This document shows, in pieces, positions 1 through 64,000 of a DNA stretch of 64,000 nucleotides (positions are counted from its first letter, which is position 1; each line of letters opens with the position of its first letter). This DNA comes from Clostridiales bacterium. Lineage in GTDB: Bacteria; Bacillota; Clostridia; Christensenellales; UBA1242. The position numbers and the translations under genes are program-made. The notes beneath the pieces were generated by a model that was not told where the DNA came from, did no database searches, and saw only the letters and a list, made by a program, of their open reading frames with translations. Location: the NCBI GenBank assembly GCA_003524095.1, contig DOEE01000003.1, positions 160,785 to 224,784 on the forward strand, written 5' to 3'.

Positions 1-1496
1 GAAATGGATTTTCGCTGGGAGAATTCTTGAGCCTGCTTGCTGGCGGTGTGATTTTTGCAATTATTCCCATGAGTGCAATTAGCAATATGTCAAATGTATT
101 TGTCAATAACAATCTAATTACTGTCAAAAACATAATAGATAATTCCAAAAAGCAAATAGTTAAACGTACGCAAGAGTTAAGCAAAGTATTTGATGAAATG
201 GATGCTGTATATAGAAAAATGGTGCGTGGAACTTTGCCTGACGACAAAGCCAAAATCATGATTAAAGAAGAATTGGTTTTGGGTACTTGTGCTAAGTGCA
301 AAAACTTTGATTATTGTTATAGGACGGGCGGAAATTTTATTGATAATTCAATCGATACATGTGTATCTATTGCGTATGAAAAAGGCAAGATTTTGCTTAT
401 TGATGTTCCGCAACATTTAACGTCAAATTGCATAAATGTAAATTCCATTATTACTGTTTTAAACAATATGATAAGTAGTTACAAAGAGTACACTGGGGTT
501 ATAAACAATCTTGATTCATCAAGACTACTTATTGCCAATCAACTAAGTGGTGTTAGCAAACTCATGCAGACTCTGAGTCGTGAAGTCGATGTAAATATTA
601 ATATTGATACAAAATTTGATACTGCTATAAGAGAAGAATTAGGATACAAAGGCGTAATTGTTTTAAACTCATTTGTTTATGAAAAGGATATTCAAAATAG
701 GTTTGTGGGTCTACTTGTTTCCACAGACACAATTAATAAAATTGTAATCGAAAAAGTTGTTTCCAAAATTATGAAAACCAGTCTTATGATTGATACTATT
801 GAACAAAGTTGTAATGGAACGAGTGTGATTAATATGATACCTAAGCCAAATTATGATATTGCATATGGCCTTAGCAGTGCAAACAAAACTGGCAAAATTG
901 TATCTGGTGACAGCAATTCAATTTTGAAACTTGGCAATGGTAAGTTTATGATATCCATTTGTGACGGAATGGGTAGTGGAAAAAATGCTCATAGTATTAG
1001 TTCTCTTACAATTTCTCTTATCGAAAATTTTTATAAAGCAGGCTTTGACAATGTTACAATAATAAATTCTGTCAACAAACTTTTGAGTTTGACAGAAGAA
1101 GAAAATTTTTCGACAATAGATTTATGTATTATTGATGCAAACAAAAATACTTATGATTTTATAAAACTGGGAGCAACATCGGGCTACTTAAAACGTGACA
1201 AAGGAGATGTTGAAGTAATCACTAGTTCGGGACTTCCTGTTGGGGTTCTTGAAGAAATACATCCACACATAACCCGAAAACTAATTTCTCCTTTTGATAT
1301 GCTTGTCTTTGTCTCAGATGGAGTGACAGATAGTTTTGAAGATAAACTAGATATTTCAGATTATATTGCTCACTCTGATACAATTAATCCAGTTACACTT
1401 AGTCAACAAATTCTTGATAAGGCAATATCTCTAAATGGTGGAGTAGCCTGTGATGATATGACGGTGGTTTGTGTGAGAGTATTCAAAAATGTATAA
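1..1496 (+). CDS. spoIIE: stage II sporulation protein E, C-terminal part (PP2C-type phosphatase domain); 5-prime end outside window
   Basis: Frame is open from the window edge. C-terminal third has PP2C/SpoIIE-like motifs (ISICDGMGSGKNA, LVFVSDGV, CDDMTVVCV). Confidence 0.85.
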   Translation, partial: NGFSLGEFLSLLAGGVIFAIIPMSAISNMSNVFVNNNLITVKNIIDNSKKQIVKRTQELSKVFDEMDAVYRKMVRGTLPDDKAKIMIKEELVLGTCAKCKNFDYCYRTGGNFIDNSIDTCVSIAYEKGKILLIDVPQHLTSNCINVNSIITVLNNMISSYKEYTGVINNLDSSRLLIANQLSGVSKLMQTLSREVDVNINIDTKFDTAIREELGYKGVIVLNSFVYEKDIQNRFVGLLVSTDTINKIVIEKVVSKIMKTSLMIDTIEQSCNGTSVINMIPKPNYDIAYGLSSANKTGKIVSGDSNSILKLGNGKFMISICDGMGSGKNAHSISSLTISLIENFYKAGFDNVTIINSVNKLLSLTEEENFSTIDLCIIDANKNTYDFIKLGATSGYLKRDKGDVEVITSSGLPVGVLEEIHPHITRKLISPFDMLVFVSDGVTDSFEDKLDISDYIAHSDTINPVTLSQQILDKAISLNGGVACDDMTVVCVRVFKNV

Positions 1497-1542
1497 AAAA
1501 ATATAACGATTTTGAAAATTCAATTTCGTTATATTTTTTTTG

Positions 1543-2391
1543 TTAATTTTTATTTTGTCTAATTGATGCTCCACAATGCTCACATTTGGTGGAATTTGGT
1601 GGAAGTTTGCTATGGCAATAATCACAATAAACTACTTGCAAATTATTATTTTCAGAAACTGGAGTATATCCAGAATCCAAAGATGCTACACGCATGTTTT
1701 TGAGATATTTGTTTGTAAGTATTCCATTGGTTATTCCAATGCCAACTGTTACAATTGCGACAACAATCAAAATAACTGTTAAAGAACTATTAATTTTTGA
1801 ATAATGCAAATATTCGCCATCTTGAGTAATAGGGATTTGATAATAATCCATAGGAACGCTATCTGTGTCAATTGACAAATCAAAACTGTTCATAGCCACT
1901 TCAATTTCATCATTGATTTGAATTTGCTGAATTTGTTCATCGTTATAAATTGCAAATGAATATCCATCAATTGAAAAACTTGTAACGGGATCTACTATTT
2001 TGTATTTTATAAACCATTTGTTGTATTTTTGTTCTTTGTCAGTAACTATAGCAGTTCCTTTCCAATTAGGGTGTTGTGATGCCCAATCACACATATGTTG
2101 ATAATAGGTATAATCACTTTTGATTTCTTGAACTCTCATTACAAAAGAAACCTTGGCAATAATAGCAGCAAAAAGTGCTATTATCATAATACTGAAAATT
2201 GTAGAAAATAACCTTATCAAAGGATGTTTTCTTAGTTCTTCATGTTCTGGGCTATTTGTACTTCCATTTCTTCTATAATATCTATTCATCATAAAAATTG
2301 GAACTACACTTGTATTATTTCCGGTACTGCGACTTGAATAACTTCTAGTGCTGTGGCTTCCGGGACTTGAGCGGTGTGAACCTGATGGCAT
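1543..2391 (-). CDS. hypothetical membrane protein with S/R-rich N-terminus, two TM helices and C-terminal zinc-ribbon (CDYC...CEHC)
   Basis: 282-aa ORF with hydrophobic segments IFSIMIIALFAAIIA and LTVILIVVAIVTVGIGI. CxxC-N10-CxxC at the C-terminus. Confidence 0.55.
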   Translation of the reverse strand: MPSGSHRSSPGSHSTRSYSSRSTGNNTSVVPIFMMNRYYRRNGSTNSPEHEELRKHPLIRLFSTIFSIMIIALFAAIIAKVSFVMRVQEIKSDYTYYQHMCDWASQHPNWKGTAIVTDKEQKYNKWFIKYKIVDPVTSFSIDGYSFAIYNDEQIQQIQINDEIEVAMNSFDLSIDTDSVPMDYYQIPITQDGEYLHYSKINSSLTVILIVVAIVTVGIGITNGILTNKYLKNMRVASLDSGYTPVSENNNLQVVYCDYCHSKLPPNSTKCEHCGASIRQNKN

Positions 2392-2552
2392 AATCTAAAA
2401 CCCCCATAAATATTTATTATTTTTTTAACAAAAAATGCAAATTATGTCAAGTATTGATAATATTTATGTTGATAATTTGATAATTGATATAAGGTTCAAC
2501 AAGGGGTTTTGAAGGTCTTGCTTACAAATGTGGCACAAAACGTTTTGACTAA

Positions 2553-2789
2553 TTAGGAATTTAAAAATTTTATGTCGCCACAAAGAACATCGCTATACGA
2601 AAAGCTTTTTCTATCTAGGTCTACCTTGCAAGTTGGGGCAATCATAAACATACTAGGATACACCTGTTCAATGGTGGCAGTCAGGCTGACTATTTTGTTT
2701 CTGCCTTTGTTGACTTGAAGTTTGACAGTTTGACCTTTGAGATTAGTTACTTTTTCTTTGACTTGGCTAAGAGTAATCTGGGTGTTCAT
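2553..2789 (-). CDS. veg: Veg family biofilm/sporulation-associated small protein
   Basis: 78 aa, typical Veg sequence (LSQVKEKV..LKGQTVKLQVNKGRNK...IEQVYPSMF). GGAG-type RBS upstream. Confidence 0.85.
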   Translation of the reverse strand: MNTQITLSQVKEKVTNLKGQTVKLQVNKGRNKIVSLTATIEQVYPSMFMIAPTCKVDLDRKSFSYSDVLCGDIKFLNS

Positions 2790-2886
2790 TGCTCATCTCC
2801 TTTTTTGGGTAGTTTGTGCAAAAAAATACTATTTATTCGATGATTTTTTATTTGTAATTGGGCTGTTTGTGTGATAAAATAATAAT

Positions 2887-3858
2887 ATGGATTTTTTGAA
2901 ATTATATTTTAGGTCTCAAACTTACAAAGTTTTAAAGTCTGACCAACAAGCGAATATGCTAAGTCATTGTTATTTAATAAGTTCCAAAGATAAAGTTTTG
3001 CTTGATGAAATTGGCATAAATGCCGTCAAGCAAATTTGTTGTTTGAAAGAAGATAAGCCTTGCAACGCGTGTGTTAATTGTTCAAAAATTGAACATGGGA
3101 ACATGGTTGACTTGGAAATTTATCCAAAGGACGACAAATCTTTGATGGTTGATGATATTTTGAAGGTGATAGATAGTGCATATATAAGGCCAATGGAAAA
3201 TGATTGCAAAATATTTTTGCTCAAAAACTTTGACAAATGCACAATTCAAGGTCAAAACAAAATTCTCAAAACTTTGGAAGAACCGCCCGCTAACGTTATA
3301 TTTTTCCTAACAGTTCAAAATATTGGAAATGTGCTTCCTACAATTCTTAGTAGGTCAAAAAGGATTGAAGAAAGCGGGCTACCTATTGATATAATTTCGC
3401 AATTTCTCAAATCACAAAATGTTTTGGATGCAGAACTTATAGCGTCAATGTCGGACGGACTTATAACCACTGCTCTCAACATTGCCGAAAACAAAGATGC
3501 AAGAGAAATAATTAATCTTGCTTTGCATTTGTGTGAAAACTTTAATTCAACCAAGGATTTGTTGTATTTTAGCAGTCAAATATTGTCACTCAAAAAGGAT
3601 ATTCCATTTTTTCTGGATACACTAGTTGCAATGTTTAGAGATATTTCGGTATGTGAGAGTTCTCAAAATCTGTTATTCAAAAATTTAAAAGAAAAGTTTA
3701 TTAATTTGTCCAAAGTATACACTAGTCAGATGATTCAAAAAATCATTTTGTTAATCAATCAAGTATCTTACAAACTTGAAGTTAATTGCAATATGACAGG
3801 AGTTATAGACCAGTTGCTTTTGGATATATTGGAGGTAAAATTTTTATGTCAAAAATAG
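2887..3858 (+). CDS. holB: DNA polymerase III subunit delta-prime
   Basis: 323 aa. Zn-module CNACVNCSKIEHGNMVD, clamp-loader box NKILKTLEEPP, SRS-like motif ILSRSK. Followed by ricT as in Bacillus. Confidence 0.8.
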   Translation: MDFLKLYFRSQTYKVLKSDQQANMLSHCYLISSKDKVLLDEIGINAVKQICCLKEDKPCNACVNCSKIEHGNMVDLEIYPKDDKSLMVDDILKVIDSAYIRPMENDCKIFLLKNFDKCTIQGQNKILKTLEEPPANVIFFLTVQNIGNVLPTILSRSKRIEESGLPIDIISQFLKSQNVLDAELIASMSDGLITTALNIAENKDAREIINLALHLCENFNSTKDLLYFSSQILSLKKDIPFFLDTLVAMFRDISVCESSQNLLFKNLKEKFINLSKVYTSQMIQKIILLINQVSYKLEVNCNMTGVIDQLLLDILEVKFLCQK

Positions 3859-4823
3859 GCATTAAGTTTGTCGATGGTGGCAAAGTATATAATGTTGAAA
3901 CCAATTTGGAACTAGCACCAAATTCTCTTGTTGTGGTTGAAAGTGTTAGGGGCATTGAAATCGCCAAGGTTACCAAACCTACAAATCAAACAGACGAAGG
4001 CGAAATCAAAAGTCTTATAAGACTCGCTACAGACGAAGACATCAAAAAGAATGAAGAGTTTAAAAAACAAGAAAAAAAAGTTGTAAAAATTACAAACGAA
4101 CTTATTTCAAAATACAATTTGGACATGAAATTAGTTGATGTAGAATTTACTCTTGACGGAAGCAAGGTAATTATTAATTATGTTTGTGAAGACAGGGTGG
4201 ACTTTAGAGAACTAGTCAAGGATTTGGCAAGTCAACTAAAGACACGAATAGAACTTAGACAAATTGGAATTAGAGACCAAGCCAAAAAAATTGGTGGAAT
4301 AGGTTTTTGTGGCAAGGAATGTTGCTGTAAAAAATATCTTAATGATTTTGACAAAGTTAGTATCAAAATGGCCAAAACTCAAGGGCTTTCGCTCAATCCT
4401 TCAAAAATCTCGGGAATATGCGGAAGACTTATGTGTTGCCTTGCGTATGAAAACGAGTTTTATAGCGAAATTAATGGCAAAATGCCAAAGATTAATGCTA
4501 GAGTCAAGACTCCCGACGGTGTTGGCTCAGTAATTTATAACAACCTTCTCAAACAAGTTTGCACAGTTAGGATTGAAAACGAGAGTGACTCCAAAATTTC
4601 GGAGTATACTCTTGACCAATTGACGGTTATTCCAAAGGAAAATGTTCAACCAAAACCAGCACAAAAAGAAAAACAACAAAATGTGCAAAACCAACAAAAC
4701 AAAACTCAAAACAATGCAATTTCTAAGGACAAACAAGAAAAATTAGAAAATTCGGACGACTCAAAGACCCAAAACAAGAAAAAGTTTAAAAAATTTAAAA
4801 AACATGGAAATTCTAAAAACTAA
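3846..4823 (+). CDS. ricT: PSP1 domain protein (RicT/YaaT-like), K/Q-rich C-terminal tail
   Basis: GGAGG RBS before ATG at 3846 (track ORF starts earlier at 3786). Cys-rich PSP1 signature GFCGKECCCKKYL...GICGRLMCCLAYE. Confidence 0.85.
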   Translation: MSKIGIKFVDGGKVYNVETNLELAPNSLVVVESVRGIEIAKVTKPTNQTDEGEIKSLIRLATDEDIKKNEEFKKQEKKVVKITNELISKYNLDMKLVDVEFTLDGSKVIINYVCEDRVDFRELVKDLASQLKTRIELRQIGIRDQAKKIGGIGFCGKECCCKKYLNDFDKVSIKMAKTQGLSLNPSKISGICGRLMCCLAYENEFYSEINGKMPKINARVKTPDGVGSVIYNNLLKQVCTVRIENESDSKISEYTLDQLTVIPKENVQPKPAQKEKQQNVQNQQNKTQNNAISKDKQEKLENSDDSKTQNKKKFKKFKKHGNSKN

Positions 4824-5472
4824 CGAAAGATTTGACGATTTGCAATTTAATAACCTATTTATTATCCAAGACAAAGACGGATATTGCTTTTCTAGTGATG
4901 CTACAAATCTTGCAAACTTTGTGCATGTTAGCAATTATGGCAGAGTGGTTGATTTGTGTAGTGGAAGCGGTGTTATTGGAATTTTGGTTAATGCCAAAAA
5001 CAAAGTCAAAGATGTGACTTTGGTTGAAATTCAAGAGAATTTGGCGGATATGTCAAAGCGAAGTATAGAATACAACAAAATCAAAAATATAAGTGTTGTA
5101 AACTCCAAACTTCAAGGTGTTTCCAAAATCATTGGCGAAGGAGTTTTTGATGTTGTTACTTGCAATCCACCATACAAAAAACAAGGAACGGCAAGTCAAC
5201 TTAGCAAAAACGATAGTGTCGCTATTTGCAAGCATGAAATTCTAGTTACTCTTGAAGAAATAATTTTGGAAGCTAGTAAACTTCTCAAATTTGGTGGATA
5301 TTTTTATGTGGTTAATAAGGAAGAACGTTTGACGGATATTATTTGTCTTTGTCGAAAGTATAATCTAGAACCTAAGGAACTCAAAGTTATCGAGTCGATT
5401 AGTGGTGCAAATATTGTAATGGTCAAAGCTAAGAAAGGGGGCAAAAGCGGACTTAAAATTTCGCTTGATTAA
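4804..5472 (+). CDS. SAM-dependent methyltransferase, YabB/TrmN6-like (N6-adenine NPPY type)
   Basis: Motif I DLCSGSGVIG and motif IV TCNPPYKK. Syntenic position after yaaT as in B. subtilis yabB. Confidence 0.7.
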   Translation: MEILKTNERFDDLQFNNLFIIQDKDGYCFSSDATNLANFVHVSNYGRVVDLCSGSGVIGILVNAKNKVKDVTLVEIQENLADMSKRSIEYNKIKNISVVNSKLQGVSKIIGEGVFDVVTCNPPYKKQGTASQLSKNDSVAICKHEILVTLEEIILEASKLLKFGGYFYVVNKEERLTDIICLCRKYNLEPKELKVIESISGANIVMVKAKKGGKSGLKISLD

Positions 5473-5473
5473 T

Positions 5474-6268
5474 ATGTTATATTTGGTTGCAACTCCAATT
5501 GGAAATTTAAAAGAGTTTACTCAAAGAGCGATTGAAACACTTGATAGTGTGGATTATATTTTGTGCGAAGATACTCGAACAAGCCAAGTTTTGCTTGAAT
5601 TTTACAAAATAAAAAAACCACTCAAGTCGTATCACAAATTTAATGAAAGCAAGGCTAGCTTAAATATAATTGAAGATTTGAAAGCGGGCAAAAATATAGC
5701 ACTTATTTCGGATGCTGGCATGCCAGGAATTAGCGACCCGGGTCAAATTTTGGTCAAAGAACTTATCAAAAACGACTTGGAATACACTGTAATATCGGGT
5801 GCGAGTGCTTTTGTTAACGCATATGTTTTGAGTGGATACGATGTGCCTTTTACGTTTGTTGGTTTTTTGTCTGATAACAATACAAAAAGAAAGACCATGC
5901 TTGAAAACATCAAAGATTATGACACAACACTTATCTTTTATATGTCACCGCACTCTATAGAAAAGGACTTGTTGGATTTGTATAGTGCGCTAGGCGATAG
6001 GGAAATTTGTGTAGTAAGAGAAATAAGCAAAAAATTTGAAGAAAAAACATTTTCTACATTGAAAGAGGGTTTCAAGGGAACTATCAAAGGCGAATTTGTG
6101 GTCGTTGTAAATAAGCCAGAGAAAAAAGAAAGTCATAACGATATAAATGCCGATTTGCAGGTACTTTTGGATATGGGACTAACAAAGAGTGATGCAAGCA
6201 AAGTTCTTGCTAAGGCTAGGGGGCTTAAGAAAAACGACGTTTACAAAAATTCACATATGTTATTTTGA
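5474..6268 (+). CDS. rsmI: 16S rRNA (cytidine1402-2-prime-O)-methyltransferase
   Basis: N-terminus MLYLVATPIGNLKEFTQRA..., CEDTR, SDAGMPGISDPG tetrapyrrole-methylase-fold motifs. ATG at 5474 preferred over the TTG at 5465. Confidence 0.85.
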   Translation: MLYLVATPIGNLKEFTQRAIETLDSVDYILCEDTRTSQVLLEFYKIKKPLKSYHKFNESKASLNIIEDLKAGKNIALISDAGMPGISDPGQILVKELIKNDLEYTVISGASAFVNAYVLSGYDVPFTFVGFLSDNNTKRKTMLENIKDYDTTLIFYMSPHSIEKDLLDLYSALGDREICVVREISKKFEEKTFSTLKEGFKGTIKGEFVVVVNKPEKKESHNDINADLQVLLDMGLTKSDASKVLAKARGLKKNDVYKNSHMLF

Positions 6269-6366
6269 TTGTTTTGAAATGTGAATAAAATGTAGTACAA
6301 TCAGTTTATAAATAAATTTAGGATTTGAATATTGATTTTAACTATTCAAATTTATGGGAGAAAACT

Positions 6367-7224
6367 ATGAGATTAGTCAAAAAAATAATTTGGTCTATTG
6401 TATCATTATTGCTGTTGGTGGTATTGGTTGTCGTTGGCGGATATGTGTTTGTAAGAGTTAAATACAAAGTTGACTTGTTTAACACCATTTCCCAACTCAA
6501 AACATTAAATGAATCGGTCGATGAGAACGTTATTGCACCAGATGCTTTTTCAGAATTAAACATGTCTGGAGTCAAAGAACAAACTGATTTGTCGATTGTG
6601 GGGTTAGTGACAGTTGATGATGAATCAAATTACAGTGTTAATTTAAATTCGTCACTTGGAGAAATGCAAGATATTATCAAACTTAATTATCTTCAGGTTG
6701 GTGCTTTGGCGGATAATATTTTGCAAAGTCAAATGGGTGGCAAAATTAAGTTTAATAACAAGGATATTGAAATTAAATTAATGCAAGTCAAGTTTGACAA
6801 TGTTCAAAATGGCGGGGCAAGATTCAATACTGTATTTAGACTCAATATCACACCTTTCAAAGATGAAATGAAAGGATTTCCTTTTGATTTTCTCAAAAAA
6901 TATGTTCCTGATACATTATATATTTCTTCAACTGTTGATGTTTCCAAAACCACAACACCATTTGAATATGTTATAACTCATGTTAGTCTTACAATCAATA
7001 ATTTGGACAATGTCAAAACTCAAGACTTGTTCCATACTCTAGATACATTTTTAAAGTTTGGCTCACAAGAAACATTTAACGAAACTATCGGTAACAAAGT
7101 TATGGGAGTTTTGATTGGAAACGAAAGTGAAACGGGTTTGGCATATAGTCTTAAGCCACTGGGTGCGACTGATTATAAATTTGTAATAATTGACGATATA
7201 GAATATTTCACAATTCAAAAATAA
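6367..7224 (+). CDS. hypothetical membrane-anchored protein
   Basis: GGGAGA RBS before ATG at 6367. N-terminal TM helix IIWSIVSLLLLVVLVVVGGYVF. No recognisable motif. Confidence 0.55.
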   Translation: MRLVKKIIWSIVSLLLLVVLVVVGGYVFVRVKYKVDLFNTISQLKTLNESVDENVIAPDAFSELNMSGVKEQTDLSIVGLVTVDDESNYSVNLNSSLGEMQDIIKLNYLQVGALADNILQSQMGGKIKFNNKDIEIKLMQVKFDNVQNGGARFNTVFRLNITPFKDEMKGFPFDFLKKYVPDTLYISSTVDVSKTTTPFEYVITHVSLTINNLDNVKTQDLFHTLDTFLKFGSQETFNETIGNKVMGVLIGNESETGLAYSLKPLGATDYKFVIIDDIEYFTIQK

Positions 7225-7235
7225 AGGATACGAAA

Positions 7236-8147
7236 TTGGAAAAAATTATTGAAATTAATAATTTGAGTAAGTCCTACGACAAAATAAAAGCGGTAGATAA
7301 TATATCTTTTAGAGTAGACAAGGGGGAGTTTTTTGCCTTTCTTGGCGTAAACGGAGCGGGCAAAAGTACAACGATTTCCATAATGACAGGAACTTTGAAA
7401 AAAGACGAAGGCGAAGTTAAAATTTCAGGCTACGATTTGAACAAAGACTTAGAAAAAATATCTTCGATAATTGGTGTGGTTTTTCAAAACTCAGTTCTCG
7501 ACGGAGTGCTAACTGTCAAAGACAATTTGTATTCAAGGGCTTCTTTGTATGGAATGTTTGGAACTGTTGCAAAACAAAGAATTGATTATTTGTCCAAAGT
7601 TTTAGGGTTTGAGAATTTACTTAACAAAACGGTTAATAAGTTGTCTGGTGGGCAAAGACGAAGAATTGATGTAGCAAGGGCGTTACTTCATAGCCCAAAG
7701 ATTTTGATACTTGACGAACCTACAACTGGTCTTGACCCACAAACTCGAAAGATGCTTTGGAACGTAATAGATACTTTGCGGAAAAAAGAGAAAATGACAG
7801 TCTTTTTGACCACGCATTATATGGAAGAAACAAGTGATGCAGACTATGTAGTTATATTGGATAATGGGAAGATTTCGGCAGAAGGAACACCACACGAACT
7901 TAAAAATAAATATACGAAAGATTTTGTAACAGTGTATCATAAAGACGAAAAGGAAATCAAAAAATTAGGGCTTAATTATGAGATTTTGCCAGATGCAATT
8001 AGAATATCTGTCGAAAATACATCTCAAGCAAAAGAACTAATAATATCAAACCCCGAACTTTTTGATGATTTTGAGATTACTAAGGGGAAAATGGATGATG
8101 TTTTCTTGAGTGTAACTGGCAAAAAACTTGAAGGAGAAACTTTATGA
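7236..8147 (+). CDS. ABC transporter ATP-binding protein (ABC-2/DrrA-like exporter)
   Basis: Walker A GVNGAGKST, signature LSGGQRRR, Walker B ILILDEPTTGLD. Confidence 0.85.
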   Translation: MEKIIEINNLSKSYDKIKAVDNISFRVDKGEFFAFLGVNGAGKSTTISIMTGTLKKDEGEVKISGYDLNKDLEKISSIIGVVFQNSVLDGVLTVKDNLYSRASLYGMFGTVAKQRIDYLSKVLGFENLLNKTVNKLSGGQRRRIDVARALLHSPKILILDEPTTGLDPQTRKMLWNVIDTLRKKEKMTVFLTTHYMEETSDADYVVILDNGKISAEGTPHELKNKYTKDFVTVYHKDEKEIKKLGLNYEILPDAIRISVENTSQAKELIISNPELFDDFEITKGKMDDVFLSVTGKKLEGETL

Positions 8148-9046
8148 AAACATTTAATATTTTGACCAAGCGTAACATAAAAGTATTTTTCAAAGACAAA
8201 GGAATGTTCTTTACATCGCTTATTACTCCAATTATTTTGCTTGTTTTGTATGTAACATTCCTTGCAAAGATTTACAAAGAAAGTTTTGTTGGAAGTTTGC
8301 CAGAAGAAATGACTGTTCCGACAAGTTTAATTGACGGAACTGTAGGTGCTCAGTTATTTTCATCTTTGCTTGCAGTTGTTTGTGTTACGGTTGCATTCTG
8401 TTCAAATCTACTTATGGTTCAAGACAAAATAAGTGGTGCTCAAAAAGATTTTTATGTAACTCCAGTTAAAAAATACAAACTCGCATTGTCTTATTATGTA
8501 GGGTCGCTTCTTACAACTTTGATTATCTGTTTTGTTGCCACTCTTGCGTGTTTTGTATACATGGCTATAGTGGGTTGGTATTTGAGTTTTGTAGATGTGC
8601 TTTTGATATTTTTGGATGTAGTGCTTCTAACAATGTTTGGTGTTGCATTATCTTCTATTATAAATATATTTCTAAGTACTAACGGACAGGCTTCGGCTGT
8701 AGGAACAATAGTTTCGGCGGGTTATGGCTTTATATGTGGTGCGTATATGCCAATATCTCAATTTGGAGTAGGGCTTCAAAGATTTTTTATGTTTTTGCCG
8801 GGAACTTATGGGACAGCATTAATTAGAAATCACTCACTAAGTGGTGTTTATAGAGAAATGTCAAATCAAGGCTTTCCAGCCGAAGTAATCGAAGGAATCA
8901 AAGATAGTATTGATTGCAACTTATACTTTTTTGGAAACAAAGTTTCAACTGGCACTATGTATGGAGTGCTTATAGGCTCAATTGCAGTTCTAATTGGGGT
9001 TTATGTTCTAATAATGTATTTGCGTTCAAAAAAGGCTAGGGGATAA
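8144..9046 (+). CDS. ABC-2 type transporter permease
   Basis: Overlaps the upstream ATPase stop (ATGA coupling). Six predicted TM segments. Confidence 0.75.
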   Translation: MKTFNILTKRNIKVFFKDKGMFFTSLITPIILLVLYVTFLAKIYKESFVGSLPEEMTVPTSLIDGTVGAQLFSSLLAVVCVTVAFCSNLLMVQDKISGAQKDFYVTPVKKYKLALSYYVGSLLTTLIICFVATLACFVYMAIVGWYLSFVDVLLIFLDVVLLTMFGVALSSIINIFLSTNGQASAVGTIVSAGYGFICGAYMPISQFGVGLQRFFMFLPGTYGTALIRNHSLSGVYREMSNQGFPAEVIEGIKDSIDCNLYFFGNKVSTGTMYGVLIGSIAVLIGVYVLIMYLRSKKARG

Positions 9047-9082
9047 CAAAAAATGAAGTGAAATTCACTTCATTTTTTGTTG

Positions 9083-10123
9083 CTAAAATAGAACTGGAAT
9101 TTTGGGAATAAATATAACCCCAGCGACTATCACAGAACATATTGACATCATAAGGACAGCACCGGCAGCAATATCTTTGACTTTTCGGATTTTATCGTCC
9201 TTTTCAAGTGTGATTTTGTCACATAGGTTTTCAATGGACGTGTTGACCATTTCGAGACACATCACCAAAAAACAAGTTATAACTAGTATTGCCCATTCGG
9301 CAAATGTACATCTTAAGAATACTGCAAATGTTATTACTAACATGCTAGCAGAGAATTGGACAAGCAAGTTGTTTTCGTCCTGAATACTTTCGACAATACC
9401 CCTAAAAGCATATTTGAATCCGCCAAAGAAACTATGCTTTTTGTACTCGGTGGCGGGTTCGCTATATAGGAATGAATTGCGATCCAAAATACTAGTAAAT
9501 ACAATCATATACACTATTGTTATACATATTCCACCAATAACATCGGATAGATAATGTACACCCAAATAAACTCTGCTAAAGCATACAAGTCCCATAAAGA
9601 ATGCAATTGTTATAGTGGATAGAATTTTTGTTGACCTTTTTGTTTCGGTTGATTTGAAAAGCAAATAAATAAAAAAACCATAAAATGCAATAGCAAACAT
9701 AGCATGTCCACTTGGAAAACTGTAACCGGGTTCATATATTAGTCTCTGTGTTATGTCTGGTCTATCTCGTCTGATAATGTATTTTAGTGAAAGATTAAGT
9801 AAGGCAGTCAAACCCATGTTTAAAAACATTGCAAAGATATATTGTTTGTTAATTTTTCGGGTAAATAACAAACATATTGCAATTATTCCCATGATGAATG
9901 GATTGCATAAATTCGTAATAATCTTAAAAAGAATGGTTAGTGGAGTACATCTAATATCTAGTACGAAATCATAAAGCAAAGTGTCGGTTTTGTAAATTAT
10001 GTTGTCTGTATTATCGTTTCCAATATCTTGACCAAGGATTATAAAACAAACAAGTAGTCCAAGCATTATAATTGCTGTGACTATGTTTAAAAAAAATCGT
10101 TTTTTATCTTTAATTTTTTGCAT
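9083..10123 (-). CDS. fusion protein: PAP2 lipid phosphatase (N-terminal) plus DgkA-like diacylglycerol/undecaprenol kinase (C-terminal)
   Basis: PAP2 motifs KYIIRRDRP, PSGH, SRVYLGVHYLSDV, then DgkA-like FKYAFRGI...EMVNTSIE...KDIAAGAV. AAGGA RBS favours the ATG at 10123. Confidence 0.75.
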   Translation of the reverse strand: MQKIKDKKRFFLNIVTAIIMLGLLVCFIILGQDIGNDNTDNIIYKTDTLLYDFVLDIRCTPLTILFKIITNLCNPFIMGIIAICLLFTRKINKQYIFAMFLNMGLTALLNLSLKYIIRRDRPDITQRLIYEPGYSFPSGHAMFAIAFYGFFIYLLFKSTETKRSTKILSTITIAFFMGLVCFSRVYLGVHYLSDVIGGICITIVYMIVFTSILDRNSFLYSEPATEYKKHSFFGGFKYAFRGIVESIQDENNLLVQFSASMLVITFAVFLRCTFAEWAILVITCFLVMCLEMVNTSIENLCDKITLEKDDKIRKVKDIAAGAVLMMSICSVIVAGVIFIPKIPVLF

Positions 10124-10127
10124 AACT

Positions 10128-10976
10128 TTAATCCTTATTTTCAATTAGTTTTGTCCAAGAAGGCTCAATTTCAAAGTGTAATTTATTTAGATAACTAAGA
10201 CTTCCAGTTATATCAAAATCCAATTTTGTCGATGTTAAAAAGTAACCGGGGTATTTGAGTTCTGAAGATTTCTTTCCATACTTTGAATCGTTAACTATTG
10301 GAAACTTGAGATAACTTAAGTGTGCTCTGATTTGATGTGTTTTTCCAGTGTGAAGTTTGATTTCAAGCAATGTATATTTTGGATACATTTGAATGACTTT
10401 GAATTCGGTTATAATTTTCTTAAATCCTTCATTTGGGGTGGCGGAAATTTCAACTTTGGATTTTTTAGCGTCTTTTTTTAAATACGCAGTTTTGATTCCC
10501 GCATTATCAAAAGTCCCTTCCACCAAAGCCATATAAGTTTTGTGAATTTCACCATTTTCCAAGGCTTTTTCGAGTAGTTTGGTTGTGTCTAAATTTTTTG
10601 AAAGTACCAAAAGCCCTTCGGTTAGTCTATCTAGTCTATGAACGACTTTGGCATTTTTGCTTGCAAATATTTCTTCGAGTGAATAAGTATTGTTTGAACT
10701 TTTGTCTCTAGTAGCACATTCAAGACCGCAAGGCTTGTTTACAATTAATATATTTTCGTCTTCATAGATAATTTGAACATTTGGCATTGATGTATTTTTG
10801 ACAAAAACATCTATTTCGTCACCAGGATACACGTCTATATTTTGTTTTGTGCGCTTTCCATTTACTTTGACATCGCCATTCCGCATGCTTTTTTGTGCAG
10901 AGCCAAAACTTAGTCCTTGAACATTGTGTATCAAAAACTTGATTAGTTTTTCACGTGTTTTGCAAGTAAGTTTCAT
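10128..10976 (-). CDS. RluA-family 23S rRNA/tRNA pseudouridine synthase with N-terminal S4-like domain
   Basis: Catalytic motif HRLDRLTEGLLVL and HQIRAHL. AAGGA RBS before the ATG at 10976. Confidence 0.8.
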   Translation of the reverse strand: MKLTCKTREKLIKFLIHNVQGLSFGSAQKSMRNGDVKVNGKRTKQNIDVYPGDEIDVFVKNTSMPNVQIIYEDENILIVNKPCGLECATRDKSSNNTYSLEEIFASKNAKVVHRLDRLTEGLLVLSKNLDTTKLLEKALENGEIHKTYMALVEGTFDNAGIKTAYLKKDAKKSKVEISATPNEGFKKIITEFKVIQMYPKYTLLEIKLHTGKTHQIRAHLSYLKFPIVNDSKYGKKSSELKYPGYFLTSTKLDFDITGSLSYLNKLHFEIEPSWTKLIENKD

Positions 10977-11118
10977 AAAGTTATCCTTCAAATACATTAA
11001 TTTACTTGTATTTTAGCACAAGTTTAATATTTTTCAAATTATCTTTTTGTAAATTTGCTAGTATTTTGGTATAAAATAATGTATAATTTACTTATGAAAA
11101 GTTTACTTAGGAGTAAAA

Positions 11119-11847
11119 ATGTTAAAATTAGATAATGTATGTTATGCTGTCGAAGAAGACGGAAAACAAAAGTTCATACTCAAAAATATAAATTTTGAAA
11201 TTGGAGACAACGAAACAATAGTCATAACTGGGCATAATGGGAGTGGCAAAAGTACTCTTATGAAAATCATTATGGGAATTGTTCCAGTGACATCGGGGAA
11301 AATTTATTTTAATGGCGTTAATATTACTGACATGACGATAACTGATAGGGCAAAACTTGGAATTGCTTATTCGTTTCAAACACCAGTTAGGTTCAAAGGT
11401 CTTAAAGTTAAGGATTTGTTGATAACTGCTCAAAAAACGAATACAAAACTAATGGAAGTTTGCAATTATTTGAGTCGTGTCGGATTGTGTGCGAGAAACT
11501 ATATAGATAGACCGCTTGATGATAGTTTGTCTGGCGGAGAACTCAAAAGAATAGAGATTGCAACAACTCTTGCAAGGGGCGCTAGACTTAATATGTTTGA
11601 TGAACCCGAAGCGGGAATAGATTTGTGGAGTTTTGACGGATTAATTTCGGCTTTTAACGAAAACAAAGCAAAGAATAATTGTTCAAATATAATTATATCG
11701 CATCAAGAAAAAATCTTGGGGATTGCGGATAGAATTATTGTAATGGATAGTTCAAAAATAACTATGATGGGCAAAAGAGATGAAATAATGCCAAGCATCA
11801 AGTCAAGCAAAGTTTGTAGTAGATTGCAGGGAGAAGATTATGAATAA
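11119..11847 (+). CDS. sufC: SufC-like Fe-S cluster assembly ATPase
   Basis: Walker A GHNGSGKST, signature LSGGELKR, Walker B FDEPEAGID. Directly followed by a SufB/D-family gene. Confidence 0.75.
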   Translation: MLKLDNVCYAVEEDGKQKFILKNINFEIGDNETIVITGHNGSGKSTLMKIIMGIVPVTSGKIYFNGVNITDMTITDRAKLGIAYSFQTPVRFKGLKVKDLLITAQKTNTKLMEVCNYLSRVGLCARNYIDRPLDDSLSGGELKRIEIATTLARGARLNMFDEPEAGIDLWSFDGLISAFNENKAKNNCSNIIISHQEKILGIADRIIVMDSSKITMMGKRDEIMPSIKSSKVCSRLQGEDYE

Positions 11848-12754
11848 GATAGAAAAAGATTTACTTTTGGCTGTTGCTGACTTGCATCAAATCCCAAGCG
11901 GAGCATACAACTTAAGAGAAAACGGAAAGCCGGTAGATAGACATAGTTCTTCCAACATTGATATCGTTCCAAAGAAAGACAAAAGCGGAATAGATATAAT
12001 CATTAAGCCAAATACAATTAACGAGTCGGTGCATATCCCAGTTATAATTACTGAGAGTGGAATCAAAGATTTGGTTTATAATGATTTTTATGTTGGAGAA
12101 AATTCGGACGTATTGATTGTTGCTGGATGTGGGATACATAATCCAGACACAAAAACTAGCGAACATAACGGAATACATACCTTTCATCTTTCCAAAAATT
12201 CCAAAGTTAGATATGTCGAAAAACATTTGGGTGTTGGTCAAAAAGGTGACAAAATACTCAATCCAGTAACCGAAGTTTTTATGGATGAGAATTCGTATAT
12301 GCTTATGGAAACAACTCAACTTGGCGGGGTTTCGAGTTCTATTAGAACTACTAGTGGCGTTTTGAAAGATAATGCCAAACTTGTAATCAAGGAAAAAATC
12401 TTAACTAACGAAAAACAAGTTGCCAAGACCAATTTTGATGTCAAACTTGAAGGCAAAAACAGTTCGTGTGAAGTCATTTCAAGAAGTGTAACAAGAGATG
12501 AGAGTTTTCAAGAATTTAAGAGTAAACTTGTAGGTCTAAATGAGTGTTTTGGACATGTTGAGTGTGACGGAATTTTGCTTGATAAATCTAGGATTATATC
12601 AACTCCCGAAATTGTAGCCGAATGTGTTGATGCAACACTTGTGCATGAAGCGGCAATTGGCAAAATTGCTGGCGACCAAGTTGTCAAACTTATGACATTG
12701 GGTCTTACTGAAAAAGAAGCGGAAGACTTAATTATTCAAGGATTTTTGTCCTAA
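11840..12754 (+). CDS. SufB/SufD family Fe-S assembly protein
   Basis: 8-nt overlap with sufC. C-terminal SufBD signature (HEAAIGKI...LMTLGLTEKEAEDLII). Confidence 0.7.
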   Translation: MNKIEKDLLLAVADLHQIPSGAYNLRENGKPVDRHSSSNIDIVPKKDKSGIDIIIKPNTINESVHIPVIITESGIKDLVYNDFYVGENSDVLIVAGCGIHNPDTKTSEHNGIHTFHLSKNSKVRYVEKHLGVGQKGDKILNPVTEVFMDENSYMLMETTQLGGVSSSIRTTSGVLKDNAKLVIKEKILTNEKQVAKTNFDVKLEGKNSSCEVISRSVTRDESFQEFKSKLVGLNECFGHVECDGILLDKSRIISTPEIVAECVDATLVHEAAIGKIAGDQVVKLMTLGLTEKEAEDLIIQGFLS

Positions 12755-12823
12755 AATATCTCTATTGACAAAAAAACTAATTTTTGTTAAAATATAGTAT
12801 AATCAAATTATGGGGAGAAATTT

Positions 12824-13426
12824 ATGGAACAATTATTTAATGTAGAAAATCTAAATTCTTTTTTGAGTAGTGCTGGATATACTTGGAGTGGAAATGCTGT
12901 ATTAACTCCAGTTAGAACAAGTCATTTGGCTGACCCTAGAGTAGTTAATTCTGATGAATATTTAAGCGAAAAAGATATTGATACAATTAATTCAAATATG
13001 CAAAATGATATTGAAACTACAATTTATCTAAGCCTAAAGAAAAATGGCGAGAAAAAAGTTTTGAGTGATGCTTGTGTTATGTTTGATAGTTACAACTTTA
13101 AACTTTTGACAAGTGCTCAAGCAGTTTTGATTGACGAAATGGTCAGAAAGAATAAGTCAAATAGTGTACTTAATTTGAGTTCTAAATGGAAAAAATTCAA
13201 TACTAGACATCAAGAAGGCGAATACTATTCTCAAAAACTAGCAGAACGTGAAGTAGCAAAATTGTATGCTGAAAAAGATAGAATTTCATCTGACATTGAA
13301 AAATCTCTAGGAGAGTTGACAAAAGCTAAAAATAAATGTAAAATGCTTGAATCAAAATATAGAGATGTGTGTGGAAAAATTGAAGAGTTGACTGGAGACC
13401 CTAATAACAACGACTTTGAAAGATAA
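12824..13426 (+). CDS. hypothetical protein with C-terminal coiled coil
   Basis: 200-aa ORF with GGGGAGA RBS and a strong terminator immediately downstream. Confidence 0.55.
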   Translation: MEQLFNVENLNSFLSSAGYTWSGNAVLTPVRTSHLADPRVVNSDEYLSEKDIDTINSNMQNDIETTIYLSLKKNGEKKVLSDACVMFDSYNFKLLTSAQAVLIDEMVRKNKSNSVLNLSSKWKKFNTRHQEGEYYSQKLAEREVAKLYAEKDRISSDIEKSLGELTKAKNKCKMLESKYRDVCGKIEELTGDPNNNDFER

Positions 13427-13435
13427 GTATAAGAA

Positions 13436-13470
13436 AAAAGTAATTGAAATTAATTCAATTACTTTTTTTT
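13436..13470 (+). terminator. Rho-independent terminator
   Basis: 9-bp stem gtaattgaa/ttcaattac followed by T8. Confidence 0.75.
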
Positions 13471-13631
13471 GTGCCTATATTAATTTAAGTTCCAAAATTA
13501 TAGATAATCTTTCAAATAATTATCTGTTTTTAATTTGTCTAACCGGTTTTTAAGTCAAAAACGTTTAATTATGTAATCATATCATCATCATAACTTTTCA
13601 AATAAAAAATTTCAAAAATAAACTCAAAATC

Positions 13632-13760
13632 TATTTGGTGGTTTGCGGGGAAGACGCAGGGGAAAATTTGAGAACTCTGCGTTAAGCACAGTGGGGCAAA
13701 TTTTTCACGAATACTCACACCGCAGACATAAGCCAATTAGTATAATAATATTGGTTTTAT
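13632..13760 (+). ncRNA. candidate structured RNA element in a convergent intergenic region (strand uncertain)
   Basis: Locally GC-rich. Nested helices 13641-13648/13720-13727 (8 bp) and 13652-13660/13675-13683 (9 bp incl. GU). Weak hairpin plus T-run at 13733-13757. Confidence 0.25.
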
Positions 13761-13818
13761 GCTGATAATTAATAAATTAAACACATTAATATAATGATAC
13801 TTAATTGCTACTATATAA

Positions 13819-14850
13819 TTAATTAACCATTACATTTTCGCCAGTATCTGCATCTTGATACATCACCCAATAACCATTTTCATAAGGATTGGTTGCATCG
13901 CTTGGAAGCCATTGGCTATAATTTTTGAGTTCTCTTGGTGGTTCGCTATAATATGAACCGGGAACACCATAACATATGTATTTAATGTCGTTGTCTAAGT
14001 ATATAATTCCAACTACATAGTTTCTATCATTATCTTCGTCTGTAATTTTGACCCAACGACTATTTTCAACCAGATTTTGAAGTCCTATTTCTCTAGGATA
14101 TTTATCAAAGAGTTCTTCGAGTTGGTCGGCAATCATGCTATAGAACTTGTGTTCTTTGGAGTTTTCATTTGGAATTTTGTTTAGTTCGCTGTCTATTTGT
14201 CTATTTATCTCGTCGTCCGAGTTTTCAAATAAGTCTGCCATGCTGGCAGTTTGGGCTACTTCGTGTGAGTCTTTTGGTATTTTTGACATAATCTCAGTAT
14301 CCATGGAAAGTTGCTCAGTATAATCCGTCGTTTTTCCCATAATTTTTGAAAATGCTTGTTCGTTTAAATTTTGTTGTGAACTGTTTTCCAAATTGGTTTT
14401 TTGAATATTTGGAATTATTTCTTGATTATCTAATTGTGCAGTACTTGGTTTTTTTGACGAACAATTTGACGGAAAACTCAAGTTTTCAATACTTGCTTTC
14501 ATTTTACTTACAATTTGAGTTTTGTAATTTTCACTTTTTTCGCTTCCCCAAATAATTGGGCTAATACTTGTGTCTGTAACATTCATAAGTACGCACCCAA
14601 CACTCTTTTCCAAATCCAAGTTTTGGTTTAAAATAAAATTATATACATTGTCGTTAAACTTGATGTTTTGTTTGATAATTTTGTCGCCTGATTTTAGTCC
14701 TAATACAAGGTTTTGTAATTTGTCATCAAAATTAAACGACTTGAGTGTACAAAATATCCCGCTCCCTTTTTTTTCGAGAGTTAGAGTAGCCATTCCTTTG
14801 ACTTTGTTTTCTTTGTTAGAAAGAAATACAGTTTTTTTGAAAGTACTCAT
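13819..14850 (-). CDS. hypothetical protein (conserved-looking aromatic-rich C-terminal domain)
   Basis: 343-aa ORF with AAAGGTGG RBS. C-terminal YVVGIIYLDNDIKYICYGVPGSYYSEPPREL...GYWVMYQDADTGE. I cannot name a family. Confidence 0.55.
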   Translation of the reverse strand: MSTFKKTVFLSNKENKVKGMATLTLEKKGSGIFCTLKSFNFDDKLQNLVLGLKSGDKIIKQNIKFNDNVYNFILNQNLDLEKSVGCVLMNVTDTSISPIIWGSEKSENYKTQIVSKMKASIENLSFPSNCSSKKPSTAQLDNQEIIPNIQKTNLENSSQQNLNEQAFSKIMGKTTDYTEQLSMDTEIMSKIPKDSHEVAQTASMADLFENSDDEINRQIDSELNKIPNENSKEHKFYSMIADQLEELFDKYPREIGLQNLVENSRWVKITDEDNDRNYVVGIIYLDNDIKYICYGVPGSYYSEPPRELKNYSQWLPSDATNPYENGYWVMYQDADTGENVMVN

Positions 14851-15138
14851 AATATACCACCTTTATTTTACTAATTAGTATATATGAATTTGACTTCTTT
14901 TTTTGTTAAAACTCCCCATGAATTCTGTAGTGTTTGTTACATTTTTGTTGAATTTTGGCATATCTCAAATTTATTGGTACAAAAATAAATAAATTAAGGC
15001 GTTAGAGAATTTAAACTAAGACTCATAAAATTAACTATTAAGTTCATTTGAGTACTTTGGCAATATGGTAGTTGAAGTTTATTAAATAAGTTTCAAAATA
15101 TAATATCCAAAAAATATTAAAACTTATTCAAAATTTGA

Positions 15139-15167
15139 TTGACCAATCAAGTTTCATTTGATATACT
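15139..15167 (+). promoter_or_regulatory. near-consensus sigma-A-type promoter TTGACC-17-TATACT
   Basis: -35 at 15139-15144 and -10 at 15162-15167, exactly 17 nt apart. Points away from both flanking minus-strand genes. Confidence 0.5.
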
Positions 15168-15173
15168 TATTAT

Positions 15174-15262
15174 GCTAGTACGAAAGTATTAGTTTATTTT
15201 TTATAAATAACTCCTTTTTATTGCTACTATGGGGACTAACTCACCCCTAGTAGCGCTTTTTT
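15174..15262 (+). ncRNA. candidate ~90-nt sRNA: GAAA-tetraloop hairpin, U/A-rich linker with ACUCCUUUUU (anti-SD-like), intrinsic terminator
   Basis: Hairpin 15174-15193 (gctagtac-GAAA-gtattagt). Terminator stem 15223-15234/15244-15254 (11 bp, one bulge) plus T6 at 15257-15262. Promoter at 15139-15167. Confidence 0.35.
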
Positions 15263-15399
15263 GTATAAAGACTTTCAAATGTTTAATTTAATACTCAAAA
15301 AGAAGGTTGTCCACAAGTAACCTGTGTAGACATGGTCAATGTATTTGAAGAATTAGAAAAACAAGCACAAAATCGTCAAAATGATATAAGTCAGGGGAT

Positions 15400-15444
15400 G
15401 TAAGACAAAAAGTCGCAGTGTAATACTGCGACTTTTTGTCTTAC
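15400..15444. terminator. bidirectional terminator, 19-bp perfect stem overlapping the rsmA stop
   Basis: gtaagacaaaaagtcgcag-tgtaata-ctgcgactttttgtcttac. Confidence 0.75.
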
Positions 15445-16271
15445 ATATTTTTTATTTTGAAAATTTCATTACTTAAATTAACAATTGTTTGAGTGTCTAA
15501 GGTTTCACCACGAGTAGTCGGTAAAATATTTGTGTTATTACAAATAGTTTGGATACTTTCTTGAGACAAGCCAAAGTGACTTTTTAGATTGTTTGAGATT
15601 GTCTTTCGACGCATTGCAAACAAAGCCTTGATAGTCTCGTCCATTGTATGAGTATCTAAAATATCAAATTTGTTTGGAACAAAATCAATTTTGACAATAG
15701 CACTATCCACATTAGGTGCGGGAGTAAACATGTGTCTTCCGACACGTTTGATTATTTTTGCATTGGCTCTATAGTCAATTGCAGGAGTTATTGCTCCATA
15801 ATCTTTGGTATTTGGTTTGGCTGTAAGTCGCTCGGCAACTTCGAGTTGAACCATTATAGACATAGATTTGAGATGTTTGGCATTTTCCAAAAACTTGAAT
15901 ATTATTGGGGTGGTTATATAGTAAGGTAGATTTGCAACCATTATATAGTCGCCTTGAAAATTGCCTTCTATCTCACTCATTTGGACTTTCATTATATCTT
16001 TGAATATAACTTGTGCATTAGGGTAATCTTTGAGTGCTTCATTGAGAATGGGTTGTAAGTTGTTGTCAATCTCATAACTTACAACTTTTTTTGTTGAACC
16101 TGCTAGCATTGATGTAAGTGTTCCAGCACCAGCACCAATTTCCAAAACTTCATCGTCTTTGGTTGCCACCATATCTACAATTGATTTCAAAAAGTTTTTG
16201 TCAAAGATAAAATTTTGACCATATGCCTTGTTAAATTTGAAATTGTTGTCTTTCAAAATTTGATTTATCAT
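15441..16271 (-). CDS. rsmA: 16S rRNA (adenine1518/1519-N6)-dimethyltransferase
   Basis: KsgA motifs GQNFI, EIGAGAGTLT, NLPYYITTPI. metG-tatD-ksgA synteny. Confidence 0.9.
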   Translation of the reverse strand: MINQILKDNNFKFNKAYGQNFIFDKNFLKSIVDMVATKDDEVLEIGAGAGTLTSMLAGSTKKVVSYEIDNNLQPILNEALKDYPNAQVIFKDIMKVQMSEIEGNFQGDYIMVANLPYYITTPIIFKFLENAKHLKSMSIMVQLEVAERLTAKPNTKDYGAITPAIDYRANAKIIKRVGRHMFTPAPNVDSAIVKIDFVPNKFDILDTHTMDETIKALFAMRRKTISNNLKSHFGLSQESIQTICNNTNILPTTRGETLDTQTIVNLSNEIFKIKNM

Positions 16272-17044
16272 AAATTCACCTTTTTGAATAGTTCAAGTGC
16301 ATTCTTTTTGGCTTGGTCAACTACGGTGTCGTAGGAAACTCCCTTAATAAGTCCGATTTTTTGTGCGATATAAGTAGTGTATTTAGGCTCGTTTAACTTT
16401 CCCCTAAAAGGTTCGGGTGCTAGATATGGACAATCGGTTTCAATAAGGAAATCTGTCATGTCACATTCTTTGCAAACAAGTGGGGCAGTCACACTATTTT
16501 TGAAAGTTAATGTCCCGCCAAAGCCTATTTTGAGTCCTAGTTTTTTGATTTCTCTAAATATTTCTGGGCTTTCGCTAAAACAATGTATAACTCCACCAAA
16601 TTCAAGCAAGTGTTTGTTTGCTTTCAAGATTTCAAGCAAATCTCCAATGCTATCTCTATTGTGAATGCTTACGGGAAGTTTAAGCATGTGTGCTAGTTTT
16701 AGTTGTTCGACAAAAACATGTTTTTGTTTTTCTTTGTTATCATTTCGATAGTGATAATCTAGTCCAATTTCGCCAATCCCGATAACTTTTGGGTTTTGAG
16801 AAAGTTCTATAATTCTATTTTTTGTTTTGTCGTCCCAGTCATCAAGGTCTTCGGGATGAATTCCAAGCATGGCATAAATGTTTGGATACTTTTGGGACAA
16901 ATCAAAAACATCTTCAATACTTTTTTTGTCTGTCGCCATACAAAAGACTTTTTCGACTTTTTGATTTTCTAAATCCTTAATTATGTCGTCTGTAAGACCT
17001 AAGAATTTTTCGTCGGTTAAGTGTGCGTGCGTATCAATAAGCAT
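16268..17044 (-). CDS. TatD family metal-dependent hydrolase/DNase
   Basis: MLIDTHAHL start one nt after the metG stop. GEIGLDY, HNRDS, ETDCPYL motifs. Confidence 0.85.
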   Translation of the reverse strand: MLIDTHAHLTDEKFLGLTDDIIKDLENQKVEKVFCMATDKKSIEDVFDLSQKYPNIYAMLGIHPEDLDDWDDKTKNRIIELSQNPKVIGIGEIGLDYHYRNDNKEKQKHVFVEQLKLAHMLKLPVSIHNRDSIGDLLEILKANKHLLEFGGVIHCFSESPEIFREIKKLGLKIGFGGTLTFKNSVTAPLVCKECDMTDFLIETDCPYLAPEPFRGKLNEPKYTTYIAQKIGLIKGVSYDTVVDQAKKNALELFKKVNL

Positions 17045-17045
17045 T

Positions 17046-19013
17046 TTAGCACACCTCAAGACCGTCACCCAAATCTCTATCTAGGGTTACAAGGGATAGT
17101 TTGTCATTTTTGTCATCAACAGCACAAAGCAACATTCCAAAACTTTCAACTCCACGAAGTTTTCTTGGTGGCAAGTTGCTAACAACAACTACAGTTTTTC
17201 CAATAATATCTTTTGGCTCGTAGTATTTTCTAATTCCGCTACAAATAGTTCTAATCTCGTCACCAATCTTAACGGTGTTTTTGAGAAGCTTGTCAGCACC
17301 TTCGATGTATTCACTATTCAAAATTTTTCCGGTTACTAGTTTGATTTTGTCAAAGTCGTCAATGGTTACAAAATTAACAGTGTTTGCTTTGTCTTCACTT
17401 GTCTTTGGTTCTTTGGTCTCAGTATTATTTCGAGTACTAGGAGTGTTAGGGGTATCTAGGAAAGCGATTTCTTTTTCGACATCTAATCTTGGGAACAAGT
17501 TGTCGCCTTTGTTAACTTTGAAGCCAAAGTTGTTTTTTGAGAAATTTTGAATACTATCAAAAGTTTGAAGATTTGGAGAATAGCCAAATTTTTCAAAAAT
17601 TTTGGCAGGAATTTCAAACATAACTGCTTGCAAAAGTACAGTCACAATTCTAATTGTTTCGGAAAGCGAATACAAAACTGTATTTAGTTTGTCTTTTTTA
17701 TTTGGGTCTTTTGCTAGTTTCCAAGGCTCAGTCACATCAATATATTTGTTTGCTTGTCTAATAACTGCAAAAATTTCGTTTACGTACAAATCGACTCTTT
17801 GGTCTTTCATGTAATCGCAACATTTGTTGAATAATTCGTTGCAGGTATTTATTAATTCTTTTTCTTCCGCATCTTCAACCTTTGATTCTGGAATAATTTG
17901 AGAATTGTATTGAGTTATCATTGCCAAAGTTCTGCTTACTAAGTTTCCCAAGTCGTTGCATAAGTCGGAGTTGACTGTATTTACAAATTGTTCGGCAGTG
18001 TATGGACTATCACTAAAAATAGGTCCTAACTTGCATAGATAATATCTAAGGGCGTCTGCGCCATATTTGTCAACTAGGCTAAGTGGGTTAAATCCGTTGC
18101 TCTTAGACTTGCTAATCTTGTCGCCTTTGAGAGTTATAAAACCTGTTGAGTGAATTTGTTTTGGAAGTGGAAGCCCCATCATTTTGAGAAGTATAGGCCA
18201 AATAATGGCATGGAATCTTGTAATATCTCTTCCCACAATATGAACATCGCATGGCCAAAAATCCTGGTAGTCTTTGTCATGGTCGGTGTCGTATCCAAGT
18301 ATAGATAGGTAGTTAAGAAGGGCGTCAATCCAAACATACGCAACGTGTTTTTTGTTAAAAGGTAGTTTAATACCCCAGTCAAAAGTTGTTCTAGATACAC
18401 ACAAATCCGAAACGCCGGGTCTTATAAAGTTATTAAATATTTCGTTTTTTCTGCTTTCGGGAACAAGAAAGTTTGGATTTTCTTTGAATAAGTTTTCCAA
18501 AAAGTCTTGGTACTTGCTAAGTCTTAGGAAATAACATTCTTCTTCGGTCATTTCAACTGGTCTGCCACAGTCTGGACAATTTCCGTCGACTAATTGGCTT
18601 TCGGTAAAGAAGGTCTCACAAGGAACACAATATAGTCCCTTGTATTTTCCAAGATAAATGTCCCCCGATGCATAAAGTTTGTCATAAACCTTTTCGACAA
18701 GTTTAACATGTTCTTCGTCGGTTGTTCTTATAAACTTGTCATAAGTTATTCCTAATTTTTTCCAGATATCTTTGAATTCATCAACTGTTTTGTCAACAAA
18801 TGCTTTTGGGGTCATGTTGTTTTGTTCGGCTACTCTAGCAATCTTTAATCCATGCTCGTCACTACCTGTTGCAAAAAAAACTTTGTCGCCGTTTAGTCTA
18901 TGAAATCTCGCATTAATATCTGCAAGTACGGTGCTGTAGCAATGACCGACAGTGAGTCTTCCGCTAGCATAATAGATCGGGGTGGTGATGTAATAATGTT
19001 TGTTATCTTTCAT
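17046..19013 (-). CDS. metG: methionine--tRNA ligase with C-terminal tRNA-binding (Trbp111/EMAP-like) domain
   Basis: HIGH-type PIYYASGRLTVGHCYS, KISKS (KMSKS-type), Zn knuckle CPDCG. 655 aa. Confidence 0.92.
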   Translation of the reverse strand: MKDNKHYYITTPIYYASGRLTVGHCYSTVLADINARFHRLNGDKVFFATGSDEHGLKIARVAEQNNMTPKAFVDKTVDEFKDIWKKLGITYDKFIRTTDEEHVKLVEKVYDKLYASGDIYLGKYKGLYCVPCETFFTESQLVDGNCPDCGRPVEMTEEECYFLRLSKYQDFLENLFKENPNFLVPESRKNEIFNNFIRPGVSDLCVSRTTFDWGIKLPFNKKHVAYVWIDALLNYLSILGYDTDHDKDYQDFWPCDVHIVGRDITRFHAIIWPILLKMMGLPLPKQIHSTGFITLKGDKISKSKSNGFNPLSLVDKYGADALRYYLCKLGPIFSDSPYTAEQFVNTVNSDLCNDLGNLVSRTLAMITQYNSQIIPESKVEDAEEKELINTCNELFNKCCDYMKDQRVDLYVNEIFAVIRQANKYIDVTEPWKLAKDPNKKDKLNTVLYSLSETIRIVTVLLQAVMFEIPAKIFEKFGYSPNLQTFDSIQNFSKNNFGFKVNKGDNLFPRLDVEKEIAFLDTPNTPSTRNNTETKEPKTSEDKANTVNFVTIDDFDKIKLVTGKILNSEYIEGADKLLKNTVKIGDEIRTICSGIRKYYEPKDIIGKTVVVVSNLPPRKLRGVESFGMLLCAVDDKNDKLSLVTLDRDLGDGLEVC

Positions 19014-19251
19014 TTTGTCTCCTTATACTTTCAAAAAATCAAAAAAGTATTTCTATTTTAAAAAGTGTTTTCATAAATATTTTTAAAAGATATTTTAGTT
19101 TTGCTAAATTGAAACCTTGAATACTAACTACTTAATTTTGGTGCAATGCAATACTTTATCTAAATAATATTTATTAATACTAATACATACAAAAGTATAC
19201 AATGATAAATTTGTTTTGTAAAGAGTTTAATTTGAAAAAAGGATATTTTTT

Positions 19252-19824
19252 ATGAATTTTGTTTGGACAAGCGTGATACTTGTTGGCATGGGGTTGTTGC
19301 TTTTTAATAACGTAGAACTTGCTATGAATGCACTTCTAACCGGTGGAAGCCGGGCGGTTGCACTCACTCTCAAACTTTGGGGAATTTATACAATATGGTT
19401 AGGGGTTCTCAAAATTGTTGAAGAAACGGGGTTAGACAAGAAACTTGCAAAACTGCTAAGACCAGTTATAAAATTGTTGTTTGGAAAAACTGACGAGTAC
19501 ACCGAAAACCAAATTGCGATTAATATCACAAGCAATCTATTTGGAATGGGCAATGCTTGTACTCCAAGCGGAATGAATGCTATCAAAGGTCTTGACAAAA
19601 ACTGCGGGAAATATGCAACGTCGGCAATGATTATGGTGATAATTCTAAACTCAACTAGTTTGCAATTAATCCCGACCACAATAATAGGTCTAAGGATTAC
19701 AGCGGGAAGTGTGACACCAACCGACATAATTATTCCTACACTTATAGCCACACTCGTTAGTACTCTATCTGGAATACTTTTGGTTAAGATTTTTTCAAAA
19801 ATATTTAAGGACAAACATGAGTAA
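19252..19824 (+). CDS. spmA: spore maturation protein A (nucleoside-recognition-domain membrane protein)
   Basis: 190-aa polytopic membrane protein with AAGGA RBS, paired with spmB. Confidence 0.75.
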   Translation: MNFVWTSVILVGMGLLLFNNVELAMNALLTGGSRAVALTLKLWGIYTIWLGVLKIVEETGLDKKLAKLLRPVIKLLFGKTDEYTENQIAINITSNLFGMGNACTPSGMNAIKGLDKNCGKYATSAMIMVIILNSTSLQLIPTTIIGLRITAGSVTPTDIIIPTLIATLVSTLSGILLVKIFSKIFKDKHE

Positions 19825-20323
19825 ATATATTCTTCCAAGTTTAATAATTTTACTGCTTTTGTATAGTGTTATCAAAAAGAATAATACATATAATAGTTTT
19901 GTTGTTGGTGCAAAATCTTCGTTTGATTTGGTGTTAACTTCATTTCCGTACATAGCAACAATTTTTGTCGCTGTTGAGATTTTTAATGTGTCAGGTCTTA
20001 GTGTACTATTCTCAGATTTTGTAGCACCGGTTTTTGAATTTGTTGGAATTCCTAAGCAATTATCTGAACTAGTAATTCTAAAAAATTTTACGGGTTGCGG
20101 GGCATTAGCATTACTTGAAAATATATTTATAACATATGGCGCAGATAGTTATCTTGCTAGAGCGGGCTGTGTTATTGCGGGGTGTAGCGAGGCGATATTT
20201 TATGTTGTTGCAGTCTTTTTTGGAAAGACCAAAATTACAAAATTTAGATATGCAATAATTGTGGGAGTACTTGCAAATCTTATAGGTGCAATTGTAGGTT
20301 GTTTGCTTTGTAGGTTTATATAA
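19817..20323 (+). CDS. spmB: spore maturation protein B
   Basis: 8-nt overlap with spmA. 168-aa membrane protein of the typical SpmB size. Confidence 0.75.
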   Translation: MSKYILPSLIILLLLYSVIKKNNTYNSFVVGAKSSFDLVLTSFPYIATIFVAVEIFNVSGLSVLFSDFVAPVFEFVGIPKQLSELVILKNFTGCGALALLENIFITYGADSYLARAGCVIAGCSEAIFYVVAVFFGKTKITKFRYAIIVGVLANLIGAIVGCLLCRFI

Positions 20324-20730
20324 AAAGCATTTAAATAAACAACTTTTTTACATGACATTTTATAGTCAAAATAAAATATCAAATTTTATGTGTTGTAACT
20401 TAAATATATAATTTATGACACATGTTTTTATGTTATTGACATAAACAATATACTTTGTGACAAAAATATACAACTAAAAACTAGGCAATATGTGAAGATT
20501 GCAATATCGTTTTATCTGATTATAACTTATTTTCTTTTTTTAATTTCTCTGTTAATTATATTATTTAATTGACAATATTCTTAAATTTGGTTAAGATTAT
20601 TATGAATTATATAGTTGGCTGATTTAAGATAAATCTGATTTAAAAATATTGTCAGCTTTGAGTGTTAAATTTTTAAACTTAACGATGTATATCAAAGAAT
20701 AATAATTCAATAAAAAATAAATTTAAGAGA

Positions 20731-21078
20731 ATGTATATGATAGTAATGAAATTAAATCCAGAGCCATTTGAAAAGATTAAGTCTCACAAAAAAATTTGGG
20801 AAGTAAGACTTAATGATGACAAAAGAAAGGGTGTCCATATTGGTGATAGAATTCTATTTAAAAAGCAACCTGAACTTTTGGAAGGGGTGCTTGCTAAGGT
20901 AGTCGACATCAAACACTTTAATAGTTTTGAAGAGATGTCTGAAGTTTTGTCTTTGACTAGTGTGGGCTTTGAGCCGGGAGCGACAAAACAAGATTGTGTA
21001 GATTGTTACCACAAATATTATACTCCAGCCGAAGAACAAAAGTTTGGTGTAGTTGCATTCAAATTAGAAGTTGTTTAA
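20731..21078 (+). CDS. ASCH domain protein
   Basis: About 113 aa. PEPFEKIKSHKKIWEVRLNDDKR...GDRILF resembles the ASCH/PUA-like fold N-terminus. The start could be the ATG at 20737. Confidence 0.6.
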   Translation: MYMIVMKLNPEPFEKIKSHKKIWEVRLNDDKRKGVHIGDRILFKKQPELLEGVLAKVVDIKHFNSFEEMSEVLSLTSVGFEPGATKQDCVDCYHKYYTPAEEQKFGVVAFKLEVV

Positions 21079-21117
21079 AAAAAGTTAAGCGGATAATTTT
21101 ACCGCTTAACTTTTTTT
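21077..21117. terminator. bidirectional terminator between convergent genes
   Basis: A-run, stem gttaagcgg/ccgcttaac, T-run. Confidence 0.8.
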
Positions 21118-21134
21118 AATATATGTTAATTTTT

Positions 21135-21845
21135 TTACATCTCTTGTTGTTTGAATTTTATGTTTCTTTCGATTACATCATAGCAGGCTTGTTTTAATTT
21201 TTGTCCTACTGGATTATTATTGTTTTTAATTACTTGTTGTTCTATTGAATCAAATGGGTTATATAGGAGATATAGCTTTAAAAGATTCATTTGGACTTTC
21301 TCATATTCTTCTTTTATACTTGGTGTTGATTCGCTATGAGTTATTCGATTGTTTTTAATATCATCAAAATTATAAGGTTTTTCTCTTTGAGTTCTAAATG
21401 AACCAATTTTACCCAACTCAACATCTGGAAGGTCATAGCCTAAATGAATAACTGCCGAAATGTTTCCTATGTAATCAGCCGTAGTCGAAGTTTCGTGATA
21501 TAGTGAGAAAGTTTCTTTGTTAAGCGATGGAGAGGACATCCCACTTTCTTCAAAATCAAACTCCATGTTTAAGTTTGGATATAATTCCAAAAGTCTATTT
21601 TTTAGAACCAAGACAAATTCACCGAAAGTTGTATTAAACAAGTCTTGGTCTTTCTCTAGTTCTATTTCAATTGGTTTTCTTTGTCTTAGAAGGCTGTCTC
21701 TATTTTTAGCATATTGATTCAAATATCTTTTGTAACTAACTTCGTGGTTTGAAGATGGTTTAATTGTGTCTGCGTTAAAGTTAGAAATTTCTCTAGTTAA
21801 TAAATTGTATTTTTCAATTAATTCTTGTATTCTTTCAGTATTCAT
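21135..21845 (-). CDS. hypothetical protein
   Basis: GGGAGA RBS before the ATG at 21845 (track ORF starts at 21899). No recognisable motif. Confidence 0.5.
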   Translation of the reverse strand: MNTERIQELIEKYNLLTREISNFNADTIKPSSNHEVSYKRYLNQYAKNRDSLLRQRKPIEIELEKDQDLFNTTFGEFVLVLKNRLLELYPNLNMEFDFEESGMSSPSLNKETFSLYHETSTTADYIGNISAVIHLGYDLPDVELGKIGSFRTQREKPYNFDDIKNNRITHSESTPSIKEEYEKVQMNLLKLYLLYNPFDSIEQQVIKNNNNPVGQKLKQACYDVIERNIKFKQQEM

Positions 21846-22052
21846 ATTATTCTCCCATAATGTTACATAGATTTTATCATTGAATACAAGTATTGTCAAT
21901 ACTGATTTTTGAATATACTATGTGAGAGATTTGCGAAAAAGTACAGAAGTTTCTCCACTTCTTTAATTTATTCAACTACATTATAGCAGATTATCTAAAT
22001 TAATGCTAATAGATTTATATAAAACTTTTTGTTCCTAAATTGTGATTATTAA

Positions 22053-22095
22053 AACAAAAAGCCCCATTTTATGGGCTTTGATTATTGTGGCGGAG
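22053..22095. repeat. direct repeat A: orphan copy of the tRNA-Ser terminator plus last 8 nt of tRNA-Ser
   Basis: aacaaaaagccccattttatgggctttgattattgtggcggag. 3 substitutions and 1 indel relative to 24351-24394. Confidence 0.85.
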
Positions 22096-22138
22096 CATGT
22101 GTAACGTAAAACGAATTTAAACAAAACTTTACATAATA

Positions 22139-22168
22139 TTGTTAAAATTATAAAAAGTATGCTATAAT
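22139..22168 (+). promoter_or_regulatory. strong sigma-A-type promoter with extended -10: TTGTTA-18-TGcTATAAT
   Basis: -35 at 22139-22144, TG at 22160-22161, -10 at 22163-22168. AAGGAG RBS and the ATG at 22188 follow. Confidence 0.55.
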
Positions 22169-22187
22169 ACGAAAAAAGGAGAATTAT

Positions 22188-23093
22188 ATGGAAGGATATA
22201 TATTTTTAGGAATAATTTGTCTTGTGGGAATACTTGCTTTAACATATTATATTATAAACACCAAAAATCTTAATAAAACAAAACATATGAGTAATATGTA
22301 TAAAAAAATTATAGAAGTAAATGAAAAATATGCTTTTAATTCTGATATTGAAGAAGAAATGAAATTTTCACCACGTTTAAAGTCTAAACGTTCACTTGAT
22401 AAATTTGATATGAGTGCATATGTTATGAGTGATATTGTAGAGAACAAATCATATTACAAAACAATATTTAATAAGGTAGAAGAAAATATTTCATTGTATA
22501 AATCATATTTGAATGAATACTCAAAAATTGAAAATTATATGACTGAAGAAGAATATTCTAAATTAGAGAATCCTAAAATAAGTTTAAAAACTTTAAATAA
22601 GTGTGAACAAAAATTATATAATAAAAACAAATATGCTCCGCCCATTACTTCAGTAGAAGCTCATTGTCATGCAACATATACTAGTCCGTCTGGAAGAAAT
22701 CACTATTGGAGAGATGCTCGTTTTGATTACGATGACTTAAAAAGTTTTTTTAGTGCAATAGAAAGAAAAGAGTTATTTGCTAAACAGGAAGCGGAACGAA
22801 AGGCAAAATTAGCAGAAGAGAAACGAGCAAAAGAGAAAAAACTAAGAGAGTTAGATAAATTAGAAAAAAAGTTGGCAGAAAAAGAGCAAGAAATAAATAA
22901 AAAAGAAAAAGAGTTTTTAGAAGCGACAAAAGCGCACATATACACTACTGACAATGTGGCTATTGACAATGCTGAAATTGAAATAGATGAAAATTTAACA
23001 ATTTCGCAAAAAATGAAGTTGTTAAGAGAAAAGTTTGACAATGGCGAAATTACTTATGAAGAATATCAAGCAAAAAGAAAGGAATTGATGTAA
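22188..23093 (+). CDS. membrane-anchored coiled-coil protein with SHOCT-like C-terminus
   Basis: AAGGAG RBS. TM helix GIICLVGILALTYYII, K/E-rich coiled coil, C-terminal MKLLREKFDNGEITYEEYQAKRKEL (SHOCT-like). Confidence 0.6.
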   Translation: MEGYIFLGIICLVGILALTYYIINTKNLNKTKHMSNMYKKIIEVNEKYAFNSDIEEEMKFSPRLKSKRSLDKFDMSAYVMSDIVENKSYYKTIFNKVEENISLYKSYLNEYSKIENYMTEEEYSKLENPKISLKTLNKCEQKLYNKNKYAPPITSVEAHCHATYTSPSGRNHYWRDARFDYDDLKSFFSAIERKELFAKQEAERKAKLAEEKRAKEKKLRELDKLEKKLAEKEQEINKKEKEFLEATKAHIYTTDNVAIDNAEIEIDENLTISQKMKLLREKFDNGEITYEEYQAKRKELM

Positions 23094-23094
23094 T

Positions 23095-24234
23095 ATGGAA
23101 AAAGAAATGTTACAAAATGATATTGAAGAATTGAAAAATATTAAACAATCATTACAAATGGATATAATAGAATTAGATGATAAAATTTTATTTCAAAATT
23201 TTGGTGTATATCAACCACAATATAATTTTGCAACATTGGATGAGTATAAAGAAAAATTAGACGATATAAGAAATCAACAAAAAGAAATGATTAAAAGTCA
23301 TACTGCTGCAATTTGTAATACTGCATGGAAAGTTCAAGGAAGTGAAAAAGCAGGAAAAAAAATGATTGCTGAAAACATACAACAAGCATTACGAAACTTT
23401 AATATTGAATGCGATTTATGTATTAGCAAAGTGAAATTTAGTAATTATGATAATAGCAAAGAAAGAATATTTAGAGCATTCGAATTACAAAACAAATTAA
23501 ATGCAACTAACGATATACATATAGTCGATGAATACTATAAACTAAAAATAAAAGAACTTGATTTGGCTTATGAATATCAAAAGAAAAAACAAGAAGAAAA
23601 AGAAGAGCTTAGAAGAAAGCGAGAAGAATTAAGAGAAGCTGAAAAAGTTGCACGAGAAATTGAAGAAAAAAGAAAAGAACTTGAAAAAGAACAAGAACAT
23701 TATCAAAATTATTTGAAGAAAATAAATGAACAGATTGAAGTTGAGCAAAGCGAAGAAAGAAAACAATACTTAATTTCGAAAAAAGAAGAATTAGATAATA
23801 ATGTACATGATGTTCATCTTGCATTAGAAGATTTAGATTATAGAGAAGCAAATCACAGAGCAGGTTATGTATATATTATTTCAAATATAGGTGCTTTTGG
23901 AGAAAATATCTTTAAAATAGGAATGACAAGAAGATTGGAGCCTGAGGAAAGAATTGCAGAATTAAGTGGAGCATCTGTTCCATTTAAATTTGATATTCAT
24001 GCAATGATTTTCTCTGATGATGCACCAAAACTTGAGGCAGCACTGCATAATCATTTTGCCGATAAAAAAGTCAATCTCGTAAATGGAAGAAAAGAGTTCT
24101 TTAATGTAACTCTTGAAGAAATAAAGAAAGTAGTTAGAGATAATCATGATAAAACTGTTGACTTTGTAAATGTTCCTGATGCAGAACAATATAGAGAAAG
24201 TTTAATGATAAGAAAAAATTTAAATGCAAATTAA
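23095..24234 (+). CDS. DUF4041-like plus T5orf172/MUG113 (GIY-YIG superfamily) domain protein
   Basis: Starts 1 nt after the upstream stop. FNIECDLCISKVKFSNYDNSKERIFRAFELQNKL (DUF4041-like). C-terminal GYVYIISN..FKIGMTRRLEPEERI..LH..F....EFFNV (T5orf172-like). Confidence 0.75.
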   Translation: MEKEMLQNDIEELKNIKQSLQMDIIELDDKILFQNFGVYQPQYNFATLDEYKEKLDDIRNQQKEMIKSHTAAICNTAWKVQGSEKAGKKMIAENIQQALRNFNIECDLCISKVKFSNYDNSKERIFRAFELQNKLNATNDIHIVDEYYKLKIKELDLAYEYQKKKQEEKEELRRKREELREAEKVAREIEEKRKELEKEQEHYQNYLKKINEQIEVEQSEERKQYLISKKEELDNNVHDVHLALEDLDYREANHRAGYVYIISNIGAFGENIFKIGMTRRLEPEERIAELSGASVPFKFDIHAMIFSDDAPKLEAALHNHFADKKVNLVNGRKEFFNVTLEEIKKVVRDNHDKTVDFVNVPDAEQYRESLMIRKNLNAN

Positions 24235-24350
24235 TTTATTGCTCACGCATTTACTTGATGTGAACAAGTGAGTTGCTATGCTTAAGGTGAGTAAACATTT
24301 TTAATTAATCAATATTTTTATCGTATGGTAGACCATTTATGGTTTTCTGT

Positions 24351-24394
24351 AACAAAAAAGCCCCATTTTTGGGGCTTTAATTATTGTGGCGGAG
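24351..24394. repeat. direct repeat B: authentic terminator and 3-prime end (ctccgcca) of tRNA-Ser
   Basis: aacaaaaaagccccatttttggggctttaattattgtggcggag. Overlaps tRNA-Ser positions 84-91. Confidence 0.85.
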
Positions 24395-24477
24395 ACGGAG
24401 AGATTCGAACTCTCGTGCAGGTTACCCAGCAAACGCATTTCGAGTGCGTCCCGGTACGACCACTTCGGTACGTCTCC
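24387..24477 (-). tRNA. tRNA-Ser (anticodon CGA), 91 nt with long variable arm and encoded CCA
   Basis: Reverse complement ggagacg-ta-ccga...; anticodon stem acgca/tgcgt with loop CTCGAAA; T-arm gagag-ttcgaat-ctctc; acceptor cgtctcc-g-cca. Confidence 0.9.
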
Positions 24478-24669
24478 AAAACACACATAGTTTAACACGA
24501 AACTTTCTGATTGTAAAGTTTATTTGTTAAAAATACTTGTAATTATTGAGTGGTGTTTTACTATTTTCCAAAATTTGTAAAAAACTTATGACTTTTAACA
24601 GTTTTATGGTTAATCAAAAGCGAATTTTTAAAAATGAATAAAAAGCATATTTTTGCTTAAAAATATACT

Positions 24670-25221
24670 ATGTCAAAAATTATTCTTTTTATATCCGCAT
24701 TTGTGCCGATGTATATTTTGTTTTTAATTAATTTAATAGTCGAAATTCTTAATAAAAATTTAACTTTTAATGTTACGAATACTTGTGTAATGGTGGCACT
24801 ACTAATACTAACAATGGTTGGAACAATTGGGCTTATGATAATCTTAAAGTTTAATCAAAAAGAGTACAAGACCATAAAAGTTTTGTCTAAAACCAATATA
24901 ACTGACCAACATTTTTTAAATTACTTTTCGTTATTTGTTTTGCTTGCACTTGCGTTTGATTTGTCAAAACTTTGTTTTGTTAGTGTTTTTGTTGTAATTC
25001 TAATTTTTATTGGAATTGTTTATATCAAAAACAATATTTTCTATGTAAATCCTTTGCTTAATATTTTGGGATATAGTTTTTATGATATTGAGTATGTCGA
25101 TGATAGTGGAAAAACTCAAGATTTAAGGATATTTTTCAAGGGTACACTGGATATTTCCAAACAAGAATATGAGTTGTGTGTATCTAATAGAAATTTGAAT
25201 TTTTTAAAGAAAAAAGATTGA
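24670..25221 (+). CDS. hypothetical polytopic membrane protein (4 TM plus small soluble C-terminal domain)
   Basis: 183-aa ORF with no obvious SD. Its stop overlaps the start of the next ORF. Confidence 0.45.
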   Translation: MSKIILFISAFVPMYILFLINLIVEILNKNLTFNVTNTCVMVALLILTMVGTIGLMIILKFNQKEYKTIKVLSKTNITDQHFLNYFSLFVLLALAFDLSKLCFVSVFVVILIFIGIVYIKNNIFYVNPLLNILGYSFYDIEYVDDSGKTQDLRIFFKGTLDISKQEYELCVSNRNLNFLKKKD

Positions 25222-25733
25222 ATACTCAAAAAGTTACTGATATTGATACTAGTGTTAATTTTAAAGGTCGCACAAAACTTACAAGCGTAGTTATTCCAAA
25301 CAGTGTTACATGGATTGGAACTTCTGCTTTCAATGGTTGCACTGGACTAACTAGTGTAATTATGCAAGATGGCGAAAAAGATGTAACATATTTGGGCAAC
25401 AATGCATTTGACGGATGTACTAATCTTACAAATATAAGACTCTCGAGTACTTTGACAAGTATGAGTAGCCAAGTATTTAATAATTGTAAGAGCCTTACTA
25501 GTATATACATTCCTGCATCTGTAACCGACATTCGTGCAAATGATGATTACCCATTCTTCAATGGCTGTTCAAAAGCTTTAAAAATTTATTGTGGAGCTGA
25601 ATCTAAACCTGACGGTTGGGGTAAACGCTGGAATTATAATGGGACTTTTGGCACTTCGTCTAAATTAGCAGATGTCACCTGGGGTGTTACTAGGGAACAA
25701 TACGAACAAGCAATTAGTCAAACACAAGAATAA
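25218..25733 (+). CDS. BspA-type leucine-rich-repeat (LRR_5-like) protein, no signal peptide
   Basis: Repeats of the IP.SVT.IG..AF..C..LTS type (VVIPNSVTWIGTSAFNGCTGLTSV, NAFDGCTNLTNI, QVFNNCKSLTSIYIPASVTDI). TTG start overlapping the upstream stop. Confidence 0.55.
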   Translation: MNTQKVTDIDTSVNFKGRTKLTSVVIPNSVTWIGTSAFNGCTGLTSVIMQDGEKDVTYLGNNAFDGCTNLTNIRLSSTLTSMSSQVFNNCKSLTSIYIPASVTDIRANDDYPFFNGCSKALKIYCGAESKPDGWGKRWNYNGTFGTSSKLADVTWGVTREQYEQAISQTQE

Positions 25734-25839
25734 TTTATTTTAGAATGGTTTGATATTATAATTATTATTTGTTGGCAATTCTTACAAATATCCCTTTGGA
25801 TTGCTTGTCTATTACTTCCTAAAATTTTATCTATAAAAT

Positions 25840-25871
25840 AAAAAAAGTCATGGAGTATCCATGACTTTTTT
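25840..25871. terminator. bidirectional terminator
   Basis: aaaaaaa-gtcatgga-gta-tccatgac-ttttttt. Confidence 0.8.
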
Positions 25872-25971
25872 GCTGTAAAATTTTAATAAATTTATAAGTT
25901 TTAATAATTTAAATTAATATATAATTAATTTTTTATATGCAAAATTGCTTGAGACTGAGACATAAAAAATA

Positions 25972-26676
25972 TCAATAACTCACTGCAATTTCAAGGCTTA
26001 GTTTAATCATGTCTAGGAATGAATTTTGTCTTTCTTCGCTGGTTGTTTCTTCGTCAGTTATTAGGTTATTTGAAACCGTGCAAATACAAAGTGCATCTTT
26101 GTGTAGTCTTTCGGCATTTAGATAAAGTGATGCACCTTCCATTTCAACACCGAGTAAGTTTTTTTCCAAAGATAACTTGATTTCATCTTCGTCTGTATAG
26201 AACGTGTCGGAGCACAAGATATCTCCAGTACTATATTTGTATCCTAGTGTGTCCGCTATTGACACTGCACGAGATAAGAGTTCTTTTGAGGAATTTATGT
26301 AGTCTGCACCAAAGTTTATATAAAAATTATTATAGTTTGTTTTTGTAAAGACTCTTTTGCCAAGAATTAAACTTTTGAGCGGAATATCTTTGTTCATAGC
26401 GCCAATTGAGCCGACTCTGATTATTCTGTCTACATCATAAAATTTAAAGAGTTCATAACTATATATTCCCATGGAAGGATTGCCCATTCCACTCGCCATA
26501 ACGGTTACTAATTTGTCTTTGTAATAACCTGTGTATCCTTGTACTCCACGAACATTATTTACTAGTTTGTAATCTTTTAAGAATGTTTCGGCAATCATCT
26601 TGCTTCTAAGTGGGTCGCCGGGCATTATAACTGTTTTTGCAATTTCTTCTTTGCTTGCTTGATTATGAGCTGTCAT
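25972..26676 (-). CDS. deoD: purine nucleoside phosphorylase (DeoD type)
   Basis: MPGDPLR, GYTGYYKDK.VTVMASGMGNPS, GVEMEGA motifs. Follows deoB. Confidence 0.88.
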   Translation of the reverse strand: MTAHNQASKEEIAKTVIMPGDPLRSKMIAETFLKDYKLVNNVRGVQGYTGYYKDKLVTVMASGMGNPSMGIYSYELFKFYDVDRIIRVGSIGAMNKDIPLKSLILGKRVFTKTNYNNFYINFGADYINSSKELLSRAVSIADTLGYKYSTGDILCSDTFYTDEDEIKLSLEKNLLGVEMEGASLYLNAERLHKDALCICTVSNNLITDEETTSEERQNSFLDMIKLSLEIAVSY

Positions 26677-26688
26677 TATACTTTCCTT

Positions 26689-27849
26689 TTATATTAATTT
26701 ATTAAATAGGCTGTCGTCATGTTTTTCAATTTTAAAATAGTCTAGTATGGACTTGCTGATTATATTAAACCCGTCAATTGTTCCAAAATTTACATTTTGT
26801 TTAAGCTTCTTTCCGTATATGAGAAGTGGGGTATACTCACGACTGTGGTCGGTACTTGGGGTCGTAGGGTCGCAACCATGGTCGGCAGTGATAATAAGAA
26901 TGTCATCATCTGCTAGATTTTCCAAAATGGTAGGAATATTGTCATCAATTTCCTTAAGAGCATTTGCATAACCTACATAGTTATTTCTGTGACCATAGAG
27001 CATATCTGTATCGTTTAGATTTGCAAACACGAGACCATTTATGTCTCTACGTTTGGTTGTCTCAATAATCGCTTGAATTCCTGTTTGATTGTTTCTGGTG
27101 TGATTACTCTCGGTTATGCCTTGAAAGTTAAATACGTCTTCAATTTTTCCAATTCCTACCACATCGTAGCCGTTTTCTTTTAGTTTGTCTAGCATGGTCT
27201 TTTGTGGTGGGTTCAAGGCATAATCTTTTCGGGTGTCTAGCCTATAGAACTCGCCTTTTTCGTTTGTGGCAAAAGGACGAGCAATAACTCTTCCAAAATT
27301 GTATTTGCTGTCTTTGTCAAAGACCGCCCTTACATCTTGACACAATTTGTATAATTCGTCTAACGAATACACGTCCGTGTGTGTTGCAATTTGAAATACT
27401 GAGTCTGCCGAAGTATATGCAATAGGTTTGTGGGTTCTGAGATGTTCTTGTCCTAATTCCTTAATTATCTCAGTGCCAGAAGCCACTTTGTTTCCCAAAA
27501 ACTCAACACATAATTTGTTTTTAAGTAAGTCTAGCAGTTCTTTTGGAAAGCCATTTGGGAAGGTGGGATATGGATTTTTGAGAATAAGTCCACTCATTTC
27601 ATAATGTCCCGCTGTTGTATCCTTGGCAAAGGTTAATTCCTTGAGTCTTGCATAACTGCCGATAACACGGTCATGACTCAAATTTATCCCGTCTATATTA
27701 TTAAGTCCTAATTTTGCCAAGTTGTTTAGTTGTACGCCAGTTTTTTTGTAAGTATTAAGATAAGTATTGCTACCCTTGTCTCCAAACTTGTCCGCATCTG
27801 GCATTTCGCCAATTCCAAAACTATCTATAACTATTAATTCAATTTTCAT
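26689..27849 (-). CDS. deoB: phosphopentomutase
   Basis: VIDSFGIGEMPDA, TAGHYEMSG, ITADHGCDPT signature motifs. Confidence 0.9.
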   Translation of the reverse strand: MKIELIVIDSFGIGEMPDADKFGDKGSNTYLNTYKKTGVQLNNLAKLGLNNIDGINLSHDRVIGSYARLKELTFAKDTTAGHYEMSGLILKNPYPTFPNGFPKELLDLLKNKLCVEFLGNKVASGTEIIKELGQEHLRTHKPIAYTSADSVFQIATHTDVYSLDELYKLCQDVRAVFDKDSKYNFGRVIARPFATNEKGEFYRLDTRKDYALNPPQKTMLDKLKENGYDVVGIGKIEDVFNFQGITESNHTRNNQTGIQAIIETTKRRDINGLVFANLNDTDMLYGHRNNYVGYANALKEIDDNIPTILENLADDDILIITADHGCDPTTPSTDHSREYTPLLIYGKKLKQNVNFGTIDGFNIISKSILDYFKIEKHDDSLFNKLI

Positions 27850-28013
27850 TATTTACTCCATTGTACATAAATGATATTTAAATACTAAACAATTATAACA
27901 TAAAAATTAAATTTTAAAAAGTGAAAATCAAAACAAAAAAATTAATCAAAGTGTCATAATTAAAGTTTGTTGCTAGTATATTATATCAGAATTAAAAAAA
28001 TCAGGGGGTTGAA

Positions 28014-29531
28014 ATGGTGTTTGAGCCAAATTTTACAAAGGTTGTCAGTAGTGTAAGAAAAAATCTAGGCATTACTCAATCAGTAATTGAATTAAAACTA
28101 CCAACAAATGAAGATGTAATTGACGCTGTTTATTCCGTAAGTGCCAAGTCAACTATTAAATCTAGCGAAGTTGCGGGAAACGAAATTAACTTTGTAGGAC
28201 TTGTGGATTTTCAAGCGATGTTTGAAAGTTTGGGGATTTCTGCGCTAGACTATAGTGCTGAATTCAAAGATAAATACTCGTCAGATACGGAAATCTTGGG
28301 CGAAGTTGTTTTGTCTTCAAATGTTGTTGATGTTAGCAGTGCAATTGTGTCGGGTGGAATTAAAGTTGTTGCAATTGTGGAAGTTACAATTGACCAAATC
28401 GAAAGCAAAGACATCAGTGTCTTAACAAAGGTTAATTCGGACGATGTTTATTTGTCAACAAAACAAATTGAATTTAGTTCATACTTGGGAATGGCTTATG
28501 AAAAATTTGATTTAACTCAAGAGTTCCAAGTAAGCGATGCCAAAAAAGTTCTTATGGTTACACCTAGCGCTTGTGTAACAACTGTTACTCCAAAAGATAG
28601 TTTTGTAAACGTGTCGGGTATTTTGAATGTCGATGTTTGTTACCAAATGGGTGATAACAATAGTGACATTAAATCCGATTTTCATTCGTTTGACTTTAGT
28701 TGGGATGTCGCACTTGCTGGAATTACTGACATGTCATATATCCAAAGCCAACTATCCATTGTATTTAATGAAATCAAAGTATCCACAATGCTTGAAGACG
28801 ACGGAGCGATTATTAACTTGTATGTTCCACTTGTTTATACCGGATATGTATTTAATAAAACCACACTAGATGTAGTTGACGATATATATTCCAAATCAAA
28901 TTATATGTCAATTACGACCGAAAACTTTGAAACCCTAGTCGGTAGTCCTTCCGTTCAATTTAAAGATAGTATAAGCGGTGTGGCAAGTATTAATGAGACA
29001 TCTCCGTTTATTGATGAAATATTAGGGGTGTGTACTAATAATATTGTGCTTGCAAGTAGCAGAGTTGAAAATGGAAAACTTGCAATCGAAGGTGTTGCTA
29101 ATGCTACAGTCGTGTATTACACAAAGGAAACAAATGGAATAACTTCTGTTCAAGTAGAGATGCCATTCTCAGTTGAAGAAAAAGTTGAAGGACTAAATTC
29201 CAGTGTTGTAACTCTATGCTTGTCTGATGTTTGTGCTAGAAGCAAACGTGGCAAAGAAATTGAAGTGTCGGGCAATCTTAGTGTGTATAGTGACATGTAC
29301 GGCGACAATGAAATTGGAGTTGTATCAGGTGTTGTTTTGGGCGAAGAAAAACCACATGACGACTGTGTTTTGTATATCTACATAGTTAAACCTAATCAAA
29401 CTATTTGGGACGTTGCAAAAGAGATGAGTGTCAGTGTTGATTTGATACTTAGCCAAAATCCAGATGTTAACTTGCCACTTGTTGGTGGAGAAAAATTAGT
29501 TATTTATAATCCAAATATTTTGAATATGTGA
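28014..29531 (+). CDS. DUF3794/SPOCS-type repeat protein with C-terminal LysM domain (spore-coat-assembly-like)
   Basis: 505 aa. Repetitive beta-rich body. C-terminal LysM-like YIVKPNQTIWDVAKEMSVSVDLILSQNP...GEKLVIY. Confidence 0.65.
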   Translation: MVFEPNFTKVVSSVRKNLGITQSVIELKLPTNEDVIDAVYSVSAKSTIKSSEVAGNEINFVGLVDFQAMFESLGISALDYSAEFKDKYSSDTEILGEVVLSSNVVDVSSAIVSGGIKVVAIVEVTIDQIESKDISVLTKVNSDDVYLSTKQIEFSSYLGMAYEKFDLTQEFQVSDAKKVLMVTPSACVTTVTPKDSFVNVSGILNVDVCYQMGDNNSDIKSDFHSFDFSWDVALAGITDMSYIQSQLSIVFNEIKVSTMLEDDGAIINLYVPLVYTGYVFNKTTLDVVDDIYSKSNYMSITTENFETLVGSPSVQFKDSISGVASINETSPFIDEILGVCTNNIVLASSRVENGKLAIEGVANATVVYYTKETNGITSVQVEMPFSVEEKVEGLNSSVVTLCLSDVCARSKRGKEIEVSGNLSVYSDMYGDNEIGVVSGVVLGEEKPHDDCVLYIYIVKPNQTIWDVAKEMSVSVDLILSQNPDVNLPLVGGEKLVIYNPNILNM

Positions 29532-29557
29532 CAAAAAGACTCTCTGGTTTTTATATT

Positions 29558-29593
29558 AGATTAAGCAAATTTTGATTTGCTTAATCTTTTTTT
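29558..29593 (+). terminator. Rho-independent terminator
   Basis: 12-bp stem agattaagcaaa/tttgcttaatct plus T-run. Confidence 0.8.
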
Positions 29594-29752
29594 ATGTATA
29601 CAATATATTGACAAAATTATTATAACAATTGACACAAAGTATATATTAAATGTCAATATCTATAATAATTCATATTTTGACAAACTTGTACATATTTCGA
29701 TTGTTTATATCTACAAAACAGGTCAACCATTACTACATGAAAAGGAGTGATT

Positions 29753-30277
29753 ATGAAAAAATTTTTAATTTTTCTTATGATTTTGTTTTGTGTAATGCCC
29801 TTGATGGGATGTAGCAAAGACGACACAAGCTCTCAAGTAATTAGGATACATATAAGAGCAAATTCTAATAGTAATGTAGACCAAGATATCAAACTTGTTG
29901 TTAGAGATGAGATTCTCAAGTATGTAACTCCGCTTATTGCTAAATGCAAAGACTCAAGCGATGTCAAAAATGTGCTTACAAACAACGCTTTGAAAATAGA
30001 CAAAATTGCAAACTCTGTTCTTGAACAAAACGGATTTGATTACACAGCAAAGTCCAAAATTACAAACGAGTATTTTCCAAGTCGTAGTTATAATGGCAAA
30101 ATTTTTAAAGCCGATTATTATGATGCGTTGATAGTCAATCTTGGAACGGGGTCGGGAAATAATTGGTGGTGTGTGGCATATCCACCACTATGTTTCGTAG
30201 GAGAAGACAATGGAACAAATAATGTTTGTTACAAAAGCAAACTATATGAACTTATAAACAATTTTTTTGGGAGATGA
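29753..30277 (+). CDS. spoIIR: stage II sporulation protein R
   Basis: AAGGAG RBS, signal/lipobox-like N-terminus (LMGCS), VIRIHIRANSNSNVDQDIKLVVRDEIL signature. Confidence 0.85.
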   Translation: MKKFLIFLMILFCVMPLMGCSKDDTSSQVIRIHIRANSNSNVDQDIKLVVRDEILKYVTPLIAKCKDSSDVKNVLTNNALKIDKIANSVLEQNGFDYTAKSKITNEYFPSRSYNGKIFKADYYDALIVNLGTGSGNNWWCVAYPPLCFVGEDNGTNNVCYKSKLYELINNFFGR

Positions 30278-30278
30278 T

Positions 30279-30920
30279 ATGAAAAAAATATTTGGCTCAA
30301 TAATATGCATGTGTATAATGACAGTTACTTTTTTTGCATGTTTTTTTGGTATTAAAAAAATGGAAGTCAAATCCTATGATACTCATATGTATGAAATTCA
30401 ATCGAGACTAAAAGATTTGGGATATTATAATGGTGCAATCAATGGTGTTTACGACGATGCAACAGTTGTTGCAATCAAAAAATTCCAAGAGGATAATGGA
30501 ATATATGTAAGCGGTGCTGTGGGTGGAGTTACTGCCAATGCGCTTGGCATTAATATGTCTGAACAGGAAAGTTATGACCTATATTTGCTTGCAAAGTGCA
30601 TTCATGCCGAAGCACGAGGCGAGCCGTATATAGGAAAGGTTGCAGTGGGTGCTGTTATTTTAAATAGAGTTGCTAGTCCAGATTTTCCAAATTCGATTTA
30701 TGGAGTAATTTATCAGCCATGGGCATTTACTGCAGTTCACGATGGTCAAATAGATTTGGACCCAGATGCTCCTAGTTATCAAGCTGCCACTGATGCATTG
30801 AATGGTTGGGATCCGACATATGGTTGTTTGTATTATTATAATCCTTCAACCGCCAGTAGTAGTTGGATTTTTAATAGGCAAACAGTTGTAACTTATGGTG
30901 ACCATATTTTTGCAATATAG
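30279..30920 (+). CDS. sleB: spore cortex-lytic enzyme SleB-like (PG_binding_1 plus Hydrolase_2)
   Basis: LKDLGYYNGAINGVYDDATVVAIKKFQ and HAEARGEPYIGKVAVGAVILNRV...WAFTAV motifs. Followed by ypeB. Confidence 0.85.
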   Translation: MKKIFGSIICMCIMTVTFFACFFGIKKMEVKSYDTHMYEIQSRLKDLGYYNGAINGVYDDATVVAIKKFQEDNGIYVSGAVGGVTANALGINMSEQESYDLYLLAKCIHAEARGEPYIGKVAVGAVILNRVASPDFPNSIYGVIYQPWAFTAVHDGQIDLDPDAPSYQAATDALNGWDPTYGCLYYYNPSTASSSWIFNRQTVVTYGDHIFAI

Positions 30921-30928
30921 GAGATGAT

Positions 30929-32245
30929 ATGAAAAAAAATAATAATAACTGGCTATATTTAATTATTTCTATTTTGGGAGCATCAACCATAATATTTTTG
31001 TGCTTGTTCCTAAGTTTTCAAAATACATCTAAGTCCTACAAACAGACTTTGGAGAATAATTACAAAAAGAATTTTTATGAAGTAGCATCTAACATAAATG
31101 ATTTGGAAGTTGATATTAGCAAAGTCATTGCAACCAAGGATGTAGGCACGCTAAATACATTGCTTAGTGGGCTTCATTCTAATGTTATTCTAACCTTGTC
31201 AAATGTTAACCAATTGCCAATAACATATGACAAATTGACAAATATTAATATGTTACTTAACAAAACTGGTGGTTTTGTTCAAAGTCTACTTGATAGAATT
31301 TTTGACGGTCAAACATTAAATAATGATGATTACTTGTCTCTTAGCAGTATTCATTCTAGTCTAATTTCACTTAAATATGATTTAAATAACTATTACAAAA
31401 ATATTAAGACGGATTTTGAAATATTATCAAATGCTGATGGCAAAGGTGTGAGTGATTTTAGTTCTAGTCTTATGTCTACCGAGAGTGCTAATTCCAAAGT
31501 TCCTTCGCTTATTTATGATGGTCCTTTTTCGGAGAGTGTTCTAAGTAGAGAGATTGTTGGTCTTGCCGATTTTGAGATAAGTAATGCCGAAGCGATGGAA
31601 ATTGTCAAAAAAATATTTGATGTTCAAAGTGCCAAATTTCTAGGACTTATCAAAGGCAAATTTGAAACATATAATTTTCACTTAGATATCCAAAATGGAC
31701 TTGATGTAATGATTACAAAGAAAGGCGGTCTACTACTCACAATAACATCATATGGTTCAAATGGTGAAAACACAATTTCGTCTACTGAAGGTATTGCGAT
31801 TGCCGAAAATTTTGCTAGGCGAGTTGGAATAAACAATATGTATTCGGTATGGAATCAGGTTTGTGGAAATGTCGAATATGTTAATCTAGCACCGATTGTA
31901 AATTCATGTATTTATTATAGTGACTTAATCAAAGTCAAAGTTGATTTGGTGTCGGGAACGGTTATTGGTTGGGAAGCGACAAATTATGCAACAAACAACA
32001 AAACCAGAAGTTTTTCAAATTCAATATCTTTTGCCGAAGCTAGTCAAAAAATAAGTTCTGTTTTAAAGATTCAAGAAAGAAATTATACAATCATTCCAGA
32101 CAAGTACGTAGGCGAACTTTCGGCATATGAATTTATTTGTACTTGGAAGAATTATACCTACTATATTTATATAGATAGTAACACTGGTGCAGAAGTCAAT
32201 ATTTTGAGAATTATTGATACAAACAATGGAGAACTACTAGAGTAA
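30929..32245 (+). CDS. ypeB: germination protein YpeB
   Basis: AGGAGA RBS, N-terminal TM, 438 aa. Canonical sleB-ypeB pairing. Confidence 0.75.
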   Translation: MKKNNNNWLYLIISILGASTIIFLCLFLSFQNTSKSYKQTLENNYKKNFYEVASNINDLEVDISKVIATKDVGTLNTLLSGLHSNVILTLSNVNQLPITYDKLTNINMLLNKTGGFVQSLLDRIFDGQTLNNDDYLSLSSIHSSLISLKYDLNNYYKNIKTDFEILSNADGKGVSDFSSSLMSTESANSKVPSLIYDGPFSESVLSREIVGLADFEISNAEAMEIVKKIFDVQSAKFLGLIKGKFETYNFHLDIQNGLDVMITKKGGLLLTITSYGSNGENTISSTEGIAIAENFARRVGINNMYSVWNQVCGNVEYVNLAPIVNSCIYYSDLIKVKVDLVSGTVIGWEATNYATNNKTRSFSNSISFAEASQKISSVLKIQERNYTIIPDKYVGELSAYEFICTWKNYTYYIYIDSNTGAEVNILRIIDTNNGELLE

Positions 32246-32285
32246 AAAAGTCCCAGCCTTATAATTAGGCTGGGATAATCTTTTT
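32245..32285. terminator. bidirectional terminator between ypeB and pyk
   Basis: Stem tcccagcc/ggctggga flanked by A- and T-runs. Confidence 0.75.
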
Positions 32286-33681
32286 AGTCAATTAAACAAA
32301 TTTTCATAACGTTGCTGAGTGTGTCTGTTGTTCCAGTTGTTACAATTATTGTATCTCCCGGTTTTGCTAATTTTTCATTTTTTGCAATAACACAAGCAAG
32401 TTCAAAAATATCTGTGTTTGAAATCTTTGAATATATTGGAAGTACATTCCATTCCAAGCTTAGATAGTTGTATGTTTGTTCGTTATCTGTAATTGCAATG
32501 ATAGGACAGTCGGGTTTGTATCTTGCTATCATGCTTGCGGTTTTTCCAGTGTTTGTATAAAGCACAATTGCTTTTGCATTGAGTTTGAAAGCACAGTTTG
32601 TTGCACTATGACCAAGCACATCGGTTAGGTCATAGGTATCAAATTCATTTTGGAAGAACATCTTTTTGAAATCAATATCTTTTTCGGCTTGGATACAAAT
32701 TTCAGACATGAATCTAACCGCTCTATCTGGGTAATGCCCAACAGCAGTTTCTGCACTTAGCATAACAGCACTCGCTCCGTTATAAACCGCATTTGCAACA
32801 TCGACAGTTTCGGCACGTGTTGGTCTAGGATTATTTATCATGCTTTCAAGCATCTCGGTAGCAACGATTACAGTTTTTCCGCTATACACTGCATCTTTGA
32901 TTAAATCCATCTGAATTTTTGGAAGTTTGGTTTGGGCAATCTCTACTCCCAAATCACCTCTAGCAACCATTATGCCATCGGCAACACTCAAAATGTCACG
33001 AATATTTTTGATGCCCTGAGTGCTTTCGATTTTTGCAATAATCTTGCAATTATAATTACAATCTTTAATTAGTTTTCTAAGTTCAAGAATGTCATCTTTT
33101 GTGTTGACAAAACTTGCAGAAATCATATCGCATCCACAATTAAACGCAATTTTCAAATCCTCTTTGTCTTTGGCACTGATGTATGGAAGGTTCAAAGGCA
33201 CTTTGCCAAAACTCAATCCCTTGTTGTCGCTAAGGATTCCACTAGACAAAATTTTGCAAACTACTTCAAATCCTTTGTTTTCAACTACTCCAAGTTTAAT
33301 TAACCCGTCATTAGCAAGAATTATATCGCCTTTTTTGAGATTCTTTAGACATCTTGGTTCAGAAACAGCGACACCATTGTTGTCTCCAATTTTGGCATAA
33401 CCATAGAGAGTAAAGGTTTTTCCTTTTTTGAGTATTCCGCTTCCGCCTTCAAAGGTTCTGACTCTAATTTCAGGACCTCTGGTGTCTGCCATTATTGCCA
33501 CTGGAACTTTGAGTTCTTCTCTAACGCTTTTTATCAAATTAATTGTGTTTTCGTGGTCTTCGGAACTTCCATGGCTAAAGTTTACTCTTAGTACATTTGC
33601 ACCACTTAATATCAAATTTTTGATGCTTTTTGGATTGTTTGTTGCAGGTCCTATGGTTGCAACTATTTTTGTTTTTCTCAT
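32284..33681 (-). CDS. pyk: pyruvate kinase
   Basis: RKTKIVATIGP, NFSHG, MVARGDLGVEI motifs. GGAG RBS favours the ATG at 33681. Confidence 0.9.
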   Translation of the reverse strand: MRKTKIVATIGPATNNPKSIKNLILSGANVLRVNFSHGSSEDHENTINLIKSVREELKVPVAIMADTRGPEIRVRTFEGGSGILKKGKTFTLYGYAKIGDNNGVAVSEPRCLKNLKKGDIILANDGLIKLGVVENKGFEVVCKILSSGILSDNKGLSFGKVPLNLPYISAKDKEDLKIAFNCGCDMISASFVNTKDDILELRKLIKDCNYNCKIIAKIESTQGIKNIRDILSVADGIMVARGDLGVEIAQTKLPKIQMDLIKDAVYSGKTVIVATEMLESMINNPRPTRAETVDVANAVYNGASAVMLSAETAVGHYPDRAVRFMSEICIQAEKDIDFKKMFFQNEFDTYDLTDVLGHSATNCAFKLNAKAIVLYTNTGKTASMIARYKPDCPIIAITDNEQTYNYLSLEWNVLPIYSKISNTDIFELACVIAKNEKLAKPGDTIIVTTGTTDTLSNVMKICLID

Positions 33682-33862
33682 TTTCACTCCAGATTAGTTT
33701 CGTTTTCAAGTCTATTATATAATAATTTAAATAATTTCCAAATCAATTTTATATAAATTTTTTGTAAATGAAAAAATTATAACATAAACTTAATTGCTTA
33801 ATTTAACTTAGTGTGTTAAAATATTTTAGATTACAAAAGTATTGAAAAAAGGTTACAAAGAT

Positions 33863-34276
33863 ATGAATAATGGCACTATAGACAATTTAATTAAACTTAG
33901 AATATTTTTAGAATATCTCTGTGATGGGTTTTCAAAAAGTGACTTAAATAAGGATACTTTGCTTTCGACCAAAAACAAAATCCTTTTTGTCCTTGAAAAA
34001 AAAGACGCTACTCCAAGTGAACTTACTATGGCTCTTAGTATTGCCAAAAGTAATCTTGCTAATACTCTCAAATCTATGACAAACGAGAACTTGGTTATTA
34101 GTTACAAAAATTCAGATAGAGCCAAGTATGTTTATTATCAGATTACTGACAAAGGCAGACAAGTTCTCAAAGAATACAAGGACAAGGTTTTTGGAAATGT
34201 TATTTCAAGATGTCATAACATTGATGATGTAGCAGTTCAACTTGAAAAAATCATACAAATTATAAAAGGGGAATAA
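33863..34276 (+). CDS. MarR-family transcriptional regulator
   Basis: Winged-helix segment ATPSELTMALSIAKSNLANTLKSMTNENLV. Start uncertain (TTG 33842 or ATG 33863). Stops 2 nt before cysS. Confidence 0.7.
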   Translation: MNNGTIDNLIKLRIFLEYLCDGFSKSDLNKDTLLSTKNKILFVLEKKDATPSELTMALSIAKSNLANTLKSMTNENLVISYKNSDRAKYVYYQITDKGRQVLKEYKDKVFGNVISRCHNIDDVAVQLEKIIQIIKGE

Positions 34277-34278
34277 TT

Positions 34279-35661
34279 ATGATTAAACTATATAATTCGC
34301 TTACAAAAACTAATGAAGATTTGAAACCTATCAATGGCGATTTGGTCAAAATGTATTCTTGTGGCCCTACCGTGTATCTTAAACCACATATTGGAAATAT
34401 GCGTGCATATATTTTTATGGATACTTTGCGTAGAGTTATTAAGTATAATGGATACAAAATACTAGGCGTTATGAATATAACAGATGTGGGGCATTTGACT
34501 GATGACTCGGATAATGGCGACGACAAAATGGAAAAGTCAGCAAAACTTGAAAATAAGTCACCTTATCAAATAGCCAAGGAAAATACCGATGTATTTTTGA
34601 ATAATTTGAAAATGCTTAATGTTGATGTTCCAGAACATATAACCAAAGCCACCGAATATATCCCACAAATGATTGATTTTATCAAAAGACTTGAGGCCAA
34701 AGGCTATACATACATAATTGATGATGGTGTATATTTTGACGTTTCCAAGTTCAAAGATTATGGAAAACTTAGCAACAAAAACATGGACGAAATTGGTGTT
34801 GCAAGAGTAGAAGAAAACACTCAGAAAAAACACCCCTTTGACTTTGCACTATGGAAGTTTGTTCCCGAAAACCATATTATGAAATGGGATAGTCCATGGG
34901 GAGTAGGGTGTCCAGGTTGGCATATTGAGTGTTCGGCTATGGGCTATGATGTTCTTGGTGACCATTTTGATATTCACACTGGCGGTATTGACCATTTGTC
35001 TATTCATCATGAAAACGAAATTGCCCAAAGTAATTGTGCGTTTGGACACAAGGTAGTTGAAATTTGGATGCATAATGAATTTGTTATGGTTGATGGCGGA
35101 AAGATGGGCAAAAGCAAGGGTAATTGTTATACTCTTGACGAACTCAAAGAAAAAGGCTTTGAGCCTTTGGCATTTAAACTTTTCTGTTTGAATACAAATT
35201 ATGGAAAAACTATAAACTTTACTTTTGATGCAATTAAGTCTTCTCAAAGTTCTCTAAATACTCTTAGAAAATTGGTAAGCGAACATAAAAGTGGCAAAGC
35301 CAAAATTGATGTAGACAAATTAAATAAATACAAAAATGATTTTTTGAATGCAGTTAATGATAATTTAAACACACCTTTGGCTATTGGAATTATGTTTGGC
35401 ATGCTTAAAAACGAGCCAAAAAGTCAGGATATTTATAATCTTGCAATTGATTTTGATAGGGTATTTGGTTTGGAATTAGACAAAACTTTTGAAAAACAAA
35501 ACACCGTAGTTCCAAATGAAATTCAAGATTTGGCAAAAGCAAGATGGGAAGCAAAACAATCAAAAGACTGGGCAACAGCAGACAAACTAAGAGACGAAAT
35601 TTTAAACAAAGGTTATCAACTATTGGATACAAAAGATGGATACACAATCAAACAACTTTAA
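34279..35661 (+). CDS. cysS: cysteine--tRNA ligase
   Basis: CGPTVY...HIGN (HIGH), CPGWHIECS zinc site, KMGKS (KMSKS). Confidence 0.92.
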   Translation: MIKLYNSLTKTNEDLKPINGDLVKMYSCGPTVYLKPHIGNMRAYIFMDTLRRVIKYNGYKILGVMNITDVGHLTDDSDNGDDKMEKSAKLENKSPYQIAKENTDVFLNNLKMLNVDVPEHITKATEYIPQMIDFIKRLEAKGYTYIIDDGVYFDVSKFKDYGKLSNKNMDEIGVARVEENTQKKHPFDFALWKFVPENHIMKWDSPWGVGCPGWHIECSAMGYDVLGDHFDIHTGGIDHLSIHHENEIAQSNCAFGHKVVEIWMHNEFVMVDGGKMGKSKGNCYTLDELKEKGFEPLAFKLFCLNTNYGKTINFTFDAIKSSQSSLNTLRKLVSEHKSGKAKIDVDKLNKYKNDFLNAVNDNLNTPLAIGIMFGMLKNEPKSQDIYNLAIDFDRVFGLELDKTFEKQNTVVPNEIQDLAKARWEAKQSKDWATADKLRDEILNKGYQLLDTKDGYTIKQL

Positions 35662-36256
35662 ACATTATTTTGTAAGTGCAAACCACCTAGAAAGCGACTA
35701 CTTTAATTTTGAATTTACATTTCAAAATGAAATTTTCAAATTTACTAGTTGTAATGATGTTTTTTCAAAAAATGAAATAGACTACGGAAGCAAAGTGTTA
35801 ATCAAAACCATACTAAAAGACAAACAAAAATACTTTGGTCATGGGTTAGATATCGCTTGTGGCTATGGAGCAATTGGAGTAATTTTAAGTAGGTTTTTGG
35901 ATGCTGAATTTGATATGTGTGATATAAATTCGCTTGCTATCAAACTTTGTAAAATCAATGCCAAACAAAACAATTCCAGAGTAAAAAATATTTTTGAAAG
36001 TGACATGTGGCAAAATGTTCAAGATTCATATGAGTTTATAGTTTCAAATCCGCCTATTAAGGTTGGAAAAAAAGTTCTTATGGATTTTTTAAATAATGCA
36101 AAAGAACATCTAAATCCAAATGGAACACTAACAATCGTAATTAAGAAAAATTTAGGCGCAGATTCTACAAAAAAATATTTGACAGAAATATTTGGAAATT
36201 GTGAAGTTTTAAATAGAGATAAGGGCTATTATATTTTGCAATCAATAAATAAATAA
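35636..36256 (+). CDS. class I SAM-dependent methyltransferase (RsmC/RlmG small-domain-like)
   Basis: LDIACGYGAIG motif I and VSNPPI motif IV. Overlaps the cysS end by 26 nt. Confidence 0.7.
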   Translation: MDTQSNNFKHYFVSANHLESDYFNFEFTFQNEIFKFTSCNDVFSKNEIDYGSKVLIKTILKDKQKYFGHGLDIACGYGAIGVILSRFLDAEFDMCDINSLAIKLCKINAKQNNSRVKNIFESDMWQNVQDSYEFIVSNPPIKVGKKVLMDFLNNAKEHLNPNGTLTIVIKKNLGADSTKKYLTEIFGNCEVLNRDKGYYILQSINK

Positions 36257-36286
36257 GTCAAAAATACAAATGAAAAGGGGAAAACT

Positions 36287-38557
36287 ATGAAAAAAAAATA
36301 TCAAATATTTTCGTTTTTTTGCATGTGCATATTGCTACTGATTTGCACACTTATGCTTAGTAGTTGTTGTACCCCTAGAGAAATTAAAGTCTATGTTAAG
36401 TTTAAAAATGCAGATCCTAGATTGCAACTTTATGATTATGATTTTAAGTGCGATTTTGGTTCATCTGCCAATATTACTTTTGATGTTCCAAAGGGCTATG
36501 ACCACACAAAATTAAAAGGAACTGCCGAAGGATACAATATAAATTATTATGTTAGTGCAGTCGAAGAAACAGATAATCCAGATTACAAAAAATTCAAGGA
36601 TAGTCAAGATTATTGGTTTGTGCTAGACAAAACAGTGACTTTTAAAATTGAAGTGGTTAAACGAAGTTGTACAGCCATTATAGATTTGAGTGACATGACC
36701 AAAAATACATACAATATAAACTTGGAAAAAGGCATGGAAGGCTTTCAAGTTTTGATTGTATCAAAAGACAAAACTGACACACTTATCAAACTTGGCTCCA
36801 AAGACGTCTTAGAAACAATAGATTTTGTTAATAATTCGGCAGAAGTTGAATACGGGAAATATGTAATCCTTGTTCATAATACTAATGTAGCCAAAAGGTC
36901 TTATAATGCACTTTATTCAGATATTAGTGATAGAGACTTTGTTATGGACAAAAATATTGGCAACATAGGCACTCTCAGATTTGGGAAATACCCAGTAGCC
37001 AAAAAAGGCAATACTTATTACAATTATAATTATAACTCCCAACTTCAATTATTTTACTTGGGAGAAATCAAAGAGAATATAAATTTGCAAGCAAGCATTC
37101 CAAACTTTGAAAAAGAAAAGGGGTTTGAAATAGAACGAAAACCAAACATATTCTATTTATTTACAAATTTGTCACAGTACAATTCAGATATACTAACAAT
37201 GGAAGCATATAGTTCAGTTGTGAATTATAGCGGAAATTTGGACACTATTGAAGGAAACACAGTTCAAAAAATTGAGTCAAATGAAATATATAACGATAGA
37301 TACGATGTGTACAAAATTTATTTAGGCAAAGATTTGGATAATGACCCGCTTTTGGAGTCGGCAGACAAGGCAGAGTTGAATAAAGATTTGTATTTTGAAA
37401 TTTCTTCGATTGCACAGGAAACTATTCCATCGCATATAGATAGAAATGACCCAAAAATGGGGGCCGAATGTTTTAACTATTATTTATTGTTTTTTGAAAA
37501 ACAAAAACCATCTGAGGGGTATAGAATTCCACTAAGTGAAATTTCGTCAGCGAATGGAAAAAGATACATAAAACTTTCATACGAAACTCTACTTAAATTC
37601 TGTCAAAATCGGGATATGGTGCGTGGACAAACAGTCTATGAGTATCTAACTGGTAGTGCAATTTTGTATCCAGAACTAGATTATACTGTTTTTCAAAATG
37701 ATAGATTATCTAGCAAATTTATGTATACAAGAGTATGGCTAACAATAGATATTTTAAGCAATACGATTGGTGCTACTAGCAGGGATTTTCACTTTAATTT
37801 GTATCTCAAAAATGAGTCTACCATTAAGTATGGAGTGGTAGATTATCACAATAGTTCTAGAGATTGTATTTATTTTTTAACTAGCGATTTGTTTGATGGT
37901 GATAAGTACAAAAACACACTCTATGCTGAGATAAGGGGAAAAGAATACAAGGATTTTAGAACGATGCCGGTCAGGGGTGCAACTTTTGTTTTGGGTTTCG
38001 GGACATATCTAAATATGGAACCTATCAAAGTTAAAGATTTCAAAAATTATAATGGTGTCAAGGATTTTCCAATTAATCTCAAAACGCGTGAAACTTTGGA
38101 CGAATATTCTTTGACGGTTAAAATTAATATTGAAGACAAATTAAGGGAACTTACTCCACTAGATTTTAGTTATCTTAGTCTACCTGCATCCATAAGTAAT
38201 GCGGTTTATTTGAGTGAGAAAAGCGAGTTTAGTCAGTTTAAAGAATTTATTCCAGTTACTTCTGCCAACAAAGAAACATTCAAAGAAAACAAATTAATCA
38301 AATTTAGTTCTGGTCAGGACTTGTACTACTTTGTTAGAATAGACGGGGATTATCATAATGATTTCGATATAGAAATGCGTTTAGACCCAAATGATTCAAC
38401 TACATGTATCTCCAAATCCCAAGATTTATACGATATAACTGGTGAAAAAAGATTTATAACCATAAATGACAATACTTATTACATCAAAGTTATCAGTCAA
38501 GACGACATTTATTCGCTTTTGACAAATTATATCTATGTAGTCCAAGCGGGCAGTTAA
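36287..38557 (+). CDS. large hypothetical lipoprotein (756 aa)
   Basis: GGGGAAA RBS. Signal peptide with lipobox-like LMLSSCC. No recognisable catalytic motif. Confidence 0.6.
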   Translation: MKKKYQIFSFFCMCILLLICTLMLSSCCTPREIKVYVKFKNADPRLQLYDYDFKCDFGSSANITFDVPKGYDHTKLKGTAEGYNINYYVSAVEETDNPDYKKFKDSQDYWFVLDKTVTFKIEVVKRSCTAIIDLSDMTKNTYNINLEKGMEGFQVLIVSKDKTDTLIKLGSKDVLETIDFVNNSAEVEYGKYVILVHNTNVAKRSYNALYSDISDRDFVMDKNIGNIGTLRFGKYPVAKKGNTYYNYNYNSQLQLFYLGEIKENINLQASIPNFEKEKGFEIERKPNIFYLFTNLSQYNSDILTMEAYSSVVNYSGNLDTIEGNTVQKIESNEIYNDRYDVYKIYLGKDLDNDPLLESADKAELNKDLYFEISSIAQETIPSHIDRNDPKMGAECFNYYLLFFEKQKPSEGYRIPLSEISSANGKRYIKLSYETLLKFCQNRDMVRGQTVYEYLTGSAILYPELDYTVFQNDRLSSKFMYTRVWLTIDILSNTIGATSRDFHFNLYLKNESTIKYGVVDYHNSSRDCIYFLTSDLFDGDKYKNTLYAEIRGKEYKDFRTMPVRGATFVLGFGTYLNMEPIKVKDFKNYNGVKDFPINLKTRETLDEYSLTVKINIEDKLRELTPLDFSYLSLPASISNAVYLSEKSEFSQFKEFIPVTSANKETFKENKLIKFSSGQDLYYFVRIDGDYHNDFDIEMRLDPNDSTTCISKSQDLYDITGEKRFITINDNTYYIKVISQDDIYSLLTNYIYVVQAGS

Positions 38558-38604
38558 AAAAAATCTCTTAAATTCAACTTTGTGTTGGTTTAAGAGATTT
38601 TTTG
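38556..38604. terminator. bidirectional terminator
   Basis: 12-bp stem aaatctcttaaa/tttaagagattt with flanking A/T runs. Confidence 0.7.
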
Positions 38605-38605
38605 T

Positions 38606-39100
38606 TTAGTTATCAAAATGTATTGTATTTCCGCAATATTCACAGATATATCCGTCTTTTGTTTTGGTCATTTTTCCGCCACAATTAGGACATTTGGAAA
38701 CCTTTGTATTGCCCATAATAATTTTTTCGTTGTTTTTGAGACTAACTCCGTCATACAAGTATCCTTTGAGATATTGTTTTGTAACAAGAGTTTGTATACA
38801 AGACTTAACTTGTTCCTCAGTCATGGCTAGTTGGGTTGAAATTTCCTTGTTAGTTGTCAATTTTTCGATAGTAATGGCATTATAGATTCTCATTAGTTGT
38901 CTGTCACTGCCATATGCAATAAATAATATAGGCGAGCCATAAAATCCAAATATGACCATCAAAATTCCCAAGACCATAAGCAAAGGTTGGAGTTTTGCAA
39001 AAATAACAATCATTGGCACTCCGCCAACAAAACAAACAAGTGCAAATATTGCAAGTATTAATTTAATATTGATATTCTTTTTTAAATCTTTGTTTTCCAT
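38606..39100 (-). CDS. hypothetical membrane protein with C-terminal zinc-ribbon
   Basis: Two TM helices. CPNCGG...CEYCG at the C-terminus. Confidence 0.55.
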   Translation of the reverse strand: MENKDLKKNINIKLILAIFALVCFVGGVPMIVIFAKLQPLLMVLGILMVIFGFYGSPILFIAYGSDRQLMRIYNAITIEKLTTNKEISTQLAMTEEQVKSCIQTLVTKQYLKGYLYDGVSLKNNEKIIMGNTKVSKCPNCGGKMTKTKDGYICEYCGNTIHFDN

Positions 39101-39234
39101 ACAATTAGTATACTATTAATTATCAAAAAAATAAACAAAAATAATATTATTTTTCAAAATTTTTCTGTTAATTAATCTTTGTTTTTATTTTAATATATTT
39201 CGTCTCAAATATTCATTTTTCCATGCAGATTACT

Positions 39235-39263
39235 CAAAAAAAGCCCTTAAATTAAGGGCTTTT
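39235..39263 (-). terminator. terminator of rubrerythrin gene
   Basis: Stem aagccctta/taagggctt. T7 on the minus strand. Confidence 0.8.
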
Positions 39264-39269
39264 GGCATT

Positions 39270-39812
39270 TTAGTAGTTGTTGCTTAAAAGTTCAAAATAA
39301 CTTTGTGGGTGAGAGCAAACTGGACATACAAGTGGGGCTTTTGTGCCAACACAAATGTGTCCACAATTTCTACATTCCCAAACTTTGACTTCGGACTTTT
39401 CAAAAACACTAGACTCTTCAACATTTTTAAGAAGCGCCCTATATCTTTCTTCATGGTGTTTTTCAATCTTAGCAACACCCAAGAATTTTTGGGCTAAATC
39501 ATCAAAACCTTCGGCTTTGGCAACTTTGGCAAATTCTTCGTACATATCAGTCCATTCAAAATTTTCGCCATCAGCAGCAGCACTCAAATTTTCTTTTGTG
39601 TTTCCAAGTCCGTTAAGTTCTTTAAACCACATTTTTGCATGTTCTTTTTCGTTGTCTGCAGTTTTCAAAAACATTTCGGCAATTTGTTCCATGCCTTCTT
39701 TTTTTGCAACAGATGCAAAGTATGTATATTTATTTCTAGCTTGACTCTCTCCAGCAAATGCAGTTTGTAAGTTCTTTTCGGTTTGAGTTCCTTTGTATTT
39801 GTTTTCAATCAT
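39270..39812 (-). CDS. rbr: rubrerythrin
   Basis: AGGAGAAAGGA RBS before the ATG at 39812. Diiron ferritin-like [10 protein letters not shown]...EKEH...EKHHE plus rubredoxin CRNCG...CPVC. Confidence 0.9.
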
Positions 39813-40046
39813 TTTCCTTTCTCCTAAAAGTTTTTTATAATTTTTACATATTTCTAATTGCATGTCAAGTAATTTGTAGACAAATTAAGACTATTTGTGT
39901 TTAGTAGTTATTGGATATAATTTGCCAAAATATTCAATATATAAATTTCTTTTTGTATTAGTCGAAATTAGTGACTAAAAATTTATGACAATTTTTGATA
40001 TACTTCAAAATACTAATGTGTAATAAACTTCAAAAGGGAGAAAATT

Positions 40047-40286
40047 ATGTTGTATTATTTTGGCGGAATTGTCGCATATTACATGTTATATTCATTGTGT
40101 GCACTTATTTTTAAACACAAAGTAGGATTTGTGGTATCTATAATATTTATGACTGTTGCGGGAATATGTTCGGCTGTTATGTCTAGTTCTTTTGTAACTT
40201 TGGTTGGTGCGATTGTTGGTGGATTATTGGTTGGATTTATCAAAAAAATTCAAATCAGAAGCCATAAAGATAGTGTAGGCCAATAG
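40047..40286 (+). CDS. small hypothetical membrane protein (79 aa)
   Basis: GGGAGA RBS. Two hydrophobic helices. Confidence 0.5.
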   Translation: MLYYFGGIVAYYMLYSLCALIFKHKVGFVVSIIFMTVAGICSAVMSSSFVTLVGAIVGGLLVGFIKKIQIRSHKDSVGQ

Positions 40287-40311
40287 TTTTTTAAAAAATT
40301 AAAAAAAATAA

Positions 40312-40339
40312 TTGAAAAATTGAGATGACTAATCATAAT
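40312..40339 (+). promoter_or_regulatory. candidate promoter TTGAAA-16-CATAAT upstream of tRNA-like unit S1
   Basis: -35 at 40312-40317 and -10 at 40334-40339. Lies just after the stop of the small membrane-protein gene. Confidence 0.35.
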
Positions 40340-40412
40340 GACTCGCATTGTTGCTCTGCAACAATTGTCGGGTGGCAGTGAAACTGACGGGGTCCCGACT
40401 ACACTCAACCGT

Positions 40413-40476
40413 AGGTTGGGAGTTCCAAGCAAGAATTGCTTGACAAGCATGAAATGCTTGGAGTCTCTTAAGTGCA
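40413..40476 (+). repeat. inverted tRNA-Arg-derived segment S1: variable loop/T-arm/acceptor 3-prime strand interrupted in the T-loop by two 17-nt hairpins
   Basis: aggttgggagttc [caagcaaGAAttgcttg a caagcatGAAatgcttg] gagtctcttaagtgca, versus tRNA sense aggttgggagttc|gagtctcttagggtgca. Confidence 0.6.
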
Positions 40477-40529
40477 AACAAAAAAGCAAGCCATGAGGCT
40501 TGCAGTTTTTTGGTGCACCCAAGGACTCG
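40462..40529. repeat. direct repeat copy 1 (about 87 percent identical to 40641-40710): tRNA-like tail plus terminator plus tRNA-Arg 3-prime end
   Basis: Manual alignment of agtctcttaagtgcaaacaaaaaagcaagccatgaggcttgcagttttttggtgcacccaaggactcg with copy 2 gives 7 substitutions and 2 single-nt indels. Confidence 0.8.
40486..40511. terminator. bidirectional terminator hairpin (copy 1)
   Basis: gcaagcc-atga-ggcttgc with A6 upstream and T6 downstream. Confidence 0.7.
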
Positions 40530-40569
40530 TCAATATGAGCGAAGCGAAAATTTGTCGGAGTGAGAGTGC
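40511..40569 (-). pseudogene. degenerate, internally deleted tRNA-Arg copy (59 nt) retaining acceptor ends and CCA
   Basis: Reverse complement gcactct-cactccgacaaattttcgcttcgctcatattgacgagtcc-ttgggtgc-a-cca. The 5-prime 7 nt match the acceptor of the real tRNA-Arg, and the same terminator follows. Confidence 0.5.
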
Positions 40570-40594
40570 TTGCACTCGGGAAGAACGACGACTA

Positions 40595-40653
40595 CCAAGT
40601 TCGAAAGATGTCAAGAGACATCTAAAAGCCGAAAGGCTTTTGTCTCTTAGGGT
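40595..40653 (+). repeat. inverted tRNA-Arg-derived segment S2 with two different hairpins at the T-loop position
   Basis: ccaagttcg..[agatgtc-aaga-gacatct][aaaagcc-gaaa-ggctttt] gtctcttagggt. The last 12 nt are identical to tRNA-Arg sense positions 58-69. Confidence 0.55.
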
Positions 40654-40710
40654 AAAACAAAAAAGCAAGCCAAGTGGCTTGCAGTTTTTTGGTGCACCCT
40701 AAGAGACTCG
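40641..40710. repeat. direct repeat copy 2, overlapping the true 3-prime end of tRNA-Arg
   Basis: tgtctcttagggtaaaacaaaaaagcaagccaagtggcttgcagttttttggtgcaccctaagagactcg. Also an extended palindrome (gtctcttagggt ... accctaagagac) around the terminator. Confidence 0.8.
40665..40690. terminator. bidirectional terminator hairpin (copy 2), terminator of tRNA-Arg
   Basis: gcaagcc-aagt-ggcttgc with A6 upstream and T6 downstream. Confidence 0.75.
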
Positions 40711-40766
40711 AACTCCCAACCTTTGGTTCCGTAGACCAACGCTCTATCCAATTGAGCTAAGAGTGC
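40690..40766 (-). tRNA. tRNA-Arg (anticodon ACG), 77 nt with encoded CCA
   Basis: Reverse complement gcactct-ta-gctc-aattggata-gagc-g-ttggt-CTACGGA-accaa-aggtt-gggag-ttcgagt-ctctt-agggtgc-a-cca. Confidence 0.9.
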
Positions 40767-40841
40767 TTGTTTATTTCACCCGTATATTTTAGTCCAATTA
40801 GACTTGTTTGTCAATAATTTTTGTTTAAATTGCTAATATTT

Positions 40842-41423
40842 CTATTTGGTATATATTTTTTCACTTAGTAATATATCAAAATAATTAATAAGTTCAGACT
40901 TGTCATATGTCTTTGTGGATTCAAGCCAACTTAGACCCAAGTTGGTAATTCCTCCTGCCAAAAAGTTAATTATTATATCTGGTGGCAATTTAAATTTTTC
41001 TTTGTACTGGTTTTTGCTTGTTAGATATCTAATGCTTCGGTCTAGAGTGTTTAAAATTAGTCCCATAATCTTGTCTCTACTATTATTTTTGATAATTAAC
41101 AAAAACTTTTCGCGGTTTTCTTCCACAAAATCTATGACCTTTGAAACGAGTGACATGTACATTTCTTTTGGGGTGTTGTGCTTTTCTTTTTCAACGGTTG
41201 CATTAAACATATCTTCTTGTATTTGGTCAATTGCAAAAGAAAGAAGATTTTCTTTGTTATCAAAATGGTTATAAAATGTTGCTCTATGCACCATGGCTTT
41301 GTTACAGATATCTATTACTGTTATTTTTTCATAAGGCTCAACTTCTAGTAAGTCAAAAAACGCCTTGCAAAGCAATGTCCTTGTCCTTATTATTCTCAAA
41401 TCTTCTTTGTATGAATTTTTCAT
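40842..41423 (-). CDS. TetR/AcrR family transcriptional regulator
   Basis: N-terminal HTH ITVIDICNKAMVHRATFYNHFDNKENLL. Confidence 0.85.
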   Translation of the reverse strand: MKNSYKEDLRIIRTRTLLCKAFFDLLEVEPYEKITVIDICNKAMVHRATFYNHFDNKENLLSFAIDQIQEDMFNATVEKEKHNTPKEMYMSLVSKVIDFVEENREKFLLIIKNNSRDKIMGLILNTLDRSIRYLTSKNQYKEKFKLPPDIIINFLAGGITNLGLSWLESTKTYDKSELINYFDILLSEKIYTK

Positions 41424-41514
41424 AGTGTTTCCTTTTTGGTATTCAGAAAAATCTGTTTGATATTGGCATTATCTAGTCATTAAATTTAATCATTACAATA
41501 TTAACATATAATAC

Positions 41515-41545
41515 GACATATGTCAATAAAATAGACATTTGTCTA
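41515..41545. promoter_or_regulatory. two adjacent GACA/TGTC palindromes (gacatatgtc and tagacatttgtcta), candidate TetR operator
   Basis: Perfect inverted repeats at 41515-41524 and 41532-41545 in the divergent tetR / 41731 intergenic region. Confidence 0.4.
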
Positions 41546-41730
41546 ATAAGATTTGCAAATTTTGGTTTCTAAAAAAAATTTATGTTTGGTTTTTGTATTT
41601 TTTAAAAACATGTATATATTTTTTAGTTTGCATAAATTTTGTTGTCGGGCAATTGCATAAGGAATTTCGTTGACGATTTGTTGTTATAAATGTTATAATT
41701 AATTGAAATAATTACAAAGGGGTTTTGTGT

Positions 41731-41814
41731 TTGTTTAAGTTGTTAAAAAAAATTTTGGGGTTTGTAATTCTAGCAGTATTAATTGTGCTGTTTTACATCT
41801 TTTTTGTTAAATGA
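41731..41814 (+). CDS. possible 27-aa hydrophobic peptide (MFKLLKKILGFVILAVLIVLFYIFFVK), stop overlapping the next start (ATGA)
   Basis: AAAGGGG RBS 8-9 nt upstream of a TTG start. The TGA stop overlaps the ATG at 41811. Below the track cut-off. Confidence 0.3.
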   Translation: MFKLLKKILGFVILAVLIVLFYIFFVK

Positions 41815-42629
41815 ATCTAAAAGAATTTTTGCAAGAAGAACGTCTCAATCGCAAGCAAATGCGGTTGGAACAAAAGAAAAACAAAAAACAACCCCTAACA
41901 AAAAGGCAAAAAGTTCACAAGGCGGTGAGCATACTTTTTGTTATTGCGGTCATTATTGGTGCTTTTGCTTTTGCTTTTAGTGGAGTAGGGAAATATGACT
42001 ATAACAAAATAAAAGATTTGCCACAAGAAATTGTTGATTATATAAATGAACCTGTAGATGAGACGTTGCTTTTTGATGGTAAGACAAAATTAACTAGTAG
42101 TGATTTAACTAATTGTAAGGCGACTTTAAACTCGGTGGGAATTAGTTTGGACGATGATGAAAATTCAAATACAACTCCAACTTCGGATTTTGAACTAAAT
42201 AGTCGAGAAGTTGGTGCATTATCTCAATGTTTGATGTATGAAATTTCAAAGTCAAATAGATTGGAGTTAAATTATTTTGAAATTTTTTTTGATATAACCA
42301 AAAATTGCATATATGAAACTAGCATAGTCAAAGTAAATCTTAGTGATTACTTGAGTAACTCAAAACTTCCGTTTATATATATTACATCTACATCGATTTT
42401 GGAAGTTCAAGTAAACAAATTGGAAGCAATTAGTTTTGAAAGTTATGTAAATAATTTTGACAAAACAACAAGTTTAAAAATTTTTGAAAGTCTAAACAAA
42501 AAATCTATCCTTACAAAATTTGACGAACTTACAAACAAATCTATTAATTCATCAATAAATACTTTTAATTTGCTTTTAAATACAAAAATGACACTTGCCA
42601 ACGACAAGATTTGTTTTGGATTAAAATAG
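41811..42629 (+). CDS. hypothetical membrane-anchored protein
   Basis: Basic N-terminus then TM helix AVSILFVIAVIIGAFAFAF. No recognised domain. Confidence 0.5.
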   Translation: MNLKEFLQEERLNRKQMRLEQKKNKKQPLTKRQKVHKAVSILFVIAVIIGAFAFAFSGVGKYDYNKIKDLPQEIVDYINEPVDETLLFDGKTKLTSSDLTNCKATLNSVGISLDDDENSNTTPTSDFELNSREVGALSQCLMYEISKSNRLELNYFEIFFDITKNCIYETSIVKVNLSDYLSNSKLPFIYITSTSILEVQVNKLEAISFESYVNNFDKTTSLKIFESLNKKSILTKFDELTNKSINSSINTFNLLLNTKMTLANDKICFGLK

Positions 42630-42697
42630 CGGACTTTTTACAAAAATGATTTTGTTATTTTTGAATATAATGCTAAAATATATAAGGAAGGTTAAAA

Positions 42698-43645
42698 ATG
42701 GATAAATTACTTAGTTTCAAAGTCTTTGGACTTGGATATTTTATATATTTTGTGTTGTGTGTGGGAATAGTGCTAGGTTTGGTTTTTGGGCTAAAAAATT
42801 TGGAAGGCAACAAACGAAAAATTGTAAACATTGTTTTGGTGTCTTGCATAGGTGCGTTTGCTCTTATTGAATATATTTCAAGATTAATTGTTACTCCAAA
42901 CACCAAGTTTGGCGACCAAATGCCATTAGAATTGCTTGATGTAATTGCGGGCTTTAGTATATTTGTTTTGCTTAGCCAAAAAGAAAAATGGAAGAAATTT
43001 TCTTATTTGATTTTTGCTCCAGTATCTCTATATTCTTTGATTTTTGTGCCAAACGTATATGCTTCACTAAATACTATTTCAGTTTGTATAATTTTTTATT
43101 ATTTGGCTTTTGCGTTGGTTATTTCGTATTCAGTTTTGAATATTTTGTGGCTAGACCAAGATTTAGAGAAAAAAGACATTTTAGATGCGACACTTACATT
43201 TGCAATTATTTTATCTGTTGCACATATTCTCAATGTATTCTTTAGATTTGCTGTAATTGGGGTTCATGCTAATTATTTGGGGACAATGGGCGAAGATTAC
43301 GACTTGATAATTGGACTATTATTCAAACTTATACCAGTTCAATTTTTGTGCATGCTCCCACTTGTCGCACTGCTAGTCGGTGTTGAATTCTTGTTAATAT
43401 TGCCATTTGACTTGATTAAATCCAAACGTAACGCTCAAGCACAAGTTGAGGAACTTATTGCTCTAGGGAATATCAAAGCACAGGCAGAATACCACAAAAA
43501 ACATAGCAAAAATAAATCTCAAATTTTGGTTAGAAGCGAAAACAAAGCAATGCCTTCAAAGAAAAAAGATGTGACTCAGTCCACTTCGGACAAAGACTTT
43601 GTTAAGACTACAAAAGAAGTTAATGTTAATAACGACAAAGAATAA
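42698..43645 (+). CDS. polytopic membrane protein, possibly YwaF/TIGR02206-like
   Basis: AAGGAAGG RBS, 7-8 TM segments, MPLELLDV resembles the PLHLC motif of that family. Family assignment is weak. Confidence 0.45.
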   Translation: MDKLLSFKVFGLGYFIYFVLCVGIVLGLVFGLKNLEGNKRKIVNIVLVSCIGAFALIEYISRLIVTPNTKFGDQMPLELLDVIAGFSIFVLLSQKEKWKKFSYLIFAPVSLYSLIFVPNVYASLNTISVCIIFYYLAFALVISYSVLNILWLDQDLEKKDILDATLTFAIILSVAHILNVFFRFAVIGVHANYLGTMGEDYDLIIGLLFKLIPVQFLCMLPLVALLVGVEFLLILPFDLIKSKRNAQAQVEELIALGNIKAQAEYHKKHSKNKSQILVRSENKAMPSKKKDVTQSTSDKDFVKTTKEVNVNNDKE

Positions 43646-43647
43646 AA

Positions 43648-43686
43648 AATAATGGCTTTGAAATTTAAGTTTCAAAGCCATTATTT
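43648..43686 (+). terminator. terminator-like 15-bp hairpin
   Basis: aataatggctttgaa/ttcaaagccattatt. Weak T-tract. Confidence 0.6.
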
Positions 43687-43725
43687 ATGTCTTCTAAAAT
43701 TATTTTTTGTTTCATATATTAAAAT

Positions 43726-44715
43726 ATGAAAGTTATTTTTATGATAGTAATGATTTTGGGTTGCTTTTTTGGGGCGGGGTTTGTTAGCGGAAAGGAAATT
43801 GCGTCGTATTTTAGTGTATTTGGAAAATACTCTTTTGTGGGTGTGATAATTGCCATTTTGCTACTATTTTTGCTAATATATTTCTTTTTTGGATTATCCA
43901 AAAAAACAGATACTTTTGACAAATTTATTAATATGTATTTTGGCAAATCGGGCGGGATTATAAATTTGCTTTTTGCAATTTGTCTTTTTATACTCACATC
44001 GTCAATGTTTGCAGGCAGTTTGGTAATTGCAAAAACTATTAATATAAACACCGTGTTGTTTGCAATTTTTACTGCCATTGCTTGTTATTTTGTCGTTTCG
44101 GGAAATATTGGACTAATTGAAAAAATTAGTCTTGTATTAGTACCAATAATACTCATTGTTATTCTATATGTATGTGGAATACCAACAAAAATTTCGACAA
44201 CGCTAGGAGATTTGCCACTTAGCATTATAAGTAGTGTTAATTATGTTTTCTTAAATATTGTAACGCTGGGTTTGTTTATTTTGGAAACGGGTAATAAGTA
44301 TTCCAAAAAACAAGCACTAATTGTGTCAATAGTTTGTAGTTTAATCATTGGAATATTGCTGTTTGTATGCAACAATGCGATTCTTAGATTTAATGTTGAA
44401 GGCTCGTCTATGCCAATTTTAACTTTGGCTACCAAGAAAGGATTTGTCACATGGGTAATTACCGCAATAACTATTTGGATTGGACTATTTACAACAATAA
44501 TCTCTTGTGTCTTTGTGCTTAGTAATTTTGTTAATAATTATGTCAAGAACTACAAGTTGACATTGGTTATGTTGCTTGTTTTGACGCTACTTTTTAGCAC
44601 TTTCGGTTTTGATTTTATAGTAGGATATATTTATTGGATAATTGGGTTTATAGGGATATTTGTTGTTCTTAGAGTATTATTTGCAAAGAAAAAATTAAAA
44701 ATACCACCTAATTAA
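43726..44715 (+). CDS. YkvI-family membrane protein (putative transporter)
   Basis: N-terminal GCFFGAGFVSGKEIASYF resembles the GAGFASGQE signature. About 10 TM segments. Confidence 0.6.
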   Translation: MKVIFMIVMILGCFFGAGFVSGKEIASYFSVFGKYSFVGVIIAILLLFLLIYFFFGLSKKTDTFDKFINMYFGKSGGIINLLFAICLFILTSSMFAGSLVIAKTININTVLFAIFTAIACYFVVSGNIGLIEKISLVLVPIILIVILYVCGIPTKISTTLGDLPLSIISSVNYVFLNIVTLGLFILETGNKYSKKQALIVSIVCSLIIGILLFVCNNAILRFNVEGSSMPILTLATKKGFVTWVITAITIWIGLFTTIISCVFVLSNFVNNYVKNYKLTLVMLLVLTLLFSTFGFDFIVGYIYWIIGFIGIFVVLRVLFAKKKLKIPPN

Positions 44716-44733
44716 AAATAGGTGGCATTTTTT
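44704..44733 (+). terminator. Rho-independent terminator overlapping the CDS end
   Basis: ccacct/aggtgg stem followed by cattttttg. Confidence 0.6.
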
Positions 44734-44745
44734 GACAATTGTTAT

Positions 44746-45564
44746 TTAACTTAATTTTTTGCTAACCTTTTTTTCAATAAATGCGACTATAAAATACATA
44801 ACGGCAGCGAGTACGCACAAGATTATTGTACTAGCCATAACTAAATCCAGATTAAATATTTGACTGCCATAAATTATTAAGTATCCAAGTCCTGCCTTGC
44901 TTACCAAATATTCGCCCATAATAGTTCCAACCCAAGTAAGTCCAACATTAATTTTGAGAAGACTTATAAACTCGGGAAGTGAACCAGGCAAAATTAGTTT
45001 CGTAAGAATTTGAAATTTGTTTGCATTCATGCTTTTGAGTAACATAATCTTGCTTTCGTCTATTTGTCTAAATGCGTTTAGCATAGATATTATTGAAATA
45101 ATTATCATAATAAGCACATCCATTGTTACAATAGACGATGTTCCAACTCCAACCCAGATTATAATAATTGGTCCCAGTGCAATTTTTGGTAGGGAATTGA
45201 GTACTACTATATATGGGTCAAGAATTTTTCGGAGAGTGTCATTACTCCAAAGCAAAATAGCAAGTATAACTCCGCCCAATGTTGCAATCAAAAATCCAAT
45301 TATGGCTTCGTATAGAGTTGTAAAAGCATGATGGAATAAATCGCCCGTTCTATAGAGTTCGCCAATCGTCCTTAGTATCCTTGATGGACTAGACATAATA
45401 AATGTATCAATAATCTCTAGCCTTGCAAATAGTTCCCACAATCCAAATATAAGAATTAATATTCCTATTTGGGTAGCAATAATAAGAGATTTCTTAAGTG
45501 TTTTGACTTTTAAGTATTTTTTGTAATCATTTGAGTAATTTTTTATCATTGTAGTTCTTTCCAA
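44746..45564 (-). CDS. ABC transporter permease (NitT/TauT, SsuC-like)
   Basis: BPD_transp_1-like loop LKSMNANKFQILTKLILPGSLPEF. Operon with an ATPase and an NMT1-like binding protein. Confidence 0.8.
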   Translation of the reverse strand: MERTTMIKNYSNDYKKYLKVKTLKKSLIIATQIGILILIFGLWELFARLEIIDTFIMSSPSRILRTIGELYRTGDLFHHAFTTLYEAIIGFLIATLGGVILAILLWSNDTLRKILDPYIVVLNSLPKIALGPIIIIWVGVGTSSIVTMDVLIMIIISIISMLNAFRQIDESKIMLLKSMNANKFQILTKLILPGSLPEFISLLKINVGLTWVGTIMGEYLVSKAGLGYLIIYGSQIFNLDLVMASTIILCVLAAVMYFIVAFIEKKVSKKLS

Positions 45565-46286
45565 ATTTGTTTAAAGTAGTTTTTTGCTTCCACACTTTCT
45601 CTTTTTTCTAGTGGGGACTTGTATTGTTTTAGATTAATATCCAAGGTTTTTTTGACTCTCGCTGGTCTTTTGGATAGTATTATTATTTTGTCACTTAGAG
45701 AAATCGCTTCGCTTATATCGTGTGTTACAAGTATGGCGGTTACTCCTTCTTGTTTAATTATCTTGTAAACATCATCACATACACTTAGTCGTGTTTGATA
45801 GTCCAGTGCACTAAAGGCTTCGTCTAATAGTAGTACGCTTGGCTTGAGTGCCAAAGTCCTTATTAATGCAACCCTTTGTCTCATGCCACCGGATAATTGT
45901 TTTGGGTATTTGTTTCTAAATTCCCATAGGTTATATTTTTTGAGTAAGTTATTGACATACTCTATGTTTTCTTTGGTTTTTTTCTTTTGAAGTTCTAATC
46001 CTAAGTAAACATTTCCAAGTATTGTTCGCCATTCAAACAAATTGTCTTTTTGAAACATATATCCAACAAAAGTATTCTTATTACAGTTGTGTGTAATTGT
46101 TCCTTTTGTTGGTTTAATTAGTCCGCTTATAAGAGATAAGATAGTTGTTTTGCCACACCCCGAAGGTCCAACAAGACTTACAAAATCTCCGGAATTTACG
46201 TCAAAATTCAAGTCTTTAATCGCTTCGGTCTCCCCGTTGTCGCTAAAGTAAGTAAGTCCAACATTTTCAAACTTTAAGATTTGCAT
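45546..46286 (-). CDS. ABC transporter ATP-binding protein (NitT/TauT family)
   Basis: Walker A GPSGCGKTT, LSGGMRQR, LLLDEAFSALD. GGGAGA RBS favours the ATG near 46286-46289 rather than the track start at 46388. Confidence 0.85.
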   Translation of the reverse strand: MQILKFENVGLTYFSDNGETEAIKDLNFDVNSGDFVSLVGPSGCGKTTILSLISGLIKPTKGTITHNCNKNTFVGYMFQKDNLFEWRTILGNVYLGLELQKKKTKENIEYVNNLLKKYNLWEFRNKYPKQLSGGMRQRVALIRTLALKPSVLLLDEAFSALDYQTRLSVCDDVYKIIKQEGVTAILVTHDISEAISLSDKIIILSKRPARVKKTLDINLKQYKSPLEKRESVEAKNYFKQIWKELQ

Positions 46287-46450
46287 CATAATCTCCCAAA
46301 AGATATTAGACAATAAAAAATATTGTCTTATCTCATTATACTCAAAAGCCCTATCTTTTGTGATAGTGTCAAATGACACAAGATGCATTTTGAAATTAAA
46401 GTTTTAAATAAAATGTCGTGTTTTTTAAAAAAATTATTTTGAATATGATT

Positions 46451-46484
46451 AAAACAAAAAACTCGCTTTTATGTAAGCGAGTTT
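46451..46484 (-). terminator. intra-operon terminator/attenuator after the substrate-binding-protein gene
   Basis: 10-bp stem aaactcgctt/aagcgagttt followed on the minus strand by ttttttgtttt. Confidence 0.7.
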
Positions 46485-46505
46485 AAACATAATTAATTAA
46501 TATTT

Positions 46506-47492
46506 TTATGCATTGTCACTAAGTATAGACAAGGCATAAGAGTTATTAACAACAGATGCAAATGGAACGTCTGCAGTTAAACTTCCAGCATTTTTGATAA
46601 CTTTGATTAAGTTGTTGTATGCGACTTCGGTCATAACCGGAGTGCTATTCCAAGAATCAATAGCAATATACTTTTGGATACTATTTTTGATTGATGCATC
46701 ACTAGTTCCGCCAAATGATGGTCTAAGAGAATCAACCAAGTCATCAAGACTTGCAGTCATCAAATAGTTATAGCCTTTCATAATGGCTCTTAAAAAATTC
46801 TTGATAGTATCAGTGTTTGCTTCGATATAACTTGTGTTGGCAGTAAATGCTGTGTATGGGATTTCGCCAGTTTCAGCACCAACACTAGCCAAAATATGTC
46901 CACGTCCACTTTCTACAATTGCACTTGCAGCGGGTTCAAATGCTGTAACAAAATCGCCAGTTCCGCCAATAAATGCACTTGTTAAATTATCAAAAGCGAC
47001 ATCATAATTGATTGTGCAATTTTCAACTCCATTCTTTTCTATGGCATATTCCAATGTCATAGCCGGAACACCACCACGTCGACCACCTAGAATTTCTTTG
47101 TTTGCTAGCATATTCCAACTAAAGTTGTCTGTCGCTTCCCTTCCAATAATAAATGAACCATCACGTTTGGTTAATTGACCAAATACAACCGGCATATCCT
47201 TTTTGCCTTGATTTGCAACATATATTGTGGCTTCTGGTCCCATCAAAGCAATATCTGCTGACTTACTTACAAGTGCGGACATACATTTGTCTGCCCCGCC
47301 ACCGTTTGAAAGTTCGATATTGATATCATATTCTTCAAAATATCCTTTGTTTATGGCGATATAAAGTGGGGCATAGAAAATACTATGAGTCACTTCACAA
47401 AGCCTAATTGTATTTTTGTCTTTGTTGCAACCCACAAAACAAAATGGCATTGCAAAAAACAAACAAAATAATGCAATAAAAAACTTTTTCAT
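46506..47492 (-). CDS. ABC substrate-binding lipoprotein, NMT1/THI5-like (SsuA-like)
   Basis: GGAGGA RBS. Lipobox FCFVGC. KGYFEEYDINIELSNGGGADK..SADIALMG. Confidence 0.8.
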   Translation of the reverse strand: MKKFFIALFCLFFAMPFCFVGCNKDKNTIRLCEVTHSIFYAPLYIAINKGYFEEYDINIELSNGGGADKCMSALVSKSADIALMGPEATIYVANQGKKDMPVVFGQLTKRDGSFIIGREATDNFSWNMLANKEILGGRRGGVPAMTLEYAIEKNGVENCTINYDVAFDNLTSAFIGGTGDFVTAFEPAASAIVESGRGHILASVGAETGEIPYTAFTANTSYIEANTDTIKNFLRAIMKGYNYLMTASLDDLVDSLRPSFGGTSDASIKNSIQKYIAIDSWNSTPVMTEVAYNNLIKVIKNAGSLTADVPFASVVNNSYALSILSDNA

Positions 47493-47735
47493 ATAATCCT
47501 CCAATCTTTTGCATTACCTTAATATATTCAAAAAATATTCTTTTTGTTAGTTTTTGTATTGGAATTATTAACTCAAAAATATATAAATTACATATTTATT
47601 AATTATTTTATTTCAAAATAGGCTTGTATTTTTAAAATAATTTTGTTATACTTAACTTGAAATATTATGTTTTGACTGTGTTTTAAATGGGCTTAACATT
47701 TTAAAACTATAAAGTTAAATATTTAGGAGTAGGAT

Positions 47736-47990
47736 ATGAGTAATTTATTAGGTGTTTTTCAAACTTTTGGAGAAAACTTTGTAAGACGTCTTCAAATGCC
47801 ATCTATCATTATTGCATTGGTTTTTGCAGTCATCGGTGTGTCACTTGCAGTGCTTGGAAGACGAGTTGCTAGAATGGTTAGAAAAACAAACGATATCAAA
47901 GATAATGACTCAGTGCTAATTACTTTCAAAGCAATTGGACTTGTGTGTTTGTTTATTTCTGTGTTGATTGTTGTATTTAGGGGAGTTTAA
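47736..47990 (+). CDS. small hypothetical membrane protein (84 aa)
   Basis: AGGAG RBS. Two TM helices. Confidence 0.5.
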   Translation: MSNLLGVFQTFGENFVRRLQMPSIIIALVFAVIGVSLAVLGRRVARMVRKTNDIKDNDSVLITFKAIGLVCLFISVLIVVFRGV

Positions 47991-47997
47991 TTAAAAA

Positions 47998-50577
47998 ATG
48001 GAAAAAACATATAATCCTAGCGAATTTGAAGCACAAATATATAATGCATGGCTAGGCAAAAAGTATTTTAGTGCAGAAGTTGACAAATCCAAAAAACCTT
48101 TTACTATTATAATGCCACCACCAAATATTACTAGTAAGTTGCATATGGGGCATGCTTTTCAACAAACCATTCAAGATATTATTATCCGTAGAAAGCGTAT
48201 GCAAGGATACAATGCGCTTTGGGTTCCTGGTACTGACCATGCTGCTTTGTCTACCGAATTCATGCTCTGCAAACAATTAGAACGTGAAGGTACTAGCAAG
48301 GAAGAATTGGGGCGAGAAAAGTTCAAAGAAAGAATTAACCAGTGGTATATAGATTACAAGGGTACAATTATTGACCAATTCAAGCGCATGGGGTATTCAT
48401 GTGATTGGGATAGACTTACTTTTACTATGGACGAAAAATCTTGCAAGGCTGTTAGGTCTGCATTTGTTCATTTGTACAAAAAAGGCTGGATTTACAAAGG
48501 TAAACGTATAGTTAATTGGTGTCCAAAGTGTCATAGTTCCATATCTGATGCCGAAGTTGAATTCAAAGATGTTCCAAGCCACCTTTGGCATATTAGATAT
48601 AGGATAGAAAATTCTAACGACTTTATTGAAGTGGCAACAACTAGACCAGAGACTATTTTGGGAGATACAGCGGTTGCGGTTAATCCAAATGACGTAAGAT
48701 ACAAAGATTTGGTTGGCAAAAACGTAATTTTGCCACTTGTTAACAAACTTATTCCAATAATTGCCGATGATTATGTCGAAATGGACTTTGGAACAGGTGT
48801 TGTCAAAATTACTCCAGCGCACGACCCAAATGACTTTGAAGTGGGACTTAGACATAATTTGGAAGTTATTAAGGTTATTGGCGATGACGGGGTTTTGAAT
48901 GAATTTGCGGGCAAGTATCAAGGTTTAAGTAGAGAACAAGCAAGAGACAAAATCGTTGAAGATTTGAAAGAATTCGGAAATCTTGTCAAAATCGAAGACT
49001 ACACACATAATGTTGGTCATTGCGAAAGATGTAAGACAATTATTGAACCACTTGTTTCGTCGCAATGGTTTGTCAAAATGGAAGAACTCGCTCGTCCTGC
49101 AATTGAAGCGGTTGAGAGTGGAGAAATTAAGTTTAAAGACGAACAATACAAAAAATCTTATCTTCATTGGATGAAAAACATCAAAGACTGGTGTATTTCT
49201 CGTCAAATTTGGTCGGGACATGATATTCCTTTGTTTACATGTCAAGATTGTGGCGAGATTATAGTAGAAATGGAAGACCCTACAGAGTGTCCAAAGTGTC
49301 ATAGCCATAACTTGCTTCAAGAACAAGATAAACTTGATACTTGGTTTAGTTCGGCTTTGTGGCCACTTACAACACTTGGCTATCCAGAAAAAACTCCGGA
49401 ACTTGAGTACTTTTATCCTACAAATGTAATGGTAACCGCTAGGGAAATTATCAACCTTTGGGTTGCTAGAATGATATTCTCAGGAATTGAATACGAAGGC
49501 AAAATTCCTTTCAAAGATATTGTTATCAATGGGATTGTCAAAGATATTAATGGCAAAAAGATGTCAAAAACACTTGGCAATGGAACTGACCCAGTTGAAA
49601 TGATAGAAAAATATGGAGTTGATGCTCTTAGATTTAGTTTGTTTGACGGGGTTGCTATTGAATCGGATAGTAGATTTAGCGAAAAGAAAGTTGAACTTAC
49701 AAGAAACTTCCTAAACAAAATTTGGAACGCATCTAAGTATGTTCTTATGCAAATCGAAGGTCATAATGTCAAAGATATTAAGGATGTTAATTTGACCTAT
49801 GCCGACCAGTGGATTTTAAATGAACTCAACAACACTATAACTAGTGTAAACAATAAATTTGAAAAATTTGATATAGGTCTTGCTGCAAGTGATTTAAACG
49901 ACTTTTTCTGGACAAAATTCTGCGATTGGTATATTGAACTTAGCAAATGTGAAATGCAAAGAAATCCCGAAAGCACTAGAGCCACTCTACTATATGTTCT
50001 CAAAAATACTTTGAAACTACTTCATCCATTTATTCCATTTATAACCGAAAAGATTTATTTGGAATTGCCACATGAGAGCGAAAGCATAATGGTGTCTAAG
50101 TGGCCTGAAGTTTGGGGCGAATTTGATACAACTATAATGGAAGAAATAATGAATGTCATAAGAGTAATTAGAAATACTCGTGCTGACAAAAAAGTTCCAG
50201 ATAACAAAAAGATTAATGCGGAAGTATTAATCAAAGGAAACAATGAACAAATTAATTTGTGCTTGGATTATATCTCAAAACTTGCATTAATTAACGAAAT
50301 TAAAGTTGTTAATAATGCGTGCGAGTTTGGTAGCAATGCAGTAATGCTTAACTTTAATGACTTGCAAGTTAATTTGCCACTAGATAGTATGGTGGATATG
50401 GTTGCCGAAAAAGAACGTGCCGAAAAGGTAATTGCAAAACTCAAATTTGAAATTGAACGTAGCGAAAAAATGCTAAATAATGCGGGATTTGTGTCTCATG
50501 CACCAGCAACTTTGATTGAAAATGAAAAGCAAAAATTACAAAAGAACAAAGCACTTCTTGAAGATTTGTTGAAATAA
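47998..50577 (+). CDS. valS: valine--tRNA ligase
   Basis: PPPNITSKLHMGHA (HIGH), KMSKTLGN (KMSKS), C-terminal coiled coil. 859 aa. Confidence 0.93.
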   Translation: MEKTYNPSEFEAQIYNAWLGKKYFSAEVDKSKKPFTIIMPPPNITSKLHMGHAFQQTIQDIIIRRKRMQGYNALWVPGTDHAALSTEFMLCKQLEREGTSKEELGREKFKERINQWYIDYKGTIIDQFKRMGYSCDWDRLTFTMDEKSCKAVRSAFVHLYKKGWIYKGKRIVNWCPKCHSSISDAEVEFKDVPSHLWHIRYRIENSNDFIEVATTRPETILGDTAVAVNPNDVRYKDLVGKNVILPLVNKLIPIIADDYVEMDFGTGVVKITPAHDPNDFEVGLRHNLEVIKVIGDDGVLNEFAGKYQGLSREQARDKIVEDLKEFGNLVKIEDYTHNVGHCERCKTIIEPLVSSQWFVKMEELARPAIEAVESGEIKFKDEQYKKSYLHWMKNIKDWCISRQIWSGHDIPLFTCQDCGEIIVEMEDPTECPKCHSHNLLQEQDKLDTWFSSALWPLTTLGYPEKTPELEYFYPTNVMVTAREIINLWVARMIFSGIEYEGKIPFKDIVINGIVKDINGKKMSKTLGNGTDPVEMIEKYGVDALRFSLFDGVAIESDSRFSEKKVELTRNFLNKIWNASKYVLMQIEGHNVKDIKDVNLTYADQWILNELNNTITSVNNKFEKFDIGLAASDLNDFFWTKFCDWYIELSKCEMQRNPESTRATLLYVLKNTLKLLHPFIPFITEKIYLELPHESESIMVSKWPEVWGEFDTTIMEEIMNVIRVIRNTRADKKVPDNKKINAEVLIKGNNEQINLCLDYISKLALINEIKVVNNACEFGSNAVMLNFNDLQVNLPLDSMVDMVAEKERAEKVIAKLKFEIERSEKMLNNAGFVSHAPATLIENEKQKLQKNKALLEDLLK

Positions 50578-50600
50578 TAAAAAAAGTGAATGTAATTGAT

Positions 50601-50640
50601 AAAGCACCGATTAATTTAAAAAAATTGGTGCTTTTTGTTT
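50601..50640 (+). terminator. valS terminator
   Basis: Stem aaagcacc(gatt)/(aatt)ggtgcttt followed by a T-run. Confidence 0.7.
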
Positions 50641-50694
50641 GCTAAAATTTGGCTTAGTTTGTAAAATATTAATGTTAACAAAAAAGGACAAACT

Positions 50695-51126
50695 ATGAAC
50701 GATTTTGATAAATACAAATATTTACTTGGAGAAACTATTTCTCTTTATCAATTTATGGAAAATGATTTAAAACTAATTTATGCTGGGATGCTTAAAGGAA
50801 ATTTTTACAAAAATATCGAGTATGTAAGGAGTGAATACAAAGGTCTTGGCATGGTTATTAAGGCGCTAGAACAACTAGATAATAGCGATAATACTCCTTA
50901 TTTTTCAAGAGAAACATATTTTTTGCTTAGCAAACTTGCAAGACAAAGAAATTATTATTGTCATCAATGTTGTATGGATTTTGCATATATTCCAGATTTT
51001 GAAAAATCCATTGAATTCAAAGATAGTTTAGGCACACTTATGGATACTAACAAGGCAATCAAAAATGTTCAGTCTCAAATCGAAGTCCACAAAAATAATG
51101 TACTAAGCAGATTTAATAGGGTTTAA
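50695..51126 (+). CDS. hypothetical all-alpha protein with RNxxxH (HEPN-like) motif
   Basis: 143 aa. LARQRNYYCHQ contains R-N-x3-H. Bracketed by terminators on both sides. Confidence 0.45.
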   Translation: MNDFDKYKYLLGETISLYQFMENDLKLIYAGMLKGNFYKNIEYVRSEYKGLGMVIKALEQLDNSDNTPYFSRETYFLLSKLARQRNYYCHQCCMDFAYIPDFEKSIEFKDSLGTLMDTNKAIKNVQSQIEVHKNNVLSRFNRV

Positions 51127-51133
51127 TTAAAAT

Positions 51134-51164
51134 GAAAAAAACGTCTCAAAATGAGACGTTTTTA
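51134..51164. terminator. bidirectional terminator
   Basis: aaaaaaa-cgtctc-aaaat-gagacg-ttttt. Confidence 0.8.
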
Positions 51165-51172
51165 ATAAATTT

Positions 51173-51421
51173 TTATTTGTTTTCGTCTAAATATTTTTGC
51201 ATGGCTAAAGCCAATTGGTCGGGGCAGGATGTTCCATTTCGACACTGAATTCCTTTGAGTCTTTCGATTACTTGACTTGGAGTTAATCCTATGACTAGTT
51301 TAGAAAGTCCTTGGGTATTTCCGGTACACCCGCCAACAAACTCGCACGAAGTAATTTTTCCGTCAGAAACATCGAATAATATTTTTCTGGAACACACATT
51401 TTTTGGAACAAATGTAAACAT
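51173..51421 (-). CDS. TSCPD domain protein (TIGR03905-like 4-Cys family)
   Basis: 82 aa. CSRKI..., FVGGCTGN, GTSCPDQLA motifs. Confidence 0.75.
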   Translation of the reverse strand: MFTFVPKNVCSRKILFDVSDGKITSCEFVGGCTGNTQGLSKLVIGLTPSQVIERLKGIQCRNGTSCPDQLALAMQKYLDENK

Positions 51422-51438
51422 AAGTTTCTCCTTTGTAG

Positions 51439-51975
51439 TTAGTTATCTAACAAATTTTCGTAGATATTTTCGTATATAACTGGTGCTTTTTCTGTCCAAC
51501 GACGTGAAGCCTCGACAGCCGATTGTCTAGTAGGTGCTTTTAGTTGAATTTCCAGCAAGGAATTTGTCATCGCAGGTTCTTTTATTTTGAAAGTCACATA
51601 GTAAGTTCCGTCTGGATTTTTGGAGTATTCAGACACATATTCTTGACTACGTTTGAGATTCATTCTGTTTTCTTGGGCATATGTTGTTATTCTTTCTCGC
51701 ATATCTTGGGGAATTCTATAATAAAAATGACTCAAACAGTTTCTTCCGTCAAATGTAATCGTATATCTAGTTTCTTCGCCTTTAACTTTTTCTTCACAAA
51801 TAAACTTAACACTGAGTAGTTCGTACATCGCTTCCTTGACATCAAGATAAGTAAACCAATTGTTTGAACTTGTACAAATGTCAATTATGTTATTTTCTGT
51901 CAAAGGGATTTCCATTTTGTCTAGCACAAATAGTAATTTTAGTTTGTGAATGGTGTTGTCTTGCTCAAAATCCAT
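51439..51975 (-). CDS. hypothetical protein, possibly DUF4364-type winged-helix regulator
   Basis: GGAGA RBS before the ATG at 51975. Size and N-terminal KLKLLFVLDKMEIPLTENNI fit that Clostridial family. Family assignment comes from memory only. Confidence 0.45.
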   Translation of the reverse strand: MDFEQDNTIHKLKLLFVLDKMEIPLTENNIIDICTSSNNWFTYLDVKEAMYELLSVKFICEEKVKGEETRYTITFDGRNCLSHFYYRIPQDMRERITTYAQENRMNLKRSQEYVSEYSKNPDGTYYVTFKIKEPAMTNSLLEIQLKAPTRQSAVEASRRWTEKAPVIYENIYENLLDN

Positions 51976-52146
51976 AATTTCTCCGTAGTTTTTTGTATTT
52001 CGTACATATTTTAGCACAAAATATTCTTAAATGCTAAATAAAATGACAACTTTTTTGAAATCATCAAAAAAAATACTCATAAATATTTTATTTTGTTTGT
52101 TAAAATAACAAAATTATAATACAATATAATTACAAAAGGGGAGTTT

Positions 52147-52923
52147 ATGGTAACTAACGAAGAAATACAAAATATTGTAGATTTTTATAAAGCCTGCGAT
52201 GAAATGATTGAAGGCAGATTTATTTTGTCGGATACCAAAGTCGCAAATATTCTCAAATGCGTTGTCAAGTCTACAACAATATATAATCTTTATTCAAATT
52301 GTATGAAAGACTTTAAGTTTAAACAAGTTTTGGAAAGAAGTTTGGCAAGCAATCCAAATAATGGTGGTTATTTTGTAATGAGCGATGATGAAAAAGAAAT
52401 CGTTGCTTTTGTTACATGTCTACTTTTGGAAGTGGACAAAAAGAATATAAACTTGCAAACTTTTGTAACAGAAAATTTCTTTAGTCAAGACGGATATAAT
52501 ATTAGTTATAGCAATTTTGCGTTGACGGTACTCGTTGCGTATAAAACCGCTGTCAAAAATCTAATTGGTGTTGACGAAAATGGAAATCAAGACACAACGG
52601 AAGACTTGAGTCAAAGCCAAATCACAATGGACGAAACAATTGATGCTATTGAAACAGATAAAAATACAAAAATTCTCTTTGCAAACTTGATGATGAGCAT
52701 AAGCGAACTTAATAATGCCATAAATGACAACCATCATATCAAGTATGACGAAAAGGAAGAGTTGCTAATAGTTCTCAAGGCTTTGAGTAGGGCGGTTAAA
52801 CTCGAAGAACTTTTAATAATTAACGCACTTCTTGTTCCACTTGAGCATACTCTTTCAAAAAACAAAAAATTAAAAAAGTTATACGAAAATTTAAAAATGT
52901 TAATTGCGGATATTTATTATTAA
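52147..52923 (+). CDS. hypothetical protein
   Basis: GGGGAG RBS. 258-aa helical protein with no recognisable motif. Confidence 0.5.
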   Translation: MVTNEEIQNIVDFYKACDEMIEGRFILSDTKVANILKCVVKSTTIYNLYSNCMKDFKFKQVLERSLASNPNNGGYFVMSDDEKEIVAFVTCLLLEVDKKNINLQTFVTENFFSQDGYNISYSNFALTVLVAYKTAVKNLIGVDENGNQDTTEDLSQSQITMDETIDAIETDKNTKILFANLMMSISELNNAINDNHHIKYDEKEELLIVLKALSRAVKLEELLIINALLVPLEHTLSKNKKLKKLYENLKMLIADIYY

Positions 52924-53082
52924 AACACATGCAGGGTAGATTTATTATAAGTTTACTCTGTGTTTTTGTTTTTAAATCCAAATAATTAATATTTTAAGAA
53001 AACCAAAATTTGACATTCTGTAATATAGATATCAAAACTAGATTGATTAAAAAATTTAATTGTCAAAAATCTTTCGTTAATA

Positions 53083-54066
53083 TTAGATTTTTAAAATCAG
53101 AACAATCAACCAAGATATTAAGCCAGAAATAATAGCATGTGTGAGTTTTATTAGGAAAAACTTTTTGTAGGACATATCAAAATCCTTTAAATATGTAAAT
53201 GCCTGAGCGTGAATAGACAACCCGCCAAAGGATATAAGAAAAGTTCCCAAAATTGTCAGCATTTTGAAACTTAGTCCAGTTTGTCCAAGCATTATAGCGC
53301 CACTCGTCACTTCAATAATTCCACAGATAATAGATGTTGAAATACTGCTATCTACTCCAATAATTTCAAGTAAGTTACAAATAGGACTAAATATTTTCAA
53401 AGTATTCAAAATACTCAAAAGCATATAAAATAATGCTATAAATCCGCCAACAACCATAATAGACATTATGCTTGACGACATTGTTTCGTTTAGAATATTT
53501 TGTGGCTTGGAAGAATTAAATGATTGTATGCAGGTTATATCTTTTTTGTTTCGATACAATAGTCCATTTAGCATTGCTCCAAAAATATGCGAAATTAGCA
53601 TAATTATCCCGATACTAACGTTTCCAAACATGTTTGTCGCCACAGTTCCAATAATAAATAACGGACCAGAAGTGCTTGCAAACGAAGTTATTGTATGGGC
53701 TTCGGATTTGGAGATGTTTCCCGATTTGTATAAATCTGATGTTAGTTTTGCACCCACCGGATAACCAGATATTATACTCATAAGATAAATATATCCAGAT
53801 AGTCCGCCAACCCCATAGAGTTTTTGAGTGACGGGTGTCAAACTTTTGCTTAATGTTCCCAAAAAATCGCTATAAGACAAAAGTTTTGTTAGTATAAAAA
53901 ATGGAAGCAGTGCAGGCAATACACTTGTTGCCCAAATTCTAACGCCTTCAAAAAAAGAATTTGAAGCGGTTTTGGGCATAATTACAATTGTAATTATGCA
54001 GATACACAACAAACACACATAAGTTATTTTGAAAATATTTATTTTTTTTGTTGGGGTTTTTGTCAT
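53083..54066 (-). CDS. ylbJ: sporulation integral membrane protein YlbJ (nucleoside-recognition domain)
   Basis: N-terminal region EGVRIWATSVLPALLPFFILTKLL typical of YlbJ. Sits beside ylbK-like and ylbM-like genes. Confidence 0.75.
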   Translation of the reverse strand: MTKTPTKKINIFKITYVCLLCICIITIVIMPKTASNSFFEGVRIWATSVLPALLPFFILTKLLSYSDFLGTLSKSLTPVTQKLYGVGGLSGYIYLMSIISGYPVGAKLTSDLYKSGNISKSEAHTITSFASTSGPLFIIGTVATNMFGNVSIGIIMLISHIFGAMLNGLLYRNKKDITCIQSFNSSKPQNILNETMSSSIMSIMVVGGFIALFYMLLSILNTLKIFSPICNLLEIIGVDSSISTSIICGIIEVTSGAIMLGQTGLSFKMLTILGTFLISFGGLSIHAQAFTYLKDFDMSYKKFFLIKLTHAIISGLISWLIVLILKI

Positions 54067-54202
54067 TATATATTAAAATATGATTAAAAATAATATTGTA
54101 TTCGTGCGACAGAAGTTAATATGAAAATAATCCAAAATTTTTTGGTTTAAACATATTTAAAGTAATTTGCATATGATGAAAAAATTAGAAAAAGGGAAAA
54201 AT

Positions 54203-54979
54203 ATGAAAGATAAAAAAGTTGCATTAGTTTTGAGTGGTGGCTCGGCACTTGGATTTGCGCATGTTGGGGTAATTGATGTTTTGCAAAAATACAATGTTCC
54301 TATAGACATAATAGTGGGAACAAGTATGGGCGGACTTGTTGGTGCGGCATACGCTTCAGGCATGACTGTTCAAGAAATGACCAAGTTTGCATGTAAGTTT
54401 AGACGTATACATTTCTTTGATGTTAACTTTAATGCAAGCGGACTTTTTTCGGGCAAGGGTGTTATGCGAAATATTAACAAGTTTTTGCCGGACAAAAAAA
54501 TAGAGAATTGCAAGACAAAATTTGCTTGTGTTTCGTGCGATTTGCTTACTGAAAAGGAAGTGGTATTTAAATCTGGTAGCATTCGTGATGCGGTGAGATC
54601 TACACTGTCTATTCCCGGATTTTTCGTTCCTTTCAAAAAAGGCAACCAACTGCTTATAGATGGCGGATGTGTTAATAATATGCCAGATGATGTGGCAAAA
54701 AACCTTGGAGCAGACATAATAATTTCGGTCGACGTTTTGGAATTTTGCAAAGTTGAAACTAGACCAAAAAATGCAATTGAAACTCTAGTGGGGGCAATAA
54801 ATATACTCACAAAGTCTTTGCAAAATATTAAGGCTACAAATTCGGATATTATTTTAAGACCAAATCTAAAAGGTTTTACACAAATGAGTTTTGGAAAAAC
54901 TAACGCACTCAAAATTATAGAGAAAGGTCGAATTGAGACCGAAAAACACATAAATGAAATTTTGAAGTTGATAAACTAA
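54203..54979 (+). CDS. patatin-like phospholipase (YlbK-like)
   Basis: GGSALG oxyanion motif, GTSMG nucleophile elbow, DGG. AGGGAAA RBS favours the ATG at 54203. Confidence 0.85.
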   Translation: MKDKKVALVLSGGSALGFAHVGVIDVLQKYNVPIDIIVGTSMGGLVGAAYASGMTVQEMTKFACKFRRIHFFDVNFNASGLFSGKGVMRNINKFLPDKKIENCKTKFACVSCDLLTEKEVVFKSGSIRDAVRSTLSIPGFFVPFKKGNQLLIDGGCVNNMPDDVAKNLGADIIISVDVLEFCKVETRPKNAIETLVGAINILTKSLQNIKATNSDIILRPNLKGFTQMSFGKTNALKIIEKGRIETEKHINEILKLIN

Positions 54980-55013
54980 AAAAATTACTGGATTTAAGTC
55001 CAGTAATTTTTTG

Positions 55014-56276
55014 TTACATTTTGGTGTACTTGACACTTTGGGTATATAGGTCGGGTGCAAAGTTTGGAATAGTTTTGCTCTTTTTGAGAAGCAAATTAAA
55101 TACTGCATTTGCTCTATCTTCGATATTTGCAAGTGTCACATATTCTTCGCTTGGATTGCGTACAATATTGCTATTTCGAATGATTAGATTTGTATTAGCA
55201 CTAACCGAACTTAGACAATCCTTTTTTTCTGCATTAAATGCCAAAACTTTGATAAAGGGGAGTTTATCCATTTTGTAAATTTCAGAGACGATATTTTTGT
55301 CTATTTTCAAAAGTAGTCTAAGCACAATTCTTTTGAGTCTAGTGTATGTGTATCTTTTTGTTTTGACATCAAGAAGCAATTCATTAAAGTCTTTGAACTT
55401 TTTGGCACTTTCCAAAAACCTATTTTCAATTCCTTCGGATACATCATAAACATTTTTGTAATCACTAGCCAAACTTGTCTTGACAACATAAGAACAAAGG
55501 TCATTATATAAATTTAAGTCTGGTAAGCCAAATTCGTCTATGTCGTCTTTGAGAAGTTTGTAAGTAAATGATGGAACAAGTTTTTTGATTGCCCTAATTT
55601 TTTGTTTGCTAAGTAGTTTTGTTCTGATTGCGGTGGCACTACTATCTTTGCCATTAAGGTCGGCAGAATTATAATCGCTATTTGACCTAGTTGTAAAGAT
55701 TGGCTCAATTTTGCTTTTAGTTCTAATTAAGGCTTTGAGATATTCAATTGCAAGAATATTATTAGGCTTGGTAAGAATATTCAAAGTTTCGGTGATTTCA
55801 CTAAATTCAACTTTGTCTTCTTTCATAAGTTCTTCAATTGCTTTTTGACGACTAACCGGCAAACTATCTCCCAAATCTAAAAACTTTTTAAGTTTTTCTT
55901 TGTATTCTTTTGGTTCGTTTGCAAAATATTTGGCAATCTCTTTGAGAAGTTCAAAGTTTTCAGTCTCGCATCCAAAAGCAAGATGTGTAACATCGTCAAA
56001 CGAATTAGCAATTTTAACTCCCGCCAAAGCAAATATCTCCGCCGAACTGCAACAATATGCAGTAGGGATTTGAACAACAATATCTGCTCCAGCTTCTAAT
56101 GCCATTCTCGCTCTAACATATTTGTTTGTAATGGCGGGTTCGCCACGTTGAGTAAAGTTTCCTGCTTGAATGCACATTACAGCATCACAACCGCTTAGTT
56201 CCTTGGCTTTTTGGATATGATACAAATGTCCGTAGTGTAAGGGGTTGTATTCACAAATTATTGCACAGATTTTCAT
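55014..56276 (-). CDS. tmcAL: tRNA(Met) cytidine acetate ligase (YlbM/UPF0348 nucleotidyltransferase)
   Basis: N-terminal IICEYNPLHYGHLYHI (HIGH-like nucleotidyltransferase), 420 aa. ylb-region synteny. Confidence 0.8.
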   Translation of the reverse strand: MKICAIICEYNPLHYGHLYHIQKAKELSGCDAVMCIQAGNFTQRGEPAITNKYVRARMALEAGADIVVQIPTAYCCSSAEIFALAGVKIANSFDDVTHLAFGCETENFELLKEIAKYFANEPKEYKEKLKKFLDLGDSLPVSRQKAIEELMKEDKVEFSEITETLNILTKPNNILAIEYLKALIRTKSKIEPIFTTRSNSDYNSADLNGKDSSATAIRTKLLSKQKIRAIKKLVPSFTYKLLKDDIDEFGLPDLNLYNDLCSYVVKTSLASDYKNVYDVSEGIENRFLESAKKFKDFNELLLDVKTKRYTYTRLKRIVLRLLLKIDKNIVSEIYKMDKLPFIKVLAFNAEKKDCLSSVSANTNLIIRNSNIVRNPSEEYVTLANIEDRANAVFNLLLKKSKTIPNFAPDLYTQSVKYTKM

Positions 56277-56412
56277 ATTTACTCCTAAATTAATTTACAA
56301 TTTGATTAAATTTTAGTAAACTAAGTATGTTGAATTTTTGGTTAATTATTTAGTAAATTGTAATACAATTAACAAAATTTAACAAATAAATCTTTAAGGA
56401 TTTTGAATTTTT

Positions 56413-57399
56413 ATGAAAAAAACACAAACTTTGAGCGAATTATGGAAGGAAAAAGCCAAACAAAATTCTCGCACGATTGTTCTTCCTGAGGCGTATTTTA
56501 GCAAAAGAGTTTTGGATGCGGGACTGCTTGCTAGTACTCAAAAAATTGCAAAAATTATTTTGCTTACAGACAACGACGAATTTATTTCCAGTAATAATAT
56601 CGTCGAAAATGAGTATCTAAAAGTTGTTAACATCAAAACTCATGAAATAAGAGAAATGTTAAGTTCGGCACTCTATGAAAAACGCAAAGAAAAAGGGATT
56701 TCAAAAGAAGACGCAGACGCACTTATTCAAAACTCAGTATACTTTGGAACGATGATGGTTGACTTGGGTCTTGCTGATGGATTGGTTGCTGGAGCGGAGA
56801 TTGCAACAGCCGAAACTTTCAAACCTGCTTTTCAAATTATTAAAGGCAAGACAAAAGACACAAAAATTTCAAGTTTCTTTGTAATGACTAGAGATGATGA
56901 AACTTATATCCTTTCGGATTGTGGTGTTAATATTAATCCAACCGCCGAAGAGATTGTTGAGATAGCCAAACTTAGTGCAGAGTCTGCAAGAGTAATTGGC
57001 GGACTAGAAAATCCAAAGGTTGCACTTCTTAGTTATTCTACTCTTGGCAGTGCTGAAGGTGATGATGCAGTTAAGATGCGAACCGCCAAAGAACTTTTGA
57101 AAACTCAAAATGTAGATTTTGTGTTTGATGGCGAGATGCAACTAGATAGTGCAATTGTTCCTAGTGTTGCAAAACTCAAAGCACCAAATAGTCCTATCCA
57201 AGGCGACGCTAATGTTTTGATATTTCCAAATTTGTCTGCAGGTAATATCGGCTACAAAATTATGCAAAGATTTGGTGGATTTAGTGCAGTTGGCCCAATT
57301 GCTCAAGGCATGCGAAAACCTATTAACGATGTAAGTAGGGGTGCAAGTGTTCAAGATATAGTCGAAGCAATAGCAATTACAGTGCTTCAATGTGAATAA
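56413..57399 (+). CDS. pta: phosphate acetyltransferase
   Basis: 328 aa, typical short Pta (VLPEA..., DGEMQLDSA, GPIAQG). Followed by ackA. Confidence 0.9.
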   Translation: MKKTQTLSELWKEKAKQNSRTIVLPEAYFSKRVLDAGLLASTQKIAKIILLTDNDEFISSNNIVENEYLKVVNIKTHEIREMLSSALYEKRKEKGISKEDADALIQNSVYFGTMMVDLGLADGLVAGAEIATAETFKPAFQIIKGKTKDTKISSFFVMTRDDETYILSDCGVNINPTAEEIVEIAKLSAESARVIGGLENPKVALLSYSTLGSAEGDDAVKMRTAKELLKTQNVDFVFDGEMQLDSAIVPSVAKLKAPNSPIQGDANVLIFPNLSAGNIGYKIMQRFGGFSAVGPIAQGMRKPINDVSRGASVQDIVEAIAITVLQCE

Positions 57400-57416
57400 T
57401 TTTTTAGGAGATTTTT

Positions 57417-58619
57417 ATGAAAGTTTTAGTTATAAATGCGGGCAGTAGTTCGCTTAAGTTCCAACTTATTGATATGCAAACAAAGGAAGTTGTTGCCAAA
57501 GGCAATGTAGAAAAAATTAACGAAGGCGGTTCATTTTTAAAGTACAAGGCCAAAGGTCAAGAGTATAAGTTTGAAAAAGAAATTGTCAACCATAGCGAAG
57601 GTATGGAATTTTTGCTTGAAAAATTGACCGATGAAAAAATTGGTGTTGTAAAAAGTCTTGATGAAATCGAGGCATTTGGTCATAGAGTTGTAAATGTTGG
57701 TGAAGACTATTTTGATAGCACACTAGTAACACCAGAAATTTTGGAAGATTTTAGACTCAAAGTGGATTTTTCACCACTTCATGTTCCCGGTGCAATTTGT
57801 GGAATGGAAGCGGCCATGAAAATTTGTCCAGACAAGCCAAATGTTGCTGTTTTTGATATCGGTTTTCACAAATCTATTCCTGAACATATTTTCAAATATG
57901 CAATTCCACAAAAATACTATGATGTTTACAAAATTAGACGTTATGGTGCACATGGAACAAGTCACTACTACGTTACTCAAAGATGTGCTGACTTGCTTGG
58001 CAAAAAACCAGAAGATATTAATATTGTTTCGTGTCACCTAGGCTCGGGTGCTAGTATTACTGCAGTTAAGAATGGCAAGAGTTTTGATACTTCAATGGGA
58101 TTTACTCCGCTTGAAGGAATTATGATGAACACAAGGTCGGGAGATATTGACCCGGCGGTTATTGAATATATTTGCAACAAGGAAGGCAAAACTGTAAGCG
58201 AAGTTGTAAGAATGCTTAACAAACAAAGCGGACTTCTTGGTGTAATTGGAACTGGCATGGCTGACATGAGAGATATTACTGAAAATTTGTCTGACCCTAA
58301 TGTAAAAATGGCTTTTGATATGTATTGTCATCGTATCAAAAAGTATATTTCGGCATACATGGGTGTTCTTGGCGGGGCCGATGCTATTGTGTTTACAGCA
58401 GGTTGTGGAGAACATACACCAGAACTTAGAGAAGCAGTTACCGAAGGGCTTGAATTTATGGGTGTTGAACTCGACCATGACCTTAATAACTCCGCTCCAC
58501 GTGGAAAAGAGGTGTTAATTTCAAAACCATCGTCAAAGGTTAAGATTTTTGTAATTCCTACCGACGAAGAAATGGTTATTGCCGAAGAAACCGTCAAAAC
58601 TATTAATAATTTGAAATAA
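57417..58619 (+). CDS. ackA: acetate kinase
   Basis: MKVLVINAGSSSLKFQL, HRVVN.G, HLGSGASI, TAGCGEH motifs. Confidence 0.93.
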   Translation: MKVLVINAGSSSLKFQLIDMQTKEVVAKGNVEKINEGGSFLKYKAKGQEYKFEKEIVNHSEGMEFLLEKLTDEKIGVVKSLDEIEAFGHRVVNVGEDYFDSTLVTPEILEDFRLKVDFSPLHVPGAICGMEAAMKICPDKPNVAVFDIGFHKSIPEHIFKYAIPQKYYDVYKIRRYGAHGTSHYYVTQRCADLLGKKPEDINIVSCHLGSGASITAVKNGKSFDTSMGFTPLEGIMMNTRSGDIDPAVIEYICNKEGKTVSEVVRMLNKQSGLLGVIGTGMADMRDITENLSDPNVKMAFDMYCHRIKKYISAYMGVLGGADAIVFTAGCGEHTPELREAVTEGLEFMGVELDHDLNNSAPRGKEVLISKPSSKVKIFVIPTDEEMVIAEETVKTINNLK

Positions 58620-58694
58620 TTTTATAAATAGTGGTTGACAAATGCCAAAAATTAGTATAAAATTGCATTAGTCGAAAAAATTAGGAGGTGCAGT

Positions 58695-58895
58695 ATGGCA
58701 ATAGTACCAAAGGGTAAAGTTTCAAAAGCAAGGCGTAATTCCAGAAAAGCAAATTGGAAAATTTCAACACCTTCTATGGTTGAATGTCCACATTGTCATG
58801 AATTAAAGGCAAACCACAGAGTATGCAAGAAATGTGGTTACTATGACGGCGAACAAAAAGTAGTTGTAGAAAAAGAAAAGAAAGAAACAAAATAA
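58695..58895 (+). CDS. rpmF: 50S ribosomal protein L32
   Basis: AGGAGG RBS. MAIVPKGKVSKARRNSRKANWK...CPHCHE...CKKCGYY. Confidence 0.9.
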   Translation: MAIVPKGKVSKARRNSRKANWKISTPSMVECPHCHELKANHRVCKKCGYYDGEQKVVVEKEKKETK

Positions 58896-58915
58896 TTGCT
58901 ATTTTGAAATATAGT

Positions 58916-58948
58916 AAAAATCCACGGGTTTTACCCGTGGATTTTTTT
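58916..58948. terminator. rpmF terminator (bidirectional shape)
   Basis: aaaaa-tccacgggt-ttt-acccgtgga-ttttttt. Confidence 0.85.
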
Positions 58949-59059
58949 ACTATCTTTGTTTTGAAGAGTCTAATTTGTATTCGTTATAAATTTCGTTTGT
59001 AAATTGATTCATATAAGAATAATTTTTGATTAAATCTTGTGTAAGAGTAAATTGGGCTT

Positions 59060-59335
59060 AGGTGGACTAGGAGTATGGTTTTATCCTAGATTTTTAACTA
59101 GTGAATCATTGTTGGGAACTACAAGACCCATAACTATTTGGTTGGCGAAATCAAAACGGTTAGAGTACAAATAAGTAGAAATTCGATATATGTAATAACT
59201 TTTAGGGGTGGCGGGACAAGAGCACACAATGGAAAGATATTTGACGGACTAGTTGAGATAGATTTTTGGTCATCGCCACCAGTTAAAATCCGTTGGAAAA
59301 CAAAAAATTCAAACTCAGTCGCCACACGTCCACCT
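59060..59335. ncRNA. candidate large (~280 nt) structured RNA or degenerate element between rpmF and plsX (strand unresolved)
   Basis: Four nested GC-rich long-range helices: 59060-67/59328-35, 59143-48/59319-24, 59155-59/59290-94, 59207-13/59274-80. Also a local hairpin at 59067-59088. Confidence 0.25.
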
Positions 59336-59525
59336 TGCAATATTCGAAAAGCAATATTTGGGATATTTTAATAATTTTTGTAAAAATGTTTTGTACTTAT
59401 TTTATTGATATTTTCCTTGTAATAATATATAATAAGAGTACATTTAAATAAGTTACTAATAATTTCGTTGATATTTTTTTTCAAACGGACTTGTTAATAA
59501 CTTTTTTTGAAACATTGGAGAAATT

Positions 59526-60545
59526 ATGATAAAAATAGTTGTTGATGCTTTTGGTGGGGATAATGCCCCAGTTGAGATTGTTAAGGGTGCAGTTGGTGCT
59601 TGCAATAAGTTAAACGATGTTCATGTGGTTTTGTCGGGTGACGAAGACAAAATTAACGAAATTTTGAAACAAGAAAAATATAATGAAAATCAAATATCCA
59701 TTCTTGATGCAAAAGATGTTATTTCTAATAACGAAAGTCCCACCGAAGCCATTAGATTCAAAAAAGAAAGTTCACTAGTTAAGTCTTTGGATTTGTGCAA
59801 AAATGATAATGAAGTTGTAGGCATTATTAGTGCTGGTTCAACGGGTGCTGTTCTTACTGGCGGATTTATGAAAATCGGCAGAATTAAGGGGATTTATAGA
59901 CCTGCATTGTGTCCTATTTTGCCTACGGTTAATGGGGATATTGTTAGTATTTGTGACTGTGGGGCAAATATGGATTGCGAACCAAAATATTTGGAACAAT
60001 TCGCGGTTATGGGCAGTGCATATCTTACTATTTTTGGAAAGAAAAAACCAAGAGTTGCGCTACTTAATGTAGGCACAGAAGACCATAAGGGCGATACCAA
60101 AACCAAAGAAACATTTGCTTTGCTTAAGGAAAACAAACATGTAAATTTTGTTGGAAACATGGAGGCAAGAGACTTGCTTTCTGGTGACTACGATTTGGTA
60201 GTTACTGATGGCTTTGCGGGAAATGTTTTGTTAAAGAGTACCGAAGGTGCTATAAAAAGTCTACTCAAAGTTATGAAAGCCGAAATCAAGTCCAGTTTTA
60301 TGTCAAAAATTGGCGCTGTGTTTATGGGGAAAACGTTTAAGCATATCAAGAAAAAATTTGATTATTCGGTGTATGGCGGTGCAGTGCTTCTTGGTTGCAA
60401 AAAACTTGTTGTCAAAGCACATGGAAGTAGCAAGTCTTCAAGCATAAGTGCGTGTATTGAACAGGTTTATAATATGTCAAAAGGCAAACTTATAGACAAA
60501 ATCACAAAGAACCTAGAAATTTTGGGGATTTCTGAAAATGAATAG
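59526..60545 (+). CDS. plsX: phosphate acyltransferase PlsX
   Basis: MIKIVVDAFGGDNAP, SAGSTGA, DGFAGNV, GSAVLLG-like motifs. Confidence 0.92.
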   Translation: MIKIVVDAFGGDNAPVEIVKGAVGACNKLNDVHVVLSGDEDKINEILKQEKYNENQISILDAKDVISNNESPTEAIRFKKESSLVKSLDLCKNDNEVVGIISAGSTGAVLTGGFMKIGRIKGIYRPALCPILPTVNGDIVSICDCGANMDCEPKYLEQFAVMGSAYLTIFGKKKPRVALLNVGTEDHKGDTKTKETFALLKENKHVNFVGNMEARDLLSGDYDLVVTDGFAGNVLLKSTEGAIKSLLKVMKAEIKSSFMSKIGAVFMGKTFKHIKKKFDYSVYGGAVLLGCKKLVVKAHGSSKSSSISACIEQVYNMSKGKLIDKITKNLEILGISENE

Positions 60546-61194
60546 TTTGAATAACGAAATAAATTATAGTTTCAAAAATCCAAACCTACTCAAATCTGCT
60601 TTAACTCACAGTAGTTATTCAAATGAGTTTGGCGGGGAGAGTTACGAAAGGCTTGAGTTTTTGGGTGATGCGGTTTTGGAACTGGTTGTATCCGATTATA
60701 TCTACAAATTTAACGAATTAGATAGTGGAATATTGTCTAAATTAAGAGCAGGACTTGTATCTACATCTTATCTAAAGGGAATTTCCGAAAGTTTGAAATT
60801 AGATAAACTTGTCTTAAAGTCCAAATCTTTGAGTATGCTTAGTGACAAAACAAAAGCGGATTTGTTTGAAAGTCTAATAGGTGCAATTTATCTTGATGGC
60901 GGACTTGAAAATGCACAAAAAATTATACAAAAATTCGTTATAGTAAATGATTTAAACATTCAAAATGTTCTCAAAAATTGCATTGATTACAAGACAAAAC
61001 TTCAAGAATATTTGCAAAAAATTGGAAAACATTTTGAATACAGAGTTGTATCCGAAAGCGGACTTGACCACGAAAAAATCTTTGAAGTAGAACTTTGTGT
61101 TGATAGTATTGTTGTCTCCAATGCTAAAGGCAAGAGTATTCATATCGCGCAAGAAAATTGTGCAGAAATTTATTTAAAACGCATTGAAAAATAA
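60538..61194 (+). CDS. rnc: ribonuclease III
   Basis: 8-nt overlap with plsX. Signature ERLEFLGDAVL. C-terminal dsRBD. Confidence 0.9.
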   Translation: MNSLNNEINYSFKNPNLLKSALTHSSYSNEFGGESYERLEFLGDAVLELVVSDYIYKFNELDSGILSKLRAGLVSTSYLKGISESLKLDKLVLKSKSLSMLSDKTKADLFESLIGAIYLDGGLENAQKIIQKFVIVNDLNIQNVLKNCIDYKTKLQEYLQKIGKHFEYRVVSESGLDHEKIFEVELCVDSIVVSNAKGKSIHIAQENCAEIYLKRIEK

Positions 61195-61212
61195 ACAGAA
61201 CGATTATATTAG

Positions 61213-61242
61213 ACGTGAGTTAATGAATACTCACGTTTTTTG
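61213..61242 (+). terminator. rnc terminator
   Basis: acgtgagt-taatgaat-actcacgt followed by ttttt. Confidence 0.75.
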
Positions 61243-61442
61243 TTGACCATGCGTATAAAATTTGAGATTTTACTAAATTATTAAGCAAAAAAGTCCAATT
61301 TTGAATATAATTTTGCAAACAAAAAACACAAAGTTGCGTGTATTATTTGTGTTTCATTTATTTATTTGATATAATATCTTATATGTAAAAATATGCTTTT
61401 ATTTTGACAAAACACTATATGCTTAATTTGGGAGTTAAACAA

Positions 61443-64000
61443 ATGAACTTAAAGAGAATTGAAATGGTGGGATTTAAATCTTTTGCAGATTATCAAAAGA
61501 TTGACTTTGAAGATGGAATTACTGCCATTGTAGGTCCTAACGGATGCGGAAAAAGTAATGTTGCAGATGCTATTCGTTGGGTTTTGGGTGAACAAAGTAG
61601 CAAGACTTTGCGTGGAAGCACGATGCAAGATGTAATTTTCAAGGGGACTGAGAAGCGAAAAGGTCTTAGTTTTTGTGAAGTTACACTTGTTTTTGACAAC
61701 ACCAACAAAATTTTCAATTCAGACTATAATGAAATTTTAATTACACGTAAACTTTATCGTAGTGGCGAAAGTGAGTATTTGATTAACAAATCTCCATCAA
61801 GACTCAAAGATATAGTTAACTTGCTTCACGATAGTGGAATTGGCAAAAATGGTTATTCAATAATTGGACAAGGAATGGTTGGAAAAATTGTAAGTTCCAA
61901 ACCAGAAGATAGACGTGTAATTTTTGAAGAAGCAGCGGGAATTGCCAAGTTTAAATCCAAAAAAGTCGAAGCCGAAAGAAAACTTCTTAATACTCAAGAT
62001 AATTTAAATAGAATTAACGATTTAATAACAGAAATTGATAGACAACTAAAGCCCCTTAAAGAACAAGCCGAAACAGCCAAAGTTTATCACGAACTCAAAG
62101 ATAAACTCAAAGTTCTTGAAGTCAATCAGTATATATATCAATACGATACCGCTAGTGATACAAAAAATGCAATTTTAGAAAAAATCAACGGCATACTCGA
62201 AGAACTCGAATTTAAGACAAATGAAAAAGACAAAGCCGACAAAATGTATAACGAAGCGTTTGAGAAAGTTGGTACTATTGATTCGGATATTAGTACTCTC
62301 AAAGATAAAATTTTGGAACTTAATATCGCTATTACAAAACAAAGTGGGGAAATTAATCTTCAAAAGGAAAAATATAATCATCTCAAAGCCGAAGATGATA
62401 GATTATCTGGCGAAATAGATAGACTCAAAGCGAGTCGTGACTTAAATCAAAATGCTCTTATTGACGTGGAGAACTCTCTCAAAGACAAACAAGTGATTTT
62501 GTTTAATAAAAAAGCAGAGTGTAGCGAACTAAATTCCAAGTATGATATGGTCGCAAGTGAACTTAAAAGTGGTGAAGACGAAGCACAGGCGATTCAAAAA
62601 AAGATTATAGATAATCTTGAAATGCTAGGCGACGTCAAAGCCCAAATTTCGGCACTTGATGCTGAGAAAAAGAGTTATGAAAAATCTCTTAGCGAACTTG
62701 AAGATATGCAAAGAGACATAAACGAAAAATACTCTTTGTCAAAGGCTAAACAAGCAGAGAGTTCAAACTTACTATTGTCTCAAAAACAAAAAAGAAATCA
62801 ACTAGATGCTACCCTTTCTGAAAAAGTTAATTATCAAAATAACTTACAGGTTGACTTCAAACGTGAAGAAAACCTTATTCAAGAGCTTTCTAGCAATATA
62901 ATTACACTAGAACATCGAAAAAAGCTTTTGGAAGAATACGAAAGAGAATATGAAGGATTTAATGGAACTGTCAAAAGACTTCTTACTGATGCTGAAAAGA
63001 ATAGCGAAATTAAGTCAAAAATATTGGGTGTTGTAGCAAGTCTTATCAAAGTTCCACAAACCTATCAAACCGCTGTTGAAACCGCACTTGGAAGTGCAAT
63101 TCAAAACGTTGTAACATCAAGTGATGAGCATGCTAAATACTTGATTAATTATCTAAAACAAAGAGACTATGGTCGTGCAACATTCTTGCCAATAAATACA
63201 GTTAAACCTAGATATTTTGACAAGTCTAATAGATATTTGCTAGATATGGAAGGTTGTCTGGGACTGGCATCTGAACTTATTGAGTATGACAAAAAATTAG
63301 ATAATATTATTAGTTCCTTACTTGGTACAACAATAATTGCAAATAATATGACAAACGCATTGAATCTTGCCAAAAAGAGCAACTTTGCGTATAGAATTGC
63401 AACTTTGGATGGGGATATTATATCTCCACAAGGAAGTTTGACTGGCGGTAGCAAAAAAGCCCAAGTAACTAATCTTTTGGGAAGACAAACCGAGATTGAA
63501 AATTGTGGAAAATTAATTGAAAAATTAACCAAAGACAAGTCAGAAAAATTAAGTCATTATAATGAAATATCTAGCAAACTTAGCAAACTTAATGACGAAA
63601 TCAAAGAGTTGTCGTCAAGTATTCATTCACTTGATATCGAGATTGCCAGCGAAACTGAGAGAAATGATAAGTTTGGCACAATCTGTAGAGATTATGAAGA
63701 TGAACGAAACAAAATTAATTCCAATATCGGCAAAAACAAACAAATTTTGGAAAGTATCATTAATCAATTAAACAAGATTTCAGATGTTAAAGTTGATATT
63801 GAAAGTAGCGATAGTTTGGATACGAGTGTTAACCAGTTTAGTGACCTAAAAAATCAAAAGGACGATTATTCAAACAAAATAACATTACTCAAAATTGAAA
63901 TAGCAACACTTGAATCAGAAAATTTAAGTCTTGAACAAGAACGTGTAAGACTTACTGATATTTTGAAGTCACTCAATGAACAAATTGAAATCATGGATGC
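61443..64000 (+). CDS. smc: chromosome segregation protein SMC, N-terminal about 850 aa (3-prime end outside window; absent from the ORF track)
   Basis: I translated the frame from the ATG at 61443 to the window end with no stop. MNLKRIEMVGFKSFAD..., Walker A GPNGCGKSN, long coiled coil, hinge region GLASELI...ATLDGD. Confidence 0.9.
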   Translation, partial: MNLKRIEMVGFKSFADYQKIDFEDGITAIVGPNGCGKSNVADAIRWVLGEQSSKTLRGSTMQDVIFKGTEKRKGLSFCEVTLVFDNTNKIFNSDYNEILITRKLYRSGESEYLINKSPSRLKDIVNLLHDSGIGKNGYSIIGQGMVGKIVSSKPEDRRVIFEEAAGIAKFKSKKVEAERKLLNTQDNLNRINDLITEIDRQLKPLKEQAETAKVYHELKDKLKVLEVNQYIYQYDTASDTKNAILEKINGILEELEFKTNEKDKADKMYNEAFEKVGTIDSDISTLKDKILELNIAITKQSGEINLQKEKYNHLKAEDDRLSGEIDRLKASRDLNQNALIDVENSLKDKQVILFNKKAECSELNSKYDMVASELKSGEDEAQAIQKKIIDNLEMLGDVKAQISALDAEKKSYEKSLSELEDMQRDINEKYSLSKAKQAESSNLLLSQKQKRNQLDATLSEKVNYQNNLQVDFKREENLIQELSSNIITLEHRKKLLEEYEREYEGFNGTVKRLLTDAEKNSEIKSKILGVVASLIKVPQTYQTAVETALGSAIQNVVTSSDEHAKYLINYLKQRDYGRATFLPINTVKPRYFDKSNRYLLDMEGCLGLASELIEYDKKLDNIISSLLGTTIIANNMTNALNLAKKSNFAYRIATLDGDIISPQGSLTGGSKKAQVTNLLGRQTEIENCGKLIEKLTKDKSEKLSHYNEISSKLSKLNDEIKELSSSIHSLDIEIASETERNDKFGTICRDYEDERNKINSNIGKNKQILESIINQLNKISDVKVDIESSDSLDTSVNQFSDLKNQKDDYSNKITLLKIEIATLESENLSLEQERVRLTDILKSLNEQIEIMD

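Follow-up and report, generated by a model that had tools for sequence, protein, structure and literature searches.

Acinetobacter pdif modules and the IMEX elements at dif are small and recombinase-less, use host recombinases, and are bracketed by copies of a short, partly palindromic site. Cis-mobilizable elements (CIMEs) are reportedly, from work in Streptococcus thermophilus, flanked by att sites, carry no recombination or transfer genes, and are mobilised by accretion with a related ICE. They are also a category listed in ICEberg 2.0 (PMC6323972). On the side of the cargo, SNIPE is a membrane-tethered, sequence-non-specific nuclease that cuts phage DNA, and 34% of SNIPE homologues are without a transmembrane segment (PMC13190303).

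The window analysed here is the whole stretch of 64,000 nt from Clostridiales bacterium (UBA1242), GCA_003524095.1, contig DOEE01000003.1, positions 160,785-224,784 of the forward strand. The host is an uncultured gut Bacillota bacterium. Our best explanation of the locus, with a probability of about 0.6, is that 22096-24350 is a small accessory island without a recombinase, which carries a two-gene anti-phage cargo and entered at the outermost 3' (CCA) end of tRNA-Ser(CGA). The features are as follows.

21117-22052, minus strand: additional strain-variable segment with a 236-aa gene of unknown function at 21135-21845 (minus), from allele comparison
22053-22095, no strand: repeat copy A, orphan "terminator + TGGCGGAG" with weakened hairpin, from alignment, pattern search and folding
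22096-22138, plus strand: cargo left end CATGTGTAACGTAAAACGAATTTAAAC..., begins right after TGGCGGAG and is kept directly after it in L188
22139-22168, plus strand: promoter-like TTGTTA-18-TATAAT with upstream TG, consensus match only
22188-23093, plus strand: ORF1, 301 aa, putative membrane partner of ORF2, from the ORF list, domain scans and an AlphaFold model
23095-24234, plus strand: ORF2, 379 aa, PD-lambda-1/SNIPE homologue (Pfam, PADLOC, PMC13190303)
24235-24350, plus strand: non-coding cargo right end, closing with the 11-mer ATGGTTTTCTG (24339-24349), from sequence comparison
24351-24394, no strand: repeat copy B, functional tRNA-Ser terminator plus the last 8 nt of the tRNA, identical to the empty-allele sequence
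24387-24477, minus strand: tRNA-Ser(CGA), putative insertion target (ARAGORN; Rfam tRNA, 52.6 bits)
24670-25733, plus strand: KwaA-like membrane protein (24670-25221), then a small LRR_5 protein (25218-25733), both located 5' of the tRNA

Alignment of copy A (43 nt) with copy B (44 nt) gave 40 identities, three substitutions and one indel, in agreement with the initial annotation of this DNA, and the similarity ended at the edges of both repeats, where a sharp stop had been claimed. TGGCGGAG is the last 8 nt of tRNA-Ser in plus-strand reading. ARAGORN predicted a minus-strand tRNA-Ser(cga) spanning 24387-24477, so copy B includes the last 8 nt of the tRNA, CTCCGCCA, together with the terminator hairpin, as the annotation also had it. 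The hairpin of the orphan copy A was indeed the weaker one: its folding energy was -10.1 kcal/mol with 7 pairs and an 8-nt loop, against -15.0 kcal/mol with 9 pairs and a 4-nt loop in copy B. The terminator accounts for 35 of the 43 nt, and the tRNA for the rest. Since a terminator hairpin is a common sequence type and makes up most of the repeat, it might be a dispersed terminator or REP-type sequence present at many loci, as the initial annotation had itself considered, or a chance match. But a degenerate 35-nt pattern with up to 3 mismatches found only copies A and B within the 64 kb and nothing in shuffled sequences (0/100), the empty alleles had exactly one copy, adjoining the tRNA, and the repeat had no matches in IMG/VR, which leaves this explanation next to no credence. 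The att signature that the annotation had seen is supported: the repeat duplicates the 3' end of the tRNA in an att-like manner, and copy A is the orphan.

The alleles of the locus were surveyed in 10 loci anchored on the KwaA-like gene. Seven had no cargo and only modules Y and X (structured non-coding modules, described below), one had module X only, downstream of the tRNA (L006), one had an ADP-ribosylglycohydrolase (ARH) cargo, and one had the SNIPE-pair cassette. The empty site with a single repeat copy was found in L002, L003, L005, L007, L009, L010, L011 and L146; the last came from a metagenome scan with the KwaA-like protein, in which the other matches were distant homologues without the tRNA. 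The cassette was shown to be rare and strain-specific, present in a small minority of strains: the exact KwaA-like protein was on 187 contigs and the exact ORF1 protein on 3. So the majority allele is empty, and the possibility raised in the initial annotation that all relatives carry the two genes without repeat boundaries did not hold. The empty-site comparison it had proposed also gave a precise insertion, L016 (2340 nt), which reads end of module X, copy A, cassette, copy B, and in which the cassette is an exact insertion into the empty allele. L016 has the same variant of copy A as the window; its ends do not overlap, so it is not circular, and they would be consistent with the presence of an empty allele in the same sample as well. 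The strain-variable segment of the window is 21117-24350, which takes in the 236-aa gene left of copy A and had been overlooked in the annotation; other strains have modules Y and X at the position of 21117-22052. A 235-aa gene in L189 was tried as a homologue of the 236-aa gene and rejected, because the two are not homologous.

A cassette of 97% identity was found elsewhere (L188) behind an unrelated terminator, with the same TGGCGGAG junction and the same cargo end, and in L152 the gene pair abuts tRNA-Val without a repeat. Thus the left cargo junction lies right after TGGCGGAG in two unrelated genomic backgrounds. Judged from these sequences, the conserved junction is the 8-nt tRNA end only, and the terminator part is host-specific in L188. 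In L004 the order is TGGCGGGG, ARH cargo, then ATGGTTTTC-TGGCGGAG and module Y; the ARH cargo has no nuclease, and its duplication is just 8 nt. The 11-mer ATGGTTTTCTG is present in single copy in both the window and L004, each time at the right cargo end (chance ~4e-6). A different cargo in the same species was shown to have the same junction and the same 11-mer end. L189 has an orphan terminator plus TGGCGG left of a diverged SNIPE pair.

Judged by these comparisons, the cassette has the behaviour of a mini-island that is flanked by att sites, lacks an integrase and occupies a variable hotspot. We infer that insertion was site-specific, with recombination at a short core inside TGGCGG(A/G)G, and that the recombinase was either supplied in trans or has been lost since. 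The element would carry its own terminator and tRNA end, so that the tRNA stays intact and the duplication grows from 8 to 43 nt. Later spread between strains would have been by ordinary homologous recombination in the flanks, and passage of the allele in this way would account for the different sequence left of copy A in the window and in L016. Among the three explanations offered in the initial annotation, a trans-mobilised or decayed mini-island fits best. Several points weigh against it. Taken alone, a core of 8 nt says little for site specificity; a further assumption is required for the long repeat, because most of it is terminator and the ARH cargo has the 8-nt duplication only; no excised circle was seen; the pair at tRNA-Val has no repeat at all; and repeat copy number at a tRNA-Arg gene in the window (below) changes in a way that fits simple unequal homologous recombination.

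It is distinctly unlikely that no site-specific step was involved, and that the arrangement arose by a single illegitimate recombination or duplication and was then passed on by homologous recombination via the conserved flanks. The flanks are mosaic, with the 236-aa gene left of copy A here and module X in L016, the tRNA of L004 is a divergent allele (6 differences), so the block imported there included the tRNA, and copy number in the tRNA-Arg array varies as unequal crossing-over predicts. Homologous recombination, however, leaves the abrupt junctions at the same nucleotide across backgrounds unexplained, the cargo end of L188 abuts TGGCGGAG behind an unrelated terminator, and an unrelated cargo shares both the junction and the right-end 11-mer.

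The lack of a recombinase gene also counts against the mini-island. The initial annotation had noted no integrase, transposase or excisionase in the window, and Pfam annotation of syntenic contigs, which cover most of it (~1-32 kb and 34-64 kb), agreed in that no recombinase family was present, although several ORFs had no family assignment and an unrecognised recombinase may be among them. Direct scans of six neighbouring ORFs gave no recombinase either, and the 10 alleles at the locus yielded no integrase, no transposase and no excisionase. Modules Y and X (BLAST) and ORF1 (tblastn) had no match in phage and plasmid collections, and neither the X-core 20-mer nor relatives of ORF1 were found in viral contigs; eight matches of ATGGTTTTCTGGCGGAG in viral contigs were discarded as chance, all of them in one unrelated phage coding sequence. 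The 10 alleles and the IMG/VR, phage and plasmid searches likewise gave no related autonomous element whose integrase would act on this att site. In the scan of genome contigs with GCGGAGACGGN{1,5}GATTCGT nearly all matches were chance matches in high-GC genomes, and only L085, L034 and L070 were useful.

Duplications of "terminator + tRNA 3' end" also bracket structured non-coding modules of ~150 nt, which form a family. Other strains have them downstream of tRNA-Ser, and the window has them downstream of tRNA-Arg (40330-40700). They could be part of the insertion machinery, and were absent from the initial annotation. The tRNA-Arg locus contains the following features.

40330-40476, plus strand: structured non-coding module M1 (X-like core), downstream of tRNA-Arg
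40477-40521, no strand: orphan "terminator + TGGTGCACCC" (tRNA-Arg 3' end), from repeat comparison
40512-40656, plus strand: module M2 (Y-like core), absent in L184 and duplicated in L181
40657-40766, minus strand: terminator plus tRNA-Arg(ACG), tRNA at 40690-40766, the second "terminator + tRNA end" direct repeat of the window

A promoter-like site is at 40312-40339, at M1. The closing helix of the modules is made from the 3' end of the local tRNA, and each module precedes a duplicated terminator and tRNA end. The change in repeat copy number at tRNA-Arg is explained by simple unequal homologous recombination. No Rfam family matched the modules at the gathering threshold; the Clostridiales-1 RNA gave one match of 20.4 bits (gathering threshold 48 bits), in a shifted register and non-recurring, and did not match X, Y, L085, L034 or L070. 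For the modules and repeats we also weighed integron attC sites, IS200/IS605 elements, IS110 bridge-RNA elements, MITEs, group IIC introns and a 44-bp target-site duplication. Each was rejected, being at odds with at least one of four features: a helix derived from the target, a long repeat, duplications of unequal length (8 and 43 nt) and the lack of a gene for an enzyme.

The modules offer two further ways to account for the cassette. In the first, which we consider unlikely, the 43-bp repeat was a pre-existing periodic unit of a module array, the cargo entered with an 8-bp duplication, and a later deletion removed a module that had separated ATGGTTTTCTG from the terminator. Other strains do have arrays of tRNA-end-like sequence, module and terminator at this locus, as the window does at tRNA-Arg, with repeats of 44-50 nt; the ARH cargo has only the 8-nt duplication, then ATGGTTTTC-TGGCGGAG and module Y; and in the window the 11-mer directly precedes the terminator. 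However, two or three events would be needed, one of them a near-exact module deletion, no tRNA-Ser allele with two term1-type units was observed, and a single event suffices for both cargos if a unit of cargo, optional module, terminator and tRNA end integrates into the X-only allele (L006). In the second, which is rather unlikely, the ~150-nt modules are the core of undescribed, tiny, recombinase-less integrative elements of tRNA 3' ends, composed of an optional cargo, the module, the terminator and a tRNA-end copy. This is suggested by the adjacency to both tRNA-Ser and tRNA-Arg, the tRNA-derived closing helix and the duplicated terminator and tRNA end. The SNIPE and ARH cassettes would then be cargo-bearing members, of which the SNIPE one has lost its module. 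The module could be an RNA or single-stranded-DNA structure that directs insertion at the matching tRNA with a factor encoded elsewhere.

The two genes of the proposed mini-island are, as the annotation described, tightly linked on the same strand between the repeats, with a spacing of 1 nt; they are preceded by the TTGTTA-18-TG-TATAAT-like site that it had taken as their own promoter (a consensus match) and by an AAGGAG ribosome-binding site between this site and ORF1. A hairpin-containing stretch just past the ORF2 stop codon is conserved with L188 and L152. The GC content of the cassette is 26.7%, that of the window 32.3% and that of housekeeping genes 36-37%. ORF2 matched the PADLOC PD-Lambda-1 profile with E = 1.5e-149 (profile positions 104-477 of 491), the DUF4041/SNIPE domain (PF13250) with E = 5e-16, and a C-terminal GIY-YIG-type (T5orf172) nuclease (PF10544, E = 1.6e-19; PF13455 (MUG113), E = 5e-20), and the GYVYII...KIGMT...R...E motifs are legible in its translation. 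It is without the N-terminal ~100 aa and the transmembrane segment of SNIPE, with a maximum 19-residue hydropathy of 0.96; ORF1 has one transmembrane segment and ORF2 none. ORF2 had no sequence match in the PDB.

ORF1 has a transmembrane helix at its N terminus and a SHOCT-like motif at its C terminus, together with a conserved alpha/beta domain (motif CHATYTSPSGRNHYWRD) and a long coiled coil, and its AlphaFold model (pLDDT 87) had no significant fold match in the PDB. The pair is kept in other contigs at 43-57% ORF1 identity with the 1-nt gap. One frameshifted gene was ruled out as a reading of ORF1 and ORF2, because the two-ORF layout and the gap are kept down to 43% identity. Elsewhere the N-terminal module of ORF1 occurs as a fusion with Mrr, with HNH and with helicase/PD-(D/E)XK nuclease domains. 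By homology and these fusions, ORF1 is probably a membrane anchor that recruits or regulates ORF2, an anchorless SNIPE nuclease that would cut entering phage DNA. Neither SHOCT nor an arrangement with a partner gene came up in a term search of the SNIPE paper (PMC13190303).

The nuclease domain of ORF2 belongs to the GIY-YIG superfamily (T5orf172), and the initial annotation had offered homing-type insertion by this GIY-YIG-like gene. Homing by ORF2 is not supported: ORF2 is homologous from end to end with the PD-lambda-1/SNIPE defence nuclease, the nuclease-free ARH cargo is at the same junction, the gene pair occurs in many unrelated contexts, and the target is neither a conserved protein gene nor an intron. 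We therefore regard homing as highly improbable.

On the 5' side of the tRNA, the KwaA-like protein matched KwaA models with E = 3e-19 in PADLOC and 61 bits in NCBIfam (under the cut-off of 100); no KwaB of a Kiwa pair is beside it, the next gene being the LRR_5 protein. From these homologies, the two neighbours are a defence-island context.

The locus thus shows a minimal defence cassette that sits, and apparently moves, at a tRNA gene without a recombinase of its own, and its filled, empty and alternative alleles are all clean and come from natural gut populations. The cargo appears to be SNIPE, a nuclease described only recently, in a two-gene form whose membrane anchor is a separate conserved protein, and the fusion of the N-terminal module of ORF1 to other nucleases suggests a reusable membrane-tethering adaptor. 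The module family at tRNA 3' ends may account for the duplication and merits its own study.

Among known systems, the cassette shares several features with genomic islands and prophages that tyrosine integrases insert at tRNA 3' ends: a direct repeat containing the tRNA 3' end, of which one copy completes the tRNA and the other is an orphan, empty sites in relatives, and a GC content under that of the host. Prophages of 33-37 kb in other bacteria are flanked by TGGCGGAGACGGAGAGATTCG, which proves that the same tRNA-Ser 3' sequence is an att core elsewhere. But tRNA islands are tens of kb and contain an integrase gene, usually close to the end at the tRNA, whereas the cassette is 2.3 kb; no integrase is in or beside it (two ORFs, neither a recombinase), its junction is at the last 8 nt (CCA end) and not at the T loop or anticodon loop, and its repeat is mostly flanking terminator. 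Like CIMEs, it has att-type repeats but no integrase of its own, at a site of tandem element accumulation; it is far smaller than described CIMEs, its cargo is a defence system, and no cognate ICE or integrase for this att site was found in the allele, IMG/VR, phage and plasmid searches. As with pdif modules and IMEX, a small recombinase-less gene module lies between repeats, but its repeats, made of a tRNA end and a terminator, do not resemble dif. ORF2 has the DUF4041 and GIY-YIG-type nuclease domains of SNIPE/PD-lambda-1, and this SNIPE architecture sets it apart from GIY-YIG homing endonucleases; whereas SNIPE of E. coli is one protein that includes an N-terminal transmembrane anchor, the anchor region is missing here, and the gene conserved upstream codes for a transmembrane protein that has a domain of its own. 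Finally, the locus resembles strain-variable, tRNA-adjacent defence hotspots in that one position holds alternative cargos (SNIPE pair, ARH, MazG+SIMPL, KwaA-like), and differs from them in its precise att-like junctions and its family of structured non-coding modules.

The initial annotation described a 43/44-bp duplication at this locus, and alignment of copy A (22053-22095) with copy B (24351-24394) gave 40 identities, 3 substitutions and 1 indel. Since tRNA-Ser(CGA) occupies 24387-24477 on the minus strand, copy B is, as proposed, the final 8 nt of this tRNA (CTCCGCCA) plus its terminator, and the hairpin of copy A was indeed the weaker one (-10.1 versus -15.0 kcal/mol for copy B). A degenerate repeat pattern with up to 3 mismatches had only 2 sites in the 64-kb window and 0 in 100 shuffles, so a dispersed repeat or a chance match was rejected. 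The content of the cassette was also as annotated, with two ORFs separated by a 1-nt gap and their own promoter-like site TTGTTA-18-TG-TATAAT upstream of both. Recombinase families were absent from the Pfam annotation of syntenic contigs, which covered most of the window and contained housekeeping genes including metG, ksgA, spoIIE, smc, rnc, ackA, pta and deoB/D of this uncultured human-gut Bacillota bacterium.

Features around the cassette in the window
21075-21119, terminator of the ASCH-domain gene
21135-21845, minus strand, gene for a 236-aa protein
24240-24275, hairpin-containing stretch after the SNIPE stop codon
24387-24477, minus strand, tRNA-Ser(CGA)
24670-25733, KwaA-like membrane protein, then a 171-aa BspA-type LRR_5 protein

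ORF2 (379 aa) matched the PADLOC PD-Lambda-1 models with E = 1.5e-149, and its Pfam domains were DUF4041 (renamed SNIPE) and T5orf172/MUG113. Homing by a GIY-YIG-like gene, which had been considered for the insertion, was rejected, the domains of ORF2 being those of the SNIPE family. PD-lambda-1 has been characterised as SNIPE, a nuclease with an N-terminal transmembrane segment in the inner membrane that cuts phage DNA during injection (PMC13190303). The match of ORF2 to the PADLOC profile began at position 104 of 491 and no hydrophobic segment was found in ORF2, which by its domains is a SNIPE family member, but without the anchor that usually sits in-chain in this family. ORF1 (301 aa) had a single N-terminal transmembrane helix, an alpha/beta domain, a ~70-residue helix and a SHOCT-like C-terminus; the alpha/beta domain was modelled confidently, and its model had no fold match in the PDB. 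The pair and its identical 1-nt gap were kept in contigs where ORF1 identity was 43-57%, which indicated an operon and not a single broken gene. The ORF1 family had 174 representatives at E <= 1e-10, and because its N-terminal transmembrane-plus-domain module was fused elsewhere to Mrr-type, HNH or helicase/PD-(D/E)XK nuclease domains (P0151, P0185, P0133, P0209), this module may be a membrane adaptor that different defence nucleases reuse. Judging by homology and domain fusions, ORF1 would be the partner that tethers the anchor-less SNIPE to the membrane. The stretch after the SNIPE stop codon (CTCACGC..CTTG....CAAGTG..) was kept in three genomic contexts (also L188 2495-2530 and L152 7060-7095), and the absence of a T-run makes a simple terminator unlikely.

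The neighbouring KwaA-like protein had E = 3e-19 in PADLOC and an NCBIfam score under the cut-off. Kiwa combines KwaA with KwaB, whereas the gene following here encoded an LRR_5 protein, so the two may form a Kiwa-like pair that is incomplete or variant. P0174 contained a fusion of an ORF1-like domain to LRR_5. ASCH-domain genes adjoined the SNIPE pair in the window (20731-21078) and in an unrelated context (L149 3474-4283), which may be coincidence or a recurrent defence-island neighbour. In two strains (L006 4709-5892, and L004 likewise), MazG-like and SIMPL-domain genes were inserted 5' of tRNA-Ser, before the KwaA-like gene (window ~24537-24590), with a ~14-nt direct repeat, TTTTCCAAA(A)TTTG, on both sides. 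Another ORF1-SNIPE pair (78% identical) lay with an HTH gene and a YspA/SLOG-like gene inside a tRNA cluster (L152 3750-7420); its 3' end abutted the tRNA-Val(CAC) 3' end with the same geometry as in the window, and no direct repeat was found at this pair.

Ten versions of the locus were retrieved, anchored on the KwaA-like gene, and seven of them carried no cargo, which bore out the expectation of empty sites in relatives. From the ASCH-gene terminator to the tRNA these seven contained only Y and X, related non-coding modules of ~150 nt, with a terminator after each. The others were one with module X only (L006), one with an ADP-ribosylglycohydrolase (ARH) gene as cargo (L004) and one equal to the window (L008). 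The exact ORF1 was on 3 contigs, against 187 for the exact KwaA-like protein, which means that the cassette is rare. The variable segment in the window was 21117-24350, where the 236-aa gene took the place of modules Y and X left of copy A. Its product had no match in Pfam, PADLOC, NCBIfam or PHROG, and was confined to cassette-bearing strains of the lineage (5 contigs).

Contig L016 (2340 nt) opened with CCGTCAAAGCA, the end of module X, and ran through an identical variant copy A and the whole cassette before stopping within copy B; because of this order, the common empty allele of that strain is interrupted exactly by the cassette. The ends of L016 lay exactly one 31-mer past the first and last bases telling the filled from the empty allele, and since Logan assemblies use k = 31, we infer an assembly bubble, with both alleles in the sample. 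The tRNA-Ser(CGA) of the ARH-bearing strain (L004 4557-4647) had 6 differences from that of the window, 5 of them compensatory-looking and in the variable arm; this allele resembled that of L085, ~45 nt upstream were likewise divergent, and recombination appears to have brought in a block that includes the tRNA. Because this tRNA diverged and the sequence left of copy A was not the same in the window and L016, homologous recombination clearly redistributes alleles of the locus.

The cassette in L188 (ORF1 97% identical) was preceded by another gene and a terminator of unrelated sequence (ACAAAAAAGCACACTTATGTGTGCAGTTTT), and its cargo started directly after TGGCGGAG, as in the window. The ARH cargo had TGGCGGGG to its left and ATGGTTTTC-TGGCGGAG to its right. 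The 11-mer ATGGTTTTCTG had a single site each in the window (24339) and in L004, in both cases at the right cargo end, and the anchored chance probability was ~4e-6. L189 (ORF1 57% identical) had an orphan terminator and TGGCGG left of the block with the diverged pair. Three or four junctions fell at identical nucleotides across different cargos and backgrounds, which favours a site-specific step with its core inside TGGCGG(A/G)G. Elsewhere the tRNA-Ser 3' end is an integrase target, since IMG/VR prophages of 33-37 kb had TGGCGGAGACGGAGAGATTCG on either side, the boundary falling in the T loop. An element with the layout cargo, ATGGTTTTCTG, (module), terminator and tRNA end would fit both cargos and would integrate into an 'X only' allele, e.g. 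L006. The ARH cargo comes with both a module (Y) and a terminator (term2), whereas the SNIPE cargo has no module and a terminator of the term1 type, which would give the long duplication of 43 nt instead of 8.

The main rival explanation is that the repeat predates the cassette, as array periodicity. The module family downstream of tRNA genes had a duplicated terminator plus tRNA end after each module, two core types (X-like and Y-like) and a copy number varying among strains, M2 being absent in L184 and duplicated in L181. Built on X, Y and a related module of another species (L085), a covariance model picked up two more modules in the window, downstream of tRNA-Arg(ACG), where a second direct repeat also lies.

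Modules and repeat near tRNA-Arg(ACG) in the window
~40330-40476, M1, core almost identical to X
40477-40521 and 40657-40700, direct repeat of terminator and tRNA end
40512-40656, M2, Y-like (29.8 bits, E = 2e-5)

After M1 and after M2 came AAAAAAGCAAGCC....GGCTTGCAGTTTTTT plus TGGTGCACCC. Module sites were window 40330-40766, L002 5346-5725, L085 6500-6740, L034 ~340-540 and L181 7640-8330; the lone module of L085 was bracketed by a perfect ~50-nt repeat (terminator and 23 nt of tRNA-Ser), and in L034 (Faecousia) the layout was the same but the core another one. Every hairpin stem differs between the homologous modules X and Y, with complementarity retained, and the consensus fold was better on the strand opposite the tRNA (-22.3 versus -11.5 kcal/mol), with double changes at 15 pairs and several G-U pairs and GNRA loops that hold only on that strand. 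In every module, sequence of the neighbouring tRNA's 3' end makes up the closing helix: the left strand is the tRNA end in reverse complement as far as the T loop, and the right strand repeats the T-stem and acceptor 3' strands in sense orientation. Rfam gave no family at threshold, and phage and plasmid collections contained nothing resembling the modules, which may be small RNAs, scaffolds for recombination sites or the core of a mobile element of a new kind. GCGAAGC occurred in X and M2, and GCGAAAGC in Y; both form unusually stable DNA mini-hairpins, so the modules could possibly act as single-stranded DNA rather than RNA.

An autonomous tRNA-integrated island by definition carries its integrase inside, but the cassette has none. 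It is a candidate cis-mobilizable element (CIME), as no cognate autonomous element was found among the ten alleles of the locus or in the IMG/VR, phage and plasmid searches. The cassette nevertheless behaves like an island integrated at a tRNA, or to be more precise like a CIME, which is likewise att-flanked and integrase-less.

What the first reader, a model, noticed from the sequence alone, without database searches (positions are those of the whole stretch)
22188..24234. Candidate two-gene defence (or homing) module: TM/coiled-coil/SHOCT-like protein plus DUF4041-T5orf172 GIY-YIG-like protein
Gene 1 (301 aa) has one N-terminal TM helix, a central region (CHATYTSPSGRNHYWRDARFDYDD) I cannot assign, a roughly 60-aa K/E coiled coil, and a C-terminal MKLLREKFDNGEITYEEYQAKRKEL that looks like a SHOCT domain. 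Gene 2 (379 aa) starts 1 nt after gene 1 stops. It carries a DUF4041-like segment (FNIECDLCISKVKFSNYDNSKERIFRAFELQNKL), a second K/E coiled coil, and a C-terminal T5orf172/MUG113-like domain (GYVYIISN..FKIGMTRRLEPEERI..EFFNV). The T5orf172/MUG113 family belongs to the GIY-YIG nuclease superfamily. The inference is that a membrane-tethered partner coupled to a predicted nuclease, on a mobile-looking cassette beside a tRNA, fits an abortive-infection or anti-phage system. The alternative is a free-standing GIY-YIG homing-endonuclease-type selfish cassette. I do not know of a characterised system with this exact pairing.
Basis: partly seen in the sequence, partly recalled or inferred. Interest (0 to 1): 0.75.

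Follow-up and report, generated by a model that had tools for sequence, protein, structure and literature searches.

The report
Two-gene SNIPE nuclease with separate anchor
The second gene is a relative of SNIPE, a recently characterised bacterial nuclease that cuts phage DNA as it is injected, but it lacks SNIPE's membrane anchor; an always-adjacent, previously undescribed membrane protein probably supplies that anchor.

Summary
In detail: both ORFs, the 1-nt gap, and the TM, SHOCT-like, DUF4041 and T5orf172 features are real. Gene 2 is not an unknown. It matches the PD-Lambda-1 defence model (E 1.5e-149), which is SNIPE (Nature 2026), a single-chain membrane-bound GIY-YIG nuclease. Gene 2 is 42% identical to E. 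coli SNIPE and keeps the catalytic Glu (E414 = E314). It starts at SNIPE residue ~103, so it lacks the TM anchor whose deletion makes SNIPE toxic. Gene 1 has a TM helix, a globular domain with no known fold, a long helix and a SHOCT-like tail. A gene 1 relative lies directly upstream of this short SNIPE in all 15 distinct loci examined. Its TM-plus-globular module is fused to HNH, Mrr or helicase effectors elsewhere, in one case inside a prophage lysogeny module. The 2.26-kb cassette lies between 40-nt att-like repeats at tRNA-Ser and is absent from near-identical strains. Best reading: a two-component SNIPE with the anchor/adapter supplied in trans. This is a new variant of a known kind. Physical interaction and anti-phage activity are inferred, not shown.

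The parts
21118..24350 (.). Strain-variable segment holding a 236/254-aa ORF of unknown function plus the two-gene cassette. Related strains carry 180-520 bp of unrelated sequence here.
   Evidence: blastn of empty-site loci L026-L030, L032 and L033 against the window. The left flank ends at ~21117 (96.5-99.1% identity). The right flank resumes at 24351-24355 (98.5-100% identity).
22056..22095 (.). Left copy of the 40-nt att-like direct repeat: a terminator hairpin followed by ATTATTG and TGGCGGAG, the last 8 nt of tRNA-Ser.
   Evidence: the repeat finder family D2, 37/40 identical to 24355-24394; alignment.
22139..22168 (+). Promoter-like site (TTGTTA, 18 nt, TG-extended TATAAT), followed by an AGGAG ribosome-binding site about 6 nt before the gene 1 ATG.
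   Evidence: Consensus scan and sequence. This is a pattern match only.
22188..23093 (+). Gene 1, the proposed membrane anchor/adapter (301 aa). It has a TM helix (residues ~4-24), a cytoplasmic alpha/beta domain (36-179), a long helix (181-247), the conserved motif EATKxHIY (245-252) and a SHOCT-like helix pair (272-300).
   Evidence: Family of 71 close and about 1,000 distant representatives.
22677..22706 (+). YTSPSGRNHY motif in a beta-hairpin; the signature of the N-module, which also occurs in the HNH, Mrr and helicase fusions.
   Evidence: Invariant or near-invariant columns Y164, T165, S166, P167, G169 and N171. The motif is kept in the N-module-only set, where Y165, P168 and G170 are conserved. 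The hairpin is E157-165/E172-179 in the model.
23001..23090 (+). SHOCT-like C-terminal tail of gene 1 (residues 272-301).
   Evidence: Pfam PF09851, E 2.8e-5, 24.2 bits against a cut-off of 27. Its divergence pattern tracks gene 2 (rho 0.35-0.52) while the TM and globular parts do not.
23095..24234 (+). Gene 2, a SNIPE/PD-lambda-1 nuclease body without a TM anchor (379 aa). It has an N-terminal helix (2-34), DUF4041 (97-151), long helices (145-254) and a GIY-YIG/T5orf172 domain (255-350) with the catalytic Glu at E314.
   Evidence: PADLOC PD-Lambda-1 E 1.5e-149 over profile positions 104-477 of 491. Pfam. Alignment to E. coli SNIPE. AlphaFold2 model. No 19-residue window has hydropathy above 0.96.
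24355..24394 (.). Right copy of the att-like direct repeat. It contains a bidirectional terminator hairpin (24357-24378) and the 3' end of tRNA-Ser.
24387..24477 (-). tRNA-Ser(CGA), the integration target.
   Evidence: ARAGORN; Rfam tRNA 52.6 bits.

Best explanation
This is a two-component version of the SNIPE (PD-lambda-1) anti-phage system. Gene 2 is the SNIPE working body: a DUF4041 DNA and tape-measure-binding region plus a GIY-YIG nuclease. It lacks the N-terminal transmembrane anchor that keeps single-chain SNIPE at the membrane and away from the chromosome. Gene 1 is co-transcribed and translationally coupled. It encodes a single-pass membrane protein with a short N-terminus outside the cell and its bulk in the cytoplasm. 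I propose that its C-terminal part (long helix, EATKxHIY motif, SHOCT-like tail) docks the N-terminal helix of gene 2, so the nuclease is held at the membrane. There it would cut incoming siphophage DNA during injection, as shown for E. coli SNIPE. The fast-evolving, exchangeable TM-plus-globular N-module of gene 1 would act as the adapter that sets where and on which phages the nuclease acts. What is shown: family membership of gene 2, absence of a TM in it, strict gene 1-gene 2 linkage, reuse of the gene 1 N-module on other nucleases, and mobility of the cassette. What is inferred: the physical gene 1-gene 2 contact, the topology, and the anti-phage phenotype.
For: (1) Gene 2 matches the PD-Lambda-1 model at E 1.5e-149, but only over profile positions 104-477. 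It is 42% identical to the 500-aa E. coli protein that carries every residue named in the SNIPE paper. It begins at that protein's residue ~103, and the catalytic E414 aligns to the invariant E314. (2) Gene 2 has no hydrophobic segment, whereas the E. coli and B. cereus single-chain homologues have an N-terminal TM. SNIPE lacking its TM is toxic and cleaves host DNA (PMC13190303). (3) All 11 genome loci found through gene 1 have the short SNIPE immediately downstream. All 4 distinct loci found independently through gene 2 have a gene 1-family ORF immediately upstream. The gap is -1 to ~21 nt, and gene 1 identity to the window falls as low as 29%. (4) Every partner has 1 or ~3 N-terminal TM segments. 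(5) Mean pairwise identity rises along the pair: TM 17%, globular 31%, coiled coil 34%, tail 42%, gene 2 N-helix 59%, DUF4041 70%, nuclease 81%. This is the same N-to-C gradient reported for single-chain SNIPE. The gene 1 tail co-varies with gene 2 and the N-module does not. P0032 and P0043 have a different N-half, with three TM segments, but a C-terminal ~70 residues nearly identical to the window's gene 1. The 99%-identical gene 2 relatives P0074 and P0075 are listed on contigs of matching length. (6) Rosetta-stone evidence: the gene 1 N-module is covalently fused to HNH in 54 of 82 N-module-only representatives, and also to Mrr_cat and to a UvrD-like helicase. These effectors need the cytoplasm, which supports a cytoplasmic location for the domain. 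(7) One HNH fusion sits between the CI-like repressor and the integrase of a prophage, a typical position for defence cargo. (8) The cassette is a 2.26-kb unit between att-like repeats at tRNA-Ser and is missing in near-identical strains.
Against: Co-variation of the gene 1 tail with gene 2 could reflect physical linkage alone. Topology rests on the positive-inside rule and on the nature of the fused effectors, not on a dedicated predictor or an experiment. No fused gene 1-gene 2 protein appeared among the listed hits, so the Rosetta-stone evidence concerns other nucleases, not SNIPE itself. The SHOCT match is below Pfam's threshold for this protein. Neighbourhoods are only moderately rich in defence or mobile genes: a large serine recombinase in 4 of 15 loci, single Lamassu and AbiD hits, and many housekeeping neighbours. 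The hosts are uncultured gut Clostridia and no phage phenotype exists.
Confidence: 0.6

Rival explanations
1. Sequestration and release (abortive infection or toxin-antitoxin logic). Gene 1 is mainly an inhibitor that holds the intrinsically toxic, TM-less nuclease inactive at the membrane. Phage infection disturbs gene 1, for example through membrane perturbation or degradation, and frees gene 2 to degrade all DNA in the cell.
For: SNIPE without its TM is toxic and goes to the nucleoid (PMC13190303). Gene 2 has no anchor of its own. The strict upstream, translationally coupled order of partner then nuclease resembles antitoxin-toxin operons.
Against: Characterised SNIPE gives direct defence and infected cells survive. 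The gene 1 N-module is covalently fused to HNH and Mrr nucleases in most relatives, and a fused nuclease cannot be released. No protease or degradation signal was seen.
Confidence: 0.2
2. Sensor and effector without constitutive tethering. Gene 1 senses phage entry at the membrane, as proposed for KwaA or ZorAB. It then allosterically activates or recruits an otherwise auto-inhibited cytoplasmic gene 2.
For: Membrane-localised SNIPE is reported to be auto-inhibited until injection. The conserved globular domain of gene 1 has no known fold and could be a sensing domain.
Against: A free cytoplasmic SNIPE body would be expected to be toxic by analogy with SNIPE lacking its TM. The covalent fusions argue for a permanent anchor rather than a transient signal.
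Confidence: 0.12
3. A free-standing GIY-YIG homing-endonuclease-type selfish cassette.
For: T5orf172/MUG113 belongs to the GIY-YIG superfamily. The cassette is small, mobile and lies beside a tRNA.
Against: There is a full-length match to the SNIPE defence family, including DUF4041 and the long helical linker. There is no intron, intein or cognate target gene. The membrane partner is conserved and obligate. The flanking repeats are of the att type at a tRNA 3' end, not a homing site.
Confidence: 0.03
4. Chance neighbours, or a SNIPE gene broken by a frameshift into two ORFs (a pseudogene).
For: The two ORFs are 1 nt apart and in different frames.
Against: The split is conserved in all 15 distinct loci, with gene 1 identity to the window as low as 29%. 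Each gene 1 ends in a complete SHOCT-like tail with its own stop, and each gene 2 has its own start. Gene 1 shows no similarity to the N-terminal regions of single-chain SNIPEs (blastp E above 2).
Confidence: 0.02

Closest known systems
SNIPE / PD-lambda-1 (E. coli; Vassallo et al. 2022; Saxton et al., Nature 2026, PMC13190303)
   Same: Gene 2 shares the DUF4041 domain, the long helical linker and the C-terminal GIY-YIG/T5orf172 nuclease with the catalytic Glu. It is 42% identical over 378 aligned columns and matches the PADLOC model at E 1.5e-149. The N-to-C conservation gradient is the same, and a membrane element lies at the N-terminal side of the system.
   Different: SNIPE is one polypeptide with its own N-terminal TM helix. 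Here the TM is on a separate 301-aa protein that is unrelated in sequence to SNIPE N-terminal regions and has its own globular domain and SHOCT-like tail. The SNIPE paper explains TM-less homologues (34%) by DivIVA-like, PH or DUF4428 N-terminal domains, or leaves them unexplained. It does not mention partner genes.
Membrane-anchored HNH, Mrr and helicase proteins that carry the gene 1 N-module (unnamed metagenomic proteins, e.g. P0245, P0252, P0243, P0262)
   Same: They share the TM helix plus the ~170-aa domain with the YTSPxGRNxY motif at the N-terminus, paired with a nuclease effector. One lies in a prophage lysogeny module.
   Different: The effector is fused directly and is of a different nuclease superfamily. 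They lack the long coiled coil, the EATKxHIY motif and the SHOCT tail. They are not in PADLOC 2.0 and none has been characterised.
Kiwa (KwaA/KwaB) and Zorya (ZorAB plus effectors)
   Same: These are conceptually similar. A membrane component at the site of phage DNA entry works with a cytoplasmic DNA-binding or nuclease effector encoded in the same operon (review PMC13434031).
   Different: There is no sequence relationship to gene 1 or gene 2. Kiwa's effector is not a nuclease, and Zorya uses a MotAB-like motor. The KwaA-like gene next to this cassette belongs to the core genome and is a separate unit.

Membership tests
SNIPE / PD-lambda-1 | Central DUF4041 (PF13250) domain | tested here: met
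   Pfam E 5.2e-16, 58.7 bits against a cut-off of 27, residues 97-151.
SNIPE / PD-lambda-1 | C-terminal GIY-YIG (T5orf172/MUG113) nuclease with the catalytic Glu (E414 in E. coli SNIPE) | tested here: met
   T5orf172 at 1.6e-19 and MUG113 at 5.3e-20. E414 aligns to E314, which is invariant in 35 homologues.
SNIPE / PD-lambda-1 | Full-length similarity to the family model | tested here: met
   PADLOC PDLC03976 at E 1.5e-149, but only over profile positions 104-477 of 491. phrog_1847 at 3.5e-149 over positions 97-470 of 474.
SNIPE / PD-lambda-1 | N-terminal transmembrane or other membrane-targeting region in the same polypeptide | tested here: not met
   No 19-residue window exceeds hydropathy 0.96, and the protein starts at SNIPE residue ~103. 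No upstream in-frame extension is possible, since the ORF begins at the first start codon after a stop.
SNIPE / PD-lambda-1 | Single-gene system | tested here: not met
   A gene 1-family ORF lies directly upstream in all 15 distinct loci.
SNIPE / PD-lambda-1 | Membrane localisation, cleavage of phage DNA during injection, and protection against siphoviruses | not testable with these tools
   This needs expression, localisation and phage assays.
SHOCT domain (PF09851), gene 1 C-terminus | Match to the Pfam model above the gathering score | tested here: inconclusive
   24.2 bits against a cut-off of 27, E 2.8e-5. PF09851 is precomputed for about 20 family members. The model shows a helix-turn-helix at 272-300.
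GIY-YIG homing endonuclease | Location in an intron or intein, or beside a cognate target gene, without an obligate partner | tested here: not met
   The pair sits in a tRNA-flanking cassette and has a conserved membrane partner.
Kiwa (considered only for the neighbouring gene 24670-25221) | KwaA together with KwaB (DUF4868) | tested here: not met
   KwaA-like hits: PADLOC 3.1e-19; NCBIfam 61 bits against a cut-off of 100. The next gene is an LRR_5 protein, not KwaB.

The most novel reading that the evidence does not exclude
The TM-plus-globular N-module of gene 1 defines a broad, undescribed class of membrane-tethered nuclease immunity in Firmicute-type bacteria and their prophages. The same entry-site adapter would be combined either covalently (HNH, Mrr, helicase-nuclease) or through a coiled-coil/SHOCT docking tail (SNIPE-type GIY-YIG) with interchangeable DNA-cutting effectors. 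Cutting phage DNA at the point of injection would then be a modular, recurrent strategy rather than a peculiarity of SNIPE. Some of the TM-less SNIPE homologues not accounted for by the N-terminal domains described in the 2026 paper would be explained by anchors supplied in trans.
Probability: 0.35. Interest if true: 0.78.

Novelty: new variant of a known kind. Interest (0 to 1): 0.62.

Why it matters
SNIPE introduced a new way for a cell to tell self from non-self: where the DNA is, rather than what it is. In that model the membrane anchor is what prevents autoimmunity, yet a third of SNIPE homologues have no TM segment. This locus shows one natural solution, in which the anchor is a separate, rapidly diversifying and exchangeable protein. 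That gives a clean genetic system for separating tethering, targeting and cutting, because the adapter can be swapped while the nuclease stays the same. It also points to a docking device (long helix, EATKxHIY motif, SHOCT-like tail) whose role could be tested. It further reveals about 1,000 representative proteins in which the same anchor module is joined to other nucleases, including one in a prophage lysogeny module. Current defence-annotation tools would call gene 2 alone as a single-gene system and would miss gene 1 and the HNH and Mrr relatives.

Tried and rejected
(2) Foldseek of the confident gene 1 model against the PDB and BFVD gave no match below E 0.25. A profile search of PDB sequences gave nothing below E 0.28 for gene 1 and nothing for gene 2. 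(3) Gene 1 was searched by tblastn or pattern scan against INPHARED phages, PLSDB plasmids and IMG/VR contigs, with no relatives found. (4) An exact look-up of the ASCH neighbour was not on record because of a start-codon difference; the PNP gene worked instead. (5) I looked for flanking direct repeats around the pair in eight other loci. Only L016 has one, a 300-nt repeat at 97% identity; the others show only chance-level A-rich matches. The att-like repeat is therefore specific to this insertion. (6) I asked whether the 254-aa ORF next to the cassette belongs to the system. It occurs only in the same strain and has no family hits, so I rejected it as a component. (7) The 121-aa gene directly upstream of the TM-less B. 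thetaiotaomicron SNIPE homologue has no TM segment, so it is not a membrane anchor; its similarity to gene 1 was not tested. (8) Rfam found nothing in 20300-26000 apart from the tRNA.
Full report
**1. Observation**

The two ORFs are exactly as described. Gene 1 is 22188-23093 (+, 301 aa) and gene 2 is 23095-24234 (+, 379 aa). The gene 2 ATG lies one base after the gene 1 TAA and in another frame. tRNA-Ser(CGA) lies at 24387-24477 on the minus strand. The segment has 26% G+C against about 32% around it.

For gene 1, SHOCT scores 24.2 bits at E 2.8e-5, just below the 27-bit cut-off. PF09851 is nevertheless precomputed for many relatives. Gene 1 has one strongly hydrophobic N-terminal segment. 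Gene 2 has none; its maximum 19-residue hydropathy is 0.96.

**2. Gene 2 is a SNIPE (PD-lambda-1) nuclease without its anchor**

The PADLOC model PD-Lambda-1 matches gene 2 at E 1.5e-149, but only over profile positions 104-477 of 491. phrog_1847 behaves the same way.

PD-lambda-1 was renamed SNIPE and characterised in 2026 (PMC13190303). It is a single protein with a periplasmic N-terminus and one TM helix. Its cytoplasmic DUF4041 domain binds DNA and probably phage tape-measure proteins, and a GIY-YIG nuclease forms its C-terminus. It cleaves phage DNA during injection. Deleting the TM makes it toxic, because it then goes to the nucleoid.

A 500-aa DUF4041 protein on an E. coli plasmid (L034) carries every residue named in that paper at the stated positions: E223, N250, L253, W257, E264, K305, I308, T319 and E414. 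It can therefore stand in for SNIPE. Gene 2 is 42% identical to it over 378 aligned columns and begins at its residue ~103. Gene 2 keeps the catalytic Glu as E314, which is invariant in 35 homologues. The E. coli and B. cereus single-chain homologues have an N-terminal TM followed by a coiled-coil spacer that gene 2 lacks. The AlphaFold2 model of gene 2 (pLDDT 77) is the expected elongated helix, DUF4041, long helices and GIY-YIG arrangement.

**3. Gene 1 is a conserved, obligate partner**

Gene 1 has 71 close relatives with invariant motifs YTSPSGRNHY and EATKxHIY and a conserved tail.

- A scan of one genome per species found 11 loci that encode a gene 1 relative. They are Clostridia MAGs, one Gastranaerophilales MAG and one unclassified MAG.
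- Every one has a gene 2 homologue directly downstream.
- Conversely, I chose four gene 2 homologues without reference to gene 1: P0130, P0174, P0186 and P0162. All four have a gene 1-family ORF directly upstream, with hmmsearch E values of 1e-63 to 1e-114.
- The stop-to-start distance is -1 to about 21 nt in all 15 distinct loci.
- Gene 2 is 64-89% identical to the window copy across the 11 genome loci, while gene 1 is only 29-49% identical.
- All partners have one or about three N-terminal TM segments.
- No fused gene 1-gene 2 protein appeared among the listed hits, and gene 1 has no similarity to the N-terminal regions of single-chain SNIPEs.

**4. Anatomy of gene 1**

The AlphaFold2 model, built on 36 sequences, has a mean pLDDT of 85. 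It shows the following elements.

- A TM helix that runs into a cytoplasmic helix (residues 2-34).
- A compact alpha/beta domain (36-179), whose beta-hairpin carries the YTSPSGRNHY motif.
- A 67-residue helix (181-247).
- A low-confidence stretch (250-267) that begins just inside the conserved EATKxHIY motif.
- A helix pair (272-300) that corresponds to SHOCT.

Neither Foldseek (PDB, BFVD) nor a sequence profile search of the PDB finds a relative.

The flank after the TM is rich in Lys (NTKNLNKTKH), whereas the N-terminus is only MEG. The positive-inside rule therefore places the bulk of the protein in the cytoplasm, which is the same orientation as SNIPE. This is an inference.

**5. Modularity**

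Mean pairwise identity among 16 pairs rises steadily along the system:

| Region | Mean pairwise identity |
|---|---|
| gene 1 TM | 17% |
| gene 1 globular domain | 31% |
| gene 1 coiled coil | 34% |
| gene 1 tail | 42% |
| gene 2 N-helix | 59% |
| gene 2 DUF4041 | 70% |
| gene 2 linker | 65% |
| gene 2 nuclease | 81% |

This is the gradient the SNIPE authors report for the single chain. They interpret the variable N-terminal region as a specificity adapter.

The divergence pattern of the gene 1 tail correlates with that of gene 2 (Spearman 0.35-0.52). That of the TM and globular parts does not (-0.08 to 0.21).

Two relatives, P0032 and P0043, have a quite different three-TM N-half but a C-terminal ~70 residues nearly identical to the window's gene 1. 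Gene 2 relatives that are 99% identical to the window's (P0074, P0075) are listed on contigs of the same length as theirs. The N-module is thus exchanged while the tail travels with the nuclease. This fits a tail-nuclease interface, but physical linkage alone could also produce it.

**6. The N-module is reused with other nucleases**

An exhaustive profile search found 1,042 representatives at E ≤ 1e-3 and 707 at E ≤ 1e-10. The weak end may include coiled-coil noise. Besides full-length relatives there is a large class of ~275-aa proteins that match only the TM-plus-globular part.

Of 82 such representatives, 54 end in an HNH nuclease. Others carry Mrr_cat (P0243) or a UvrD-like helicase with a PD-(D/E)XK hit (P0262). 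PADLOC matches only their nuclease parts, and the sources give them no names. Fusion to ATP-dependent and DNA-cutting domains is independent support for a cytoplasmic location of the module.

The HNH fusion P0252 overlaps the end of a CI-like repressor gene (HTH plus Peptidase_S24) by 4 nt. An integrase gene follows it, and the neighbouring genes include phage recombination functions such as ERF. This lysogeny-module position is where prophages often carry superinfection-exclusion and defence genes (my own knowledge). A similar HNH fusion lies next to the pair in L009.

**7. Mobility and context**

- A 40-nt direct repeat (37/40 identical) at 22056-22095 and 24355-24394 brackets the pair. It consists of a terminator hairpin plus the last 8 nt of tRNA-Ser.
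- There is no integrase between the repeats.
- Seven neighbourhood variants from strains that share an identical PNP protein keep the flanks: 98.5-100% identity on the right and 96.5-99.1% on the left. They lack 21118-24350 entirely and have 180-520 bp of other sequence instead. Two of them carry a degenerate extra att-like copy.
- The window derives from a human-gut metagenome scaffold of a spore-forming Clostridia bacterium.
- Across the 15 loci the neighbours are mixed. Large serine recombinases occur in four loci and XRE-type HTH genes match five neighbour ORFs. There are single Lamassu and AbiD hits and two SoFic hits. Many neighbours are housekeeping genes.
- No gene 1 relatives were found in the isolate-phage, plasmid or IMG/VR collections.

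**8. Mechanism**

The best-supported reading is a two-component SNIPE. Gene 1 would anchor and target the nuclease, and gene 2 would bind and cut entering phage DNA.

- Shown: family membership of gene 2, absence of an anchor in gene 2, obligate linkage of the two genes, modular exchange, reuse of the anchor module on other nucleases, and recent mobility.
- Inferred: docking through the gene 1 helix, motif and SHOCT tail to the gene 2 N-helix; the topology; direct rather than abortive defence; and the phage range.

The main rival is a sequestration-and-release (abortive infection or toxin-antitoxin-like) logic. The toxicity of anchorless SNIPE makes it plausible. It is disfavoured by the covalent fusions and by SNIPE's direct-defence phenotype. 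The homing-endonuclease and broken-gene readings are rejected.

**9. Novelty**

SNIPE itself is known. The SNIPE paper, two later reviews and the rest of the searchable library treat it as a single protein and do not mention partner genes. No paper in the library links SHOCT with anti-phage defence. PADLOC has no model for gene 1 or its N-module.

I therefore rate this as a new variant of a known kind. It may also point to a wider class of membrane-tethered nucleases.

Noticed in passing
window 24670-25733: A KwaA-like membrane protein gene (PADLOC KwaA E 3.1e-19; NCBIfam KwaA 61 bits, below the 100-bit cut-off) overlaps by 4 nt a BspA-type LRR_5 protein gene (171 aa) rather than a KwaB (DUF4868) gene. 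The pair is present in all related strains, including those without the SNIPE cassette, so it belongs to the core genome. It could be an orphan KwaA or a Kiwa-like variant with a different partner.
   Followed up: partly
window 21135-21899 (-): A 236/254-aa ORF with no Pfam, NCBIfam, PADLOC or PHROG hit lies inside the strain-variable segment but outside the att-like repeats. It was found only in loci from strains that share the window's exact gene 1 protein, and it has its own strong promoter-like site (TTGACA, 17 nt, TG-TAAAAT).
   Followed up: partly
L016 3231-3530 and 6410-6709: In this metagenome scaffold the gene 1/gene 2 pair is bracketed by a 300-nt direct repeat at 97% identity that includes the 5' part of an XRE-type HTH gene. 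Three such HTH genes in a row (3424, 6603, 9887) each precede different unannotated cargo, which looks like a tandem array of HTH-led cassettes.
   Followed up: no
L037 4381-7049 (also L038-L040): A prophage lysogeny module has the order CI-like repressor (HTH plus Peptidase_S24), TM-N-module-HNH protein (4-nt overlap with the repressor gene), then tyrosine integrase. This is a candidate prophage-encoded membrane nuclease for superinfection exclusion.
   Followed up: partly
L030 and L032, between the KwaA-like and ASCH genes: Cassette-free strains still carry a degenerate second copy (~75% identity) of the att-like sequence near tRNA-Ser. This suggests repeated integration and excision at this site.
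   Followed up: no
L012 1-2705: An Abi_2 family gene and a large serine recombinase lie immediately upstream of another gene 1/gene 2 pair. Large serine recombinases occur near the pair in 4 of 15 loci and may be the mobilising enzymes for some versions of the cassette.
   Followed up: no

Follow-up and report, generated by a model that had tools for sequence, protein, structure and literature searches.

Hairpin-rich tandem modules downstream of tRNA-Arg(ACG) in a human-gut Clostridia bacterium resemble the tRNA-linked repeats of Escherichia coli

The tRNA-Arg(ACG) gene of an uncultured human-gut Clostridia bacterium is followed by an array of hairpin-rich tandem modules of about 180 bp, in which two unit types, A and B, occur. 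Every unit has a bidirectional terminator and four to five hairpins and repeats the tRNA 3′ half in inverted orientation. By analogy with E. coli, this assembly is read here as a TLR-type (tRNA-linked repeat) array of tRNA-Arg(ACG) that is convergent with the E. coli TLRs, with a probability that we put at roughly 0.6. The reports of TLR and RtT elements found in the literature concern enterobacteria only, and an array in a distant phylum is an addition to the known design. An earlier examination of the same DNA without database searches (the sequence-only reading) regarded the modules as derived from tRNA-Arg, and the analysis supports this description and finds them non-random, conserved and structured.

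Within the 64-kb window, the term used here for the whole stretch of 64,000 nucleotides that was analysed, the tRNA-Arg(ACG) gene occupies positions 40690–40766 on the minus strand with its CCA encoded (ARAGORN; Rfam RF00005, 63 bits), and its sequence is identical across the three array-bearing species. A promoter-like site for the gene, TTGACA-17-TAAAAT, lies at 40786–40814 on the same strand, agrees with the consensus at 11 of 12 positions and is also found in the sister species L135. Terminator T2 (40659–40690; hairpin GCAAGCC-AAGT-GGCTTGC at 40665–40682) is counted as bidirectional because an A-run and a T-run flank its hairpin, and the bidirectional terminator T1 (40480–40510; hairpin GCAAGCC-ATGA-GGCTTGC at 40486–40503) is likewise flanked by an A-run and a T-run. 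Each scores as an intrinsic terminator on either strand, in agreement with the two bidirectional terminators of the sequence-only reading, and the GCAAGCC-N4-GGCTTGC hairpin occurs exactly twice, against 0.04 occurrences expected from shuffles. The recurrence at about 179 bp noted there also stands, in the form of a 63-nt direct repeat with 87% identity whose copies lie 179 bp apart. Unit B, the complete repeat, spans 179 nt (40511–40689, minus strand) from the base after the tRNA CCA to a pseudo-CCA end. Unit A, the distal unit, covers 40340–40510 with T1 included (40340–40479 without it) and starts with GACTCG; read on the tRNA strand this becomes CGAGTC, a hexamer that the T-loop of the tRNA also contains. 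Neighbouring genes within 6 kb encode a TetR regulator, rubrerythrin, an ABC transporter, a methyltransferase and CysRS. Short-read assemblies are broken by the array repeats exactly at the tRNA gene.

Copies of tRNA sequence lie inside the units in both orientations. On the plus strand, the inverted copy in unit A begins with AACCGTAGGTTGGGAGTTC (40407–40425), which reproduces the anticodon-stem 3′ strand, variable loop and T-stem 5′ strand at 17 of 19 positions and additionally folds as a hairpin, CAACC-GTA-GGTTG; it resumes at 40458–40476 (listed also as 40461–40476) with the 3′ part of the T-loop, the T-stem and the acceptor 3′ strand, a segment that contains GAGTCTCTTAAGTGCA. In unit B, the inverted copy GTCTCTTAGGGT at 40642–40653 (plus strand) matches the T-stem 3′ strand and acceptor 3′ strand at 12 of 12 positions, and its counterpart in MAG092 is a 13-nt perfect match. 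Both plus-strand segments had been presented as copies of the tRNA 3′ half; the identification holds at these matches, but the left half of the copy in unit B amounts only to a short T-loop-like match of 7–8 nt, AAGTTCGA, at 40597–40604 in the unit B core. Read on the tRNA strand, the segment at 40642–40653 is antisense to the tRNA 3′ half, so the proposal that the trailer is antisense to the T-arm and acceptor is upheld, and the design is that of the E. coli TLR/RtT. The local alignment scores of the inverted copies are 28 (40407–40425), 23 (40458–40476) and 24 (40642–40653), relative to a null of 2000 dinucleotide shuffles with a mean of 14.6 and a maximum of 24.

The direct copy is a pseudo tRNA 3′ end, CGAGTCCTTGGGTGCACCA, which lies on the minus strand at 40511–40529, extends from the T-loop to the CCA and has a score of 28 that is reached by 0 of the 2000 shuffles. 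Compared with the tRNA sequence CGAGTCTCTTAGGGTGCACCA, it spans 19 nt with the last 10 nt identical and two 1-nt deletions. Every unit but the distal one has such a 19-nt copy, which runs to the CCA; in the distal unit, it is reduced to CGAGTC, and in MAG092 only its last 7 nt are identical. Unit B also holds a 10-nt match to the tRNA 5′ end and leader at 40563–40572. Neither ARAGORN nor Rfam finds a cloverleaf in the repeated units, the genuine tRNA-Arg alone being reported on either strand, and the middle "tRNA remnant" described earlier is thus no recognisable tRNA: the 19-nt 3′ end and the 10-nt 5′ match are its only tRNA-like parts.

The remaining parts of the units are predominantly hairpins. 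Unit A contains ATTGTTGC-TCT-GCAACAAT and GTCGGG...CAG-TGAAA-CTG...CCCGAC at 40347–40399, the loop of the first being TCT or GGA depending on the copy while the stem is unchanged. Downstream, H1 (CAAGCAA-GAA-TTGCTTG, 40426–40442) and H2 (CAAGCAT-GAA-ATGCTTG, 40444–40460) together form an 18-bp palindromic unit repeated 1.9 times, which splits the inverted tRNA copy at the T-loop. H1 and H2 were also considered as candidate operator palindromes for the neighbouring TetR. The unit B core (40532–40604) comprises a weak hairpin at 40532–40552 and a branched structure, GTCG...GAGTG-CTTG-CACTC...CGAC, at 40554–40592, and is followed by h3 (AGATGTC-AAGA-GACATCT, 40606–40623) and h4 (AAAAGCC-GAAA-GGCTTTT, 40624–40641). 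The hairpin pairs that split the inverted copies, at 40426–40460 and 40606–40641, are as first described. On the tRNA strand, unit B folds with an MFE of −55.5 kcal/mol (z = −4.8) into a structure in which a closing helix, ACCCUAAGAGAC/GUCCUUGGGU, surrounds the inner hairpins and leaves the GCACCA tail free; the inner A units have an MFE fold of like design, in which pairing again joins the antisense segment with the pseudo 3′ end. MAG092 departs from it: its pseudo 3′ end is decayed and its closing helix only 4 bp long, yet the inverted copy is still perfect against the real tRNA. The RtT-like closing helix itself may therefore not be the selected target.

The definition of TLRs taken from PMC8144298 places them directly downstream of a tRNA or rRNA gene and in the same orientation; the Clostridia units begin at the base after the tRNA CCA (40689 downwards), with their direct copies on the tRNA strand. 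By the same account, 18–19 bp at the 3′ end of the repeat are identical to the upstream tRNA 3′ end, and one to five repeats of about 150–180 bp occur per locus (PMC8144298); the corresponding features here are the 19-nt copy, with its two 1-nt deletions, and one to three units of 179–183 bp. TLRs are further cotranscribed with the stable RNA that precedes them, and their processing takes place at the repeated 3′-end sequence (PMC8144298), and by this analogy the Clostridia array is probably expressed by terminator read-through and trimming at the tRNA-like ends.

The tyrT-tyrV RtT/rttR repeats (RF00391; Egan & Landy 1978; Rudd 1999; PMC8144298) are alike in that a few tandem units per locus, of 178 bp compared with 179–183 bp here, lie directly behind a tRNA on the same strand, finish with roughly 19 nt copied from the tRNA 3′ end, CCA included, and carry an inverted T-arm copy whose pairing with the pseudo 3′ end makes up a closing helix while the ...CCA tail stays unpaired. 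Specifically, the E. coli tyrT locus has a period of 178 bp repeated 3.1 times, each unit with a 22-nt inverted copy of the tRNA-Tyr T-arm that is 86% complementary, and in the Rfam RtT consensus the inverted T-arm copy pairs with the pseudo 3′ end while CACCACCA remains free. A closing helix with a free CCA tail is found in unit B and the inner A units and is degenerate in MAG092. The RtT covariance model RF00391 (gathering threshold 45 bits) gives no match at E ≤ 10 on either strand of 40200–40850, whereas E. coli RtT units, as a positive control, score 133–137 bits; because RF00391 does not match, the array is regarded as not homologous to RtT and the resemblance is architectural only. The two systems also differ in phylum and tRNA and share no sequence or covariance-model likeness. 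Each Clostridia unit holds a bidirectional intrinsic terminator. The array further differs from RtT in its two diverged unit types, in an inverted copy of greater length (up to 35 nt) that two hairpins interrupt at the T-loop, and in having no conserved tpr-like ORF.

The TLRs of rrnA/B/D (RrA/RrB/RrF) are alike in other respects: a stable-RNA gene is followed by a module with a terminator on either side, a repeat of the gene's 3′ end occurs at a spacing of 150–170 bp, and the stem of the first terminator takes in this 3′ end. At E. coli rrnB, the 5S 3′ end is repeated at a spacing of 168 bp and the extended stem of the rrnB T1 hairpin includes the 5S 3′ end. The rrn TLR RNA of 173 nt arises by T1 read-through (Stenum et al. 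2021, PMC8144298) and ends 3 nt past the real 3′-end sequence on one side and 3 nt past the repeated one on the other (PMC8144298). These loci differ from the Clostridia array in having 5S rRNA as the upstream gene and a single module, and their RNAs bind Hfq and CsrA via GGA motifs, to which nothing comparable is evident here. 3′ETS-leuZ (cited in PMC8144298) is likewise a functional RNA from the 3′ trailer of a tRNA transcript, but this sponge is short and unstructured, stops at the operon terminator and lacks a tRNA 3′-end copy, repeats and internal terminators.

Comparison of related tRNA-Arg(ACG) loci, on which the sequence-only reading had made its case depend, finds the array with compensatory changes in three related species and the next relative without it. 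Six arrangements of one to three units, each of 179–183 bp, are seen: A (L004), A-B (window), A-B-B (L001), A-B-A (L140), B-tail-A-A (L135) and arrays with at least two B units (MAG092, L134, L136), the number of B units in other strains being 0, 1 or 2. In strains with two like units, TRF reports periods of 179 bp repeated 2.3 times at 96% and of 183 bp repeated 2.3 times at 96%; in the window, the divergence between A and B is too great for it to report the 179-bp period. Unit A is about 97% conserved in the sister species, unit B can still be aligned with MAG092 despite a TetR identity of only 72%, and both unit types persist across species with TetR identities of 72–90%, in a small comparative sample of 10 distinct units from three closely related species. 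What borders the array distally varies by species: the L135 array has a B unit cut short by an Xre-type HTH gene and adjoins the 3′ end of the HTH gene, and the flanking gene of MAG092 is divergent. The tRNA-Arg gene stays next to TetR only in contigs with a TetR homologue of at least 90% identity. Contigs with homologues of 69–72% identity end inside the tRNA gene, and those with homologues of 63–68% identity have no tRNA-Arg near TetR; in a contig with a 64% homologue, tRNA-Arg lies on the opposite side of TetR with a plain flank. The outgroup tRNA-Arg flank holds neither a direct nor an inverted tRNA copy.

Searches elsewhere place the array at this locus. The unit patterns match this locus alone in the window, whose tRNA-Ser has no array, and among 185,579 species genomes the true matches occur only at tRNA-Arg loci, in two further species, a locus-specificity to be read with the fact that the patterns include tRNA-Arg-derived bases. 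The many scattered copies of a dispersed intergenic repeat (MITE, REP or BOX type) are found neither in the window nor in the species-genome scan, and an integron-like or CRISPR-like array was rejected, with no integrase or cas gene and the wrong unit structure. The pattern ACTCG..TTGTCGG..CGACYAC proved unspecific, with 120 chance matches in GC-rich viral contigs (L012–L131). In the metagenome scan, L140 is the sole true match; L138, L139 and L141, which lie next to transposase-like genes, are attributed to chance, as is L137 (Anaerolineae). Rfam searches of both strands of 40200–40850, at gathering thresholds and at E ≤ 10 (8 matches), yield only the tRNA as an accepted family, the weak matches (miRNA families, Clostridiales-1, snoR17) resting on the terminator palindromes. 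Clostridiales-1 (RF01699) is likewise from gut Clostridiales; its match at 40463–40619 on the plus strand scores 20.4 bits against a gathering threshold of 48, uses T1 as the first helix with many non-canonical pairs and is taken as chance. Coding was rejected: a 52-aa plus-strand ORF (40338–40496) starts in CATAATG, a sequence that the inner A units lack, and the other ORFs in the array start with TTG or GTG.

The opposite strand offers another reading, in which the array would encode a family of plus-strand small RNAs: unit A would yield an RNA of about 165 nt from TTGAAA-16-CATAAT to T1, with B as a paralogue, and the 3′ domain, as a sense copy of the tRNA-Arg variable loop, T-arm and acceptor 3′ strand with the T-loop expanded by two hairpins, would be a tRNA 3′-half mimic. 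The promoter-like site, noted already in the sequence-only reading, is indeed present at 40312–40339 (plus strand, 10 of 12 positions), faces unit A and brackets it together with the terminator; it recurs in other contigs of the window's species but is confined to that species, scans upstream of the array in L135 and MAG092 finding none, and promoter-like hexamers are common in such AT-rich DNA (six sites in the region, 3.1 expected). The inner units, all B units included, are promoterless and lie behind a terminator. The plus-strand fold has z = −3.7, most units fold slightly better on this strand (MFEs 0–8 kcal/mol lower), and the GAAA and CUUG loops read there as stable RNA tetraloops. Moreover, both wobble-only substitutions, in H2 of L135 and in h4 of MAG092, where a C-to-T change keeps a G-U pair, pair on the plus strand and not on the tRNA strand; conversely, two C-A mismatches of the inner-A closing helix on the plus strand are G-U pairs on the tRNA strand. 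Independently of the promoter, an upstream 79-aa ORF has no terminator before T1, and plus-strand RNA over unit A is therefore likely to occur as a 3′ UTR. With the promoter absent in L135 and MAG092 and from the inner units, a discrete 165-nt small RNA of the kind first envisaged appears unlikely.

The pattern of substitutions bears on whether the array is a product of drift. Counted within each unit type, the A-with-B MAFFT alignment being left unused because the hairpins are out of register, the 15 variable columns of A-type units include 12 that are unpaired, two that make up one compensatory pair and one wobble; the 37 of B-type units include 28 unpaired, six in three compensatory pairs and one wobble, and the remaining two fall at a weak mismatched position of hairpin Ha. 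Well-formed stems are broken in neither unit type (0 cases). In other strains and species, a C-G pair of the T2 stem is replaced by T-A, a compensatory change, and h3 of MAG092 has two compensatory pair changes. In addition, the GC content of the array is 44–49%, compared with 15–25% in neighbouring intergenic DNA. Because substitutions avoid stems or compensate each other and the array is a GC island in AT-rich DNA, it is not random decay, the fallback that the sequence-only reading had allowed. A neutral origin, in which the array would be a functionless by-product of local tandem and inverted duplication, perhaps of a decayed tandem tRNA-Arg, through slippage or unequal exchange, with hairpins kept merely as terminator copies or self-correcting palindromes, is also hard to reconcile with these four compensatory pair changes, with the GC content and with the persistence of both unit types between species. 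It would account for the freely variable copy number, single-unit strains included, for the decay of the pseudo 3′ end in MAG092 and for the lack of demonstrated function of E. coli TLRs at tRNA loci (PMC8144298). Arms common to H1, H2, h4 and the terminator (CAAGC..GCTTG, AAGCC..GGCTT), the tandem duplication of 18 bp that relates H1 to H2 and the 10-nt tRNA 5′-end piece kept in the right order in unit B also fit duplication, and we regard a wholly functionless array as improbable.

Integrases that target tRNA genes leave direct repeats that begin in the T-loop and cover the tRNA 3′ end, as seen here, and the species-specific distal flank with its HTH gene truncating B in L135 would also suit integration and excision scars, with the direct copies as leftover att sites of T-loop-inserting elements and the modules as their remnants; this reading, raised earlier, is nevertheless very improbable, as the repeats are only 179–183 bp apart, the same two unit types occur in different orders as homologous unequal exchange gives, no integrase or mobile-element gene lies within 6 kb, phage, plasmid and viral contigs show no similarity (0 matches of the unit-end pattern; phage and plasmid BLAST), and the inverted copies, compensatory changes and GC island are left unexplained. 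The T-loop break that the direct copies have in common is most simply a duplication junction at CGAGTC, for which no integrase crossover is needed.

For the TLR-type array, a coherent route can be proposed. The array may have originated by a tandem duplication joined at CGAGTC, a hexamer that the T-loop had in common with the original 3′ flank at its distal end, and the 63-bp junction repeats would then drive unequal crossing-over and generate the variants in copy number and order. RNA polymerase reading through the first terminator would produce a tRNA-module precursor, from which enzymes of tRNA 3′-end maturation, recognising the real and the pseudo 3′ ends, could release a structured RNA of about 180 nt; the next terminator would stop the remaining transcript, analogous to the E. 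coli rrn modules between dual terminators. Because every unit contains an efficient-looking intrinsic terminator, the module RNA on the tRNA strand would be a minor read-through product, and because Firmicutes, to our knowledge, generally lack RNase E, processing in them would need other enzymes. A further effect of the repeated bidirectional terminators may be to shield the tRNA gene, which is strongly transcribed, from the upstream gene that converges on it; the mRNA of that upstream gene would end in unit A.

A more speculative extension, doubtful at present, is that the TLR architecture is a convergently evolved functional device, in which the A and B modules would be selected structured RNAs, arising from read-through or neutralising convergent transcription as antisense, and the tRNA-end mimicry would report on, or compete for, the factors that process the tRNA-Arg 3′ end or bind it. 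If so, the decisive functional contact would be made by the anti-tRNA segment beside the terminator, which stays perfect even next to a decayed pseudo 3′ end. The independent appearance of an array of like logic in a distant phylum suggests either a recurrent mutational route at the 3′ ends of stable RNAs or selection.

The array on the 3' side of tRNA-Arg is a real, statistically solid feature that a known class of element can explain, and its favoured identity, at a probability of roughly 0.6, is a tRNA-linked repeat (TLR) array. The tRNA-Arg(ACG) gene (40690–40766, minus strand; ARAGORN and Rfam) is preceded by a strong promoter-like TTGACA-17-TAAAAT motif identified by sequence scan (40814–40786, minus strand), and on its 3' side, toward lower coordinates, the terminator hairpin GCAAGCC-N4-GGCTTGC occurs as T2 (40665–40682), nearer the tRNA, and as T1 (40486–40503), two occurrences against 0.04 expected from shuffles. 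An A-run flanks each hairpin at one end and a T-run at the other, and the scan accordingly calls an intrinsic terminator in either direction. A 63-nt direct repeat surrounds each hairpin (87% identity, 179-bp spacing), and a 23-nt inverted repeat encloses T2. Additionally, tRNA-like pieces lie on the plus strand at 40407–40425 (17/19 match), 40461–40476 and 40642–40653 (12/12 match), while a direct copy of the last 19–21 nt of the tRNA, from T-loop to CCA, occupies 40511–40529 on the minus strand, the same strand as the tRNA; the tRNA-like pieces reach local alignment scores of 23–28, whereas 2000 dinucleotide shuffles averaged 14.6 and peaked at 24. The terminator pair, the 179-bp repeat and these pieces bear out the tRNA-Arg-derived repeat locus described in the sequence-only reading, and all the hairpins listed there are present. 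Its claim that each unit holds a tRNA or a remnant stands only in part: the middle remnant retains the tRNA 3' end and 10 nt from the 5' end, no more, and neither ARAGORN nor Rfam reports a tRNA there.

Unit A (40340–40510) and unit B (40511–40689), the latter adjoining the tRNA, share in plus-strand order ACTCG, TTGTCGG, CGACTAC, AGTTC, two hairpins, GTCTCTTA and the terminator. Between these shared elements their sequences diverge; the units are old paralogues rather than products of a fresh duplication. H1 and H2 (40426–40460), the hairpin pair of unit A, form an 18-bp palindromic unit in 1.9 copies (TRF) and have the arm motif CAAGC..GCTTG in common with the terminator (40486–40503); AAGCC..GGCTT is common to the terminator and h4 (40624–40641), which with h3 makes up the hairpin pair of unit B. 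These shared arms suggest that the inner hairpins derive from serial copying of the terminator hairpin; alternatively, because a TetR gene adjoins, they could be palindromic protein-binding sites. Unit B also contains GCGAAGC (40532–40552), a very stable DNA mini-hairpin, and H1, H2 and Hc are each capped by a G-N-A triloop, a type favoured in single-stranded DNA hairpins.

As summarized by Stenum et al. 2021 (PMC8144298), the source of the class name tRNA-linked repeats, E. coli carries 22 TLRs at ten loci, one to five at each; every repeat closes with an exact 18–19 bp copy of the 3' end of the preceding tRNA or rRNA. In the same summary, TLRs have no known function, an early stringent-response claim for rtT is given as retracted, and the rrnA, rrnB and rrnD TLRs sit between two terminators, with RNA ends 3 nt past the real and the repeated 3'-end sequences. 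The resemblance to the 178-bp tyrT repeats was tested on the E. coli K-12 locus (NC_000913 1285700–1287600; L149), where TRF finds 3.1 copies at a 178-bp period, an array that overlaps the final 19 nt of tyrV, and RtT (Rfam RF00391), the RNA of these repeats, matches every unit at 133–137 bits. The units and the tyrT-tyrV spacer contain a 22-nt inverted copy of the tRNA-Tyr T-arm, 86% complementary (L149 1108–1129, 1286–1307, 1464–1485 and 1761–1782); the TLR summary in PMC8144298 describes the direct 18–19 bp copy alone. This inverted copy forms the closing helix of the RtT consensus, pairing with the pseudo tRNA 3' end and leaving CACCACCA single-stranded in both the Rfam consensus and the MFE fold of the annotated 171-nt rttR. 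The same fold is predicted for the tRNA strand of unit B (179 nt, from the base after CCA to the pseudo-CCA), with closing helix ACCCUAAGAGAC/GUCCUUGGGU, the hairpins inside and GCACCA free (z = −4.8). At rrnB (L150), a second copy of the 5S 3' end, extended by 17 nt, lies 168 bp further downstream (413–442). The 3'-terminal 12 nt of 5S rRNA are part of the long stem of rrnB T1 (246–319; 35-nt arms, 80% complementary), an arrangement matched by the window's inverted repeat around T2. RF00391 has no match in the window array at E ≤ 10, and the similarity is therefore one of design rather than homology. Distinctive of the window array are bidirectional terminators in each unit, two unit types and an inverted tRNA copy split at the T-loop.

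The window organism is an uncultured, AT-rich human-gut Clostridia bacterium, and contigs for comparison were chosen by an identical neighbouring TetR gene or by pattern scans. Unit order is A-B-tRNA in the window, A-tRNA in L004, A-B-B-tRNA in L001 and A-B-A-tRNA in L140; a sister species (L135/L006; TetR 90%) has B-tail-A-A-tRNA, and a third species (MAG092; TetR 72%) has at least two B units before the tRNA, divided between two contigs. The tRNA-Arg sequence is identical across all three species. A more distant relative (L143/L144; TetR 64%) keeps the gene neighbourhood; its tRNA-Arg differs at 11 positions from that of the array-bearing species, and the flank of this tRNA holds ordinary hairpins, with neither a direct nor an inverted tRNA copy found. 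Here (3000–5300) rubrerythrin directly follows TetR and the tRNA-Arg lies on the other side, upstream of TetR and in opposite orientation. Alone or together with an array, the tRNA has therefore moved inside an otherwise conserved neighbourhood. Both flanks of tRNA-Arg vary among species. Between rubrerythrin and array, the sister species has an Xre-type HTH gene (79 aa) and a 182-aa gene (L135 5640–5900, reverse strand; L006 4278–5168), which cut its B unit down to the last hairpin; a 79-aa hydrophobic ORF (40047–40286) takes their place in the window. MAG092 has a 235-aa gene with no assigned role between tRNA-Arg and TetR (L134 385–1092), absent from the window. The window's tRNA-Ser has a plain terminator, and a unit-specific pattern run on one genome per species (185,579 species) returned only the array-bearing tRNA-Arg loci and one chance match. 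Five independent short-read contigs end in the array (L003, L005, L007) or mid-tRNA-Arg (L132 4690–4740, L133 4160–4205); assembly evidently fails at the direct and inverted tRNA copies. The contig of the L133 species (TetR 69%, variant tRNA) is cut off inside tRNA-Arg, before any array.

The comparison of relatives called for by the sequence-only reading thus finds the array in three species, with stems kept and compensatory changes. The six distinct A-type copies differ at 15 of 171 columns, of which 12 are unpaired, two form one compensatory pair in the terminator and one changes U-A to U-G. Among four distinct B-type copies, 37 of 183 columns vary, 28 of them unpaired; six make up three compensatory pairs, of which h3 has two and the terminator one, a single column is a wobble change and the last two belong to a weak stem. 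All well-formed stems stay intact in both types. As to which strand matters, the evidence points both ways. Most units fold better on the plus strand, by 0–8 kcal/mol; the closing helix of inner A units, read as the tRNA strand, contains two G-U pairs, which would be C-A mismatches on the plus strand. MAG092 shows a decayed pseudo 3' end; its anti-tRNA segment, next to the terminator, nonetheless matches the real tRNA over 13 nt with no mismatch. This pattern cuts against a simple RtT model: on either strand, the conserved feature may be the ability to pair with the genuine tRNA sequence.

A dedicated plus-strand sRNA, the discrete transcript proposed from sequence, draws on tetraloop evidence and on the two wobble changes, both of which keep pairing on the plus strand only; however, its promoter is restricted to the window's species and inner units lack one, which makes it unlikely. 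Neutral duplication would accommodate the free copy number and the common hairpin arms, but the substitution pattern does not fit, nor does the GC island (44–49% in the array versus 15–25% in flanking intergenic DNA). Both argue against passive decay, so the random decay that the sequence-only reading had set against its own proposal is quite improbable. Scars of repeated integration and excision at the tRNA gene are the least probable origin, as no integrase or mobile-element gene lies within 6 kb, phage, plasmid and viral collections contain no match to the array, and the inverted copies are left unaccounted for.

Under the favoured TLR-type reading, the array would have started with a tandem duplication joined at CGAGTC, a hexamer shared by the T-loop and the distal end of unit A (40340–40345, plus strand GACTCG); such a junction would account for direct copies starting at the same T-loop position. 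Unequal exchange between the 63-bp junction repeats could then generate every unit order seen. Polymerase passing T2 on the tRNA strand would yield a precursor whose trailer pairs with the tRNA 3' half, a nesting displayed by the whole-region MFE (z = −11), or alternatively with the pseudo 3' end. Trimming at both ends by tRNA end-maturation enzymes would release an RNA of about 180 nt, and the next terminator would halt transcription. The stacked bidirectional terminators might also insulate the tRNA gene from the convergent 79-aa ORF, for which the scan found no other terminator; plus-strand RNA across unit A is therefore likely whatever the reading. Collectively, the array does not reveal a new mechanism; it is apparently a new, convergent TLR variant outside enterobacteria, and provides a second independent instance of this element.
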